A stretch of 64,000 nucleotides of DNA, taken from NCBI RefSeq assembly GCF_030028105.1, contig NC_092372.1:26912034-26976033 (forward strand). Direction: 5' to 3'. The notes under the pieces were generated by a model. That model worked only from the letters and a program-made list of their open reading frames with translations. It did no database searches and was not told the origin of the DNA. The position numbers and the translations under genes were made by a program. The stretch comes from Mobula birostris. Its lineage: Eukaryota. This document shows positions 1-64,000 of this stretch, piece after piece; the first letter of the stretch is position 1, and each line of letters begins with the position of its first letter.

Positions 1-295
1 CTATCGAGAATGAAAACAACAATAGGATAGAAATTGGATCATTAGCTTCCATTCCTTACTTTCACATCATATATAAAAGTGTTTTATTCTGGGTGAATTC
101 ATGTCCCATTGGGAATTGAACCAGGAATGACATGTACTAACCAAGCTAGCAGCTCTTTGTTTCTGACATTTCACGTGCAGTTCCTCACACCACTGTTCAC
201 ATGATTTTAATTTCTACCCTTACTTAAATTACCTGAAAGTTTTGGGTGCAGCCTATACCTGCTATTGGAAAGTCAAAGCACAACTTACAGAAAGA

Positions 296-745
296 CCATA
301 ATATATAGAAGCAGAATTAGGCCATTTGGCCCAGCGAGTCTGCTCCACCATTTCATCATGGCTGCTCTATTTTCCCTCTTAGCCCCAATCTCCTGGCTTC
401 TCTCGGTATCTCTCCATGCCCTGACCAATCAAGAATCTATCAACCTCTGCCTTAAATATACATAAAGACTTGGCCTCCACAGCCATCTGCGCTAATGAAT
501 TCCACAGATTCACCACTCCCTGATAAAAGAAAATCGTTCTCATCTCCATTCTGAAAGGATGCCCCTCTATTCTGAGGCTATGTCCTCTGGTCCTAGATTC
601 TTCCACCATAGGAAACATCCTCTCCACATCCACTCTATAGAGGCCTTTCAATATTTGACAGGTTTCAATGAGGTCACCCCTCATTCTTCTGAATTCCAGT
701 GAATATAGGCCCAGAGCCATCAAACGCTCCTCATATGACAAGTAC
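296..745 (-). mobile_element. CR1 LINE 3' fragment
   Basis: ORF2 C-terminus YEERL..LGLYSLEFRRMRGDLIE...TRGHSLRI...VVNLWNSL plus CR1 3'UTR. Confidence 0.9.
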
Positions 746-1718
746 ATCCTGCTGCTTTGTTGCATTTATCACACTGCCGTCATTGGCAGGCCAAGAGCTT
801 CAGAAATGATTGCACGCTGCTCAAGGAGTTTGGGGTTCAATTCTGGCCCCACCTGTCAGAATTTTGTATGTCCTTCCTGTCAGCACGTGGGTTTGCACCA
901 GTTCTAACCTACCGGTTGGTAGGTTAATTGGTCATTGTAAATTATCCTTCTAGAGTTAAGTAGGTGGTTTGCTGGGTAGTGTGGCTCATTGGGTCGGAAG
1001 GGCCTGTTCCACGTTGTATCTCTAAGTAAATAAATAAATCTCTACAAAAGCCCCCTTAACATGCTACGAGTAACCGTGAGTGACCTTTCTGACAGTTAGC
1101 TGGTTCAATTATCATTCCAATGGATGCCACATGGATTACACCAACATATCACTTCCAACTCTTTTCCCTCGTGCGTAGCTTGCTTTGACACATGGCACCT
1201 CTCCATTATTAGAGGTATTGTTTTGTCAATGGTTAGATATACAGACTGAACTGGGGACCTTGGGAGAGAGCTGTGCCCAGCAAAAGTGTTCAGTAACCCC
1301 ACATCTTACCTGGATCATTCCAATGAATTTAAAATTTAGAATTTTAAAATCCAAGTTCTCTGTATCTAACAATTCCCGTTAAAGTTCTGTTAAATCTTCT
1401 TCGATATAATCCTGCACCTTGATGCAGCAATTGAAAGATTGGGGTTCAATTCCTGCTACTGTCTGTAAGGAGTCTGTACGCTCTCTCCACGGCCACGTGG
1501 CTTTGCTCCAGTTTTCTTCCACATTCCAAAAGACATACGAGCTAGCCAGAACCGTGGCAACACTTGCAAGCTGCCCCCAGCACGTGTTGGTCATTAAGCC
1601 TAACAACACATTTCACTGTATGCTTTGGTGCACATGTTTCAAATAAAGCTAATCTCACCACAATCAAGAGGAAAAGGAACTTACAAATGAGCAAGGATTA
1701 ACAACACAAAAACTGCAC

Positions 1719-1724
1719 TTTATT
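1719..1724 (-). promoter_or_regulatory. Candidate poly(A) signal of the TRIM-like gene
   Basis: AATAAA on the minus strand about 120 nt downstream of the stop codon. Confidence 0.55.
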
Positions 1725-1843
1725 CTCCTCTCAGTTGTAAATTTAGTCAATACCCATTAACAATGAGCAGTGGGTCCCTCTGTTGCGATCGCAAACAGCA
1801 CACACACACACTGAGAGAGATAGCATTCACTAGAACACTGCTC

Positions 1844-2397
1844 CTAGTGATACAAATACAATCTGAAAATGGTGAGTTGCTGGTCAGTTGAAGTCCCCTG
1901 CTCCACTATGCATGGGCTGTACAGAGGCAGAAGCTGCTCCGTGAAACATGCTCGGAAAACATGTAGTGTTTGCATGGTCTCGGCGTCCAAAAATACCACC
2001 ACACCGCCCTCGTAGTCCACGTAGATACCAATTTGGCCTGGCTTGTGCTGAATTTCAAGCTCAATGTCATTCTCATCACAGGCTTCATAGCAACAGCCAT
2101 ACCGTAATGTCAAACACCAGATGCCTCTACTAGGCTTGTAGATGAGATCCCCGTGACGGGGTACAGAACTATAGGCGACACCAAGATCCCATTTGGTCTT
2201 ATTTCTAACAATCACTTCCCAGTAGTGCTTTCCTGAGGAAATTGGTTCATTACCGAGAACGCATAGACAGGTGTCGAATCTCCCATCAGCATAAGGCACC
2301 GGCAATGCCTCACGGCGAGTTATCACTGTCCGCTGGTTTGGAGAAACTTCGAGGTGAGGATGAGAGGTCAAAGGATCAAAGGTGAAGGCTTCAGGCA
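1844..2397 (-). CDS. TRIM-like gene exon 6: PRY-SPRY (B30.2) domain and stop
   Basis: CTTTCAG|TGCCT; FDPLTSHPHL, SGKHYWEV, WDLGVA, IGIYVDYEGGVVVF motifs; TAG stop. Spliced CDS is 1200 nt = 399 aa + stop. Confidence 0.93.
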
Positions 2398-3415
2398 CTG
2401 AAAGAAAATGTAACAAAAAAATCACATCAGTAAACATGGAAGAGAGGTCATAAAGCCAACATCAGGGAAGCAAGAGATTCTCCAGGGTACACAAGTCTTG
2501 AGCAATACACACACAAAATCTGTGTGGATGGGGTGCTATGGCAGCATTGCAGTTAGTGTAACGCTGTTAAAGCTTGGGCATAGGATTTCGGATTCACTTC
2601 CAGCTCCATCTGCAATTTGTTCGTACGTCCTCTCGTGAATGCGTGGGTTTCCTCCAGATGCTCTGCTTTCCTCCCACATTCCAAAGTTAGTAGGTTAGTC
2701 ATTGTAAATTGTTCTGTGATTAGGTTAAGGTTAAAATAGATGGGTTGCTGGGTGGCACGGCAAGTTGGGCCGAAAGGACCTGCTCTGGATCTCTAAATAA
2801 TTAGATAAAATGTCTGAACTTCTAAATAAATAAACAAACAGTGCTGGAGGAGCTCAGCAGGGTCTCGGCCCGAAACAAACTGCAGCTTGACATTTTGTGT
2901 GTGTTGCTCAAGGAAACTTCAGAACTTTGTAAAAGTGTCCCCACAGCAGTTTATTTCAGCTATTTGAATTTGAGATGACAGATTTCCCCGTGTAACTGTT
3001 ATCCAACCTTGGGCAGAGAAAGCTTGAAATCTGTGCATCACCATCTTGAGATATCGTCCAATCAAACTCAATTTACTTTCATTGGAGCTGTGTACCATGA
3101 GCATTATAGATACTGTACCACTGGCCTGGAGATCCTACAGGAATTAACTACCAGGTCATATGTCATAAAAGTCAAAGAACACTACAGCACAGAAACAAGT
3201 CCTTTGGCCCACATGGTTTGTGTTGAACTATCATTCTGCTGTCCCATCGACTTGCACCCTGACCATAAACCTCCATAATCCTCTCATCCATTATGTATCC
3301 TAATTTCTTTTAAATGTTGAGATTGAAGCTGCATTCACCAGTTCTGCAGGCACCACATCCCAGCTAATTCAATATGATCACCAGGGGCAAGAGGGGTTAT
3401 AAACTGTTCTGTCAC

Positions 3416-3531
3416 CTGTCTGAATTACTTGAAACATCTTCTTCCATACTTTGTACTGCAGTGGGCCAAGAAATTTCTCACTCTTAAAACGGACAATGGG
3501 CTCATTCACAGTTGCACTCGAGCAGCTCGAT
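3416..3531 (-). CDS. TRIM-like gene exon 5 (116 nt, linker)
   Basis: CATCACAG|A...ACAG|GTGACA; SSCSSATVNEPIVRFKSEKFLGPLQYKVWKKMFQVIQT contains the conserved GPLQY.VWK.M linker. Confidence 0.85.
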
Positions 3532-3783
3532 CTGTGATGAGACAAACAGCCTGTCAAGTTGACGTGGACAGAACCACAGTGAAGTATAGCAGTACAGATA
3601 TTTGAGACGGGGCAAGTAGTAGTGAATGAGGAAAAAGTCAGATACAGAAGGAAATAGACAAATTGACAAAAAAATTCCCAATGGGAAAGGCAGAGGTGTA
3701 CGTGAACACAAAGAGGCACAAAATCTGCAGATATAGACAGAAATAGAGAACACGAAAATGCAAATGTTTTATTTTAATCTCAC

Positions 3784-3806
3784 CCATCAGAGGAAATATC
3801 CAGCAC
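3784..3806 (-). CDS. TRIM-like gene exon 4 (23-nt micro-exon)
   Basis: TGTTTCAG|GTGCTGGATATTTCCTCTGATGG|GTGAGA; 23-nt phase 0->2 exon typical of TRIMs; needed to keep the frame between exons 3 and 5. Confidence 0.82.
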
Positions 3807-4159
3807 CTGAAACAGAGAAAAATAATTCATTTAGCCAAGTAGGAAACGAAATGTTAAAAGCTTTGTGTGCATGCCACCTCCTGATCAGTCCTTTCCTATC
3901 TTGCCCATCCCCACAGACCATTAGGACTAGGAACTCTCTGAAGCTTTAAACTGCCGAATGGGGAGGACATTTAGTACAACATACATTAGAGTACCTCAGC
4001 AGATCAGACCTAGCCTTGAATCGACAGCAAATAGATCTTACTGATGGAAGACAAAGTGTCCAGTTCCTTTCACTTCAAAAATGTTTGTGGATAATTCTAG
4101 CAAAACTAAATTTATTTCCCATTTTTATCTGACCAGAGAGAGAGAGAGATAGCATTCAC

Positions 4160-5015
4160 TAGAATATAAAAGTAAGGATGTAATGCTGAGGCTTTAAAGT
4201 GCATTGGTCAGATCACATTTGGAGTATTGTGAGCAATTTTGGGCTCCTTTCCTTAGAAAGGATGTGCTGGCATTGGAGAAGGTCCAGAGGAGGTTTACAA
4301 GAATTAATCTGGGAATAACACAGTCAAGGTATGAGGAGTGTTTGATGTTTCTCGGCCTATACTCACTCCAGTTTAGAAGAATGATGGGGGAACTGACTCC
4401 AAGTTGCTCTGGGGATTTGGATCCAAGGACTCAATTTGGTTCAAAATGCTGTTGTTGTTGTTGTTGCTTGCTTCTATTGGTTGCATTTGTTGTGATTTTT
4501 TTCCCTCTTTCTCCATGGGCACTGGAGCTTGGTTTATTTTTTTAAAAGTGGGTTGTTTGTGACTGCCAGTAAGTAAACAAATCTCAATGTTGTATAATTT
4601 GTACATTCTTTGATAATAAATGCACTTTGAATCTTAGATCTCATTGAAACCTATTGAATATTGAAAGGCTTAGGAAGAGTGAATGTAGCGAAAATATTTC
4701 CTGTAGTGTGGGAGTCTAGGACCAGAAGGCACAGCCTCAGAATAGAAGGATGTCCCTTTAGAACAGAGATGAGAAGGAATTTCTTTAGTCAGAAGGTGGT
4801 GAATCTGTGTAATTCATTGCTACAGACAGCTGTAGAGGCCAAGTCATTGGGTATATTTAAAGCAGAGATTGACAGGTTCTTAATAAGGGTGCCAGAGGTT
4901 ATGGGAGAAGGCAGGAGAATGGAGTTGAGACAGATAATAAATCAGCCATGATGGAATGAAGGAGCAGACTCAATGGGCTGGATGACCTAATTCTGATCCT
5001 GTGTCTTATGGTCTA
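4160..5015 (+). mobile_element. CR1 LINE 3' fragment, interrupted at ~4392-4635
   Basis: VRSHLEYCEQFWAP..KDVLALEKVQRRFTR, resuming at ~4637 with RHSLRIEG...; CR1 tail. Confidence 0.88.
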
Positions 5016-5960
5016 TTGAACCACAGAACTCCAACTGTCCATAGTCCATCCACAACACTCTTTGGAAGGGAATGTATGGTTATTAACCAGTGAAAATGGA
5101 AGAATTGTGGTGAATAAGCAGGATGTCGTGAAAATTGCTCAGGACACGGCCCACCACCCAAGATTTGGATATTATGCCCTCTACTTCCAAGAATAAGTCA
5201 TTATATATTACTGAGCCTTGGGGACTCTGCTGTACACAGCTCTCCAGTCTGGAAAACAAGCTTTTCCTATTGATCTGTTTCCAGTTACACACAGAACAGT
5301 ACAGCACAGTACAGGCAGTAAAGCCCATGATGTCGTGTCAACCCTTTAACCTTACTCAGGCAGTGTTCCACCCATGCTGCTATAGGCTCCTTTAATCCAT
5401 TTGTAGATGTTGAAGTTCCAAAAGGCATCTATCAAATGCTGTTTGGATGGAACTTCCAATGCCTGCATTAACAGGATTTCCTCTATTGGCACTCTCTAAT
5501 GCCAAATACAATTTGTCTTTAACAAATTCACCTGGGCTTTCCTTCTGAGAAATCAATCAGATTTTGCCTTCAATGGTGCTGTTGATCCACTCCCATTGCA
5601 AAAGCACCGTCTAACTAAACATAAAGGCAAAAAGACACAAAAAAGGTCTCCAAATATCATGAGTTAATTTTCTTCACAGAACATAACAGCACAGCATATT
5701 ACAGACCTTTTTTGCCCACGATGTTGGGGCTGGTCATTTAACTCCAAGATCAATCTAACCTTTCCCTCCTACAGAGCCTTCCACTTTTCCTTCATTCAAG
5801 TGCCTATCCAAGACTTTCTTAAATGCCCCTAAAGTATCTCCCTCCATCACCACCTCTGGCCCCACTACATTCGCACCTGTCTGTGTTTAAAAAAAAAAGA
5901 CTAAATTGAAGAGGCAGAAATAAATTTGTATCTTTACTCAGGCCCACAAAAAATAAACAC

Positions 5961-6194
5961 CTTCAAGATTTCACTCAGGTTGTCAGTCTGCAGTGCTGAG
6001 TGGAGAGGCTCAGCCAGCCCAGTCAGACTTCCCACTCTCTGCAAACATTTCATCTTCAACCTGCTCAGTTCTTGCAAGATCCCCTGAGCCTCAGCAGATA
6101 TCTGCTCCGTCAGAGCCTTCTCCTCTGCATCCAGGAAACGCCTCAAAGCGTCAAAATCATCTTCCACCTGGCGCTGGAGTGCATCAGCTTCTTC
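5961..6194 (-). CDS. TRIM-like gene exon 3 (234 nt, coiled coil)
   Basis: TTCCCCAG|GAA...AAG|GTGTTT; EEADALQRQVEDDFDALRRFLDAEEKAL...LSEILK, the classic TRIM coiled-coil F..LR.FL..EE motif. Confidence 0.9.
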
Positions 6195-6529
6195 CTGGGG
6201 AAAAAATATGTAGAAATCTCCAGTTTATGCTCAATCTGTGTCACAGAGGCTCAATTCTACCAATTAGTCTGATATCCTTACAGCCTCTCTATTTCCCCAG
6301 TCATAATCTTAAGTCCTCTTACCCTGATGCAACTGTGACTAATTCTTACGTTTGTCCTGGCACTGATCTGCATGGACCAATAACATCATAGGTTCAATCC
6401 CTAACTTCTGCTGATATAGCTGATCTCAGCTGGGGCAAGGAAAGTGTGTTTAGTGTCTTAGCTGCTTCTAAATAATAGGAAAGTGGGGTCAAGCCAGCAA
6501 CTCTACCTCATTAGGAGCTTGAGACAACT

Positions 6530-7000
6530 TGGTGTGTCACCAAGTTCTTCACCAATTTCTATACATGTATGATGGAAAGCATTGGCACTGGTTACATCAT
6601 TGTCTGGTGTGGAGGCTCCAAAACGCAGGATCACAAGAGGCTGCAGAGACTTGTAGACTCAGCCAGATCCATCAGACGCAAACGTATCTCAGCATATGGA
6701 CATCTTCCAGAGCTGGTGTATCAAGGCATCCATCAGTAAAGACCTTCACCATCCAGAACATGCTATCTTTTTGTTATTACCATTGTCGAGGTGGTACAAG
6801 GGCCTGAAGGCTCACTCAACATTTTAGGAACACCTTCTTCCCTTCAGCCATTGGATTTCTGAAGAGTCCAAGAACCCATGAATGCTATTTCACTATTTAT
6901 ATGTTTTTGTAACTTATCGTAATTTTTCTTTGCACTGTCCTGCGGCTGCAAAACAAATTTCATGACATATACCAGTGATGATAAACTCTGATTCTGAATT
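6530..7000 (+). mobile_element. Rex1/Babar-like non-LTR 3' fragment
   Basis: Degenerate ESILTG.IT.WYG...HP.HA.F.LLPSGRRY-type C-terminus and GATTCT-type tail. Confidence 0.6.
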
Positions 7001-7196
7001 CCAGTCCTGATCACTCATAAGTTACTTTTGCAGAAAAAAAATTGAGGGACTGTTCAGCACTTACAGTCTCAATTTCTGAGGTCAATATGAAATTTGAGCC
7101 ACACATTAGATAGGAGTGTGGCTTGCACACCCAGTGGCTGTCCTACTCAGGAGAGGACGGGAAGAGAACCTATTCTATTCTCGCAGAATTCCTTAC

Positions 7197-7292
7197 CTTG
7201 GTTTTGGTCACACTTCGCTCAATCTCTTCCAATCTTAAGTTTTGCTCCAAACATTTGGATTCCAAATCCTTTGAACACACAGACAGCAATTC
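7197..7292 (-). CDS. TRIM-like gene exon 2 (96 nt, coiled coil)
   Basis: CAG|GAA...AAG|GTAAGG; ELLSVCSKDLESKCLEQNLRLEEIERSVTKTK; a 96-nt phase-0 exon is typical of PRY-SPRY TRIM genes. Confidence 0.88.
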
Positions 7293-7678
7293 CTGAGTAG
7301 TAATTAAAAAACAATGACATTGTTGTTGAAAAAGGTGAATATTGAGAAAGTGTCAGAGACAATAACAGAAAGGCAGGCCAGGTTTCATTGCGGCATCGTC
7401 TTGTGTAAAACAACTAAAAAGACCTAAATATTCCATCCAGACTGGGCAGTGTTATCTGAACTCTTTCCACCTACATGCAAAGTTAAAATTCCAGAGAAAA
7501 ATGGCCAATCGCTTAAGGCACCTACATGTGATCTGCATTGGAACTGGAACCACTTGAGGTGCTTTGAGTAGAAATGGTCTGCTGTGTCCTTTAAGCAGTA
7601 TGATACTAATTAATTAAACTAATTTGGCAGGGGGATGGGAACCACAGTGATAGGGCTGAGGATGCAGCATGTGGTATA

Positions 7679-8532
7679 CAGGTATGCGTCGCTTAACGTC
7701 CACGATACATTCTGTGAAATCAGACGTTATGTGATTTGGACATTGTGTGAACACATTATATACTTAGCAAACCTATATGGAGTACTGTAGTATACCTGTA
7801 TTGACTAAATAGCCAAGAACTTACACTAAAACTGTATACTGTACACTATAATACATACACTATAATTTTTCATTTCATTTTAAACTTAATTTTTTTCACT
7901 TTTTAAACTTTTATGTAAACACTTTCTTAGCCTATATCACACAATTTATCAATATCGTGGTTTGGTCCCGCTTTTTCTTTAATCAATTTGAACAAGCTCT
8001 GTGCTTTAGCAGTGATTGTCAATGTGCTGAGAGGGATTCTCTTTTGTGTTTGGTCCTCAATCCATGTCATTAGCAATTTCTCCATATCCGATATAGGTCC
8101 CTCTCGCATTTTCTTGAGCCTTGTAGTTTTCAATGAAGCCAATCCTTTAACAACTTCCAGAATTTTTTCTTCGTTTTTCAGGATTGTCGTGATTGTCGAG
8201 TGCGACATGCCTAAATCTCCAGCAATAGCATTCACTGGTTTTCCACCTTCATATTTTTTAATAACCTTTTTGTTTCACTTCCAAATCAATACTTTTCCTT
8301 TGCCTCTTGCTGCTGCTGTCACTAGGAGTGGTTTTGCTGCGTTTGGAAGCCATGATGCACTTTATGGTAATATTTTCGAAAGAAAATTAAACAGAGAGAC
8401 AACGCTACTACACTCAAGAGACGCACGATACATGAGGTTGGTTATGTCCGTTACGTCACATTCTCCGATCAGGACTACGGACGCATATGCGGTCGGACGT
8501 TGTCCAAATGGACATAAAGCGGCGCACACCTG
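7679..8532 (-). mobile_element. Tigger/pogo (Tc1-mariner) DNA transposon, internally deleted, inside a CR1 remnant
   Basis: TA|CAGGTATGCGTCGCTTAACGTCCA ... TGGACATAAAGCGGCGCACACCTG|TA; CENP-B-type HTH remnant 7927-8235 (MEKLLMTWIEDQTQKRIPLS); flanks 7500-7678 and 8533-8700 rejoin as CR1 sequence. Confidence 0.85.
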
Positions 8533-8708
8533 TATAACTAGATGAAATGTGTAGTGAGACTCTGAGTAAGGACAGGCAGATGATAGGGTAAAATTAGAGT
8601 CAGTGGGATGAGTTGAAGTGCAACATGGGGGCAAAATTGGAAAGGGTGATGAAAACAGGAATGAAAGTACTATATCTGAATGCACAGATTTTATGGAACC
8701 AAGTTGAT

Positions 8709-10175
8709 CAGTGATTCCCAATGGTGTCCAAAGGGGATGCTAGGGGAAACAGAAGTCGTCTAGGGGCATTCAAGATTTTTGGGAGGGGTGGTAAGGAACA
8801 CCCTAACTTCAGGCACGAGACCTGACCAATCGTTAGTAGAGCAAGCTCTTCCAAAATGAAAAGATGAAGCACCGGAACTCAGGAAGAACCATTGCTCTGG
8901 AAGCTGTAAGCACTCGTCAATACAACATGTCTGAAACTCGGCAATCTCATCTGACATTACCAACTAAATGGACATTATTGGGAATGCAAAAACTAGCAAC
9001 CACAGTGCTCAACAGTTCCCCTTGACTCACGGCATGGAATGAGCTCATGCAATTTAACAATTGGTAAGTCTCTGAACTTTCTCATCATATCTACAGAAAA
9101 CACAATGATACAGCGCAGGCTAGAAGCAAATGGTGAAAGAGAACCAATCAGTGAATCTGCCGATTCCAAAGATTTCTCTTGAGGTGTTCAAAGCGACTTC
9201 AGCTTCAGATGTGTGGTCAAGAACCATCTTTGGGGATTATGAGACATTACGAGCTCTAACTGGATCTTGTAACTAATTGTGCTAACTGGAATAATATGAA
9301 GGTAGCTTGCTGAACACCAGCTCTATCCTGACTAACATTCAGATTCCAACCTGAATCCTTGTCAAAGTAATTTTCGCTGCTCTGATCGTCTTCATCTTCG
9401 CCTTGCCATTCCTTTGCATGCTGCTACCATCGTTCCGTTCGTGTCAACTCGCTGCCGTCATCAATATCCGATAAGCATTCCCAGTTTGTGTTAATTTTTA
9501 ATTTCAATTTAGCCTGGTTAATGATGGATAAATACGCACAGCGCGATCTCTAGCAGTCTGAAGGTGGTGAAGCCTTGAATTTTAATCCTGCTAAGGAACA
9601 GAAACTACAGAAAAGTGCATCAATACAATGTTACATACCTGGAGTATGGTCTTATTCCACTCCTGTCAGATTAGCGACACCCGATGTGTCTTATTAATAA
9701 TACTGTAGTGTTTAATGAAGCCTTTCACAGATGGTGATTTGCAAGAGTACGGCTTAAATTTGCAGTCACCGAAGGATTTTCAGAATCGATTCAAGGGTTT
9801 GAACGATCTGTAAATTCCAGACTGGGTAATTAACCCATTTCTTTGTAAGGTGGAAGAACAAGACGAGAGCTTGAAAGAAGGATAATAAACCTGATGCTGA
9901 TTCTGAATTCAGAATGATGAAGAAGCAAAAATGTTTTTCAAATATGTCATACGAACTTTCATGGTCTTCGGAAAAGAGACAAACTGCTCTTCATTCCATT
10001 TCCATCATCCTACCTTGTTCAAAGAAGCTTCAGTGCAATGAACTTCATATTCACAAAAAACAGAAACTGCTTGGACATTGTTACACTTGGGGACTTAAGG
10101 CTTTTGCTGTCACAACCTGAATCAGATATTTCAACTCTTGTTAAAAACCATAAGGTCAAGGATCACATTGATATT
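8709..10175 (+). mobile_element. hAT/Charlie-type DNA transposon remnant
   Basis: CAGTGATTCCCAA left end; degenerate transposase motifs YLEYG, IPDWVINPF, PFPSSYLV, RNCLDI...GDLRL. Confidence 0.7.
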
Positions 10176-10227
10176 GAAACTGCTATACAGCGCAAAAAAA
10201 CTGCTGTACAAGCCATTCAATCCAGGA

Positions 10228-13200
10228 ATCATTTTCGTGTACTTCCTTTGGACCCTCTCCAGTTTTAGCAAATCCTTTCAAAGATAAGGCACACAAACCT
10301 GTTCTCCAACTGAGGTTTCACCAGTGCCTTATAAAGCCTCAATATTACATCCTTGCTTTTATATTCTAGTCTTCTTGAAATGAATGCTAACATTGCATTT
10401 GCCTTCCTCTCTCCTTCCTCAAAACTACCTGCCCCTCCAGCTAGTGTCATATTATCTGCAAACTTTGTAACAAAGCCATCAATTCCATCATCAAAATCAA
10501 TAACAGATAACATAAAAATTATCATCCCTAACACAGACTCATTGGAACACCAGTCAGCAAAGGCTCCCTTTATTCCCACTCTTAGCCTCCCGCAAACCAA
10601 CCACTGCTTTATCCATGCTAGAATCTTCCCATAACACTATGGGCTTGTAGCTTGTTAAGCAGCCTCATGTGTGGCACATTGTCAAAGTCCTTCTGAAAAT
10701 CCAAGTACATAACATCACCTGATTCTCCTTTGCCTATCCTGAATTCCAACAGATTTGTTACGCAATATTTTCCCTTGAGGAAACCATGCTGACTACAGCC
10801 TGTTTTATCATTTGCCTCCAAGTACCCGGAGACCTCATCTGGCATAATCAACTCCAACATCTTCCCAACCACTGAGGCCAGAATAACTGGCCTATAGTTT
10901 CCTTTCTTCCGCCTCTCTCCCTTCTTGAAGAGTGGAGATACGTTTTCATCCAGAATCATTCCAGAATCTAGTGATTCTTGAACATTACTATTGCCTCCAC
11001 GATCTCTTCAGCTATCTCCTTCAGAATCCTGAGGTGTACACCATCTGGTTCAGCTGACTTATCTACCTGCAGACCTATCAGTTTCCCCAAGAACCTTTTC
11101 TCTGGTAATGGTAACTGTGCCCCTTGACACCTGGAACTTCCACCATACACAGTAAAGACTGATGCAAAATAATTATCCAATTTGTTTGCTATTTCGTTGT
11201 CCCCATTACTTCCTTTGCAGCATCGTTTTCCAGTGGTCTGATATCCGCTGTTGCCTCTCTTTTACATTTAGGTATCTGAAGAAACTTTTGGTATCTTCTT
11301 TAATATCATTGGCTAGCTTAATTTCATATTCCATCTTTACCTTCTTAATGGCTTTTTTTTTAAAAAAGATTTCTTCTGTTGGTTTTTAAAAACTTCCCAA
11401 TCCTCTAGCTTCCCACTAATTTTTGCTCTATTATATGATCTCTCTTTGACTTTTATGTTGGTTTTGACCTCTCTTGTTAGTCATGGCTGTTGTCTTCTTT
11501 CTTTTATAATACTTCTTCCTCTTTGGGATATACACATACTGTGCCATCCGAATTGCTTCCGGAAATTACAGACATTGCTGTTCTGCTGTCAACCCTGCCA
11601 GTGTTCTTTACCAAACAACTCTGGCCAACTCCTCTCTCATGGTTCTAATTTCCTTACTCCACTATAATACTGATACGTCTGACTTTACCTTCTCCTTCTC
11701 AAATTTCAGGGTGAACTCGATCATATTACAATCACTTTCCCCTAAGGGTTCTTTTACCTTAAGCTGTCTAATCAATCCAGAATAGCTGGTCCACTAGAAA
11801 TTATCCATCCTGTAATCTAGCACCAACCTGATTTTCCCTATTTACCTGCATATTGAAATCCCGCCACGACTATTGCAACATTGCCCTTTTGGCATGCATT
11901 TTTAATCTCCTGTTATCATTTGTGGGCTACATCCTTACTACTGTTTTGGGATCTGGATACAACTCCCATCATAGTTTTTACCCTTAGAATTCCTTAGCTC
12001 TATCCACAATAATTCAACACCGTCCGACCACATGTCACCTCTTTCTAATGATTTGATTTAATTTTTTAACAACAGAGCAATACCGCCCCCTCTGCCTTCC
12101 TGCCTATGCTTTCGATGCAATGTGTCTCCTTGGACATTAAGCTCCCAGCTATAGTCTTTCAGCCATAATTCAGTAGTGCCTACAACATCATACCTTCCAA
12201 TCTGCAACTGCACTACAAATTCATTTACCTTATTCCATATACTGTGTGCATTCAGATATTGTATTCAGTCCTGTATTCACCCTTTTCAATTTTGTCTGCC
12301 TTTTAAGTTGCAACTCAAACTGCAATTTTGCTGTATCCACAGCCATTCCTCTACAGATTGTCTCTGTTTGCAAACCTGCTACCTCATCTTCAGCACTATT
12401 ACCCGCCTTTCCTAAGATACTTCCTACAGCTCAGGACACTAGTCGCACCATGCTCAACCTCTTGATTCCTGACTTAGTCTGAGGTCTTAACAACACCTGC
12501 CACCACAGCCTCTCCTCTAACTGTTCTGGCACTCCACTTCCCATCCCCCTGCAACTCTAGTTTAAATCTCACCCTGCAACATTAACAAACATTCCTGCTA
12601 GGATATTAGTTCCCCTCCAATTTAGGTGCAAATCATCCTTTCTGTACAGGTCCCACCTTCCCTGGAAGAAAGCCCAATGATCCAAAAATCTTATGCCTTT
12701 CCTCCTGCACTAACTCCTTAGCCACGTATTAAACCGCATAATTTCCCCAGTTCTGGCCTCACTAGCACATGGCATGGGTAGCAATCCTGAGATCACAACA
12801 CTGGAGGTCCTGCCTTTTAACATAGCACCTAACTCCCTAAACAGAACCTCACCCACTCAACCTACCCATCTCATTGGTACTTACATGGACCATGACTTCT
12901 GGCTATTTACCCTCTCATTTAAGAATGCTGAAGACTTGATCCGAGATATCCCCGACACCCGGGAGGTAGTATACCATCCAGGAATCTCGTTGTTGCCCAC
13001 AGAACCTCCTGTCCATTCCCCTAACTAATAAATCCCCTATCACTACAGCACGCCTCTTCTGCATCCTTTTTTGCCGAGTCACAGAGGCAAACCCAGTGCC
13101 AGAGACAAAACCACTGTGACTTTCCTCTGTTAGATCATTCCTTACCCCCCCCCACCCACAGCATCCGAAGTGATACACCTGTTGTTGAGTGGGATGGCCA

Positions 13201-13800
13201 CGACAGTATTCTGCACTGGATCCTTAACCCCTTTCCTCTTCCTGACTGTCATCCAGTTTCCTGTGTCCTGCACCAAAGGTGAACTACCTCTCCTTATGTT
13301 TTATCTATCACCCCTTTAGCCTCCCAAATGACCCAGAGTTCATCCAGTTCCAGCTCCAACTCCTTAATGTGGATTTTTAGGAGCTGCAGCTGGATGCACT
13401 CCTCGCAGTTGTAGTCATCAGGGACACTGGAGGTCTCCCTGCCTTCCTGCATCCCGCAAGAGGAGCATTTCACTATCCTGCCTGGCATGTCTACTGATCT
13501 AACTGAGCAGATATAAAGAACAGAAGGAAAAAAAACTTGGTTTTCTTTCTCCGAGTGAAGCCTCGAAGAGCTAAAGCCTTAAGATCACCACTTTGACTTA
13601 TGCCTACTCTGGTGATGGCCGCTGTGCTTGCCCCTGCCTTCCTTAATTTGCTCTTGTGAATCAATCCCAAACGCTGATTGGCTGCTGGTCAAAACTATAT
13701 TATGCTGCAGTGACCTACTCCTGCCTTTTAGCCTCGGGCAGCAGACCTGACTGGAGTCTGCTCCTCTCCAAACTTCCGATGTCCGGACTGGTTGCTGATC
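10228..13800 (-). mobile_element. Long degenerate CR1 LINE (5'UTR, ORF1 zinc-finger/esterase, ORF2 EN-RT remnants)
   Basis: ORF1 CSSC...CEEC and VVIGDLLVRG; ORF2 KGNYRPV, QHGFLKGK.C.TNLLEF, YLDFQK.FD.VPH, KFAD. Confidence 0.9.
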
Positions 13801-15004
13801 AAAGCTCTAGCCTACAGAACTGCCACTCACTGGATGTTTTTTGTTTACCTCACCATTCCATAAAACCTATAGAGACTGTTGTGTGAAAATCTCAGGAGAT
13901 TAGCTCTTTCGGAGATATTCAAAACACTGTGTCTGGCACCAACAATCATTTCACAATCAAATTCACTTAGATCATATTTCTACCCCATTCTGATGTTTGG
14001 TCAGAACAACAACTGAACCTCTTGACATTGTCTGCATTCTTTATGTATTGAATTGCTGCCACATAATTGGCTGATTAGATATTTGCATTAATGAGGTTTG
14101 TAGCTGTACCAAATAAAGTGGCTACTAAGTGCATACTAACTACTAGACACATTCTTAAATCTTTGCTGGATCAGTATCCTGTTCTCGCTTGCTCAATGTC
14201 ATCATGGGAGCTTCCTGGGCAGTCTGACTGTAGTGCTCCAGGGACAAGATCTCCCAAACCTTAGCAGGTCAGGTGCAGACAGCCCATGCCCACTGGGCAC
14301 AAGAAGAGGTGGTTGTAGAGTTTATGGCATGGTGAAGATCATGTCTATGGTACCTCTAGACAGATTCAGGAAGCAGCACTTTGCTCATTGTATGGAGAGG
14401 ATCTGAGGGTGGATTTGGACAAAGAACGGGAAAAAAATCATTGAAATTACTAATTAGTTTAGCACACATTGTGGACCAAATAGCGTGTTGCTGTGCTGTA
14501 TGAGTCTTCCTGTTGTCTGCTACAAGGGAAGAACCACTTCTGATTTGGAGGTTGTCTTTCCCCATGGCAGACAGCACAAATTACAGTGAGGTAATCACCA
14601 TCAATTAGATCAATTCTTTAAAATGCTTTTTTGTAATTTGCACATTGCTGGCAGGGCCACCAATTATTGTCCAAATTGTCCCTGAGGTGGCAATGAAAAG
14701 ATTTTTAAAAAATAGCTTTATTTGCCACATGTTCATAAAACATCGAAACATACAGCGAAATGCATTGTGTCAACAACCAACATACTCTGAGGAGCAGCCT
14801 ATCACGACAGTTCTGGTACTGACATGGCATGCCCCTAACTTACATCTTTGGAATGTGGGAGGAAACTGAAGCACAGGAAGAAACCCCTGCAGTCGTGGGA
14901 GAACGTAGAAACTCCTTAAAGACTGCAGCGGGAATCAAACTCCTTTTGCTGGTACTATAAAGCTCTACATTACCTGACACCAAAGAGCTGCTTTCTTAGC
15001 CCTT

Positions 15005-15540
15005 AAGACATAGGAATACAATTAGGCCATTTGGTCCATTGAGCCTGCTGTACCAATCAATGGTGGCTATTTATTTACCTCTCAATCGCATTATCCTCCC
15101 TTCTCTATCCATAATCTTTGACACACTTACTAATCAAGAACTTATCAACCTCCACTTTAAATATACCCAATAATTTGATCTCCATTGTCATCTGTGGCAA
15201 TAGATTCCACAAGCTCACCATCTTCTGGCTTAGGAAATTAACACTTTGTCTCTGTTTCAAAGGGACATCCTTCTATTATGAGATGATGTCCTCTGGTCCC
15301 AGACTCACCCAATTGGAAACATTCTCTCCACATCCACTCTTTCAATATTCAGTAGGTTTCAATGAGATTGCACCTCTCATTATCCTAAACTCTGATGAAT
15401 ACAGGCCAAGAATCATCAAGTGCTCCTCAAGCATTCCCAGATCATTCTCATAAGCATCCTCTGGACCCTCTCCAATGGCAGCACATCCTTTCTCAGAAAT
15501 GGAGCCCAAAACTGCTCACAATATCCCAAGTGCGGTGTGG
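15005..15540 (-). mobile_element. CR1 LINE 3' fragment
   Basis: Same 3' ORF2/UTR pattern as 296-745. Confidence 0.8.
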
Positions 15541-16798
15541 TCAGGCCATTGCCTTGAATTACTCTGGGCCTTCAGCTGAATATATGCCAGACTGCTGCTA
15601 TGTAGGGAATTCCAACATTTAGAACCAGTGCTGATGAAACAACAACTACAAACTTCCAAGTCAGGATGGTGCATGACTTGGAGGGGAAGCTGCAAGTGGT
15701 ATTGCTTCTGTGCACCTGATGCCCTGAACCTTTTTGGTGGTAGAGATCAGAGATGTGGGAGGTACTGTCAAAATAACCAGGGTTGTAACTGTGATAATAT
15801 TTCATAGATGGCACAGGTTGCCAGTGGTGAAGGGAGATGACAGTGAGAGTTAATGGGCTGCTCTGTTTTGGATGGAGTTATTTTATGTTACTGTCGGATT
15901 TGTGCTTATTCAGACAAAAAGTCAATATTCCTTCCCACTTCTTGCAGATGGTACAAAGAGAATAACTTGCCATAGCATAGTCAGCCTCTGAACTGCTCCA
16001 GAGGCCGTGATATTTCCAGGACTGGTCCAGTATTTTTAAAAAATTTTTCTAGTTGAATTTATTGTCAGTAGTGACCCCTCAGCACATAGATGTGTAATGA
16101 CTCTGATGAAAACATCAGGCATAGGTGCGAGACTCTCCCTTCTTGCTAATGGTCATTGCTTGGTAAATGTGCAGCACCAATGTTCTTGCCCTTTACAAGC
16201 CATGTCGGAATGTCGTGGAGAACTTTTTGTACATGGACGTAATTTTTTTTTTTCCATTTGCTGTGGTGTTTAACATAGTCAAGTCTCTGGCACCCCTGGG
16301 TTCTTAGGTATGTCTCGCTCTTCCTATATCACAAAGATGTAAGAAGTGCTTTTTGAAAAAAATCATGAGAATTTCTGCACAGACACCATCGTTAAAATCA
16401 GCACATAATTGCTTTTGAGTGCAAGATCAAATGCCTCTCCATTTTCCATACTGTACTTCAAAAAGAAATGGGAGAATGAAAAACTAAAGAAGACAGGAAA
16501 AAAGGCAAAGAACCTACTGAAAGATGGATAATTATTTTTCTTTCACATAGTCTACACCTTTGGAATCATAGTCATAGAAAAGTACAGTCCATCTGATCCA
16601 TGCTGAAACTATTCAAACTGCCTACTCCCATTGACTTGCACCACGATCATAACCCTCCATACCTGTACCATCCATGTACCTATCCAATCTTCGCTTAAAC
16701 ATTGAAATCGAGCTTGCATGCACCGCGTGCTGGCAACTCATTCCACACTCTCACAACCCTCTGAGTGAAGAAGTTTCCCCTCACATTCCCCTTAAACT

Positions 16799-16924
16799 GA
16801 GTCCTGCCAAATGGTTTCAGCCTGAAACGTCGACTGTACTTTTTTCCACAGATACTGCCTGGCCTACAGAGTTCCTCCAGCATTTGCTCAGATTTCCACA
16901 TCTGCAGATTTTCTGTTGTTTCCA
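16799..16924 (+). mobile_element. Short Penelope-derived insert (decayed hammerhead unit)
   Basis: 8-bp TSD CTTAAACT (16791-16798 / 16925-16932); GTCCTG..A...CCTGAAACGTCGAC...ATCTGCAG. Confidence 0.7.
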
Positions 16925-17877
16925 CTTAAACTTTTCACCTTTCACCATAAACGCATAACCTCTGGCTGTAGTTCCACCCAACATCAGTGGAAAGAGCCTG
17001 CTTTCATATACCCTATCTATACCCCTCATCATTTTGTATAACTATCAAATCTCCTCTCAGTCTTCTACGTCCTAAGGAATAAAGTCCTAACTGATTCAAT
17101 CTTTCCTTATAACTCAGGTCCTCCAGATCCAGCAACATGCCTGTAATTTTCTCTGTACTCTTTCAACCTTATTTACATCCATCCTGTAGGTACTTGAACA
17201 AAACTGCACACAATACTCCAAATTAGGCCTTACCAATATCTTGTACAACTTCAACATAACTTCATCCCATCTTCTGTTCTCAATACTATGAAGATATGAA
17301 GATCAATGTGCCAAAAACTTTCTTCATAATCCTACTTACCAATGATGCCACTTTCAATGAATTATGGACCTGTATTTCCAGATCCCTTGTTTAATAACAC
17401 TCCTCAGTGCCCTACAGTTGACTTTGTAAGACCCACCCTGGTTGGTCCTATTGAAGTGTAACACCTCACATTTGTCTGCATTAAATTCCATCTGCCACTT
17501 TTTCAGTCCATTTTCCCAGCTGATCCAGATTCCTCTGCAAGCTATAATAGCCTTCCTCACCGTCCACTACATCCCCAATCTTTGTGTCATCTGCAAACGT
17601 GCTGATCTAGTTAACCACATTATCATTCACATTGTTGGTATAGATGGCAAACAGCAATGGACCCAGCACCGATCCCTGCAGCACTCCACGAGTCACAGGC
17701 CTCCAGTCAGTGAGGCAACCATCTACTACCACTCTCTAGCTTCTCTCTCAAAGCCAAAGTCTAATCCAGTTTACTAACTCATCTTGAATGCTGAGCGACT
17801 GGATCTTCTTGACCAACCTCCCATGCAGGACCCTATCAAATGCCTTGCTGAAGTCTGTGCAGACAACATTCACTTCA

Positions 17878-18091
17878 CACATCAAAGGTGCTGGTGAATG
17901 CAGTAGGCCAGGCAGCATCTCTAGGAAGAGGTAGTCGACATTTCAGGCCGAGACCCTTCGTCAGGATGAAGGGTCTCGGCCTGAAACGTCGACCGTATCT
18001 CTTCCTAGAGATGCTGCCTGGCCTGCTGCGTTCACCAGCAACTTTGATGTGTGTTGCTTGAATTTCCAGCATCTGCAGAATTCCTCGTGTT
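17878..18091. mobile_element. Fold-back Penelope-derived insert with hammerhead-like cores
   Basis: ~85-bp inverted arms centred near 17965; 13-bp TSD AACATTCACTTCA at 17865-17877 and 18092-18104; CTGACGA-AGGGTCTCGGCCT-GAAA on the minus strand. Confidence 0.8.
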
Positions 18092-19809
18092 AACATTCAC
18101 TTCATCTTTTTTCCTGGTAACTTACTCAAAAAAAAACTCTGAGATCAGTTAGACATGACCTACCATGCACAAAGCCATGCTGACTATCCTTAATCAGTCC
18201 ATGAATATCTAAGTACTTATATATCCGATCCCTTAACTTTCCCATTACTGATGTCAGACTCTACAGGCCTATAATTTCCTGGTTTATGTTTACAGCCTTT
18301 CTTAATCAGTGGAATAACATTATCCATCCTCCAATCTTCTGGTACTTCTCCCGTTGCTAAGAAAGATTAATTATCTCTGCTAAGGCCTCCGCCTACGGTC
18401 AGGTCCGAGGGACCACCTTGTCAGCCTCTGGAGATTTAGCCACCCTGATTTACCTCAGGACTGCAAACACCTCCTCTTCTGTAATCTGTAAGGGGTCTAT
18501 GAAGTTGATGCTGCCTTGCCACACTTCTATAAACTCTGTGAGTAAATAAAGATGCAAAAAAAAAATTAAAAGACCTCCCCCATCTGTTTTGGCTCTACAC
18601 ATGGATTCCAATTTTGATCTTCCAGAGCATCAATATTGTCCCTTGCAAACCTTTTGCTCTTAACATATCTGTAGAATCCCTTAGGATTCTCTTTCACCTT
18701 GTCTGCAGGGGCAACTTCATGCCTTCTTTGAGCTCTTCTGATTTCCTTTTTAAGTGTTCTCTTGCACTTCCTGTACTCCATAAGCATCTCATTTGTTCCT
18801 ATCTGCCTATGGCACTTTTTTTTCTTAGCCAGGGTCCTAATCTCCCTTGAAAACCAAGGTTCCCTACACTTATTATTGTTACTTTTTCATCTGACTGGTT
18901 TTGTACTCTCAAAATTTCACTTTTGAAGGCCTTCCACTTACCAAGTACACCTTTGCCAGAAAACAGCCCCACCTAATCCAGATCATGCCTGACACCATCA
19001 AAATTGGCCTATCTCCAATTTAGAATCTCAACCAGCAGTCTAGACCTGTTTTTTTTTGCATATTTTGAAACTAATGGCATTATGATCATTGTGATCAAAG
19101 TGTTCCCCTACACAAAATTCTTTCATCTGCCCTGTCTCAGTCCCAAATAGCAAATCAAGTATTGCACACTCTCTCGTTGGGACTTCTACATACTGATTAA
19201 GGAAACTTTCCTGAACACATTTGATAAACTCTATCCCATTTAGTCCTTTCACAGTATGGGAGTCCCAGTCAGTATGTGGAAAGTTAAAATCACCTACTAT
19301 AATAAGCTTATGGCAACTCTGCAAATTTGTTCCTCCAAATTCCTCGGATTGTTGGTGGTCTGTAATATAGCCCCATTAACGTGGTCATACCTTTCTTATT
19401 GCTCAGTCCCACCCATAACGCCTCACTAGAGGAGTTCTTCTGTGTCTTGATGGAGCACTGCCGTGACATTATCCCTGAGAAGTAATCCCTCCTGCTCTAA
19501 CACGTCTAAATCAACGGAACCCCGGAATACTGAGCTGCCAATCCTGCCCCTCCTGCAACCAAGTATCATTAATGGCTACAATATCATAAATCCAGGTGTT
19601 GATCCATGATCCATGCCCTGGGCTCATCCACCTTCTACGATACTTCCCGCACTTTCTGCGGAGCGCCTTTTCGCATTAAGAATTATATCACCAGGGCGGA
19701 ATTTAAAGCCACTGTCACATCGTTCCCACTTTCAACGCCATTCATTCATTGTATTTCACGTACTTAGGACGCGATTAAAGCACTGAATAAACTCACAGGC
19801 GCTCTGTAC

Positions 19810-19986
19810 CTTCAGCTCACTTAATGCCTCAGCCACTGGAACCACGGGATGCTCTCGGTGCGATCCCAGGATCACGCACTTGCTGCAAACTCTCAGCTTC
19901 TCCTGCTTGCAGAAGTACGCTAGCTTCTTGCCATGCTCGGCACACCTCCCCACTCCCGCCTCGGCCGCACCGGCACTCGCCTCCAT
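19810..19986 (-). CDS. TRIM-like gene (B-box/coiled-coil/PRY-SPRY, no RING), coding exon 1: B-box2
   Basis: MEASAGAAEAGVGRCAEHGKKLAYFCKQEKLRVCSKCVILGSHREHPVVPVAEALSELK has the B-box2 C-x2-H...C...C-x2-C...H-x2-H pattern; 177 nt, phase-0 donor AAG|GTACAG; in-frame TGA two codons upstream of the ATG. Confidence 0.88.
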
Positions 19987-20087
19987 CCTTCACCTCTGTC
20001 GACAACCGCAAACACTTTCGAAGTTCCCTTTCTTGGAGGGAGAAGTCACCCCTTTGGCGCCTCAATGCGGAAGAGGTCTTCTTCTTA

Positions 20088-20097
20088 GGAAAGTCCC
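20088..20097 (-). promoter_or_regulatory. Consensus NF-kappaB site upstream of the TRIM-like gene
   Basis: GGGACTTTCC (exact Ig-kappa kappaB sequence) about 100 bp 5' of the ATG, in a CpG-enriched non-repeat stretch. Confidence 0.6.
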
Positions 20098-21512
20098 GCC
20101 TTATTATTTAATCGACAGCAGAGCCAACCAACCAGAAATCAATTGATGAGACGCTAGAAAAAAGTTACCGATATCAAGAGATGAAAGCTGTCCAAACTTC
20201 CCCCCTCAATCTACGAGGTATCATTTTTCTGTTCCCAAACGGTAGATTATCTAATCATCTTTCAATACGGCTGCACTGAGTGAATGAGTTTGATTTCTCT
20301 CAAATATTAAATTAACCACCAGTCAAAATAACCGGGTTGTTCAGTTAGACAGATGCTGAAATCTGCAGGAAGTGCCGGATGAACTCAGTGGGTTAGGTAG
20401 TCCTAATGAAGGGTCTCGACCCGAAACGTCCACTCTCCTTCTCTGCCCCACCCCCCCACTGAATTCGTCCGGCGCTTTGATTTTCTTCAATTACAGTAAC
20501 ATCGATGTCTTAAGGCAGCATCTGTATAATCAAAATCAGCTTTAATATCATTGTCTTATACGACACGCTGTCTTGCAGCAGTAGTACAGTGCAAGGACAT
20601 AAATTCATTATGAATTACAAACTAAATAGCGCAGAAGGGAAAAGAACAACGATGCAGTGCTCAGGGACCTTTCAGAAATCTGAAGACGGAAGCGGGAAAA
20701 GAAGCTGTTCCTGAAATCGTTGAGTGTGAATCTTCAGGCTCTTGTACCCTTCCTGTTATCTGAGCCGATGAGTACATCCTACACTTCGTTATTTTATTCG
20801 GAGTTTTAGGGCTGGAGAATTAAGAATTTTGAGTTGAGAGTTGTAAAAGAAACGTGAGAAAGCAGACAAATCATTTATATCGCGTGCAAGTGAGCAGGCG
20901 GACATCCAGATATTGTTTAAACTCAACGACTACAATCAAGGCCTCCTAACTATCTGTTTGAATTCAGTTGAATGCTTCAGTTATCGTTTCTTAAATTAAT
21001 ATTATAGAAGGTATCATGTATCCTACAGCTCCGAGGGCTCCGCTGTGTCTCTCTCCTAACCAAATGGTACTGCCGTAAATTATCTTCACTTCAAAAGTTG
21101 ACGGACTAAATTGCTTGGAGACACAAGACTATAAGTGCAAGGTACAGTACTGATTTGCTGGGTCAGCTTCAGTAAGTCAAGCAGCATCTGTGCGAAGAAC
21201 GAAATTTACGTTTCGGGTCGGAACTATTTAGGGATCAGAGCTGAAACTGCTCCCCACCCTCGGGCCAATGTTGGTCGCCCCACTGAGCTCCTACAGCAGA
21301 TTATTTGTTTAATAAATTGTTGTTTTTAGCATTGATGAGATCAATTTAAGGCAAGGTAATTTTAAAGTTTATGGTGACAGGTTAAATCCACACTTCCCCG
21401 TATCTGTTCTGCAATTTTATTGTATCACTAATTAAAGCCTCTAATTTAGGCTTTACCGGCCTGCCTTAGTTTCATACCCATTAATAACCTCACCAAATAG
21501 TCAGCTACGTGT

Positions 21513-21815
21513 GGGCACGTGGCCAAGTGGTTAAGGCACTGGACTAGAGATCTGAAGGTTCTGCATTGGGGCCCAGGGGAGGGCCTGTGTTGTGGCCTTG
21601 AGCAAGGCACTTAACCACAGAGTGCTCTGCAATGACACTGGTATCAAGCTGTATTGGCCCTTGCCCTTCCCTTGGACAACATCGGTGTCGTGGAGAGGGG
21701 AGACGCAGCACGGGCAACTGCCAGTCTTCCATACAACCTTGCCCAGGCCTGCGCCCTGGAGAGTGAAGACGTTCCAGGCGCAGGTCCATGATCTCGCAAG
21801 ACTAATGGATGCCTT
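21513..21815 (+). mobile_element. tRNA-derived SINE
   Basis: tRNA-like head GGGCACGTGGCCAAGTGGTTAAGGC (A box) with a decayed B box, followed by ~230 bp of non-tRNA body. Confidence 0.7.
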
Positions 21816-24800
21816 TATTATTTAAACAGTCAGCTATCAACCTCAATTTTCACAATTTCAAACTGACTTACTTTGGGCCAAGGTTCAAAGTAAATTTTAT
21901 TATCAAAGTACAAGTCATCATATACACCCATGAGATTCATTTTCTTGTGGCCATAGTCAATCTACAGGCTAGTAACTATAACAGAATAAATGAAAGACCA
22001 CCCAACTAGGACATTCAACTAGAGTATAAAAGACAATAAAGTGTGCAAATGTGAATATAAATAAATAACAATAAATAAAGAGAACAAGAGATGAGTATCT
22101 GAAAGTTAGTCCATTGGTGTTGGCACATTTCAATGAAATGGGTTAAGTTTATGTAGTAAATCCTTCTAACCATTAGGTCTCCCAGCTAATTATCTACTGT
22201 GGCATTGTCAAGTATGGAAGACGGTAGCAATTGATCAGCAGCTTTAAGTTGTTGCATGCTAACTAAAATGAAAGCAGTACTGAACCAGGTAAGCACCAGG
22301 TCAGTGGTTCAATCAAGACTTTATTCTACAAACATTGCTTCAGCTAAGACAAAAACAACCATTAAAGAAAAGGAATGAATTACTTGAAGCAGATCTTTTT
22401 TTATTTTTATGTTCATTCCCACAAAATGCACAAATTGTTTAATTTTGCAAGACAAATGGTTTACAGTTTACTAATCTGTGACAGTTTCAAATAGACTAGG
22501 ATATAAATTAATATACGTATTTCATAAGGCCCTTGGTGATATTTCCATAAATCATTGACAAAACATTTTTTCAGCACAGTTAATTTTCTTTTACAGAGCA
22601 CATCATTAAAGCTTCAAACCACAGCATTTTGGGTTCATTAAAGCACAAAATTCAATTAACACAACTTAAAGAATGTTACTCTTGTACCATGTAAACTTTT
22701 CATTTTTGCACTCTTTACAAACATTTCCACATGGGAAATGTAAAAACATAATATTATTGGGCTCTGGATTAACTTTAGGAATGACAATTTATTAATTACA
22801 AACTCATTCAAAACAAATTGTACAACTTCATGGTACTTAATTCCTTCATGCCACTATAAAAAACAGAATAATTTAACTTTGAAATGTATATCTTTTAAAA
22901 ATCTAAATGGAATGCTAAGTGGAAGATCAATGTAGAATTCCTGAAGGTCCAATTCATTATAATCTGACATTTATGCCTTTTAAGTTCTGCAGTAAGGTGC
23001 TAGTCTGTTTCAGTCTCCAAGTTCAAATGCACAATATTAAACTGTATTTGAAGATACTCAGTCACAGAAACCTCAAGATGCAAACCAAGGCAAATTTACA
23101 GCTGCAGTACACAAAATGTTCCAAAATAATACTTTTCATGAATAAATCATTTTGTAGCTATTGCTGGTAGAATTATCACCATGATTCTCACTCAAATAAA
23201 TAATTAGGTTGTTTTAGAACTTCCACTGGTTTCCATCTTCATGATTTAGTTATTCTGTACAATTTAACCGTAGCTTGTAGTTAAGAATGCAAAATTCTGC
23301 ATACAAATTTTAAAATTCACCAATGCCTAGGGGACAAGGAAAAAAATAGTAATTTAATGTTTTTTCCAAATTTACATTGATTCTGTAAAGGGCTATTTAG
23401 AAAAAGATGAAAATTAGTACTAGCCTGTTGACCTTCCCAGTTTTTTTTTAAATTTGATTTTGTTTTTGTCAGATTCAAAGGCCTTTACTTATTGGACCTT
23501 AAAGAGCCATTATCCCACCATGATCTATGAAACTACGATCCTGTAAAATGGCTGTAATCCAACATATGGAGATTTCACTGAAATGACTTAATTATGACTG
23601 GCAGTAGAATAAAAATATTTTGTTTGAATTTAATTTGTCCTCTAATATTTAATGAATAAAAAAACTTTGCTGTAATGAAGATACCAAGAAAAAATATATA
23701 CCTTCTCCCATTACCTGCATCAACAAACAAGACCAAAGCAAAATCCTGCATCACTTGATTATATTTACCAGCTTTTGAACTAGGGCTCACGGGGAGAGAA
23801 AAGAGTAAAGTTGGTATCAAAGTCAATATCACATCAGCCACCATATTATAAGAACAGAAAAGGCTCAAGAAGCCCATCACTACCAGCTTAAAGTAATCAC
23901 TTATTTGAAGTTACATATTTAACATTGAAATTCCTCAATTTAAACACCTCTAATGCACCATTCAAAGTTTTCCATGGTCTTGGGAGCATCACTTTAGTTC
24001 AGACTATGAAGTTTGACTGTCTGTAGTAACAACAGTGTCAGTCAGTTAACAGCTGATCATTTAATTCAGTGAGTTACTTACTAGTAGGAAATATGTTTTT
24101 GTTTTAACTCCATACCAATGACAGTGGACAAAAAAACTTGCCTCCTCTTTTCTCAACCTCATCTGTCTGACTGTAACATATCAAACTGGCATTCTTTCAT
24201 CAAACAGGGCCAGGGGAGCTGTGATGATTTCGCCAATGACCAAATTTGCCAGGAACAGATTAAGGACCAGAGGCAAAGAGATTTAACAACAATCTAAAAT
24301 CCATTCCGAGCTTCCTTCTATCCCTCATCCTTTTCTTTCTGCAACTATTTATCAATCCCAACTCTCACCACTTCCCCAAACGCTGGGAATAGTTGTAGAT
24401 TTAACTGCCAGTCACCTCTAGACCAAACTCCTACTAACGAGCCAATGATTCCCAACTGGCTCAGGGTAAAATCAGAATCGGTGTCTAAACAGAGTAAAGC
24501 AAAGGACGTCCATACATGCAACTAGGAGCAAAGTTGTACGTGGTAAATAAAATTGTCGGATACTCCTTCCACTGGCTTCAATACAGTCATTGGAGCTGCA
24601 GTAGCAGTATGCAATACTGAACATTTGAGCATACAGGGGAAGCTTCCACAACAGTATCTCACCGGATCTCAGAATGAGTTTGTTGCTTGATCAGACACTG
24701 ATGCACGCACCAATCCTGCCCAACTTCAAAATGGAACCTCAGTGTCAACGAAGCAGCTGAAATCAGCATTATTGCAGAACAGAAATGAGAAGAAATATAA

Positions 24801-27516
24801 AACTGAACCAGGTGCTTATTAGAACAGAGACAATTTAATATTGGGATAATACCTCTAAGGATTAGTAACGATAAGCAGAAACCTTTGAGCCAGACCAAAA
24901 CAGATTAAAAAAAACCTGGGGAGGTCAAGAGCTTAATAATAACTTCCTTATATTTCTGAGAATAGCTTTTGATTTCAGTAAAAGGTAGTCACATTATTTT
25001 TACAGTTAATTTGTACAGTTTGTCACTTTGCTAACCAGATGTAGATGGTGTGCGCGCGCGCACCTCCAAAGCTGAGACATCCAACTTAAAACAAAATCTA
25101 CAATCTTATAGACTTATTTTCTACTTCCACAAACAAAATTATATTATTCTTTTCACTGACCCTAAACCAGAAGTAACACATCTTAGACAGAAGCTTTGCA
25201 GATTTCCATAAAGGTGAATTTAAACACACAAATCACTTAATACAACTTATTGCTCTTTTTGATAAAAGTTTTTCCCATCTACCTATTGAACCAAGGCAAA
25301 TTTATTAGTTGGTTACAATAACACACAAAAAAAAACAAAATCAACTGGCTATGCTTAACTAACTTTTAAAGATGCTTCTAGATTCATTCTAATATGTTGA
25401 ATCTACACCAGCAAAAAGGGGACTTTGTCTCAAAATACATTCACATTCCAAATCTTGACAGGAGCTCACTTAAAATATAGTTAGCTTTAATTTTCATAGA
25501 TATATTGTACTGCAAGAAAGTGTTTTTCTTAAAAGAGTACAGTGCATTTTGTATATGTTGGTGGTCTCCTTTAATGAATAAAAAAACATGCAAAAAAAGG
25601 AAATGTAAAATGTAGTATTTATTCAGTGAGAAGGACCTCTTCTGCAAGACACACTCCCTTTATTTAAAAAAAAGCATGAAGTAAAGGACACATTTGGGAA
25701 ATCTGATTCTTCATTATGCTTTTATCAGTGAATCCCTTCAAATACAACCGATGGTTGTGTAGTAAATCAAAAAGATCTATAATCGTGGAGGCAATCTTTA
25801 AAAAGGATTTTATTCCAAGATTTTAAATCTAGTTGTTCAAAAAAAAAAAATGGCTTTCCAACTCCCCAATCTCCTCAAATCAAGTCAAAAACCAAGTCAA
25901 ATTTATGGTAGTTGTATGAAGTTCATAACTAATTCTTAAAAACTGCAAAACAATGGGCATAGGACGGTTTTTCAACTTTATGCAAGGAATACATGTGACA
26001 TGGCACATCTAATGTTGCTTTAAATTGCACTATTGGACCACCAGAGATGAAAATATGATCATTCCAGATTTTCCACAGGTCAAGTATAAAAATAATTACT
26101 ATTGTTCTTGATAGTACTAATAGATATCCTCGATTGAAAATAAATTAACAGATGTAAATCCTCTACACAAGGAGCAATATTTCCACCCTTTTACTGCTGG
26201 CAGAAAAGAATCCACAAAGTAAATTATAAAATCAAATGAAATACAATCATTAGCACCATGACCAAAGCTGGACCTTTCCTGTAAATGAAAATCCAAACTG
26301 CAGATGCTGGAAATACCCAACATGAAGCTGTGGAAGGAGACTTAGTTTCAGGTCAGAGGCTCTTTGTAGGAACTGTCATGATGAAGGCTCTGATTTGAAA
26401 TGTTCCACATATTCTTTCTTGTTTTTCGTTCCACATATAATTTTTGATTTGCTGATTACTTCCAGCATTTTCTGTTTTTATTTAATGTTCACATGATTTT
26501 TACTTTCTTTTTTTAAACCAGCATTCAGTGAGAAATACAATTCTTCCTCTCTGATGCAAACATAGCTAAGCAAGTGGCTGGGCTGTCTAGAACCAGTAGC
26601 AGCAGCAAATGCAAGGATGATGTGCTTAAGAGCCCCATTCTCATGACATTTGCTGACCAAAATGGCCAGTTGACTTGAGCCAGCAATTCAGCCAGAAACA
26701 TCAACCAGTACAGCAGCCTTCCTTGAGACTTGAGGAGATGATAGAGGTAGTTACCCAGTGAACATTAGATTACTAATCTGGGATGTCACTGGCTGCCAAT
26801 AGAAAGTGAGTAAGAAAAATACCCATTTGCACAATTCCCAAAATTCAAAAAAAAGTCTTCCAGGTTTGCCTGCAGTCAAATTACACTTGACTTTTAGTAA
26901 TTATATATTCAAAGAGATTCTCATTATACATTACATCACACCACTTTGATGTACAAATGCATCAAAAATTGGACTTTCAGGATCAGGAATAATGATGAAC
27001 ACAATGAAGTTGTACAAGGTCCATTTGTTATAAGCACACCAATTTTAACTAATTAGGCTGCATTACCAGTCTGGTTATACCTGATTCAAAAATTAGATTC
27101 ACAGAAGTAAGAAGGTGGTCTTCAACCAACAGGTTCAGATCAAAGCAATATCACACTAAAACATGGTAATTTGAAGAGGTACAATAATCATGTTCAAAAT
27201 CCTGATTTCTCAATTTACCTTTCAAGATCATTCCAATAGATTTAATCAATGATTAATGTTTAAATTGGCTGTGCCCAACAAGAAAGATTATGCAAAAACT
27301 CAAATGTGAAGTTCTGTTTTTGTTTTTTGCAACAGTATTTGAAGTGATGATCTTCAGTAAAGGAAAAAGTTGGTATTTTCAAAACTTGGATTATACAAAT
27401 ATAAAGTTTTCAGGACTGATGGCATGGATATAACTTTCAACCCCATTAAGTAATGTAAACTGACATCAAACAGACACTTGTAATATTTAAAATTGCAAAT
27501 AAGTCTTCACTGAGCT

Positions 27517-27746
27517 TCAAAAGAAGCCAGCTCCAGTGAGGTATGTATTGGCTTCCAGAATGAGTGCTTTTACGTAGACTGATAACGTATAATAGAGAGT
27601 AACAAAATCCAGTGTGCTGAAGATTGTATCTGATAGTGCAAACCCTAACATAGATGGAATAAAGCCTCGGCCATATTCTACCATCCAAGTCCCCGCACTC
27701 CAGCGGACAGCCGTGGCTTCGCCAACAGAATGGACTATCGTGTCAC
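27517..27746 (-). CDS. SIGMAR1: SIGMAR1 exon 4 (coding part, to TGA)
   Basis: CCCACAG|GT; [75 protein letters not shown]; ligand-binding Glu of WMVEY retained; total CDS 663 nt = 220 aa + stop. Confidence 0.96.
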
Positions 27747-29200
27747 CTGTGGGAACAGATTATACTTCATGAGTTCTTTTTTTTTAAAAAAAATCTAAAC
27801 TAGTCTTAAAACCAAGCAAACAATTGGAATTCAGATGATCCTCCATTCGAAATAAAGAATTAGTAAACCTTTACAACAGTTAGTTGCTGCTGAGACTCCA
27901 GATTATTCATAACACATGAACAAATGAAAGGTATACATTGACTTCTGGCTCTGACAACTTAGATTTTCTGCCTTCTCCAATTGTCCTGAGAAGGTGGCAC
28001 TGGCTACTTTTTTGTATGTACAGGATGGTATCTGCACAAGCAGGTGAACAACTAGAATCACATGCAAGCCAAGTTCATTGTGTAAAGAGGACAGGTCTTT
28101 TAATAACAACAGCTTCTAGGTTGTTCATTTCAAATAGAGTTTTATAATTAGAATAAAAGTTTTCATGCTGAAATCTAAGCTCATCCACTTGATTATTAGT
28201 GCTTGGTATAAATAGGTTGGCCTGTCTGGAATTAATTATTTCAGCTTTTTGCTATAAATGAGTTATAATTTAATAGATGGACACTGAAATCTTGTAAGTG
28301 GCCAAGCAGTGAAGAACTCGCATCAAATTTAAAACAGATAGCTCTACTTTGGTTGGCAGTACATAATGAGGATGATAAATAGCTTACTCATCCTGTAGAA
28401 GTCTGCGGGATCGTATCAACAATCCTGCAGACTTCAAGAAAAATCTTATCATTTCATTCTAATTCAGTTAAAACATTAGTTTCATGTGAGATATTTGAGA
28501 TTCTCAGCATATTGAGATATAGTCTCATGAACTCAGTCATAGGGTATGAGGAATCAATATATCAGCTCTGCTTTGAGGAGACAGCTTGTTGGTAAGTGAT
28601 TACCTCTGTTGTGCAGTGCTGAGTGAAAAAAAGTTTGGGAAAAACTTAAGATTTACTTAATGAATACAAAATTATATTTGCTATTACCAGCATATGTTGT
28701 GAAATTTGTTAACTTAGCAGCAGTACAATGCAATACATAAGTAAATTACAGTAAGCATATGTATATTGAATAAACTAAAAATAGTGCAAAAACAGAAATA
28801 ATAAAAAAGTGAGTGTTCATGGGTTCAATGTCCATTTAGAAATCATTTGGAGAGAAGAAGCTATTCCTGAACTTCTGAGTGTGTGCCTTCAGGTTTCTGT
28901 ACCTCCTTCCCAATGGTAAACTTGAGAAGAGGGCATGTCCTGGGTGATGGGGGGGCTTTAATAATGACAATGGACATTGCCTTTTTGAGGCACTGCTCCT
29001 TGAAGATGTCTTGGATACTATAGAGGGTAGTACCCACTATGGAGCTGACAAATTTTACAACTTTCTGTAGCTTCTTTCAGTCCTGTGTACTAGCATCACC
29101 ACCTCCCACCCCCCCTCCCCCCTGTCAACCCCATACCACATGGTGATACAGCCTGTCAGTGTTCTCCACAGTACATCTGTAGAAGTTTGAGTGTTTTAGG

Positions 29201-30424
29201 CAGACATCCCACCCTGCAAAAACTCATTTCAGGGAGGCAGCACCATCAATTTGCGGGAGACTTACGGGAGAGGTGGGATGTCTGCAATAGAGCAGCTCCT
29301 TAGCAGCCAGCCAGCTAGCTTAAATAACATTAGCTATGCTAATGAACAAATGACACCTGTTAAACACACCTCAACATGTCTTTTACAGTCTTAAACCACC
29401 ATGGGCAATAGAAAAGTCACCGTTGCAAACAGTGCAGCGAGCAACACTGTCATTATTTTTGACCCCTATTAGGCAGGGGTACACTTTAGTGTAGTCTGGG
29501 GTGACGTACTGTACCTTTTATATTCTCTTTTTTTTTTTGGAATACTCTGCCATGGCACGCTCTTGCTCTCTCTCGTGGTCGCTCACACGCTCTCGCTTGC
29601 TTTCTCTCTTGCCTGCCCCCTCCCTCTCTCTCGCGCTCTCGCCTGCCCCCTCCCTCTCTCTCGCGCTCTCGCCTGCCCCCTCCCTCTCTCTCGCGCTCTC
29701 GCCTGCCCCCTCCCTCTCTCTCGCGCTCTCGCCTGCCTCCTCCCTCTCTCTCGCGCTCTCGCCTGCCCCCTCGCGCTCTCGCCTGCCCCCTCCCTCGCTC
29801 GCCTGCCCCCTCCCTCGCGCTCTCGCCTGCCCCCTCGCTCGCTCGCGCTCTCGCCTGCCCTCTCCCTCTCTCGCGCTCTCGCCTGCCCTCTCCCTCTCTT
29901 GCCTGCCCTCTCCCTCTCTCGCGCTCTCGCCTGCCCTCTCGCGCTCTCGCGCTCTCGCCTGCCCTCTCCCCCTCTCGCCTGCTCTCCCTCTCCCTCTCTC
30001 GCCTGCCCTCTCCCTCTCGCGCTCTCGCCTGCCCTCTCCCTCTCGCGCTCTCGCCTGCCCTCTCCCTCTCGCGCTCTCGCCTGCCCTCTCCCTCTCGCGC
30101 TCTCGCCTGCCCTCTCCCTCTCGCGCTCTCGCCTGCCCTCTCCCCCTCTCGCGCTCTCGCCTGCCCTCTCCCCCTCTCGCGCTCTCGCCTGCCCTCTCCC
30201 CCTCTCGCGCTCTCGCTTGCCCTCTCCCCCTCTCGCGCTCTCGCTTGCTCTCCCTCTCTCGTGCTCTCGCCTGCTCTCCCTCTCTTGCGCTCTCGCCTGC
30301 CCCCTCCCTCTCTCTCGCGCTCTCGCCTGCCCTCCCTCTCTCTCTCTCAAAAAATTGATTTCCATGATATTGTATATAATTTGCAGGCAATTTCCAGGAT
30401 CTTCCGGGAGAGGTGGGATGTCTG
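29201..30424. mobile_element. Non-autonomous TIR DNA transposon with 6-bp TSD, carrying a minisatellite
   Basis: TSD TTTAGG (29195-29200 / 30425-30430); 13-bp TIR CAGACATCCCACC / GGTGGGATGTCTG. Confidence 0.85.
29555..30348. repeat. Pyrimidine-rich, CpG-rich minisatellite (~30-bp unit GCCTGCCCCCTCCCTCTCTCTCGCGCTCTC and shorter variants)
   Basis: Tandem array seen directly; almost no A on the + strand. Confidence 0.95.
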
Positions 30425-30690
30425 TTTAGGTGACAATCCAAATCTCTTCAAGCTCCTAATGAAATATAGCCACTGCTTTGCCTTCTTTATAGCTGCCTCA
30501 ATATGTTGGGACCAGCCAGATACTCCCCCCACCCCAATTCTTCATGGCTTATAGGATTGTGAATGTTGTACCATTATGGGACAGTGTAATCCAAGTACTC
30601 ATCAACCATGATTAGGTTAATGAGGTAATGGAATACACTGCTGAAGACAGTAGTGGAAGCAGAGTTGTTGATAGCTTTTAAGCATCTAGA

Positions 30691-30772
30691 CCAGGGGTTT
30701 CCAACCCTTTTTTATGCCATGGACCCCAACCATTAACCAAAGGTCCATGGATCCCAGGTTGAGAACCCATGG
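30691..30772. mobile_element. ~80-bp hAT-type MITE (second copy at ~43472-43559)
   Basis: CAGGGGTTTCCAACC...GGTTGAGAACCCATG termini; flanks TCTAGAC / TCTGGAC. Confidence 0.7.
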
Positions 30773-31604
30773 TCTGGACCAATACTGGATTTGGCTAGAA
30801 AGAGAATGCTATGAGCCAAGTGCTAGAAGATGGGAAGATGAGATTAACATGTACTGGGGGGGTGGGGTGGGGTGGGGTGGGGTGGGGTGGGAGGAGGAAC
30901 CAACCATTTGATGGAAGAACTTAAGCAACACCTGTGGGAGGAAAGGAATTGTTGACCACCTGGGTTGAAACCTACATCAGGACTGAGAGTGGAGAGGCAT
31001 GATGGTCAGTATGGGAGAAAAGGAGTGGTAAGAAAGGACTCCAAGGTGGATGATGGAATTGAGGAGGGGTGCAAGATGGCAGGCAGGTAGCACCATGTAA
31101 GTAGGTGAGTAGGAGTTATGTTTGACTACTAACTGGCAGCTTTTTGCAATGTGCAGAACCATACACAAAATGACCCACTTCTGTAACATACAATTCTCGA
31201 TCAATTAAAATGAATACGACAGTGATCAGTAGGCTTTTAAAATCACAATATCAGATCTTCTGATTAGCACTCCCATTCCTTGAACACCTACCCTCCTCCT
31301 CATCAGTCCCTGGAGACCAGTCACCCCTATAGTTTTCTGTTTTAATTTATCACAATCGAAAATAATTACAGAATAGCAACACTTAAATGATAGTCTACAA
31401 TTCTGTCTGTCTTGACCTGAACTCAACTATATTAAGTTCAGGTTCAGCTGTTATCTCAGCAGGGAGCCAACAATGGTGATAGAGCACAGGTAGAAACCTG
31501 TAGGAATATGTTCAGGCTAGTAAATAAAACAATGGTCATACAGAGACTAAAAGGTGGGATTCCACATTTATCAATATCTACAAAAACAAAGTATAGAAAC
31601 TAAC

Positions 31605-31697
31605 CTGGGTAAAATATTTCACTTTTGGTTGTCCCTTCTTTCCATTGTTGAAAAGTTCCTGAAATAATCGTGTCAGACACTTCAGCCCAATATCGTC
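31605..31697 (-). CDS. SIGMAR1: SIGMAR1 exon 3 (93 nt)
   Basis: CTTCCTAG|GA...CAG|GTTAGT; [30 protein letters not shown]. Confidence 0.96.
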
Positions 31698-31874
31698 CTA
31701 GGAAGTCAAGTCAAAATAATTTAAATATATTCACATTATCTGTACTTGCAACAAATGGCAAGCTTGATCCATTTAAAAATGCAAAAAAAAGCAACATTTT
31801 AAATATCTTTTATATAAAGAGAAAGTTTTCTATGCATTATTCTAAAGCAGTAAGTATATATAATAACTTCAGTG

Positions 31875-32205
31875 GAGTGATGCAGTGGAGATACATCTCT
31901 ACCAGAGGAGGTGTTGGGAACACCTTCCCTCTACTAGCCTGAAGGTAACCCTTGGGCAAGATGTAGTACTTGTACAGCTCTCCTCAATCAGGGTCATGCG
32001 AAGACATGGGAGCAGCCGACGGACAGTCCTACGAGCAGCTGGTGTACATCACAAGTCCTAGTTATGGAACCACTGATGCCAGCACAGTTGGGGTAACCAA
32101 AATTGTAAAGCCACTGGCCAGGAGAAGGCAATGGCAAACCACTTCCGTACAAAAAGTTGCCAAGACCATGATTGACCACCATCATACGACATAGCACATA
32201 ACGAA
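31875..32205 (+). mobile_element. SINE-like repeat (second copy at ~50405-50770)
   Basis: Two dispersed copies share TACATCTCTACC.AGGAGGTGT...TAGCCTG.AGGT.ACCCTTGG...GCAATGGCAAACCACTTC. Confidence 0.65.
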
Positions 32206-32591
32206 CAAATTGCTTCCAGGTTCAAAGGTCAAAGTAAATTTTATTATCAAAGTACGTATGTGCCACCATATTCTACCCCGAAATTTATTTTCTTGTGACA
32301 GTCACAGCAAATATAAAGAAACACAATACAGTCAATGAAAAACTGCACACAACCAAAGACAAATAACTAATGTGCAAAATACAACAAATTATGTAAATAC
32401 AAAAAAAACACAAAATAATAATATAACAAACAAATAATAAATATTAAGAACACAAGTTGTAAACTTTGAAAGCGAGTCAATAGGTTGTGGAATCAGTTCA
32501 GTGATGAGGCAAGTGAAGATATCCACTGATTCAGGAGCTTGACAGTTGAGGGTAATAACGGTTCCTAAACCTGGAGGTGTAGGATCTAAGG

Positions 32592-33605
32592 CAGGGGTCC
32601 CAAACCTTTTTTGTACTGCGGACCGGTTTATTATTGACAATATTATTCCGGACCGGCCGACCCGGGGGGTTGGGGGGCGGTGTTAATCACGACTGGAATA
32701 TAGGTGATAAGTGGCTAATACACTCAATTTCGTTTCTAAAAGGGTTTATCTAACAAATTTAATATTAAACAGCGCATATTTTCCTCGCATGAGTATAGTT
32801 ATAAGTCAATTATCAGAGGAGGACGGGAGCTTGAAGTAAGTGTTGAAGGAACTGCAAGTGGTAGAGGCAAGTTAGATATTATCATTCAAAGAAAAATTAG
32901 ACAGCTATATGGACAGGAAAGGAATGGAGGGTTATGGGCTGAGTGCAGATCGGTGGGACTAGGTAAGAGTAGCGTTCGGCACGGACTAGAAGGGCCGAGA
33001 TGGCCTGTTTCCGTGCTGTAATTGTTATATGGTTATATAAGTCACTTATAAGTCAATAGCATCATAACATTTTAAGTAACGTTTGGATATTAAACACACA
33101 GCACATATCTTCCCCATATGAACATATAAAATAATTGCAACACACCAATATCGCTGAATCAGTGGGAGCCCTGGGCTCGTTTCCCTGCAACAACACGGTC
33201 CTATCGAGGGATGATGGGAGACAGCGATACTCGAAAGGGGTTCTTTGTGTCCAGTCTATTCCGCAATTTAGTTTTCGTTGCAGAGATATGTTGGAAATGG
33301 AAGCAACGTTTTCAGTGCTTTCATGGCTATCTCAGGATATTTAGCCTTGACTTTGATCAGAATGCCAGCAGAGATGTTATGTCAAACATACTTTTCCGCC
33401 CACCGTCATTTACAAGCTCGAGTTGATGATCTCCTTCCCGCGCTGATGTGGATGACGCGCAGGTAATGACCTCGCATGTGTTCAAGCTCCACAGTGGGCG
33501 TGACAGGGAATGGGGAAAGGTGCAGCTGACTCATATCGCCAAATCATATCGTTTCTTCGCGGCCTGGTAGCACATGCTTTGCGGCCCGGTGGTTGGGGAC
33601 CGCTG
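32592..33605. mobile_element. hAT/Charlie-type non-autonomous transposon inside a Rex-like LINE
   Basis: CAGGGGTCCCAAACC ... GGTTGGGGACCGCTG TIRs; imperfect 8-bp TSD ATCTAAGG/GTCTAAGA. Confidence 0.8.
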
Positions 33606-34049
33606 GTCTAAGATTCCTGTAGCTCCTTCTTACTGGCAACAAAAAGACAGCATGGCCTGGATGGTGGGGATCCTTGATGGTGGATGCTGCTTTCCTACAA
33701 CAGCGCTCCTTACAGATGCTCTCAATGGTGGAGAGAGCTTTGCTTGTGAAGAACTGGGCTGCAACTAATAATTTTGTAGGCTTTCCATTCAAAGGCTTCG
33801 GTACACATACAATCAAACTTTCCATTCTTTCCAATGTAGAAAGCCATTTCTGCTCTTTTTTAAAAAATGATTATTATGACCTGGTATTCAATGTTCATGA
33901 ACCCGTAAATTCTATTTTTTTTGCCTCTGTTTTGAGTTGGCCTGTCTGCATTTTTTTACTCGCTGTTCCTCACTGCACTTTTTTAAAACTTGAATGTTTC
34001 ACTCTGCTTCAACTGAATTAAGCTAATTCAAAGGAAGGTACAGTAGTCC

Positions 34050-34600
34050 AAAATGTGACATTCTCAGACATTTCATCTATTCTTCCTTGAACAGAGTTTT
34101 CACTGAATGGAATCACTTTAATTATTTGTCAGGTGACTTATGAAAAACATTACTCAGAATCTCCCTTACTGCTAGCAGAAGCAGTCCTTCTCCAATTGTA
34201 AGGGGTTTTCCAGATTTAACAATGAAATGTTATATGAAACACGCAAAACCACTTCTGTTCTGTTGTGAGGTGCTGGCAAACAAGAAGTGTTTTCCATTTG
34301 AGAGCTTCCAAGAAGTAACAGAAAATAAGCCAAGTTCTTCTTTGGTTTATCAAAGTGTATTCTCTTCAAATGTTCAAGGAGCCTAGATAGTTTCATTGTC
34401 TCATTTGAAAAAACATTTTCACACAACAGGCACATTGGCTGCTGTTGGTTTGCTTGGTGCTGGTATAAACCATACTTCAGACATTCCACATTATACTGAC
34501 TACACTTCTTTTATGTTTGGTCGCTTCTGCCACTTTCATTATGGATTAACAACCAGAGTCAACCTAGTGCCTATTGCTTAAATCCAACTTCAAGTGTTGC
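34050..34600 (-). mobile_element. hAT/Charlie transposase N-terminal remnant
   Basis: ECLKYG...QPMCLLCENVFSNETMKLSRLLEHLKRIH (BED-type zinc finger of Charlie/Buster transposases). Confidence 0.75.
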
Positions 34601-35995
34601 AATTATAGAGGGGAAAGTTATGACATCATCATCGCTCAGGCAAAACATGACTCTCTGCCCAAAGGTAAGTAAAGTGATATCTCAGTTGGGCCTTGGGCTA
34701 CAGAAATGAGATCAAGACCATTTCAAAAGGGCAAATTCTGAGCTTTACCCCATTGAAAGCCACACAGGAATTGTGTCACTGCATGATAAAAGTATGGGAA
34801 TCGTACATACTAACACTGTACTACTATAGTGAACAGCATAAATGTGTGGGCCAGGCCAGGAAACAACACAATTTATTCAGTCCAGATTTATCATGATATG
34901 CTAGTGTCACATTGCTTTTCAACAACTACAATGCGCTTCGAGAAAAGTCTAAGAGAATAGAGGGAGTTAGATATGGCCCTTGTGGCTAAAGGGACCGGGG
35001 GTATGGAGGGAAGGCTGGTACAGGGCTCTGAGTTGGATGATCAGCCATGATCATACTGAATGGTGGTGCATGCTCAAAGGGCCGAATGGTCTACTCCTGC
35101 ACCTATTTTCTATGTTTCTATAGCATGTTAGCAAGACATGAGTGATTATAATCAATTATGGAGGCACCGAGGATTAAATTCGTATAAGCAATTAATTGCT
35201 TAATTTAAGCCTGTAATCCCTCAGCTGCCCCCCCCCCGCCCAGCTACCAAGGGCACCCCTACCACCCCCTTTATCTTTATTGCACCCTTAGAAGCTCCCA
35301 ATGCTCCCAATGGGAGTAATTGCTTTATTGTCACATGTACCAAGATACAGTGGAAAGCTTTGTGTGCCAGTCCCATGCAAACCATAGAAACATAGAAAAT
35401 AGGTGCAGGAGTAAGCCATTCGGCCCTTCGAGCCTGCACCGCCATTTATTATGATCATGGCTGATCATCCAAGTGATATCACCCACTTTTGGAACAACTT
35501 GTGTAGATGATGTTGACAAAGTGGTGTCCATTGAAGGTAGGTGGTGAGACAGGACCAGTTTGAGGTGACGATTAACATAGAAAAAACAGCCATGCTCTTT
35601 AAATTGCTCCTAGAGTAGTCGATGATTTTAACAGGGATAATAAAAAGAGATTTAATCAAGGTTTACATGCACTGAAAAAGACAAAATACCAAGGGGCAGC
35701 ACCTCTTAGGCATGAAACATTCTTTCCAGGAGATGTTTCCTTCAGGAAAATGTGGGGAAAACACTTAGAAGACCACTATTAAAACCAAATTAGCTGACAG
35801 AACTTGGACATTCTTGGCATTCCAGAGTACCTAGATATTTAATTACGATCTCCAGTAAATCTTAATCCCATGCTCAAGGTGTGGCAAGTATTACATTTGA
35901 AAGGCAAGAAAAATATAAAACAAAAAACATCTATACCATGTCCTGCATATTTGAGCAAAATTCCATCTCCATTAGAGGGTGAATGTAATCTAATA

Positions 35996-37830
35996 CAGGT
36001 TGAGCATCCCTCATCTGAAAATCAAAAATCTGAAAACCTCCAAAGTCTAAACTTTTTTTTTTGGAGAACTGACATGACCCCACAAATGGAAAATTCCACA
36101 AGGTACTGAGGAGGTACCCAGGTGATGCATAGGTCTCTGTGCACCACAGACCTTTCTGAGAAGTGACTTCACATAAGTGGGCCCGGTTGGCGCCAATTTG
36201 TTCTCAGCAGTTGTCATAGTCAGACTTTCGTGTTTACTCACAGTGAATCTTGTGCTTATTCCCTGCTCTGTGCCATGAAGATATTGCTGAAAATGTCAAA
36301 AAGGCCTGCAATTACCTCCATTGTAATAGTGAAAAGAAAAGAAATAGTGAACAGGAAGTCAAATTGTTGTAAACTTTGACAGTGATTTAAGAGTGAAGAA
36401 TCTGACAGGAGTATGGTGTTGGAACAGAACGACAAACTGTTAGAAGTTCTATGCTGAAAGTAATGAACAGCACTTAATGAAATTTTTTTTTAAACTGCAT
36501 AAAGCAAAGTTCTCCATCATGAATTGAAAGTAGATTAATCAGTGTTGCAGTGAGCACATGCTGCTTTAACTATATGCTGATCATGAAAAAAAGCAAAGTT
36601 CTATCACAACAAACTGAAAATTGAAGGAGGCTATGTACAGTCAGAAGGCTGGTTGCAGAAATTTAAGACACAGTATTAATTTTTTTTTAAATATAAAAAG
36701 GCTTGTGGTGATAGAGTGTCTGCTATTCACAAGGTTGGGGGTGTTGTGGATAGTGTGGAGGACTGTCAGAGGTTACAGAGGTACATCTGGGATGTAAAAC
36801 TGGGCTGAGAAGTGGCAGATGGAGTTCAACCCAGATAAGTATGAGGTCATTCATTTCGGTAGGTCAAATATGATGGCACAATATAGCATTAATGGTAAGA
36901 CTCTTGGCAGTGCGGAGTATCAGAGGGATCTTGGGGTCCGAAGCCATCAGATACTCAAAGCTGCAACGCAGGTTGACTCTGTGGTTAAGAAGGCATACGG
37001 TGTATTGGCCTTCATCAATCGTGGGATTGAGTTTAAGAGCCGAGAGGCAATGTTGCAGCTATACAGGACCCTGGTCAGACCCCACTTGGAGTACTGTGCT
37101 CAATTCTTGTCACCTCACTACAGGAAGGATGTGGAAACCATAGAAAGGGTGCAGAGGAGATTTACAAGGATGTTGCCTGGATTGGGGAGCATGCCTTATG
37201 AGAATAGGTTGAGTGATCTCTGCCTTTTCTCCTTGAAGTGACAGAGGATGAGAGGTGACCTGATAGAGGTATATAAGATGATGAGAGGCATTGATCGTGT
37301 GGATAGTCAGAGGCATTTTCCCAGGGCAGAAATGGCTAGCACGAGAGGGCACTTTTTAAGGTGCTTGGAAGTAGGTACAGAAGAGATGTCAGGGGCAAGT
37401 TGTTGTTGTTGTTGTTGTATTTTCTTTTAAAACGCAGAGTGGTGAGAGTCTGGAATGGACTGCCGGTGGTGGTGGTGGAGGAGGAAACGATAGGGTCTTT
37501 TAAGAAACTCCTGAATAGGTACATGGAACTTGGAAAAATAGAGGGCTATGGGTAAGGACATGTTTGGCACACCTTTGTGGGCCAAAGAGCCTTTATTGTG
37601 CTATAGGTTTTCTATGTTTCTATTATTGTTTCATGCACTGTTATTAAAAGTATTATAAAAACTACCTTAGGGTATATATACAATATGTACATGCAATGTA
37701 AATGGATTTAATGTTTAGATTTGGGACCCATCCTCAAGCTTCCTTATTACATAGATACAAATACTCCAAAATCCAAAAAAAATCAAACACTTCCAGCTCC
37801 AAGCATTTTGGATAAGTAGTTCTCAACCTG
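35996..37830 (+). mobile_element. Tigger-type DNA transposon interrupted by a CR1 3' fragment
   Basis: TA|CAGGTTGAG ... CTCAACCTG|TA; decayed transposase (SEGWLQKFK near 36640). Confidence 0.8.
36733..37622 (+). mobile_element. CR1 LINE 3' fragment (relatively intact)
   Basis: ORF 36819-37241 MEFNPDKYEVIHFG...LVRPHLEYCAQF...RVQRRFTRMLPG; TTTCTATG tail. Confidence 0.92.
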
Positions 37831-38303
37831 TAAATGTTCCAAGACTGATTTCCAACTTTGGAAAGCTCTAAATTATATGAAAAATGAAAGCATTTGGAAA
37901 GAAATGGTGAGCGAAGAGGACCAAGGAAGTTTTAGAGTTAAAAACTCCAATTAGAGACAACATTTACACAAGTACAATGGTCTTGTTTCAATGATTCATC
38001 CTAAAGGCAATTCATTATTTTCTTCCAAGCAAGATTTGAACTCGACAAGAATAGAATATTTGTTAAGTTTGCACTCTCAGTTTATGCACACACCTTTATT
38101 TCTTCTATTGTTTCACTCTAGCTCAAGTATACCCCCCAATTAGTTTTACTGTTTTAAGTATAAATATCAATTTCTATGTCTAATAAAATAATGCATAACA
38201 GAAGAGCAATCTATAAACTTAATACTGATTTCCTATTGAGTTCACGTTATATATGGAAACATTTTAAAAGCTTTACATAATGTAATTAGCAAGCATATCA
38301 TAC

Positions 38304-38504
38304 CCGAATGCCCTCCAGTGTCCACTGCTGTTCCAAACAGCAGCACATATTCAGTTAAGGATGCATGCAGAAGACACATGGACCCCATCCAGCCACCAGC
38401 ATTCACAAAGACCCACTGCAGGTCCTCATCTGGAAGTATGTGACCAGGGTACATTTTCCTCAGTTCAACCACAATCTTGGTGAATGCCTGCTCATGATTG
38501 AGAC
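38304..38504 (-). CDS. SIGMAR1: SIGMAR1 exon 2 (201 nt)
   Basis: TTTCAG|GT...CGG|GTATGA; [67 protein letters not shown]. Confidence 0.97.
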
Positions 38505-39559
38505 CTGAAACAAGACCATTTTATATCACTGTGTTATTGTAAAGTTAATCTTATTCAGTAAAGGAATTCATCACATCACAACAACTCCACAAAATATCAC
38601 TTACACATTATTGCTATAAACAGTGAATTCATACATGGATAGAGAGGTGATAAACACACTGCAAATAAGCAGCATATTATGTGCAGCAAAGAAGATGGTC
38701 ACACTATAGTTGTTGAACACCACAGCACAGAAACAGGTCCTTCTGTCCATCTAGTCCATGCCAACTGGTTCATCTGCTTACTCCCATCTCCCCATCCCGG
38801 ACCATCGTTCTCCATATCCCCCTCATCCATGTACCTATCCAAACATTTTTTTTAATATTGCAATTGAAATAATACACCTCACTGAATCTTCAACTGCCCA
38901 CCCTAGATTCTTCAGTTACATTAATTCTTATACTGTGACACAGAATGCATTAACATTAGACTCAAGTGTTCATATGGACTCTGGCAGAACAGTCACATTA
39001 ATCCTGTTCCTCTTCACCTCACATGTCTATCAATTCTCTATTTTTGTTTATTTTGCAATAAAGGGGAAAATTACAGTTGAGAATTAAGTTGCCAGCCTAT
39101 CTTTGGAAGGTGGGGGAAAGAAAAAAGCACCCGGAGAATCCCACGCAGTCACAAACCTAATGCCACACAGACAGCACTCAAGGTCAGAAATGAACCACTG
39201 TTATTCTATGACTTCACTGCTAAACATTGGTTCAGAGTAAATATTCCATTCTTGGCCAGGGACTTCAGTGGCTTTTATACAGCAGGTTGTCGTGAACAGA
39301 TAAGCCGCCAGGTGGTTTTGTAGATCACCTTCTACATAATATGGCACCAATTTTGTTATTTCTTAACCAGATTATAGAACTTTTCTTGGGTAACACAGAT
39401 AGAAATAGGAAGTCCGAGACTGATCAGAGAATTGATTGTCATCAAGTACAATTAGCCCACCTCAGGCAGATTTCAGATTTTTTGCCTGCAACTCCCTGTT
39501 GGAAAAGTCCAAGTTTCAATGTACATACTGTAGCTTCACCGTTAAAAGGGGCAGCCACT

Positions 39560-39965
39560 GGGTTCCATCACCTCCAACTGGACCACACCACCAAACACAT
39601 CTCGCTCCACACTTTCTGCTTTCCAAGGGATCTCTCCCTACTCGACTCTCTTGTGCATGTGTCCTTCCCCACTGATCTCTCTCCTGGCACTTATCCTTGC
39701 AAGCAGAACAAGTGCTACACCTGCCCCTACACCTCCTCCCTCACTACCATTCAGGGCCCCAAACAGTCCTTCCAGGTGAGGCGACACTTCACCTGAGAGT
39801 CTACTGGGGTCATTTACTGTGGTCAGTGCTCCTGGTGTGGTCTCGTGTATCAGTGAGACCTGACGTAGATTTGGAGACGGCTTTGCCAAGCATCTGGCAG
39901 ATGGAGTGTAGAATAAGCTGGATCTCCCAGTGGCCACCTATTTTAATTACACTTCCCATTGCAAT
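39560..39965 (+). mobile_element. Penelope-like element, GIY-YIG endonuclease remnant
   Basis: PGTYPCKQNKCYTCPYTSSLTTIQGPKQSFQVRRHFT*ESTGVIYC.QCSWCGLVY, the Cys-rich linker and GIY-YIG start of PLEs. Confidence 0.85.
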
Positions 39966-39994
39966 ATGTCCCCAAATATCCCTCCACCTTTCAA

Positions 39995-39997
<3 letters not shown>

Positions 39998-40044
<47 letters not shown>
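39998..40044. repeat. (GT)n microsatellite
   Basis: About 23 GT units. Confidence 0.95.
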
Positions 40045-40046
<2 letters not shown>

Positions 40047-40269
40047 GTTAAACTTCCTGGCACTGCCTCTCTGGCGCAAGGATGAAGCTCAGATGCTAGT
40101 TCCAGTGTTAACAGAGAAGAACAACCAAATTCTACTACTAACTGCAGCTCCAATACATGGGATAGAAGATTCCACATTCCATCTTAGACCTTCTGCAATT
40201 CTTTCAACTCCCAAGTTACATCCAAATACAGGCTCCCACAGTGCACCTCTCCCTCAACGTCACAGAAAC

Positions 40270-40935
40270 AAAGGAACCAGTTGTGGATTACAGGAGGAAT
40301 GGAGACAGGCTACCCCCTATAGACATCAATGGATCTGGGGTTGAGAGGGTGAACAGCTTTAAGTTACTCAGCATAAGCATCACCGAGGATCTTACGTGGT
40401 CTGTACATACCGGCTGTGTGGTGAAAAAGACACACGGTTGAAGTAGTGTGATATGCACCCCCCCACCCCCAAATTCTAATAGGCATCTATAGGGGCACAA
40501 TTGAGAGCATCCTGACTGGCTGCATCACTGCCTGGTATGGGAAATGTACTTCCCTCAATCGCAAAACTCTGAAGAGTGGTGCAGATAGCCCAGTGCATCT
40601 GTAGATGTGATCTTCCCACTACTGAGGAAATTTATAAAGACAGGTGTGTAAAAAGGGCCCGAAGGACCATTGGAGACCTGAGTCACCCCAACTGTTGCAG
40701 CTGCTACCATCCGGGAAACAGTACCGCAGCATGAAAGCCAGGATCAATGGGCTCCAAGACAGCTTCTTCCATCAGGCTGCTTAATTCATACTGACACAAC
40801 TGTAGTTTTATGTTATATTGACTACCCTGTTGTACATATTTATTATAAATGACTATACTTGCACATTTGAATGGAGATGCAAAATAAAGATTTTTATTAT
40901 ATATATGATGTAAGTAATAAAGTCAATTCAAATTC
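40270..40935 (+). mobile_element. Rex1/Babar-like non-LTR 3' fragment
   Basis: VVDYRR...INGSGVERVNSFK.L...ITEDLTWS.H; ATTCAA tail. Confidence 0.8.
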
Positions 40936-40974
40936 AATACACCAGCCAAGAGCAGCCGTACAGTTGGAGTAGAT

Positions 40975-42995
40975 CATTAGGACATTCAGCCGTCTAGTAT
41001 GCTCCACCATTCCATCATGGCTGATTCATTATCAATCCTAACCCCATTTTCTTGCCTCTCCTTTTAATTTTTCACACCCTTACTAATCATGAACTTATCA
41101 ATTTCCACTTTAAATATACCTAAAGACTTGGATGTCTGTGGCAGTGAATGCCACTGATTCATCACCTCTGGCTAAAGAAATTCCTCCTCACCTCTGCTCT
41201 AAAGGGATTTCTAGACTCCTCCACAATCAGGAGACCACTCCATCCAGACCTTTCAACATTAAATATAGGTGTCCATGATAACCCCCTCATTCTTCTAAAC
41301 TCCAGTAAGAGGCAAAGGCAGGTTACTGGCACCTTAAAACCAGTCGCTTTGGGCAGATGGTGCTTGTCAGCTGTGGCTGCTGCTCATCTAGGGGAAAGAA
41401 AACTCTGATCTCAAAGCCCCGCTGCCCTGCGGTTATACCACTCACGGAGAAGACTCTGGAGTCCCTAAGGCAGTCCTACTTTGAGTCCAATGCTGACTGG
41501 CAGCTCCTGTGATATTCCTGGAACCAAACTCTATCAGTCTCTGCTGTTCCTTTAGATTTGTCAGATACGTGGAGAGGGGGAAGCTTGCCACACTGGTGAC
41601 AGCTTGCTCTCCATAACGTACTGCCCAGGCTTGTGTAACCACACAGCTCAGACGCAACATCCATGTTCAACGCTGACTGACGGAGGCCCCCACTCACAGT
41701 TCCAGAACCATCAAATGCTCCTCAAATGTCAACTCTTTCATTCCGGAATTATTCTCGCAAACCTCCTCAGGACCCTCTCCAATGAAGACACATCATTTCT
41801 TAGAAAACAGACCCACAACTGCTTACAATACTCCTAGTACAGCCTGACCAATGCCTCATAAAACCTCAGTATGACATCTCTGGTTTTATATTCTAGCCCT
41901 CTTGAAATTAATGCTAAAATTGCTTCCTTACCAACACTACCTGAAAATTAGCCTTCAAGGAATCCTGCATGAGGAGTTTAAAGTACCCTTGCACCTTTGA
42001 TTTCTGAATTTTCTCTGCTTAGAAAATCTTCCAAGCCTTTATTCCTCCTACCAAAGTATGTGAACATACACTTACCGACACTATATTTCATTTGCCACTT
42101 CTTTGCCCATTCTCTCTACCGGTCCAAGTCCTTCCACAGACTCCCTGCTTCAACACTACCTGTCTCTCCATGTTTCTTATTACTCTCCGCAAACCTAGGC
42201 ACAAAGCCATCAATACCGTCATCCAAATCATTGACATATAATGTGAAAAGAAGCAGTCCCAACACCGAACCCTGCAGACCACCACTAGTCACCAGCAGCC
42301 AACCAGAAAAGGCTCCCTGTATTTTCACTCCTACATCTTCTGATCCTATGTCATCTCTAACAAATTCATTTCATTTTATTTCACCAGAGTCATCCAAACT
42401 CCTGCTATCTGTCTGTTCTTTTGAATCCCACTACAACCTTCTTTCAGCCATGACTGAATGATGCCTCCAGCTTAATTCCTGTCAATCTCTAACTGCACTA
42501 CAAGATCATCTACCTTATTTTGCATACAAATATTCACCCTCTGTCCTCTATTTATCCTTTTTGATTTTGCCCCTATGTAACACTTCAAACTCATCCCACT
42601 GACTGCAATTTCACCCTATCATCTGTCTGTCCTTCCTCAGTCTCACTACACACGGCACCTAGTTGTACAGCAACTGCCCCATCCTCAGTCCTGCCACTCC
42701 AGTTCGCATACCCCTGCAAAGTTAGTTTAAACCCTCCCTTGAGTTTAAGTGTAACTTGTCCTTTCTGTACAGGTCATACCTTCCCCAAAGAGATCCCAAC
42801 AATCCAGAAAACTTAAACCCTGCCCCCCTGAACCAACTCCTTAGCCAGACTTTCATCTGCCAATCTTCCCCTCGCTGGCACAGTGGCACAGGCAGCAGTT
42901 CTGAAATTACTACCTTCTTCAGCTTTCCACTTAACTCCCTATATTCTCTCTTCAGGCTCCATTCCTTTTCCTACCTATATCGTTGGTACTAAGTA
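40975..42995 (-). mobile_element. Degenerate CR1 with a nested ~390-bp insert (~41312-41705)
   Basis: WLLVTSGGLQGSVLGLLLFTLYVNDLDDGIDGFVPRFA (RT); ORF1 remnant near 42700-42990. Confidence 0.8.
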
Positions 42996-43559
42996 TCACA
43001 ACCTCCAGCCGTTCACCTGAGCTCAAGATAATTATCTTAACTATACGTATTTACAACAAACGAAATAACATTCATCTGGACCACCGTGCACCCACAAGAC
43101 ACATCACACATAGCTCATAAAACAAAATACACTACCACAAATGTGTTAATAAAATATAATTTAAAGCGCATGTAGTGCACAGCACAGGGAAATAGGTAAC
43201 AGCTGAATATCCTAGTGACGAGATCTCGGTTGTGGCAGGATATTCGTTAGTCTCACAGCCTGAGGGAAGAAGCTATTACCTAGTCTGCTAGCCCTAGTCC
43301 TGATACTCCTGTATCTCCTTCCTGACGGTAGTGGGTCAAAGAGATTGTGGGATGGGTGGTAGGGATCTTCAGCAATGTTTGTCCCTTTGTATACAACGGT
43401 CTCGATAAACATCACTTATAGGAGAGGGGAACCCCAGTGATCATCTGGGCAGTTTTTACAATCCTTTATACCAGGAGTTCCCAACCTTTTTTTTCCCCCA
43501 ATGCTATGGACCAATACCATTAAGCAAGAGGTCCTTGAACCCCAGGTTGGGAATCCCGG

Positions 43560-44100
43560 CTCTTACAGCCCGACGCCTTGCACACATCGATGCGACCGGA
43601 CAGGACACCCCCAACGGCGTTACAATGCGAGGAGACGGTATAACAGAGCCCAGATCAGACACAGGCGGGTGCGGCAGCCAGCGCCGACTTGCCGGCACAG
43701 CAGGCCGCGCACCCCCGCCGCCACTCACCTGCGTATTGCCGCGCCAGGCGCGAAAGCTCCTGTCCATCGAACACGTACCGCTTGCTGCCCATCCAGGCGC
43801 TGATCGCCATTATCCCGAGCCCGAGCACCGTCACCAAGGCGGTGGCCCGGCACAACGCTCGCTTCATGGCTCGGTCGCTTTCCCGCTGAGTGACGCGCCG
43901 CTCCCGGACCCGGCGACTGATAACAGCGCGCCGGCAAACGCCAATCCCCAGCCAGCCTCCTCCCTGACGGACAGCTCGATCCGCCTATCGGCGCTCTCCG
44001 GCGGACCCGGCCGTGGAATCGCCAATCAGCCCAACGGCCAGGGTTGTGACGCAGCGAGCAGGTTGTGGAGTCCGCTGCAGGCCGACTAAAACCCGGCCGG
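43560..44100. promoter_or_regulatory. CpG island / SIGMAR1 promoter
   Basis: GC- and CpG-rich island over exon 1 in an otherwise CpG-depleted window; CCAAT boxes near 43942 and 44022. Confidence 0.85.
43729..43867 (-). CDS. SIGMAR1: Sigma non-opioid intracellular receptor 1, exon 1
   Basis: gccATG; MKRALCRATALVTVLGLGIMAISAWMGSKRYVFDGQELSRLARQYA (TM helix plus LARQYAG); donor CAG|GTGAGT, phase 1. Confidence 0.95.
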
Positions 44101-45572
44101 AATTGAAATTGGTTTATTATTATCACATGTGCGCAATACTGCGCAAAGCATGTCCTGGATTCTGTTCCAACAGATCAAATTGATACACAACACACTGAGG
44201 AAGAACAAAGTCAAGCAATAAACGACTGCAGAATCACACTGTTCATACAGATCAATTCGTTACAATAGTGCATTGAGGGAGTAAGACAATAACAATGCAT
44301 AATAAAGTATTACACTTAGAGAGAAAGTGCAGTGCTGTTAGGCAATACAGTCAAGATCATAATGGGGTGGATTGTAAGGCCAAGAGTCAATTTTCATACA
44401 AGGGAACCGTTCAATAGTCAAATCAGGCTGCCCTTGAGATATGCTTTCAGGCTTTTGTATCTTCTGACCAGTGGATGAGGGGGAAAGAGAGGATATCTGG
44501 GCTGGGTGGATTCTTTTATTCTGCTGGTGATTTACTGAGGCAGCACGAGGTGTAGTCAAAGTGGATGGAGCCTGACAACATTCAGACAATCTTGGAAATA
44601 CTCAGCAGGTCAAGCAGCTTATTTAGGGACAGAACTATTGAAATGTCATTAATACAAAATAGATTTTTTTTCTATTTTAGATTGACAGTATAGACAGAGT
44701 CCATGGAGAGGAGGTGGATTTTTATGATGGACTGAGCTGTGCCCATAATCTGCAATTTCTTGCAATCCTGGGCAGAGTCGTTCCCATACCAAGCTGTGAC
44801 ACGCTTACATATAGTATCAGTAAAGAAAAAAATCAGAACCAGGTTTATTATCACTAACATATGTTGTGAAATAGTTGTTTTTGCTGCAGCAGTACAGAGC
44901 AACACATAAAGATTACCATAAATTACAATTTAAAAAGTTATAAAACTAAATCGAGAACAAATGGCGAGGCAATGTTCATGGTCCATTCAGAAATCTGACG
45001 GCAGAGGGGAATAAACCGTTCATATAATGTTGAGTCTTTGGATTTAGGTATAGACTCTGAAGGGAAGTTGATATTCGTGATGGGGAGAGCTGCGTCCACA
45101 ACTCTGCAAGTTCATGCCAGAGGAGCAGTTCCCATACCAAGCTACGATGCATCTGGATGGGATTTTCGGTAAAGAACGCACTATCGTAATGTTTATTTTA
45201 GGTTATTTATAGTGTAAATCAACCACTTGTTGATTTAAATTTATTTTAAATTTAATGTTTGTAATGTTGCTGCAAAACAAACTTACTTTCCTGATACTTA
45301 TACCCTCGGTATCTGAAGAAAAGAAACAGGTGGAAGAAATCAGAGCTAAATCAGGAACATTCAGTCAAATCCTAGGGTTCGTTTACGGTTGGCCTGTCAG
45401 AAATCCTGGCACAGCGGAGTCCAAATAGCAAAAGCGGGAGATTAATTTAGTCTCATTGTTTTATAAGTGATGACATGTGTTATCTGCAATTAAAATAAGA
45501 TGTTAAAAGTAAAGCGGTAAAAGTAAAGCTATGTATTGCCTTTAACCTCGCTGTGGAACTGAGGACTGGCTG

Positions 45573-45642
45573 ATGGAAGGGAGTGAAAGAAACTCCAGCG
45601 TGGAACCAAAAGTCCCCGCAAAGCCGACTTTCGACCCCAGTG
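45573..45642 (+). CDS. GALT: Candidate first coding exon of galactose-1-phosphate uridylyltransferase (partial; remainder not seen in window)
   Basis: ATG...MEGSERNSSVEPKVPAKPTFDPS+G|GTAATT. Short phase-1 exon ending in TF-x-x-x, like GALT exon 1 before the D/E-HQH motif; head-to-head with SIGMAR1 as in human. Exon 2 not found in the window. Confidence 0.45.
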
Positions 45643-47559
45643 GTAATTTACATAAAGATTTACTAATTTTACTAGAAACGGTGAAGTTGGTCTAATTAAT
45701 ACTGAAACATCACTGCCTGATCTATTCATTTAGTGGCTGCTTGTCTTGTGTTAGATGCCATTTAATCTAATTCTATTCTGGCGGAAGTATGTTTCTGTTT
45801 ATCGGATCATAATCTTCCTTTGCCCACTGTGTGCTATCCTTCAAAATCCCAATGTATATGTTTTGCTGGGCACGTTACTAAACGTACACATTGAATTTTG
45901 AAGTAAGGGGAAAAATTGGGGTCGAAAGAGGGTTTGTTTTAACATAATGAAACGGGGTAAGGATTGGGACAGAAGTCCAAAGTTAAACAGGTGAAATTCA
46001 GGCCAAATAAGAAGATTGAATCAAAGTTGAAAAAATATCTATGGTTAATAAAATTTAAAGTGACAGGGCTTTACGTTTGAATGTTAAAGCGCATTTATCT
46101 CCCATTTACTGTACAGCTTAGGCGGTTGGAATACTTTAGCTGTATGATTTGACAATTCAAATCAACCAAGAAATTTGAGGTTTATGAATGCATTTCAGTG
46201 GCGAGGCAGATACAGCAAATACATTCTGTGAACATCAGAGAATGATCTTGAGGTTTCTCTTTTGTGCATCTATGCTTTGTTCATTATTGGTTAATATTCT
46301 TGTTATCATTAGTTAACTCGGAATTAGATAAACTTAGGACTTTATTGGTTGGTTGCTGTCTGAAAAAGTTCTAATTTTCTTACCACACAACTTTTACTGG
46401 TTCAGTTTCTATTTAAAAAGAAAAACTAATTAAATACTAAATCACAGATAAGAATAAGAAGACCCCCTCCCTCCCCCACGAGCAAAAAAGCATCTCCTCC
46501 ACCAGTAAAAATGATTCCTCCTTCTCCATTTATTTACCTTATCCACCCATTTGGCTTCACTTATCACCTTCTAGCTAGCCTCCTTCCTCTCCCTCTACCT
46601 TTTTATTCTGGCATCTTCCCCCTTCCATTTTAGTCGCGAAGAAGTGTCTGGGCCTGAGACGCTGACTATTTGTTCCTCTCAATTTATGCTTCTTCACCTG
46701 CTGAGTTCCTCTATCATTTTGTGTGTGTTGCCTTGGATTTCCGGCATCTGCAGAATTTCTCATGTTTGTGATTCACTTTCCCTGCCTAAAGATTGCCTTG
46801 TTGCTTGTGTTTAGTTTCTATTCTCTTTTGTTTTGTGGTCCCTAATGCCTTGTTATTTTGCGGTCTATTATTAAAATTATTGCTTACTGCTGCATCATCT
46901 CCTCTGCTGTTGGGCCAAGCTTCTGCTACAAAGTTCTAGTGATATCATTGGAGTATTCAGTTATTAGAACTTTCAGTTCTTTTCAGCAGTTAACTGTTGT
47001 AGATAACTATGTTTAGGACTTGAATGGGAAGCTGGAATGAAAATCTGCAGACTGTGGATAAGCAAGAACAGAATTGGGGATTATTGGACCATGAAAATAA
47101 GAATGTGGTTTTAAAATAGACGTACAGTCAAGAGAATCTGTGGATGCTGGAAATTGTCAGCAACGCACACAAAATGCTGGAGGAACTGAGCAAGTCAGGA
47201 AGCATCTATGGAAGGGAATAAACAACTGCCATTTTGGGCAGAAACAGTCCGGATGAAGGGTCTTGGCCCAATATGTCCACTACTGATTCTTTTCCACAGA
47301 TGCTGCCTGAATTGCTGAGTTCCTCCAGCATTGTGAGTGTGTTGCTTAAACATAGACAAATTTTAGGTGTAATATGTCTGGCACCAGAGTGACATTGTAG
47401 GTATTTGTACATGCAGAAGTCTTCTGAACCTATATGTATGCTCTTTTCCACACTGTTTTTCATAATCTTGTATCATTTTCTCCAGGCATCCTTTCCCCTC
47501 TATTTTCTCCCCTAAATGCCCTCCTCCTTTTTGTATTTTCAATTCTACCCTGTCCATGT

Positions 47560-48630
47560 TCTAGCCATTGGCCTCTTCATTCTCTCCTGGGTGAGACTGC
47601 CTCACTTGCACGGTCCTCTTTTACTCAGTAAGGGACTGCCCAGGGATGATGTTATCCCTGCTTATCCAGCCAAGACTGTTCTCTAACTTTATCACATGAA
47701 ACTTGGCGCTCACTTCTGCTCATTCCCATTCCGACATGTACTCTACTTCCGACTCTACTGCCATGATGAGGCCATTCTTGGGTTGGAGGAGCAACACTTT
47801 CTATTCTGTCAAATAGTATCCCGTCGTACAGTTAATTCTATAAAACACAATGCAATGGGAAAGAAGCAAGTCTGAAAAGAACCCTGATGTACAGAGGGGC
47901 CAGTACCTCATTTTCTATCTGGATTCCCACCAACCTGATGGCACGAACATTGATTTTTAAAACAACACACACAAAATGCTGGAGAAACTCAGCAGGCCAA
48001 GCACCATCTAAGGAAAAAGGTATAGTCAATGTTTCGGGCCAAGAATAGAGTATAGTCGATGTTTCTGTAAATGGTGCCTGGTCTGTTGAGTTCCTCCAGC
48101 AATTTATGTGTATTGATTGGATTTCCAGCATCTGCAGATCTTCTCTTGTTTATGATTGATTTAAAAAAAAAAAAAAAAAATTCTTTAATTTCTGCTCCCT
48201 CCCTTTTCACTCTTTTTCAATTTCCCTTCTAGCTCCTTTTCAACCCTTCCCTTCTCCTCACCAGCCAATCACCTCCTTCTGGTGCCCACTTCCTTCCCTT
48301 TCTCCCATGGTCTACTCTCCTCTCCTATCAGATTCATCCTTCTACTGCTTGTCACCTCCCAGCTTCTCACTTCATTACCCCTCCCACCCCACCTATCCAT
48401 CTTCCCCATTACCTGGCTTCACTTATCACACGCCACCTTGTACTCATTCCCCTCTCCCCCCACACATTCTGGCTTCTTGCTGCTTCCTTTCCGGCCATGA
48501 GGATGGGCCTCAGCCCGAAGCATTGACTGTTTATTCCTGTGTTTAGGTGCTGCCCAACCTGCCGAGTTCCTCCAGCATTTGGTGTTTGTTTTTCTGGACT
48601 TCCAGTGTCTGCAGATTCTCTTGTGATTAT
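47560..48630 (+). mobile_element. Penelope-like 3' region (EN tail, pyrimidine-rich UTR, pLTR) with a nested fold-back copy
   Basis: HF.S.SHSHSDM...LEEQH..F-type tail at 47700-47810; fold-back unit 47960-48150; pLTR to ~48625. Confidence 0.65.
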
Positions 48631-49679
48631 GGTCTCACTGCTACTGCTGGGACAGAAAGAGATATTACATCCAATAACTCAGAGGCTTCCTTTGTCCAAA
48701 GCCTAAAGGTCCCAACATGCTTTCAGTTGGCCTGGCAGTTTAATTACCGAAGTTTATTATCGAAGTGTATATAAATTAAACAACCTTGAGATTTGTCTGT
48801 TTATAGGCAGTCACAAAACAAGAAACCCGAAAGAACCCGTTTTAAAAAGAGACTATAACTACCACTTAATGAGCAGACAGAGAAAAATGCAAATCATGCA
48901 AACGCTAAAAAGCAAGCAACAGCATTCGGAACAGATGTAAGTCCGTAGACATGAGGCCCAGAGCAGCTGGATCAGGCCCACAGCGTTCGGCCTCGGTTAT
49001 TCACAAAGCGGGGCAAGTTGTCGCGAAGCTCGCAGCAGCTGGGGCAGGCCATGGCCTAAGTCTCGGTGTTGTGGAGAGCGGAGATGGAAGCTAACAATCC
49101 AGACGTATAAAATTCAAATCCAGCTGCAGCAGTTGTGGAATTTGAAAATCAGTGTTTCACCTGGAATTGTTAAAAAATAGAGCTACCATGTTATATATAT
49201 AAAAAAAAATGCATCTGGCTCAAAAATGACCTTCAGAGGAGGAAATCTGCCATCTTTATCTGGTACAGGACGTCAGACTCACCAATGAGATGAAGGCAGG
49301 AAAGGCCTAGTGAGCCACTTACTTCAAGGACATTTAAGGGTGGACAATAAATGCTGGCAATACTGGGTTCCATTTTTATTTTAAACAGAACTGTCAATAA
49401 GCAGCTTCACTGCTTTTGGGAGAATCAGGCCTCTCCCAGAAACTCCCAACCCTGTGTTTCATTTGACACCTGCGCTCTCCCGGAGCGAGGCGAGCTCCTC
49501 ACTGCCATTGCTTTTCCTTCCACCTCTCACTGATCTCAGCAGCCATTTCACGGGAGACCTCTGGCCTCCTTAGGACCGTTCCTACCCTGAACGCTTCCCC
49601 AGCGAGTAACTTTGCAGGAGGTCTGTTTGCCTGGTGTCACATTTATTATTGTCACATGTACCCAGGTGCAGTGAAAAAC

Positions 49680-49775
49680 AAGCAACACACGCAAAATGCT
49701 GGTGGAATGCCGCAGGCCAGGCAGCATCCACAGGAAGAAGCACGGGTGACGTTTCAGGCTGAGACCCTTCGTCAG
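49680..49775 (-). ncRNA. Penelope-derived insert with an intact minimal hammerhead catalytic core
   Basis: Minus strand CTGACGA-AGG-GTCTCAG-CCT-GAAACGTC (49775-49748); 11-bp TSD CAGTGAAAAAC (49669-49679 / 49773-49783); stem I apparently lost. Confidence 0.55.
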
Positions 49776-50774
49776 TGAAAAACTTTGTTTTGCATGCCAT
49801 CAATACAGATCAGCTCCTCACGTCAGTACATCAAGCTAGTACAAGGGATAAAAAAACAACTGAACGCAGAACACAGTTACAGAGAATGGGTGTGCTGGCA
49901 GACAATAATTTGCAAGGCCATAACAAAGTAGATTGTGAGGTCAGAAGTCCACCTTATTGTACAAGAGGTCCTTTCAATTGTCTTATACTGGTGGGGTAGA
50001 AGTTGTGCTTGAGCCTGGTGATGTAAGTTTACAGGCTTTTCTATCTTCTACCTGTCGGGGGCGGGGGTGGGGGGAGTGATAATAGAGAATATCCGGAGTG
50101 GGAGGAGTCTTTGTTTATGTTGGCTGCTTAACCAAGGCAGTGTGACGTGTAGCAGAATCCATCAAGGGGAGGCTGGTGTCCTGTGTCCTCGTCTCTCTGC
50201 AGTTTCTTGTGATCCCATGCAGAGTAGCTGTCATATCAAGCCATGATGCATCTGGATAAGATGCTTTCCATGGTAGGTCACTTGGCCATTATTTAAGAAC
50301 AGCTGCTTCACAATATGTCCCCTCCAGCAGTCTCTATTTGTGTTTCATCAGTCCTTGCCAATCCACTTCTTTTACATTTCTTATAGAAAAACATGAGAAA
50401 CATGAGGTGGTGGGGTGGAGGTATACCTCTACCAAAGGAGGTGTGAGGTGCTCCTTCCCTCCGCTAGCCTGCAGGTCACCCTTGGCGGAAGTGAAGAACC
50501 TGTTTAGTGCCCCCCCCCCCCCCCCAATCAGGGTCACTTGTCGGATGGTCATATTAGTAGCTGGTGTATATCACAAGTCCTGGTTATGCAACCACTGACG
50601 CCAGGCTCAGACCAATCTCTGGCCAGATTTCCCCCGGGATCAATAAAGTATGACTATGACTATAGAAGAAAGCAATGGCAAACCACTTCTGTGAAAATTT
50701 GCCAAGAACAATCATGGTGATGGGACCGTGATTGTCTATGTCATATGACATGGCACATACCGAATGAAGATGAT

Positions 50775-51150
50775 GAAATGTATAAAATTCTAAAGAGATT
50801 GGACAGGCTAAATGCAGGAAGATTGTTCCTGATGTTGGGGAAGTCCAGAATGAGGGGCCACAGTTTGAGGATAAAGGGGAAGCCTTTTAGGACCAAGATG
50901 AGGAAAAACTTCTTCACACAGAGAGTGGTCTATCTGTGGAATTCTCTGCCACAGGAAACAGTTGAGGCCAGTTCATTGGCTATATTTAAGAGGGAGTTAG
51001 ATATGGCCCTTGTGGCTAAAGGGATCAGGGGGTATGGAGGGAAGGCTGGTGCAGGGTTCTGAGTTGGATGATCAGCCATGATCATACTGAATGGCGGTGC
51101 AGGCTCAAAGGGCCAAATGGCCTACTCCTGCACCTACTTTCTATGTTTCT
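50775..51150 (+). mobile_element. CR1 LINE 3' fragment
   Basis: RGHSLRIKGKPFRT.MRKNFFTQRVV.LWNSLP plus CR1 3'UTR. Confidence 0.9.
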
Positions 51151-52744
51151 ATCAAAAGCCAACATGAATGGGATTGTAAGATTCAATTTTACTGCTTGTT
51201 TCCAGCAGGTATTTTTCTTTCTGTTACAGACCATTGGCTTTACTGCACTTCTGGTATTTTGCAGTTTTAAAGTTCAAAGTTTGAAGTACTGAACATTTAT
51301 AATCAAAGTTAGTATGCAGTATACAACCGTGAAATTTGTCTTACCCATAGCGACGAAACAAAGAGAAACCATAGAACCAACCCACCCAGGGAAAAACATA
51401 AAACATCAAACTCCCCTCCCAAGGCAAAATATATCGTCAAATGGCACCAAGAAAACCGAGGAAATACAGCATATAAACACGCTATCAATAAGCATATTTC
51501 AGTAGAGTACTGTCTCTATGGTAATACTAGAAATATAACTGCCAATTTATATCTAAATGGCATTAGGAAAATAACCAGATAATAGTGTTTAAAAGTCAAG
51601 ATTGAGAGATCACAAGTATTGGCCAAGGCTTCTGTGGATAATGTCTTTGATTTTCTCCAAATGATACCAGCAGAGTTTTATGACCACCTGAATAAACTGT
51701 AGGAGCTTGGATTTTTTTTAATATTCAAGTTTCTAGTGAGCTGATAAGCTCTGGCCTGGATGACCGCACCAGCTGATTCCTATTGCTGGTTTTCCTATGT
51801 GAATTGGTTCTTTTCCGAAATGCATCACTTTTTTTGCTTAATTATGTAAATTTTGGCCAGAATTTGCATACAGCTGAAGTGCAACTGTAGGGGAGAATGG
51901 AATTTTTGATGTTTCGGGTTGAATCCTGCACCCAGCATCTGCAGTTTCTTGCGTCTCCTTTAAGTCGCATGGACTTCAGAGTAACGGATAGTTCTCATGA
52001 GATGAGAATTGGTTAACAGTAGAATGAGTGGGAAGAAATGAGTCTTTCTCAGATTGCCAGTTAGTGGTTGGTAGGGTACCACCAGGATCAAAAGTTGGGA
52101 TAGCACACACAAAATGCTGGAGGAACTCAGCAGGCCAGGCAGCATGTATGGAAAAGAGGACAGTCAAAGTTTCAGGCCGAGACCCTTCAGCAGGACTGAC
52201 CTGAAATATCGACTGTACTCTTTACCAGAGATGTTGCCTGTTCTGCTGAGTTCCTCCAACATTTTGTGTGTGTTGCTGGGAAATCTGCAGATTTTCTCAT
52301 TTGTCAAAGGTTGAGGTACAAGGTTTTCATGGTCCATCTCAATGATTTGGCTGAGGTGACCAAATGTCATCTCTCCAGGTTTGCTGATGATACTAGGGTG
52401 GATTAAGGAGGAGCATATAAGGAGGCTTCTAGACCATTATAGACAAGCTAAGTGAGTGGTGAGAAGAAGGCAGAGGAAAACTAATGTGGAAAATTTGAGG
52501 GCACCCACTTTGCTGTATAAAACAAAAATATTCCACTTGTCTAGCTGATGAGAGATGCAAAAATATTGATGTTCCGAGGGACCTATGTATACTACAACAC
52601 AAGTCACTGAAAGCCAGCAAGCAATTAGGAATGCAGTCAATGTGTTGGTCTTTTATTGTGGGAGTATTTGATGCAGGAGTGAGGACATATTACAGCAATG
52701 TATATTGGACTTTAATGAGGTGGTGAGTGAGTGCAATGATGATT

Positions 52745-53595
52745 TTTGCCAGATTCTGAGTTGTGTCATAACAACAACCTCTTACTCAATGTCAGCAAGA
52801 CCAGGGAGCTGATTATTGACATCAGGAGGAGGAAACCAAAGGTCCATGAGCCAGTCCTCATGGAGGATCTGAGGTGGAGAGGGTCAGCAACTTTAAATTC
52901 CTTGGTGTTATTAACTGTCCTGGGGCCAGCTCGGAAGTGCAATTACGAAGGAAGCACGGCAGAGCCTCTGCTTCCTTAGGAGCTTGTAAAGATTCAGCAT
53001 AACATCTAAAACTTTGATAAACTTCTATATATGTGTAGTAGAGCGTATATTGACTGGCCCCATCACAGCCTGGTATGGAAATACCAATGCCCTTGGAAGG
53101 AAAATCCTACAAAAAGTAGTGGATACGGCCCAGTCTATCACGGGTAAAGCCGTTGCCATAGAGTCCGAGACCCCCACCACCCAGGACATGCTCTCTTCTC
53201 ACTGCTGCCATCAGGAATAAGGCACAGGAGCCTCAAGACTCACACCACCAGGTTCAGGAGCAGTTACTACCCTTCAATCATTCGTCTTTGAACCAAAGGG
53301 GATACGTTTACTCAACTTTACTTGCTACATCACTTAAATGTTCCCACAACCTATGGCCTCACTTCCAAGGACACTTCATTTCATGTTCTGGATATTTATT
53401 GCTTATTTTTTTTATTATTATTTATTTTTGTTTATGCACACTGGTTGAACACCCAGTCAGTGTGGTGTCTCATTGATTCTATCATTATCAATATTCTGTT
53501 AATGATTTATTGAGTATGCCCACAGGAAACTGAATCTCAGGGTTGTATATGGTGACATATAGGTACTTTGATAATAAATCTACTTTGAACTTTGA
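52745..53595 (+). mobile_element. Rex1/Babar-like non-LTR 3' fragment
   Basis: NNLLLNVSKTRELIID...; NFY.CVVE.ILTG.ITAWYG; ACTTTGA tail. Confidence 0.8.
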
Positions 53596-54867
53596 GATAT
53601 TTGGTTTGCTGTATGCTTAGAGATTGAATAGACCAAGTATTGAGCGTTAAGAAGAATAAAAGGTGAATTCAGTTGAATTTACAGAATTTTTATAGGGTAT
53701 CTTAGCAGGTAGAATGTTTGCCCAACTGTGCCGAATAAGGATTCTCAGTCTTAGAATACAGGGAAGACCGTTTAAGACTGAAATGAGGAGAAATCTCTTC
53801 ATTCAGAGGGTAGTAAATCTAAGGGATTTTTTGTCCTGGATTACAATAGAGGGTCAGTCAGAGTTGATGATAGATTTTGGGGAGGTGGAAATAGTACAGG
53901 AAAAAAGCCAAGGTAGAAACATGAACATCAGCAGTGGATAGGGCAGCATGCTCAAATGACCAGAACCTCATCCTAAACTGCTTTGGACCTTTGTATTATG
54001 CCAGCAGGTTGGGTAGGATCTGATCCTGGTGTTACAGATTTGCCTGTTTAGCTCTCACTGCCCGGTTCCTATTCACCTGTGGCTTAGTATTTTGTTCAGA
54101 CATTCTGAGCCAGGATCCTATTTTCCCCGATCTCTAGCCGATCCAACAACTCCTTTTCTGTTATCTTCAAAAGCCCCTTTCTTCTCTTCCACCATGTTTT
54201 CTTTAATTTCTCTGTGTATGATCCTTTCTCTTCTATAATCTGTCAGTGATCTTTATCTTCCTATGTCTACTTCTGTATTGGACAAGACCATATTGCCTCC
54301 CTCATAGTGTTTTCATTTGATCCTGCTACCTTATAGCAACAGCCATAGCTTGTCCCTCCAACTCTTGGCGGTTTGTCTGCTCAGTGTGCCTGCTGATGGC
54401 TAATTTTGCTCATCAAATTCCCCTTCCAGCTATGTGACTGGGTTATCAATTGCTGTCTCATTCCTGTGTTTCACTGTATGTTTTTCATATTCTTGTGATA
54501 GGTGAACTTGAATCTTGATGCTTGAATTTTGAATCTTGACTATCCATTCATGTGAACTAGATTTTTTCCACCAACAAGGAGCCTCATCCCCCTTCTCCAA
54601 CCTCATGATGTACTTCTGTCTGGCTTAATTCCTTCACGTTTGCTACGCAGCTTTCCCCCTTGAGAATTTAGCCCTGATCTCCTATTTCTTTTCACTTCCT
54701 TAATACATCTCAATTAAATCCTGACAGAATAGTATTGGATTCTATATCTACGTTTTGTGTCAACAGAGGTGAAAATAACTTAAATGCATCACATGTATTG
54801 CAAGCATATCTCCAGTCATTTTCCTACTGGTTTGCTTTGACTTTTGGATGGCTTTAACTCTACCTAC

Positions 54868-55064
54868 TGTTAATGCCCAAACAGTAAAGACCAGTTTTTC
54901 TTTTGTGTAAACAATTTTACTTTCAATTTCTCAATTCAATACATGAGGGCCACCACCTTTTCGTCCCACAAATTTCCCCTTTTCCTCTGGCGTGCATGCG
55001 CATAATAGGGAAAGTGAGCATGCCTACTAAATACTTGTATAGTCCAAGTGAAGAGAACTCAACA
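54868..55064 (-). repeat. Putative 3' LTR of the Copia element (197 bp)
   Basis: TGTTGA...TTAACA termini directly after a purine-rich tract; partner LTR not in the window. Confidence 0.6.
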
Positions 55065-55860
55065 ATCTCCCAACCTTGTTTTATGTCTATATTTTTAAAA
55101 AATTAAATTAAAAAAATTTAAAGACAATTCAAATGTCCATTAGGATATGAGAATTAGTTCTAACTTTTGCTGTTAATACAATCCTTAAGGTACTAAGTGC
55201 CTTTAACAGCACAAGAGCTGGCACTCCCTTCTTTGTAAGACAGTCAGCTCATTGTTCCTATGTTGTTGACCATAGCACATAATGAATTTTCTGTGCTTGG
55301 ACAAGTACTTCGATGCTGCTTATCTTTAGATGAAGCCTCTTCTCGAACTGACTTGGTGGATTTGATGGCATCAACCAAAGAGTAGTTGTCTGTAACACAT
55401 GTTATTTATAGACTACTCTAGAAAAGCTCAGAAAAGAGTGTGGTCAGCATTGTCAATACCTTCAGACATTGCAAGGGTTCCTCCTGCCAGCGTACTCTGT
55501 ACAACTCTTCGAATCCTTTTTTGATTGTCAATAGAGAGGCGAAAATCTTCCCTTTTCTCCCATCAGTCCAATAAAATGTCCCCCTTGAGTACCTCAATTG
55601 GGAAGATTTCCAAGTGAGGCATCTCTGAAGACAATGAGCCTCAGTGAGCTATCTTTTCCAAGCTGTTGAAACTTCAAGACTACTTTTCTGAGTGAATTAT
55701 GCACACTATATTGTTTGCCTCTTAAAGTTTGTACTGTGGCATTTTTTTTGTGCTGGATGCCAAGTTGCAGGCATCAAACATGATGTCAGGTTGCTCTGCC
55801 TTGCCACCCATCGAATCTGACCTATCTTTGACCTGAGTTGTTCAGCTTCAGCTTCACTAA

Positions 55861-56674
55861 GGCTACGTCCACACTAGACGGATAAATCCGTGACCGAAGC
55901 TTTTTCTCTTCATTTTGACCCTCCATCACACTGAAACGGTGTTTTCCTTCCCCGAAAATGGAGCTTTTCTAAAACACTGTCCAGTGTGTGTAAATCTGAA
56001 AACGCCGGTTGGCTATTGTAGTGTGTACGGGGTGACCGGCTAGCTTTAAAAACACTGTCATGACATGCCGGAACAAATGGTGGTGGCAGTGCAGTATTTT
56101 ACTGTTTTCTTGAACGCAGCCTCCAACACCACAACAACAATATCTGACAATAGATGTGTAACATCCTAATGTAACATTGTATGGAAATACAAGATAACAC
56201 TGATACCGATATGTTTTATACATTTAACATGGTGCTTTATTAATGTATTGCTTGTGCAAACATTCAATAGGTGGAATTGTCATTTTTGCCCAGTAACTCG
56301 TTTTATTGCACATTAAATACAGCAAAATAATACACAAAGACATGGCAAAAGTAAAGGCAAACAAATGAGGTAACAGCAAATTTCACTTGTGCCCAGTAAC
56401 AAGCCTTATTGCATTTAGTTGTAGCTGTTGTCCCTTCCATCGGTGAAGAGACTATGGGTATAGGAAATGTTTCTGGACAAATGCGCACCAAGTATATACC
56501 GTTTCCTCTTCGCTTGTTTTCTGTGTGTCCTGCGCATGCCCAGTAGGAGGAGATTCACTCAAAATCCGTTTTAATGTGGACGGAGGTATTTTCAAAAACG
56601 CCTAGTGTGGACACCTATAGTTTTGACGCGAAACCGGCATTTTCAAAATTATCCAGTCTAATGTGGACATAGCC
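55861..56674. mobile_element. PIF/Harbinger-type MITE inserted in the Copia RT
   Basis: TIR GGCTACGTCCACACTAGAC.GATAA / TTATCC.GTCTAATGTGGACATAGCC; 3-bp TNA flanks (TAA / TGA). Confidence 0.8.
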
Positions 56675-59590
56675 TGAGGGGGCATCCCTTTTGTGTGGCA
56701 CGTGAGGATTCCATGTGGATTGTCTGAAGATTCCTTATGTAGCTTTCTTGGTGCAGTTGTTCTGTTCTGTCAACAGTAAGGATGTCTATGTTCCTTGCAC
56801 CCAATCTGAAAGGCTGACTTTAGCTAAGGTATCACTGTTGTAGCAAAGTTTTATGAGCCTCCCCATATGAAGTCATCTACAGAACAGGCAAGTACTCAAA
56901 TCACATGACATCCTGAATCTTGCCAGTTAAAAAACAGCTGGATTCACTTGTGACATCTTTCCATCTGTTTTCAACATATTTCCTTGACCTTTTTATACGA
57001 GTAGAGCGATGCATCTGCTACACCATACATACACTTATTGAGCTTCCACAGTGTTCCTTCACTTCTGTCTTGTGACACCTCCATTCCCTGTAAGAATGTG
57101 AATTTTATGTCCATGCAGTGGGGTTGCCAATGCTTTTGACATATCACTGAGAGAAAGAGTCAGAGACTCTGATGCACATCTTGGTGAGTCTTTGAGTTCT
57201 TTTATGTTCAGTTCCTCAAAACCTCTGGCCACCAGGCATGCTTTTGGTGTAATTCCTCTTGGGGCCTCTTTCAAGGTGCACACTGATCTTGTAGACACTC
57301 TCTTTTGGTCAATCTCTGGCTTCCTCAAACACTCCATTATTCCTCCAACTTCTGATTTCGATCTGTTTTGCAGATTCAAATGACACCTCTTTAGTTACTA
57401 GGCCATCTTCATCTCGACATTTCTCAGATGGTCCAGCCTGATCTATACTTGATTCTATATGATGTCTGTCTACTCATGACATTTTGACTGGCCCTGCAGT
57501 GCCAGCGACTGTGATTGGTTCAAGGTAATTCAAGTTAAAACAACTTCTGTTTTTCCCAGTGGCTTTGCTTGCTCGTCCTAAGACTTCTGCTTTGTTTACA
57601 AATCTCACAGTTTGTCCTCTTTTAAGACTGAAACGTCCATGTTGTCTTTGCACTTATGATAATTTCTGTTCAGGCAAGTCTGAGTCTCCAGCTGCACTCT
57701 CTTCCATGCTGTCTGTGCCACTGCTGAACAGTTCTGTTGGGTCCTTAGCAGCACTCTCCTCATCCTTGTCTGTGCTATGTGACGCTGTACCGCCAAAGTG
57801 CTTTTCATTTTTGTTTTTATCATTCTCCATGGAGTTCTGATGGTCTTCAGTGTGTGCTTTACGTAGTCTGGAATGATGCACTCTCATGTATGTACCTCCA
57901 TGTCTCATGAATACAACTCCATCCAGACCAATGATAACTCCAGGACCTTTCCGTTCTGTACGGTCTGCCCTTTTGTAATACACTTTGTCCCCCGTCTCAT
58001 ATTTCTCATCTGCAGGACAGTGCCGTGCCCTCAGTGCTCTTTGAACTCCCTTTGGACACTCAGCTTCAGTGAAAGCCTTCGTTGATACATCCAGTACTGA
58101 ATTATGTTTCCCAACCCATTCACTCCTTGTAGGGCCCTCTAGAGGAGATTGTCTGTCAGCCAGTACAGAGGGAAGGTTTGGATTCTGGCTAAACACCAAT
58201 TGATATGGGCTATGGCAATGTACATTGCGCATGGTATTCTCCACAATAAGGACCCTGTCCAGAGCTGTGATCCAATCACAGCCATTGCTTTTCTTTACCT
58301 TCAGCGGTTTGATCGGGGCATGACTGTGCAAGTGCGTGGACGTCAGCCGGTGAGAAAAGTGAGAAGAGTTTAAAGGGAGATGATTATTTCTTCAGCGGTT
58401 TGATAGTGGTACGACTGCACAGTGAGAAGAGTTTAAAAGGACACACCTTATAAAACGGGCATCAGAGGAGCGAGCGACAGAGTAGAGGGAGACAGAGTAA
58501 GAAGGCTTTGGCTCAACAGGGCTTCAGCGGTAACGGGTTGAGCTGAGGTGGGTTGCCTGTGTAGAATACAGACAGGAAGAATGTGTGTGAGGCCGGTGTC
58601 CTGTGCTTGGTGTCAGGTGTGTCGAGCTGCAGCTCCTTAGGGACCGTGTTAGGGAACTGGAGATGCAGCTCGATGACCTGTTGTCTGGTCAGGAAAAGTG
58701 AGAAGGTGATAGGAGGGAGCTATAGGCAGGTAGTCACACGGGAGCCTGGGGAGACAGGTAAGTGGGTATCAGTCCGGAGAGGGAAAGGCAGGAGTCAGAG
58801 GCTAGAGTGCACCCCTGGGACTGTACCCCTTGACAATAAGTACTCCTGCTTGAGTACTGTTGGGGAGGACGGCCTACCTGGGGGAAGCAACAGTGGCTGC
58901 GCCTCTGGCACAGAGTCTGGCCCAGTGGCTCAGAAGGGTAGGGAAAGGATGAGGATGGCAGCAGTGATAGGGGACTCTATAGTTAGGGCGTCAGACAGGC
59001 GATTCTGATTGCATCCGTGCTATCCTGAAGTGGGAAGGAGAGCAGTCAGAGGTCGTGGTATATACTGGTACCAACAACATAGGCAGGAAAAGGGAAGAGG
59101 TCCTGAAAACAGACTACAGGGAGTTAGGAAGGAAGTTGAGAAGCAGGACCACAAAGGCAGTCATCTTGGGATAACTGCCTGTGCCACGTAACAGTGAGTA
59201 TGGGAATAGAGGGAGGTGGAGGATAAATGCGTGGCTGAGGAATTGGAGCAACAGGCAGGGATTCAGATTTCTTGATCATTGGGACCTGTACTGTATAGCC
59301 TACTGTATAATATGGGATGTAGCCTTAACAGTGCTCTCTGTACACGACTACAAACGACTGTTTTCTCACATACCTCTGAAACGAACTAAACTACTGTTAA
59401 AGACTTACACAGGACAGAAAGTGCGTCCCAAAGGTAAAATTAAAGTGACAGTGACCTACAGGGACAAAACACAACAGCTGAACCTCTGTGTACTGGAAAA
59501 TGGAGGACCACTGTTACTGGGTCGTGAATGGCTCAGGAAAATCCGGTTGGATTGGCACACCATCAAGGCACTAGATGTGTCAACAAAGGA

Positions 59591-59928
59591 GGGCAGCTTG
59601 GTGGGGAAGATGTCAGCAGCTCTCCTCTCACCCATTGTCGACTATTTCACCGACGAGGAGGAGCTAGACAGCGTTGGCAGGAAGACAGATATTGCCAATA
59701 AGCAGGATGATGAAGACTACCTGGAAGTAAAAGAGCAGATGTACCAGGAGAAATTGACATCTCTCAAAAGACAGCTACAGCAGTTACAGGAAGGCACTTT
59801 GCAGGAGTATCAGAAAAGGATGAAGAAACTAGATCAACAATGCAAGCAAGGAATATGAAATGCAGAGCTTTTTCTGCAACTGGAGACAGAAAAAGTAGAA
59901 AGGAATTATATTAGAGAGAAGAAAGAAG
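59591..59928 (+). pseudogene. SUDS3: Processed, partial SUDS3 (Sin3/HDAC corepressor SDS3) retrocopy
   Basis: ATG 59610: MSAALLSP...DEEELDSV...[45 protein letters not shown]...[23 protein letters not shown]; intronless; TGA at 59856-58; internal in-frame deletion; 3'-truncated. Confidence 0.9.
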
Positions 59929-60620
59929 CGGAGAGAGCGCAGGAATCCCCACTTCAGACCGGCCCGAGCTGCAACCACCTCACGCAGCCTGTCAACACCA
60001 GGAGCGAGGCCAAGACGGAGCAGCAACAGCCAGACAAACCCAAATCCCCCGGGGGAAGAAAGTCATCGCAACAAAGGTTCTTGGAACAGAAAAGTGGTTC
60101 AACGTACAAAATGGATATGGATTCATCAACAAGAATGATACAAAGGAAGATGTGTTTGTACATCAGACTGCTATAAAAAAGAATAACCCACGGAAATACC
60201 TCTGCAGTATTGGACATGGTGAAACTGTGGAGTTCGACGTAGTGGAAGGCGAAAAGGGTGCCGAAGCAGCAAACGTAACTGGTCCTGGAGGAGTTCCAGT
60301 CCGATATGCCGCGGACAGAAATCGTTATCGTCGCTGCAACCCTCGCCGCCGTAATTACCAACAGAACATTGAAGGTGGAGAGAAAGGAGATGGAGCAGAG
60401 ACAGCAACAGATGGAGAAATCTGAGATCAAAATCAGCAACATCGCCCTCCTTACAGAAGACAGTGTTATCCACCTTACTTTGTTCATCGTCGCTATGGTC
60501 GCCACCCACGATATAGCAACCAGCCTCGGAGAAATTACTGAGGGTGGTGAAATAATTGAAAACCAGGTTGCTGGGAAAGAAGGTAAACTTAACAGAGGAC
60601 AAAATCAATTCCATTCAAAC
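59929..60620 (+). pseudogene. YBX1: Processed, partial Y-box protein (YBX1-like) retrocopy
   Basis: [10 protein letters not shown], then cold-shock domain [95 protein letters not shown]; intronless; start codon apparently AGG; frameshifts and stops. Paralogue (YBX1 vs YBX3) not certain. Confidence 0.85.
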
Positions 60621-61394
60621 AGAACAGCTTTCGCGCAAGGTAAATCTTGAACCAATTTTTTTCCTCCATTGAGAATCATGCATTTAATCCTTTGCGAGAA
60701 AGTTTCTTTTGCATGTACATATTTTGGAATCCTCAGTCTATGTGTCTTGTTTTTCACAAAGAAACTGGGAAACAGCATCAAAACAGGCGAATTCTGGCAA
60801 CAAATTGTAAGGTTTCTGTGGTTGTACAGTATTTTTGCACTTGTGCTGACTGTGCATCTGAAGGAATTCTTCTTGAGCCAGACAGACAGCACTGCAGGTA
60901 ATCTTTAACATCAGCAAAACTGTACTTTAGCAGCAGCTTACAAAGATGGAACGAACAACAGGATATCAATCAACTGCTGCACTAAATGGTGAAAGATTAC
61001 TGGTAAAGTACTGATCTTTCTGTGAGTCATGGGATTGCCCAACTTTTGAATAACTAGTAGAGACAGCAGATCACCAACCGCTTCTTTTGTTGGTGGCAAG
61101 TCACGTTTGAAGCAGGCCATGGAAACTCCCTATGCTCAGAGGTCAACTTTTCATGGCTTTTATATGGAAATCTGTATTAAAACAAACAAGTTTATTGATA
61201 GACATTACCCAGGGGGGCAGAGAAGACCCCCCCCCCCACAAAAAGACTTGAGTTATAATTATTATTATTACATTGTTACAATTTCATATGATTAAGTTAC
61301 TAATTAAACAGTGGGTGGGCATTTGTATATTAAGGGTACAAGTACAGTAATTAGCGTAAAAAAAGTTGATATTTTTTAAATAAAAGGGGAGGAG

Positions 61395-61594
61395 TGTACC
61401 ATATAGCCTACTGTATAATAGGGACTATTTTATGTCGTCGTAACACGTTATTGAGCATGCGCTATTGGGTGCGTATTGATCTGTATATATGTGTTCAGTT
61501 CGGGTTCCGTAAGTAAAAAGCCCCTGTTAACTTAGCTCCAGTCTCCAGCGTTTTTATTAATGATATTGTTGTGTAAATGGCCACATACACAACA
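61395..61594 (+). repeat. 3' LTR of the Gypsy element (200 bp)
   Basis: TGT...ACA termini, preceded by the PPT, followed by the TSD; first ~26 bp match the 5' stub at 59287. Confidence 0.88.
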
Positions 61595-64000
61595 GGACCT
61601 GTTGGGGCAGGAGTAACCTGTACAAAAAGGACGAGTTGCACTTGAATCCCAGGGGGACTAATATCCTGGCGGGGAGGTTTTCTAAGGCTATTGGGGAGAG
61701 TTGAAATTAGGATTGCTGGGGGTTGGGAACCAAACTGAAGAGACGGAGGAAGAGGCGGTTGGCTCACAAATACAAAAAGATGGTAGACAGTGTGAGAGGG
61801 AGGATAGGCAGGTGATCGAGAAAGGATGTGCTCAGACCAATAGTTTGAGGTGTGTCTATTTTAATGCAAGGAGTATTATGAACAAAGCGGATGAGCTTAG
61901 AGCATGGATCAGTACTTGGAGCTATGATGTTGTGGCCCTTACAGAGACTTGGATGGCTCAGGGGCAGGAATGGTTACTTCAAGTGCCAGGCTTTAGATGT
62001 TTCAAAAAGGACAGGGAGGGAGGCAAAAGAGTTGGGGTGGGGCACTGTTCATCAGAGATCGTGTCACAGCTGCAGAAAAGGAACAAGACATGGAGGGATT
62101 GTCTATGGAGTCTCTGTGGGTGGAAGTTAGGAACAGGAAGGAGTCAATAACTCTACTGGGTGTTTTTTATAGACCACCTGATAGTAACAGGGACATCGAG
62201 GAGCAGATAGGGAGACAGATTCTGGAAAGGTGTAATAATAACAGGGTTGTTGTGCTGGGAAATTTTGGCATGTCCCTAGAGCGAGGGGTTTAAATGGGAT
62301 CGTGTTTGATAGGTGTGTTCAAGAACGTTTCCTGACACAATATGTAGATAAGCCTACAAGAGGAGATGCTGTACTTGATCTGGTATTGGGAAATAAACCT
62401 GGTCATTTTGGAGATAGTGATCACAATTCTGTCTCCTTTACCATAGCATTGGAGAGGGATAGGAATAGACAAGTTAGGAAGGGGTTTAATTGGAGTAAGG
62501 GGAAATATGAGGCAATCAGGCAAGAACTTGGAAGCATAAATTGGGAACAGATGATCTCAGGGAAATGTATGGAAGAAATGTGGCAGATGTTCAGGGGATA
62601 TTTGCGTGGAGATCTGTATATGTACATTCCAATGAGACAGAAAGGATGGTAGGTGCTGGGAAGTAGGTACAGAGGAGATGTCGGGGGGTAATTTTTTTTA
62701 CTCAGAGTGGTGAGTGCATGGAATGAGCTGCCGGCAATGGTGGTGGAGGCGGGTGCGATAGGGTCTTTGGAGATAGGTACATGGAGCTTAGAAAAATAGA
62801 GGGCTATGGATAACCCTAGTAATTTCTAAGGTAGGGATATGTTTGGCACAGCTTTGTGGGCTGAAGGGCCTGTATTGTGCTGTAGGTTTTCTATGTTTTT
62901 TGTTTCTATGGTACAGGAACTATGGTGTACAAAGGCTGTTGTAAATCTAGTCAAGAAGAAAAAAAGAGCGTATGAAAGGTTCAAAAAACTAGGTAATGAT
63001 AGGGGTCTAGAAGATTATCAGGCTAGCAGGAAGGAGCTTAAAGTCATTAGGAGAGCCAGAAGGGGCCATGAGAAGGCCTTGGCGGACAGGATTAAGGAAA
63101 ACCCCAAGCATTCTACAAGTATGTGAAGAGCAAGAGGATAAGGTGTGAGAGAATAGGACCAATCAAGTGTGACAGTGGAAAAGTGTGTATGGTACTGGAG
63201 GAGATAGCAGAGGTACTTAATGAGTACTTTGCTTCAGTATTCACTATGGAAACGGATCTTACAGCAGACTGAAAAGCTTAAGCATGTAGATATTAAGAAA
63301 GAGGATGTGCTGGAGCTTTTGGAAAGCATCAAGTTGGATAAGTCACCAGGACAGGATGAGATATACCTTGGGCTACTGTAGGAGGCAAGGCAAAAGATTG
63401 CTGAGCCTCTAGCAATGATCTTTGCATCATCAATGGGGATGAGAGAGGTTCCAGAAGATTGGAGGGTTGTGGATGTTGTTCCATTATTCAAGAAAGGGAG
63501 TAGAGATAGCCCAGGAAATTATAGACCAGTGAGTCTTATTTCAGTGGTTGGTAAGTTGATGGAGAAGATCCTGAGAGGCAGGATTTATGAACATTTGGAG
63601 AGGCATAATTTGATTAGGAGTAGTCAGCATGGCTTTGTGAAAGGCAGGTCATGCCTTACGAGCCGGATTGAATTTTTTGAGGATGTGACTAAATACATTG
63701 ATGAAGATAAAGCAGTAGATGTAGTGCAAATGGATTTTAGCAAGGCATTTGATAAGGTACCCCATACAAGGTTTATTGAGAAAGTAAGGAGGCATGGGAT
63801 CCAAGGGGACATTGCTTTGTGGATCCAGAACTGGTTTGCTCACAGAAGGCAAAGAGTGGTTGTAAACGGGTCATATTCTGCATGGAGGTCGGTGACCAAT
63901 GGTGTGCCTCAGGGATCTGTTCTTGGATCCCAGCTGTTTGTGATTTTTATAAATGACCTGGATGAGGAAGTGAAGGGATGGGTTAGTAAATTTGCTGATG

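Follow-up and report, generated by a model that had tools for sequence, protein, structure and literature searches.

The locus examined here raises the question of how spliced host mRNAs came to lie inside an LTR retrotransposon, and whether they arrived as one unit or one by one. The locus is situated in a 64,000-nt stretch of the Mobula birostris genome (contig NC_092372.1, positions 26,912,034 to 26,976,033; hereafter the window). A CR1 LINE there is interrupted by a 2.3-kb insert, which belongs to a non-autonomous Gypsy family and lacks its 5' part; in this family the region encoding reverse transcriptase (RT), RNase H and integrase is replaced by spliced host cDNA (Table 1). The favoured reading, to which we give a probability of about 0.8, is a serial LTR-mediated capture of SUDS3, RNF213 and YBX1 by a Gypsy element, with each stage amplified and the cargo carried as a passenger.

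Table 1. Features of the insert and its surroundings, in window positions
Feature	Positions	Strand	Basis or remarks
CR1 LINE ORF1, 5' part (host element of the insertion)	58565..59286	+	ORFs; GDSL/SGNH-like esterase region, frameshifted
Left target-site duplication GGACC	59282..59286	+	Read directly in sequence
5' LTR stub, 31 nt	59287..59317	+	93.5% to family LTRs; rest of LTR, primer-binding site and gag deleted in window copy
Gypsy aspartic protease, 3' part	59321..59597	+	87-90% to the four pol-bearing copies L051-L054
SUDS3 cDNA, end of 5'UTR and exons 1-6	59591..59929	+	Parent G000:C36:8191418-8252277 minus
YBX1 cDNA, 5'UTR and exons 1-7	59913..60606	+	Parent G000:C32:3270931-3290896 minus
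RNF213 cDNA piece, antisense to element, five exon blocks	60597..61126	-	Parents on G000:C28 near 51.79-51.81 Mb and 52.08-52.09 Mb
SUDS3 3'UTR piece	61124..61203	+	96% to parent last exon; joined to RNF213 by deletion at AAC
Last codons of Gypsy pol and untranslated tail	61199..61381	+	Comparison with family copies
Polypurine tract	61382..61394	+	Similar tract precedes 3' LTR of family copies
3' LTR, 200 bp, TG..CA	61395..61594	+	Family LTR matches
Right target-site duplication GGACC	61595..61599	+	Read directly in sequence
CR1 LINE resumes: end of ORF1, then decayed ORF2 (endonuclease, RT)	61600..64000	+	Exo_endo_phos E 7.9e-5; RVT_1 E 7.9e-27

The initial annotation, made from the letters of the window, had described an insertion in CR1 at a GGACC duplication, with an LTR stub, a protease remnant, a polypurine tract and a TG..CA LTR, and each of these was read directly. 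As uninterrupted CR1 copies, seen in loose ends and joints in public runs, hold GGACC once, the two words flanking the insert are a true duplication. The CR1 label of the upstream part leans partly on what we take to be the CR1 ORF1 esterase, its Pfam Lipase_GDSL_2 match being weak (E 0.048).

The window copy has one full LTR plus the stub, not two full LTRs. Full copies of the family have two LTRs, 5-bp target-site duplications (TSDs), a primer-binding site and gag-protease; because full members possess an LTR, primer site and gag, the stub-plus-protease start of the window copy is a local deletion. Two direct LTRs with TG..CA ends were found in 17 cargo copies and four pol-bearing copies, and TSDs match at 4-5 of 5 bases in 11 and three of these, respectively, a clear TSD being absent from six of the 17. 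The primer-binding site, a word resembling TGGCGACGAGG that lies 3 nt downstream of the 5' LTR, presumably corresponds to tRNA-Ser. For the 3' LTR of the window, 40 scored matches, the best 40 of 1325 candidates, lie at 91-100%. An autonomous Gypsy sharing this LTR had been proposed as something to look for, and pol-bearing elements with the same LTR do encode gag, protease, RT, RNase H and integrase in Gypsy order. For instance, the domain order of L054 is zf-CCHC and protease (weak), RVT_1, RT_RNaseH, Integrase_H2C2 and rve, and no env was seen in the four pol-bearing copies.

SUDS3 exon 6 has at least 149 non-host matches (149 of 150 scored, from 409 candidates), and all 20 of those fetched show the family's 24-nt deletion and adjoin Gypsy sequence. 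Among 70 loci typed, 15 carry SUDS3 only, 25 SUDS3 and RNF213, and 29 all three genes (a lower bound for the family), with one untyped; these loci were picked by search rank, and the counts are not proportions. Around 29 top LTR matches, out to 1.5 kb, no further cargo was recognized, some stretches there having no Gypsy match. The multiplicity of copies, and the LTRs and TSDs of the full ones, bear out the earlier suggestion of a gene-carrying non-autonomous family integrated as one unit. The K2P distance within LTR pairs ranges from 0.075 to 0.151 in the cargo copies (median 0.103, n = 17) and from 0.058 to 0.091 in the four pol-bearing copies. The epaulette-shark mutation rate of 7e-10 per generation quoted from PMC10587355 would translate this into approximately 7e7 generations, which is not credible, and no age in years is therefore given.

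Intron-containing parent genes were located for all three cargos. The intronless nature that had been claimed for the SUDS3 and YBX1 portions was confirmed by alignment to their parents, with 4/5 and 6/6 exon junctions fused in the window and Pfam matches to Sds3 (E 1.6e-5) and CSD (E 1.7e-22). The first SUDS3 junction falls inside a 57-nt deletion that is common to other copies. The SUDS3 ATG at 59610 is in frame with the protease and a stop follows at 59856-59858; the YBX1 start codon at position 60000 reads AGG, a frameshift is present near 60050, and the YBX1 piece ends in exon 7. SUDS3 capture stops upstream of the first AATAAA, two different SUDS3 3' junctions exist among the copies, and the joint between the SUDS3 3'UTR piece and the pol tail, at CAGAC, reads TAGAC in the window. 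The count of two host genes was incomplete: SUDS3 and YBX1 stand, and a third was missed, as the unassigned 60597-61126 is antisense spliced RNF213, with 3/4 junctions fused and the missing one within an internal deletion. A reading of 60620-61195 as a retained YBX1 intron was rejected, since the region proved to be antisense RNF213. The matching RNF213 piece of copy L071 has a PDB match to RNF213 (E 8e-18); a PDB search with window positions 60781-60969 and Pfam on plus-strand ORFs of the RNF213 region gave no match.

Both sense fusions, protease to SUDS3 and SUDS3 to YBX1, keep the frame, as do the three shared SUDS3 deletions of 24, 57 and 201 nt (in 39, 15 and 2 copies, respectively), all multiples of three; a pure passenger would not require this. 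Microhomology deletions in coding DNA may favour in-frame lengths. Regain of the 24-nt SUDS3 segment from host mRNA by copy L114 was considered and rejected, this copy having the 24-nt deletion plus an unrelated 15-nt insertion.

The main cargo junctions lie at microhomologies of 5-11 nt, namely 7 nt (GGGCAGC, 59591-59597) between the protease and the SUDS3 5'UTR, 11 nt (59915-59925) between SUDS3 and YBX1, and 10 nt (60597-60606) between YBX1 and RNF213. For the words of 7, 11, 10 and 5 nt at the SUDS3 and YBX1 switch points, the chance rates in 200,000 random pairs were 6e-4, <1e-5, 3e-5 and 6e-3, respectively; two other junctions share only 3 nt, which is chance level (6%). As had been noted initially, no poly(A) occurs at any cargo end in the window, and SUDS3 and YBX1 replace element sequence without tails or TSDs of their own, which argues against separate LINE-made retrocopies of SUDS3, YBX1 and RNF213 having been inserted one by one into a Gypsy copy. 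LINE-type retrocopies are present in this genome, and one of them, the ordinary YBX1 retrocopy L113 (full length, ending in an A-rich tail and flanked by a 16-nt TSD) that served as a control, starts within approximately 20 nt of the element's YBX1 piece; similarly, misassembly of the locus might be suspected from the CR1/stub/protease junction of the window, which is bridged by no contig among those listed for the public runs. Nevertheless, both possibilities are extremely improbable. In an ungapped test, cargo junctions J2-J5 recur in 22-27 of 28 other three-gene loci, which excludes misassembly of the cargo (J1 recurs in 14 of 28, many loci being gapped or not reaching it); full copies differ in their flanks and TSDs, and the chimera is present in proteins annotated from other ray assemblies. 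The dispersed LTR-bearing copies rule out independent LINE insertion of SUDS3 and YBX1. As for transcription from the LTR, two runs, presumed to be RNA, have contigs that cross cargo junctions at low depth and may stem from DNA carry-over.

The nesting of the pieces points to a capture order of SUDS3, then RNF213, then YBX1, in line with the serial capture proposed at the outset. The YBX1 3' junction lies within the RNF213 piece of YBX1-free copies, and intermediates of successive captures survive in the genome, among them L065, in which the RNF213/3'UTR deletion of the window is present and YBX1 absent. In a star-like tree of 54 copies, the types could not be put in order. The 57-nt SUDS3 deletion spans types, being found in two-gene as well as three-gene copies, and the SUDS3 3' junction has two forms; a simple ladder is therefore blurred by recombination, and some of the SUDS3-only copies could be secondary losses.

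It is likely that a ray Gypsy LTR retrotransposon packaged SUDS3 mRNA and that its RT switched templates at short shared words, the first product being LTR-gag-protease-SUDS3 cDNA-pol tail-LTR. This product would have retained the LTRs, primer site, purine tract and gag-protease, with RT and integrase supplied by pol-bearing relatives. One lineage would then have acquired, within SUDS3, approximately 1.1 kb of spliced RNF213 in reverse orientation, most probably when this piece was inserted into a copy in the genome. Internal deletions would have followed, and then a second template switch by which YBX1 mRNA took the place of SUDS3 from codon 124 on and of the initial 59 nt of RNF213 sequence. 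Each capture stage would have multiplied anew, and the window holds one last-stage copy, which landed in a CR1 LINE, lost approximately 1.4 kb at its 5' end and decayed.

A single LTR template-switch mechanism, as first put forward, agrees with SUDS3 and YBX1, which are spliced cDNA joined at microhomologies, and may not cover the antisense RNF213. With its antisense orientation and the short duplication of SUDS3 on its flanks, the RNF213 piece suits DNA-level insertion no worse than a minus-strand template switch. Target-primed insertion or RNA-templated repair is expected to leave a duplication with 3' pairing and an antisense orientation. The duplication is 10 nt as observed in type B copies, and would be 22 nt if the longest left and right ends of different subfamilies are combined, although no sampled copy has both. 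On balance we lean towards entry of RNF213 by DNA-level insertion. Capture of all three genes inside the element's particle, where the growing plus strand (or an antisense RNA template) would have used RNF213 mRNA as a template before switching back to the element, is a real if less favoured possibility for this step only. It agrees with the tailless RNF213 piece, whose start coincides with a 7-nt exact (13/16 nt) match to SUDS3 exon 10 and whose end coincides with a match of 3 nt. It also agrees with the search for a free RNF213 retrocopy, which gave 38 matches, one of them a host exon; no free retrocopy was found among those fetched, 12/12 newly fetched ones lying inside elements. Tailless LINE products, moreover, are reported only for therians and the anole among the vertebrates examined by Noll et al. 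(2015, PMC5322556). Besides the SUDS3 duplication, the fly cases in the main text of Tan et al. (2016, Genome Res, PMC5131818) speak against the particle-borne route, being replacements and never interruptions of a continuous element. For the preferred DNA-level insertion, the tailless retropseudogenes of Noll et al. offer a model, being 3'-truncated tailless RNA copies with TSDs; they differ in being reported for L1 in therians and the anole, and the duplication around RNF213 is in part a reconstruction.

Selection was assessed by comparing nonsynonymous to synonymous counts between variants shared by five copies up to 90% of copies and singletons. In gag-protease the shared variants were 42:43 against 431:132 for singletons (P 7e-7), whereas no such shift was found in SUDS3 (17:5 vs 387:119, P 1.0), YBX1 (9:4 vs 209:74, P 0.75) or RNF213 (22:6 vs 304:87, P 1.0); a stricter cut leaves small cargo counts (5:3 and 5:0). 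The shared variants thus look purifying in gag-protease and neutral in the cargo, which probably makes the latter a passenger. Recombination with pol-bearing helpers may have introduced the gag-protease signal.

In gag-onc transducing retroviruses, a host mRNA is captured with microhomology and fused behind gag, and a helper is needed for replication. By analogy, gag-protease-SUDS3 (later with YBX1) might be one polyprotein that aided the spread of the family, the SUDS3 coiled coil dampening Sin3-HDAC silencing or the YBX1 cold-shock domain helping to package RNA. The in-frame fusions, the frame-keeping shared deletions, the 345-aa open protease-SUDS3 stretch of L071 and the hundreds of SUDS3-bearing copies are consistent with such use. 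It appears unlikely, however, as the same test that finds constraint in gag-protease shows amino-acid changes shared in SUDS3 and YBX1 to be no rarer than those of neutral singletons, and SUDS3 is cut at codon 123 or about 226-232 in subfamilies that were successful. In addition, YBX1 sequence is very deep in two public runs that may be RNA, so its abundance alone can explain its capture. Even less likely is a stepwise transposon-borne counter-defence, in which an in-frame Gag-protease-SUDS3-YBX1 polyprotein (a Sin3-HDAC subunit, then an RNA chaperone) aided spread and antisense RNF213 RNAs acted against an innate-immunity gene. The passenger reading is retained here, and dispersed antisense RNF213 copies could be a candidate small-RNA source.

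The mechanism of LTR-mediated retroposition is already known, and multi-gene capture has been published, including two-gene chimeras in fly and a four-gene 'Super' retrocopy in mouse (PMC5131818). As in those retrocopies, internal ORFs between two LTRs have given way to a spliced partial mRNA, the switch points show microsimilarity (median 6 bp in Tan et al.), the SUDS3 and YBX1 pieces lack poly(A) and own TSDs, and the products are copied further as non-autonomous units. Unlike the fly cases, in which nine retrocopies occupy 18 sites, the ray family has hundreds of copies and surviving intermediates of three successive captures, and one of its cargos is antisense and interrupts another; the word 'Shark' is absent from the main text of that paper. 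Maize Bs1, described there, is likewise an LTR element with pieces of three unlinked host genes; it is a plant element whose chimeric protein is cited as possibly functional, whereas the ray cargo is without detected constraint and its copy number is in the hundreds. The HERV-K/FAM8A1 capture (via PMC5131818) also involves a host mRNA taken up with microhomology, fused behind gag and helper-dependent. This case and the gag-onc viruses are retroviruses, whereas the ray family is Gypsy, lacks a visible env in its four pol-bearing copies and bears cargo with no sign of selection. What is new here is the scale, the preserved steps and the antisense insert (perhaps a DNA-level insertion). The family represents a fossil series in which a first capture, a second insertion and a third capture were followed by renewed amplification; the intermediates persist in the genome, and the rates, frames and junction rules of LTR retroposition are measurable on hundreds of copies.

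SUDS3 is among the top five retrocopy parents in cartilaginous fishes according to a recent preprint (bioRxiv 10.64898/2026.06.26.734816), which ties non-mammalian retrocopies to CR1/Tx1 LINEs and selective filtering and whose main text does not mention YBX1 or RNF213. The SUDS3 copies examined here are instead cargo of one Gypsy family, which probably accounts for this ranking. Two other genes named in the preprint showed no amplification here: the matches to SLU7 are five exons that belong to a single gene, and 18 exon-like matches were obtained for the MIR family of SDF2L1. The literature searched holds no description of the element and no paper that combines YBX1, RNF213 and SUDS3, though the bioRxiv supplements or repeat libraries may list it; SUDS3 is absent from the main texts of the Mobula genome preprint, the red stingray preprint and the VGP Phase I paper.

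Family copies can pass for extra host genes. The same chimera occurs in annotated 'YBX1-like' proteins of Hemitrygon and Mobula. Among annotated 'SDS3-like' and 'YBX1-like' proteins of stingrays and devil rays, 10 have the family's 8-residue deletion motif and others hold gag, protease or RNF213-antisense pieces; as these proteins carry family signatures, gene-family counts in rays are likely inflated.

The host genes proposed in the initial annotation, SUDS3 and YBX1, were both found as intron-bearing parents in the M. birostris genome (4.0 Gb; contigs C36 and C32, respectively), using as queries the protein parts that are missing from, or changed in, the element. A third cargo, RNF213, had been missed: it lies on the opposite strand between these two genes and the pol tail, in a stretch previously left open. 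Exon-by-exon identity of the window to the SUDS3 and YBX1 parents is 84-100% (18 differences in 377 aligned bases and 26 in 634, respectively), and alignment to the parental loci, as had been proposed, revealed fused exon junctions at four of five positions in SUDS3 and all six in YBX1, the fifth SUDS3 junction falling within a 57-nt deletion. The RNF213 piece (530 nt) corresponds to five exon blocks across 13-15 kb in two RNF213 copies on contig C28 and is followed directly by 80 nt of SUDS3 3'UTR; a longer version at locus L071 encodes a RING finger and matches the solved RNF213 structure (E 8e-18). Contig C28 carries two close RNF213 copies ~290 kb apart (near 51.79 and 52.08 Mb), either of which may be the donor, and a more distant paralog (44.30 Mb). 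SUDS3 intron 7/8 (C36:8205909-8208993) has the AT..AC ends of a minor-class intron and is cleanly absent from the captured cDNA.

For the insert itself, the anatomy first described (GGACC duplication, LTR stub, protease remnant, pol tail, purine tract and LTR) is borne out by the sequence: 31 nt of LTR jump directly to the 3' part of the Gypsy protease, and pol-tail codons at the other end precede the purine tract and a 200-bp TG..CA LTR. In public sequencing runs, GGACC is single in uninterrupted CR1 copies, and a DNA run labelled as a second organism has coverage in all 30 bins of the window stretch (C4:26,912,034-26,976,033). Because full copies read LTR, primer site, gag, protease, cargo, pol tail, purine tract and LTR, the short 5' end of the window copy is a local loss of ~1.4 kb; both of its sense cargos are also broken. 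No tail or separate TSD was found on the SUDS3 or YBX1 cargo, as had been claimed, and the longest SUDS3 captures end ~200 nt short of the first AATAAA. An ordinary LINE-type YBX1 retrocopy (L113:4231-5670; C1:52.294 Mb), with full length, an A-rich tail and a 16-nt TSD, shows what a YBX1 copy not carried by an LTR element looks like.

Insertion site and cargo junctions; rates are those of random pairs of positions sharing words of the given length
Feature	Window position	Sequence	Length	Random-pair rate	Remark
Target-site duplication	59282-59286 and 61595-61599	GGACC			flanks insert; seen in sequence
Protease/SUDS3 junction		GGGCAGC	7 nt	6e-4	microhomology
SUDS3/YBX1 junction		AGAGAAGAAAG	11 nt	<1e-5	microhomology
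YBX1/RNF213 junction		GGACAAAATC	10 nt	3e-5	microhomology
SUDS3 3'UTR/pol tail junction		CAGAC	5 nt	6e-3	microhomology
RNF213/3'UTR junction		AAC	3 nt	0.06	deletion

Genome searches gave 1325 first-look candidates for the LTR, 40 of them scored at 91-100%, and 400-439 for each cargo piece. SUDS3 exon 6 had 150 scored matches, one being the host exon, so that at least 149 are non-host; all 20 of those fetched have the family's 24-nt deletion and adjoining Gypsy sequence. Among 17 two-LTR cargo copies, TSDs match at 4-5 of 5 bases in 11, and the median LTR-pair difference is 0.103. These dispersed, LTR-bounded copies without pol agree with the non-autonomous family suggested earlier, and the search for a Gypsy element sharing the LTR recovered four pol-bearing copies, whose gag, protease, RT, RNase H and integrase are decayed but arranged as in Gypsy elements. 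In three of them (L052, L053, L054), L051 position 2107 is joined to 3642, and L051 itself has ~1.5 kb of other sequence there. The top LTR matches include solo LTRs of the family (L002, L012, L014, L019, L026) flanked by 5-bp TSDs that agree at 4-5 of 5 positions.

Seventy distinct loci, picked by search rank, comprise 15 with SUDS3 only (eight with a longer 3'UTR), 25 with SUDS3 and antisense RNF213, 29 with three genes, including the window, and one untyped; 12 further copies bear RNF213. The protease/SUDS3 junction is common to all types, as are several differences from host SUDS3, and thus SUDS3 was captured once. RNF213 lies within SUDS3 at exons 9-10. In YBX1-free copies it reaches 59 nt past the window's YBX1 join point, and locus L065 has the window's RNF213/3'UTR deletion and no YBX1, which argues that YBX1 came last; the surviving types nest, upholding the serial capture originally claimed. 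Copies also recombined, since deletions are common to different types and two SUDS3 3' junctions are present; a star-like tree of 54 copies groups most three-gene copies and little beyond. Two three-gene loci ~38 kb apart (L070 and L157; C3:162.37 and 162.41 Mb), both counted among the 29, have the same interruptions in YBX1 and probably represent a local duplication, not two insertions.

A minus-strand switch onto an mRNA yields sense cargo. The RNF213 piece is antisense and tailless, begins at a 7-nt exact (13/16) match to SUDS3 exon 10, and is surrounded by a SUDS3 duplication of 10 nt in type B copies, which would extend to 22 nt when subfamilies are combined. Such an arrangement is somewhat better accounted for by priming at a nick in a genomic copy, by LINE RT or RNA-templated repair (probability about 0.6), than by a switch within the particle. 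The latter, involving the plus strand or an antisense RNA, is a tenable if less favored explanation; speaking against the former, tailless LINE products are reported only for therians and anole (PMC5322556). No free RNF213 retrocopy was present among the fetched genome matches. The RNF213 insert ends at exon boundaries (L072:3817, L071:4889): one end coincides with the final base of an RNF213 exon, the other with the SUDS3 exon 9/10 boundary; a fly switch site near exon junctions is noted by Tan et al. 2016 (PMC5131818).

As to use of the cargo, both sense joins (protease-SUDS3 and SUDS3-YBX1) preserve the reading frame, and the lengths of three shared SUDS3 deletions are all multiples of three. 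Selection was assessed from variants common to 5 copies up to 90%, with singletons as the contrast and without CpG transitions; variants in >90% of copies were left out because element and reference origin cannot be told apart. Nonsynonymous:synonymous counts are 42:43 for shared variants versus 431:132 for singletons in gag-protease (P 7e-7), where the variants may come from recombination with the pol-bearing helpers, and do not differ, at small shared counts, in SUDS3 (17:5 versus 387:119; P 0.18 with >90% variants included), YBX1 (9:4 versus 209:74) or RNF213 (22:6 versus 304:87). The cargo is best read as a passenger, and a working counter-defence appears very improbable.

In the database comparison, stingrays and devil rays supply the nearest named proteins. 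The SUDS3-YBX1 join, the RNF213-antisense tail, or both occur in proteins of Hemitrygon akajei, Mobula hypostoma and M. birostris, and an 8-residue deletion motif in ten 'SDS3-like' proteins of both Mobula species and Hypanus sabinus. Seven 'Y-box-binding protein 1-like' proteins of Hemitrygon and Mobula (P0244, P0242, P0125, P0127, P0243, P0130, P0241) are element pieces; P0244 reads gag, protease end, SUDS3, YBX1 and RNF213-antisense tail, and in P0125 the SUDS3 stretch that the 57-nt deletion removes from the window copy is likewise absent. Mobula is placed in one ray family and Hemitrygon and Hypanus in another, and these signatures thus place the element in both, by descent or transfer. 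No signatures were seen in shark, sawfish, electric-ray or chimaera proteins among the matches listed, which is weak evidence.

The mechanism is already known: Tan et al. 2016 describe it, with chimeras of two genes, a mouse case with four, and onward copying. The ray element works in the same way, and SUDS3 and YBX1 pass the tests used there of intron loss, replacement of internal ORFs with microsimilarity at the switch points, and absence of a tail and own TSD; it differs from the cases described there in its scale, preserved capture series and antisense insert, which are new. A 2026 preprint (bioRxiv 10.64898/2026.06.26.734816) counts SUDS3 among the genes that have given rise to most retrocopies in cartilaginous fishes, and its text passages hold no link of SUDS3 to LTR elements; no description of this element was found in the literature searched, with preprints covered in their main text.

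Near the insert, a decayed Copia-type element occupies 56970-58390 on the minus strand (RVT_2, E 2.7e-4), with an integrase-like ORF recognized by eye upstream of the RT. The CR1 seems to be inserted into it, giving three nested layers with the Gypsy insert.
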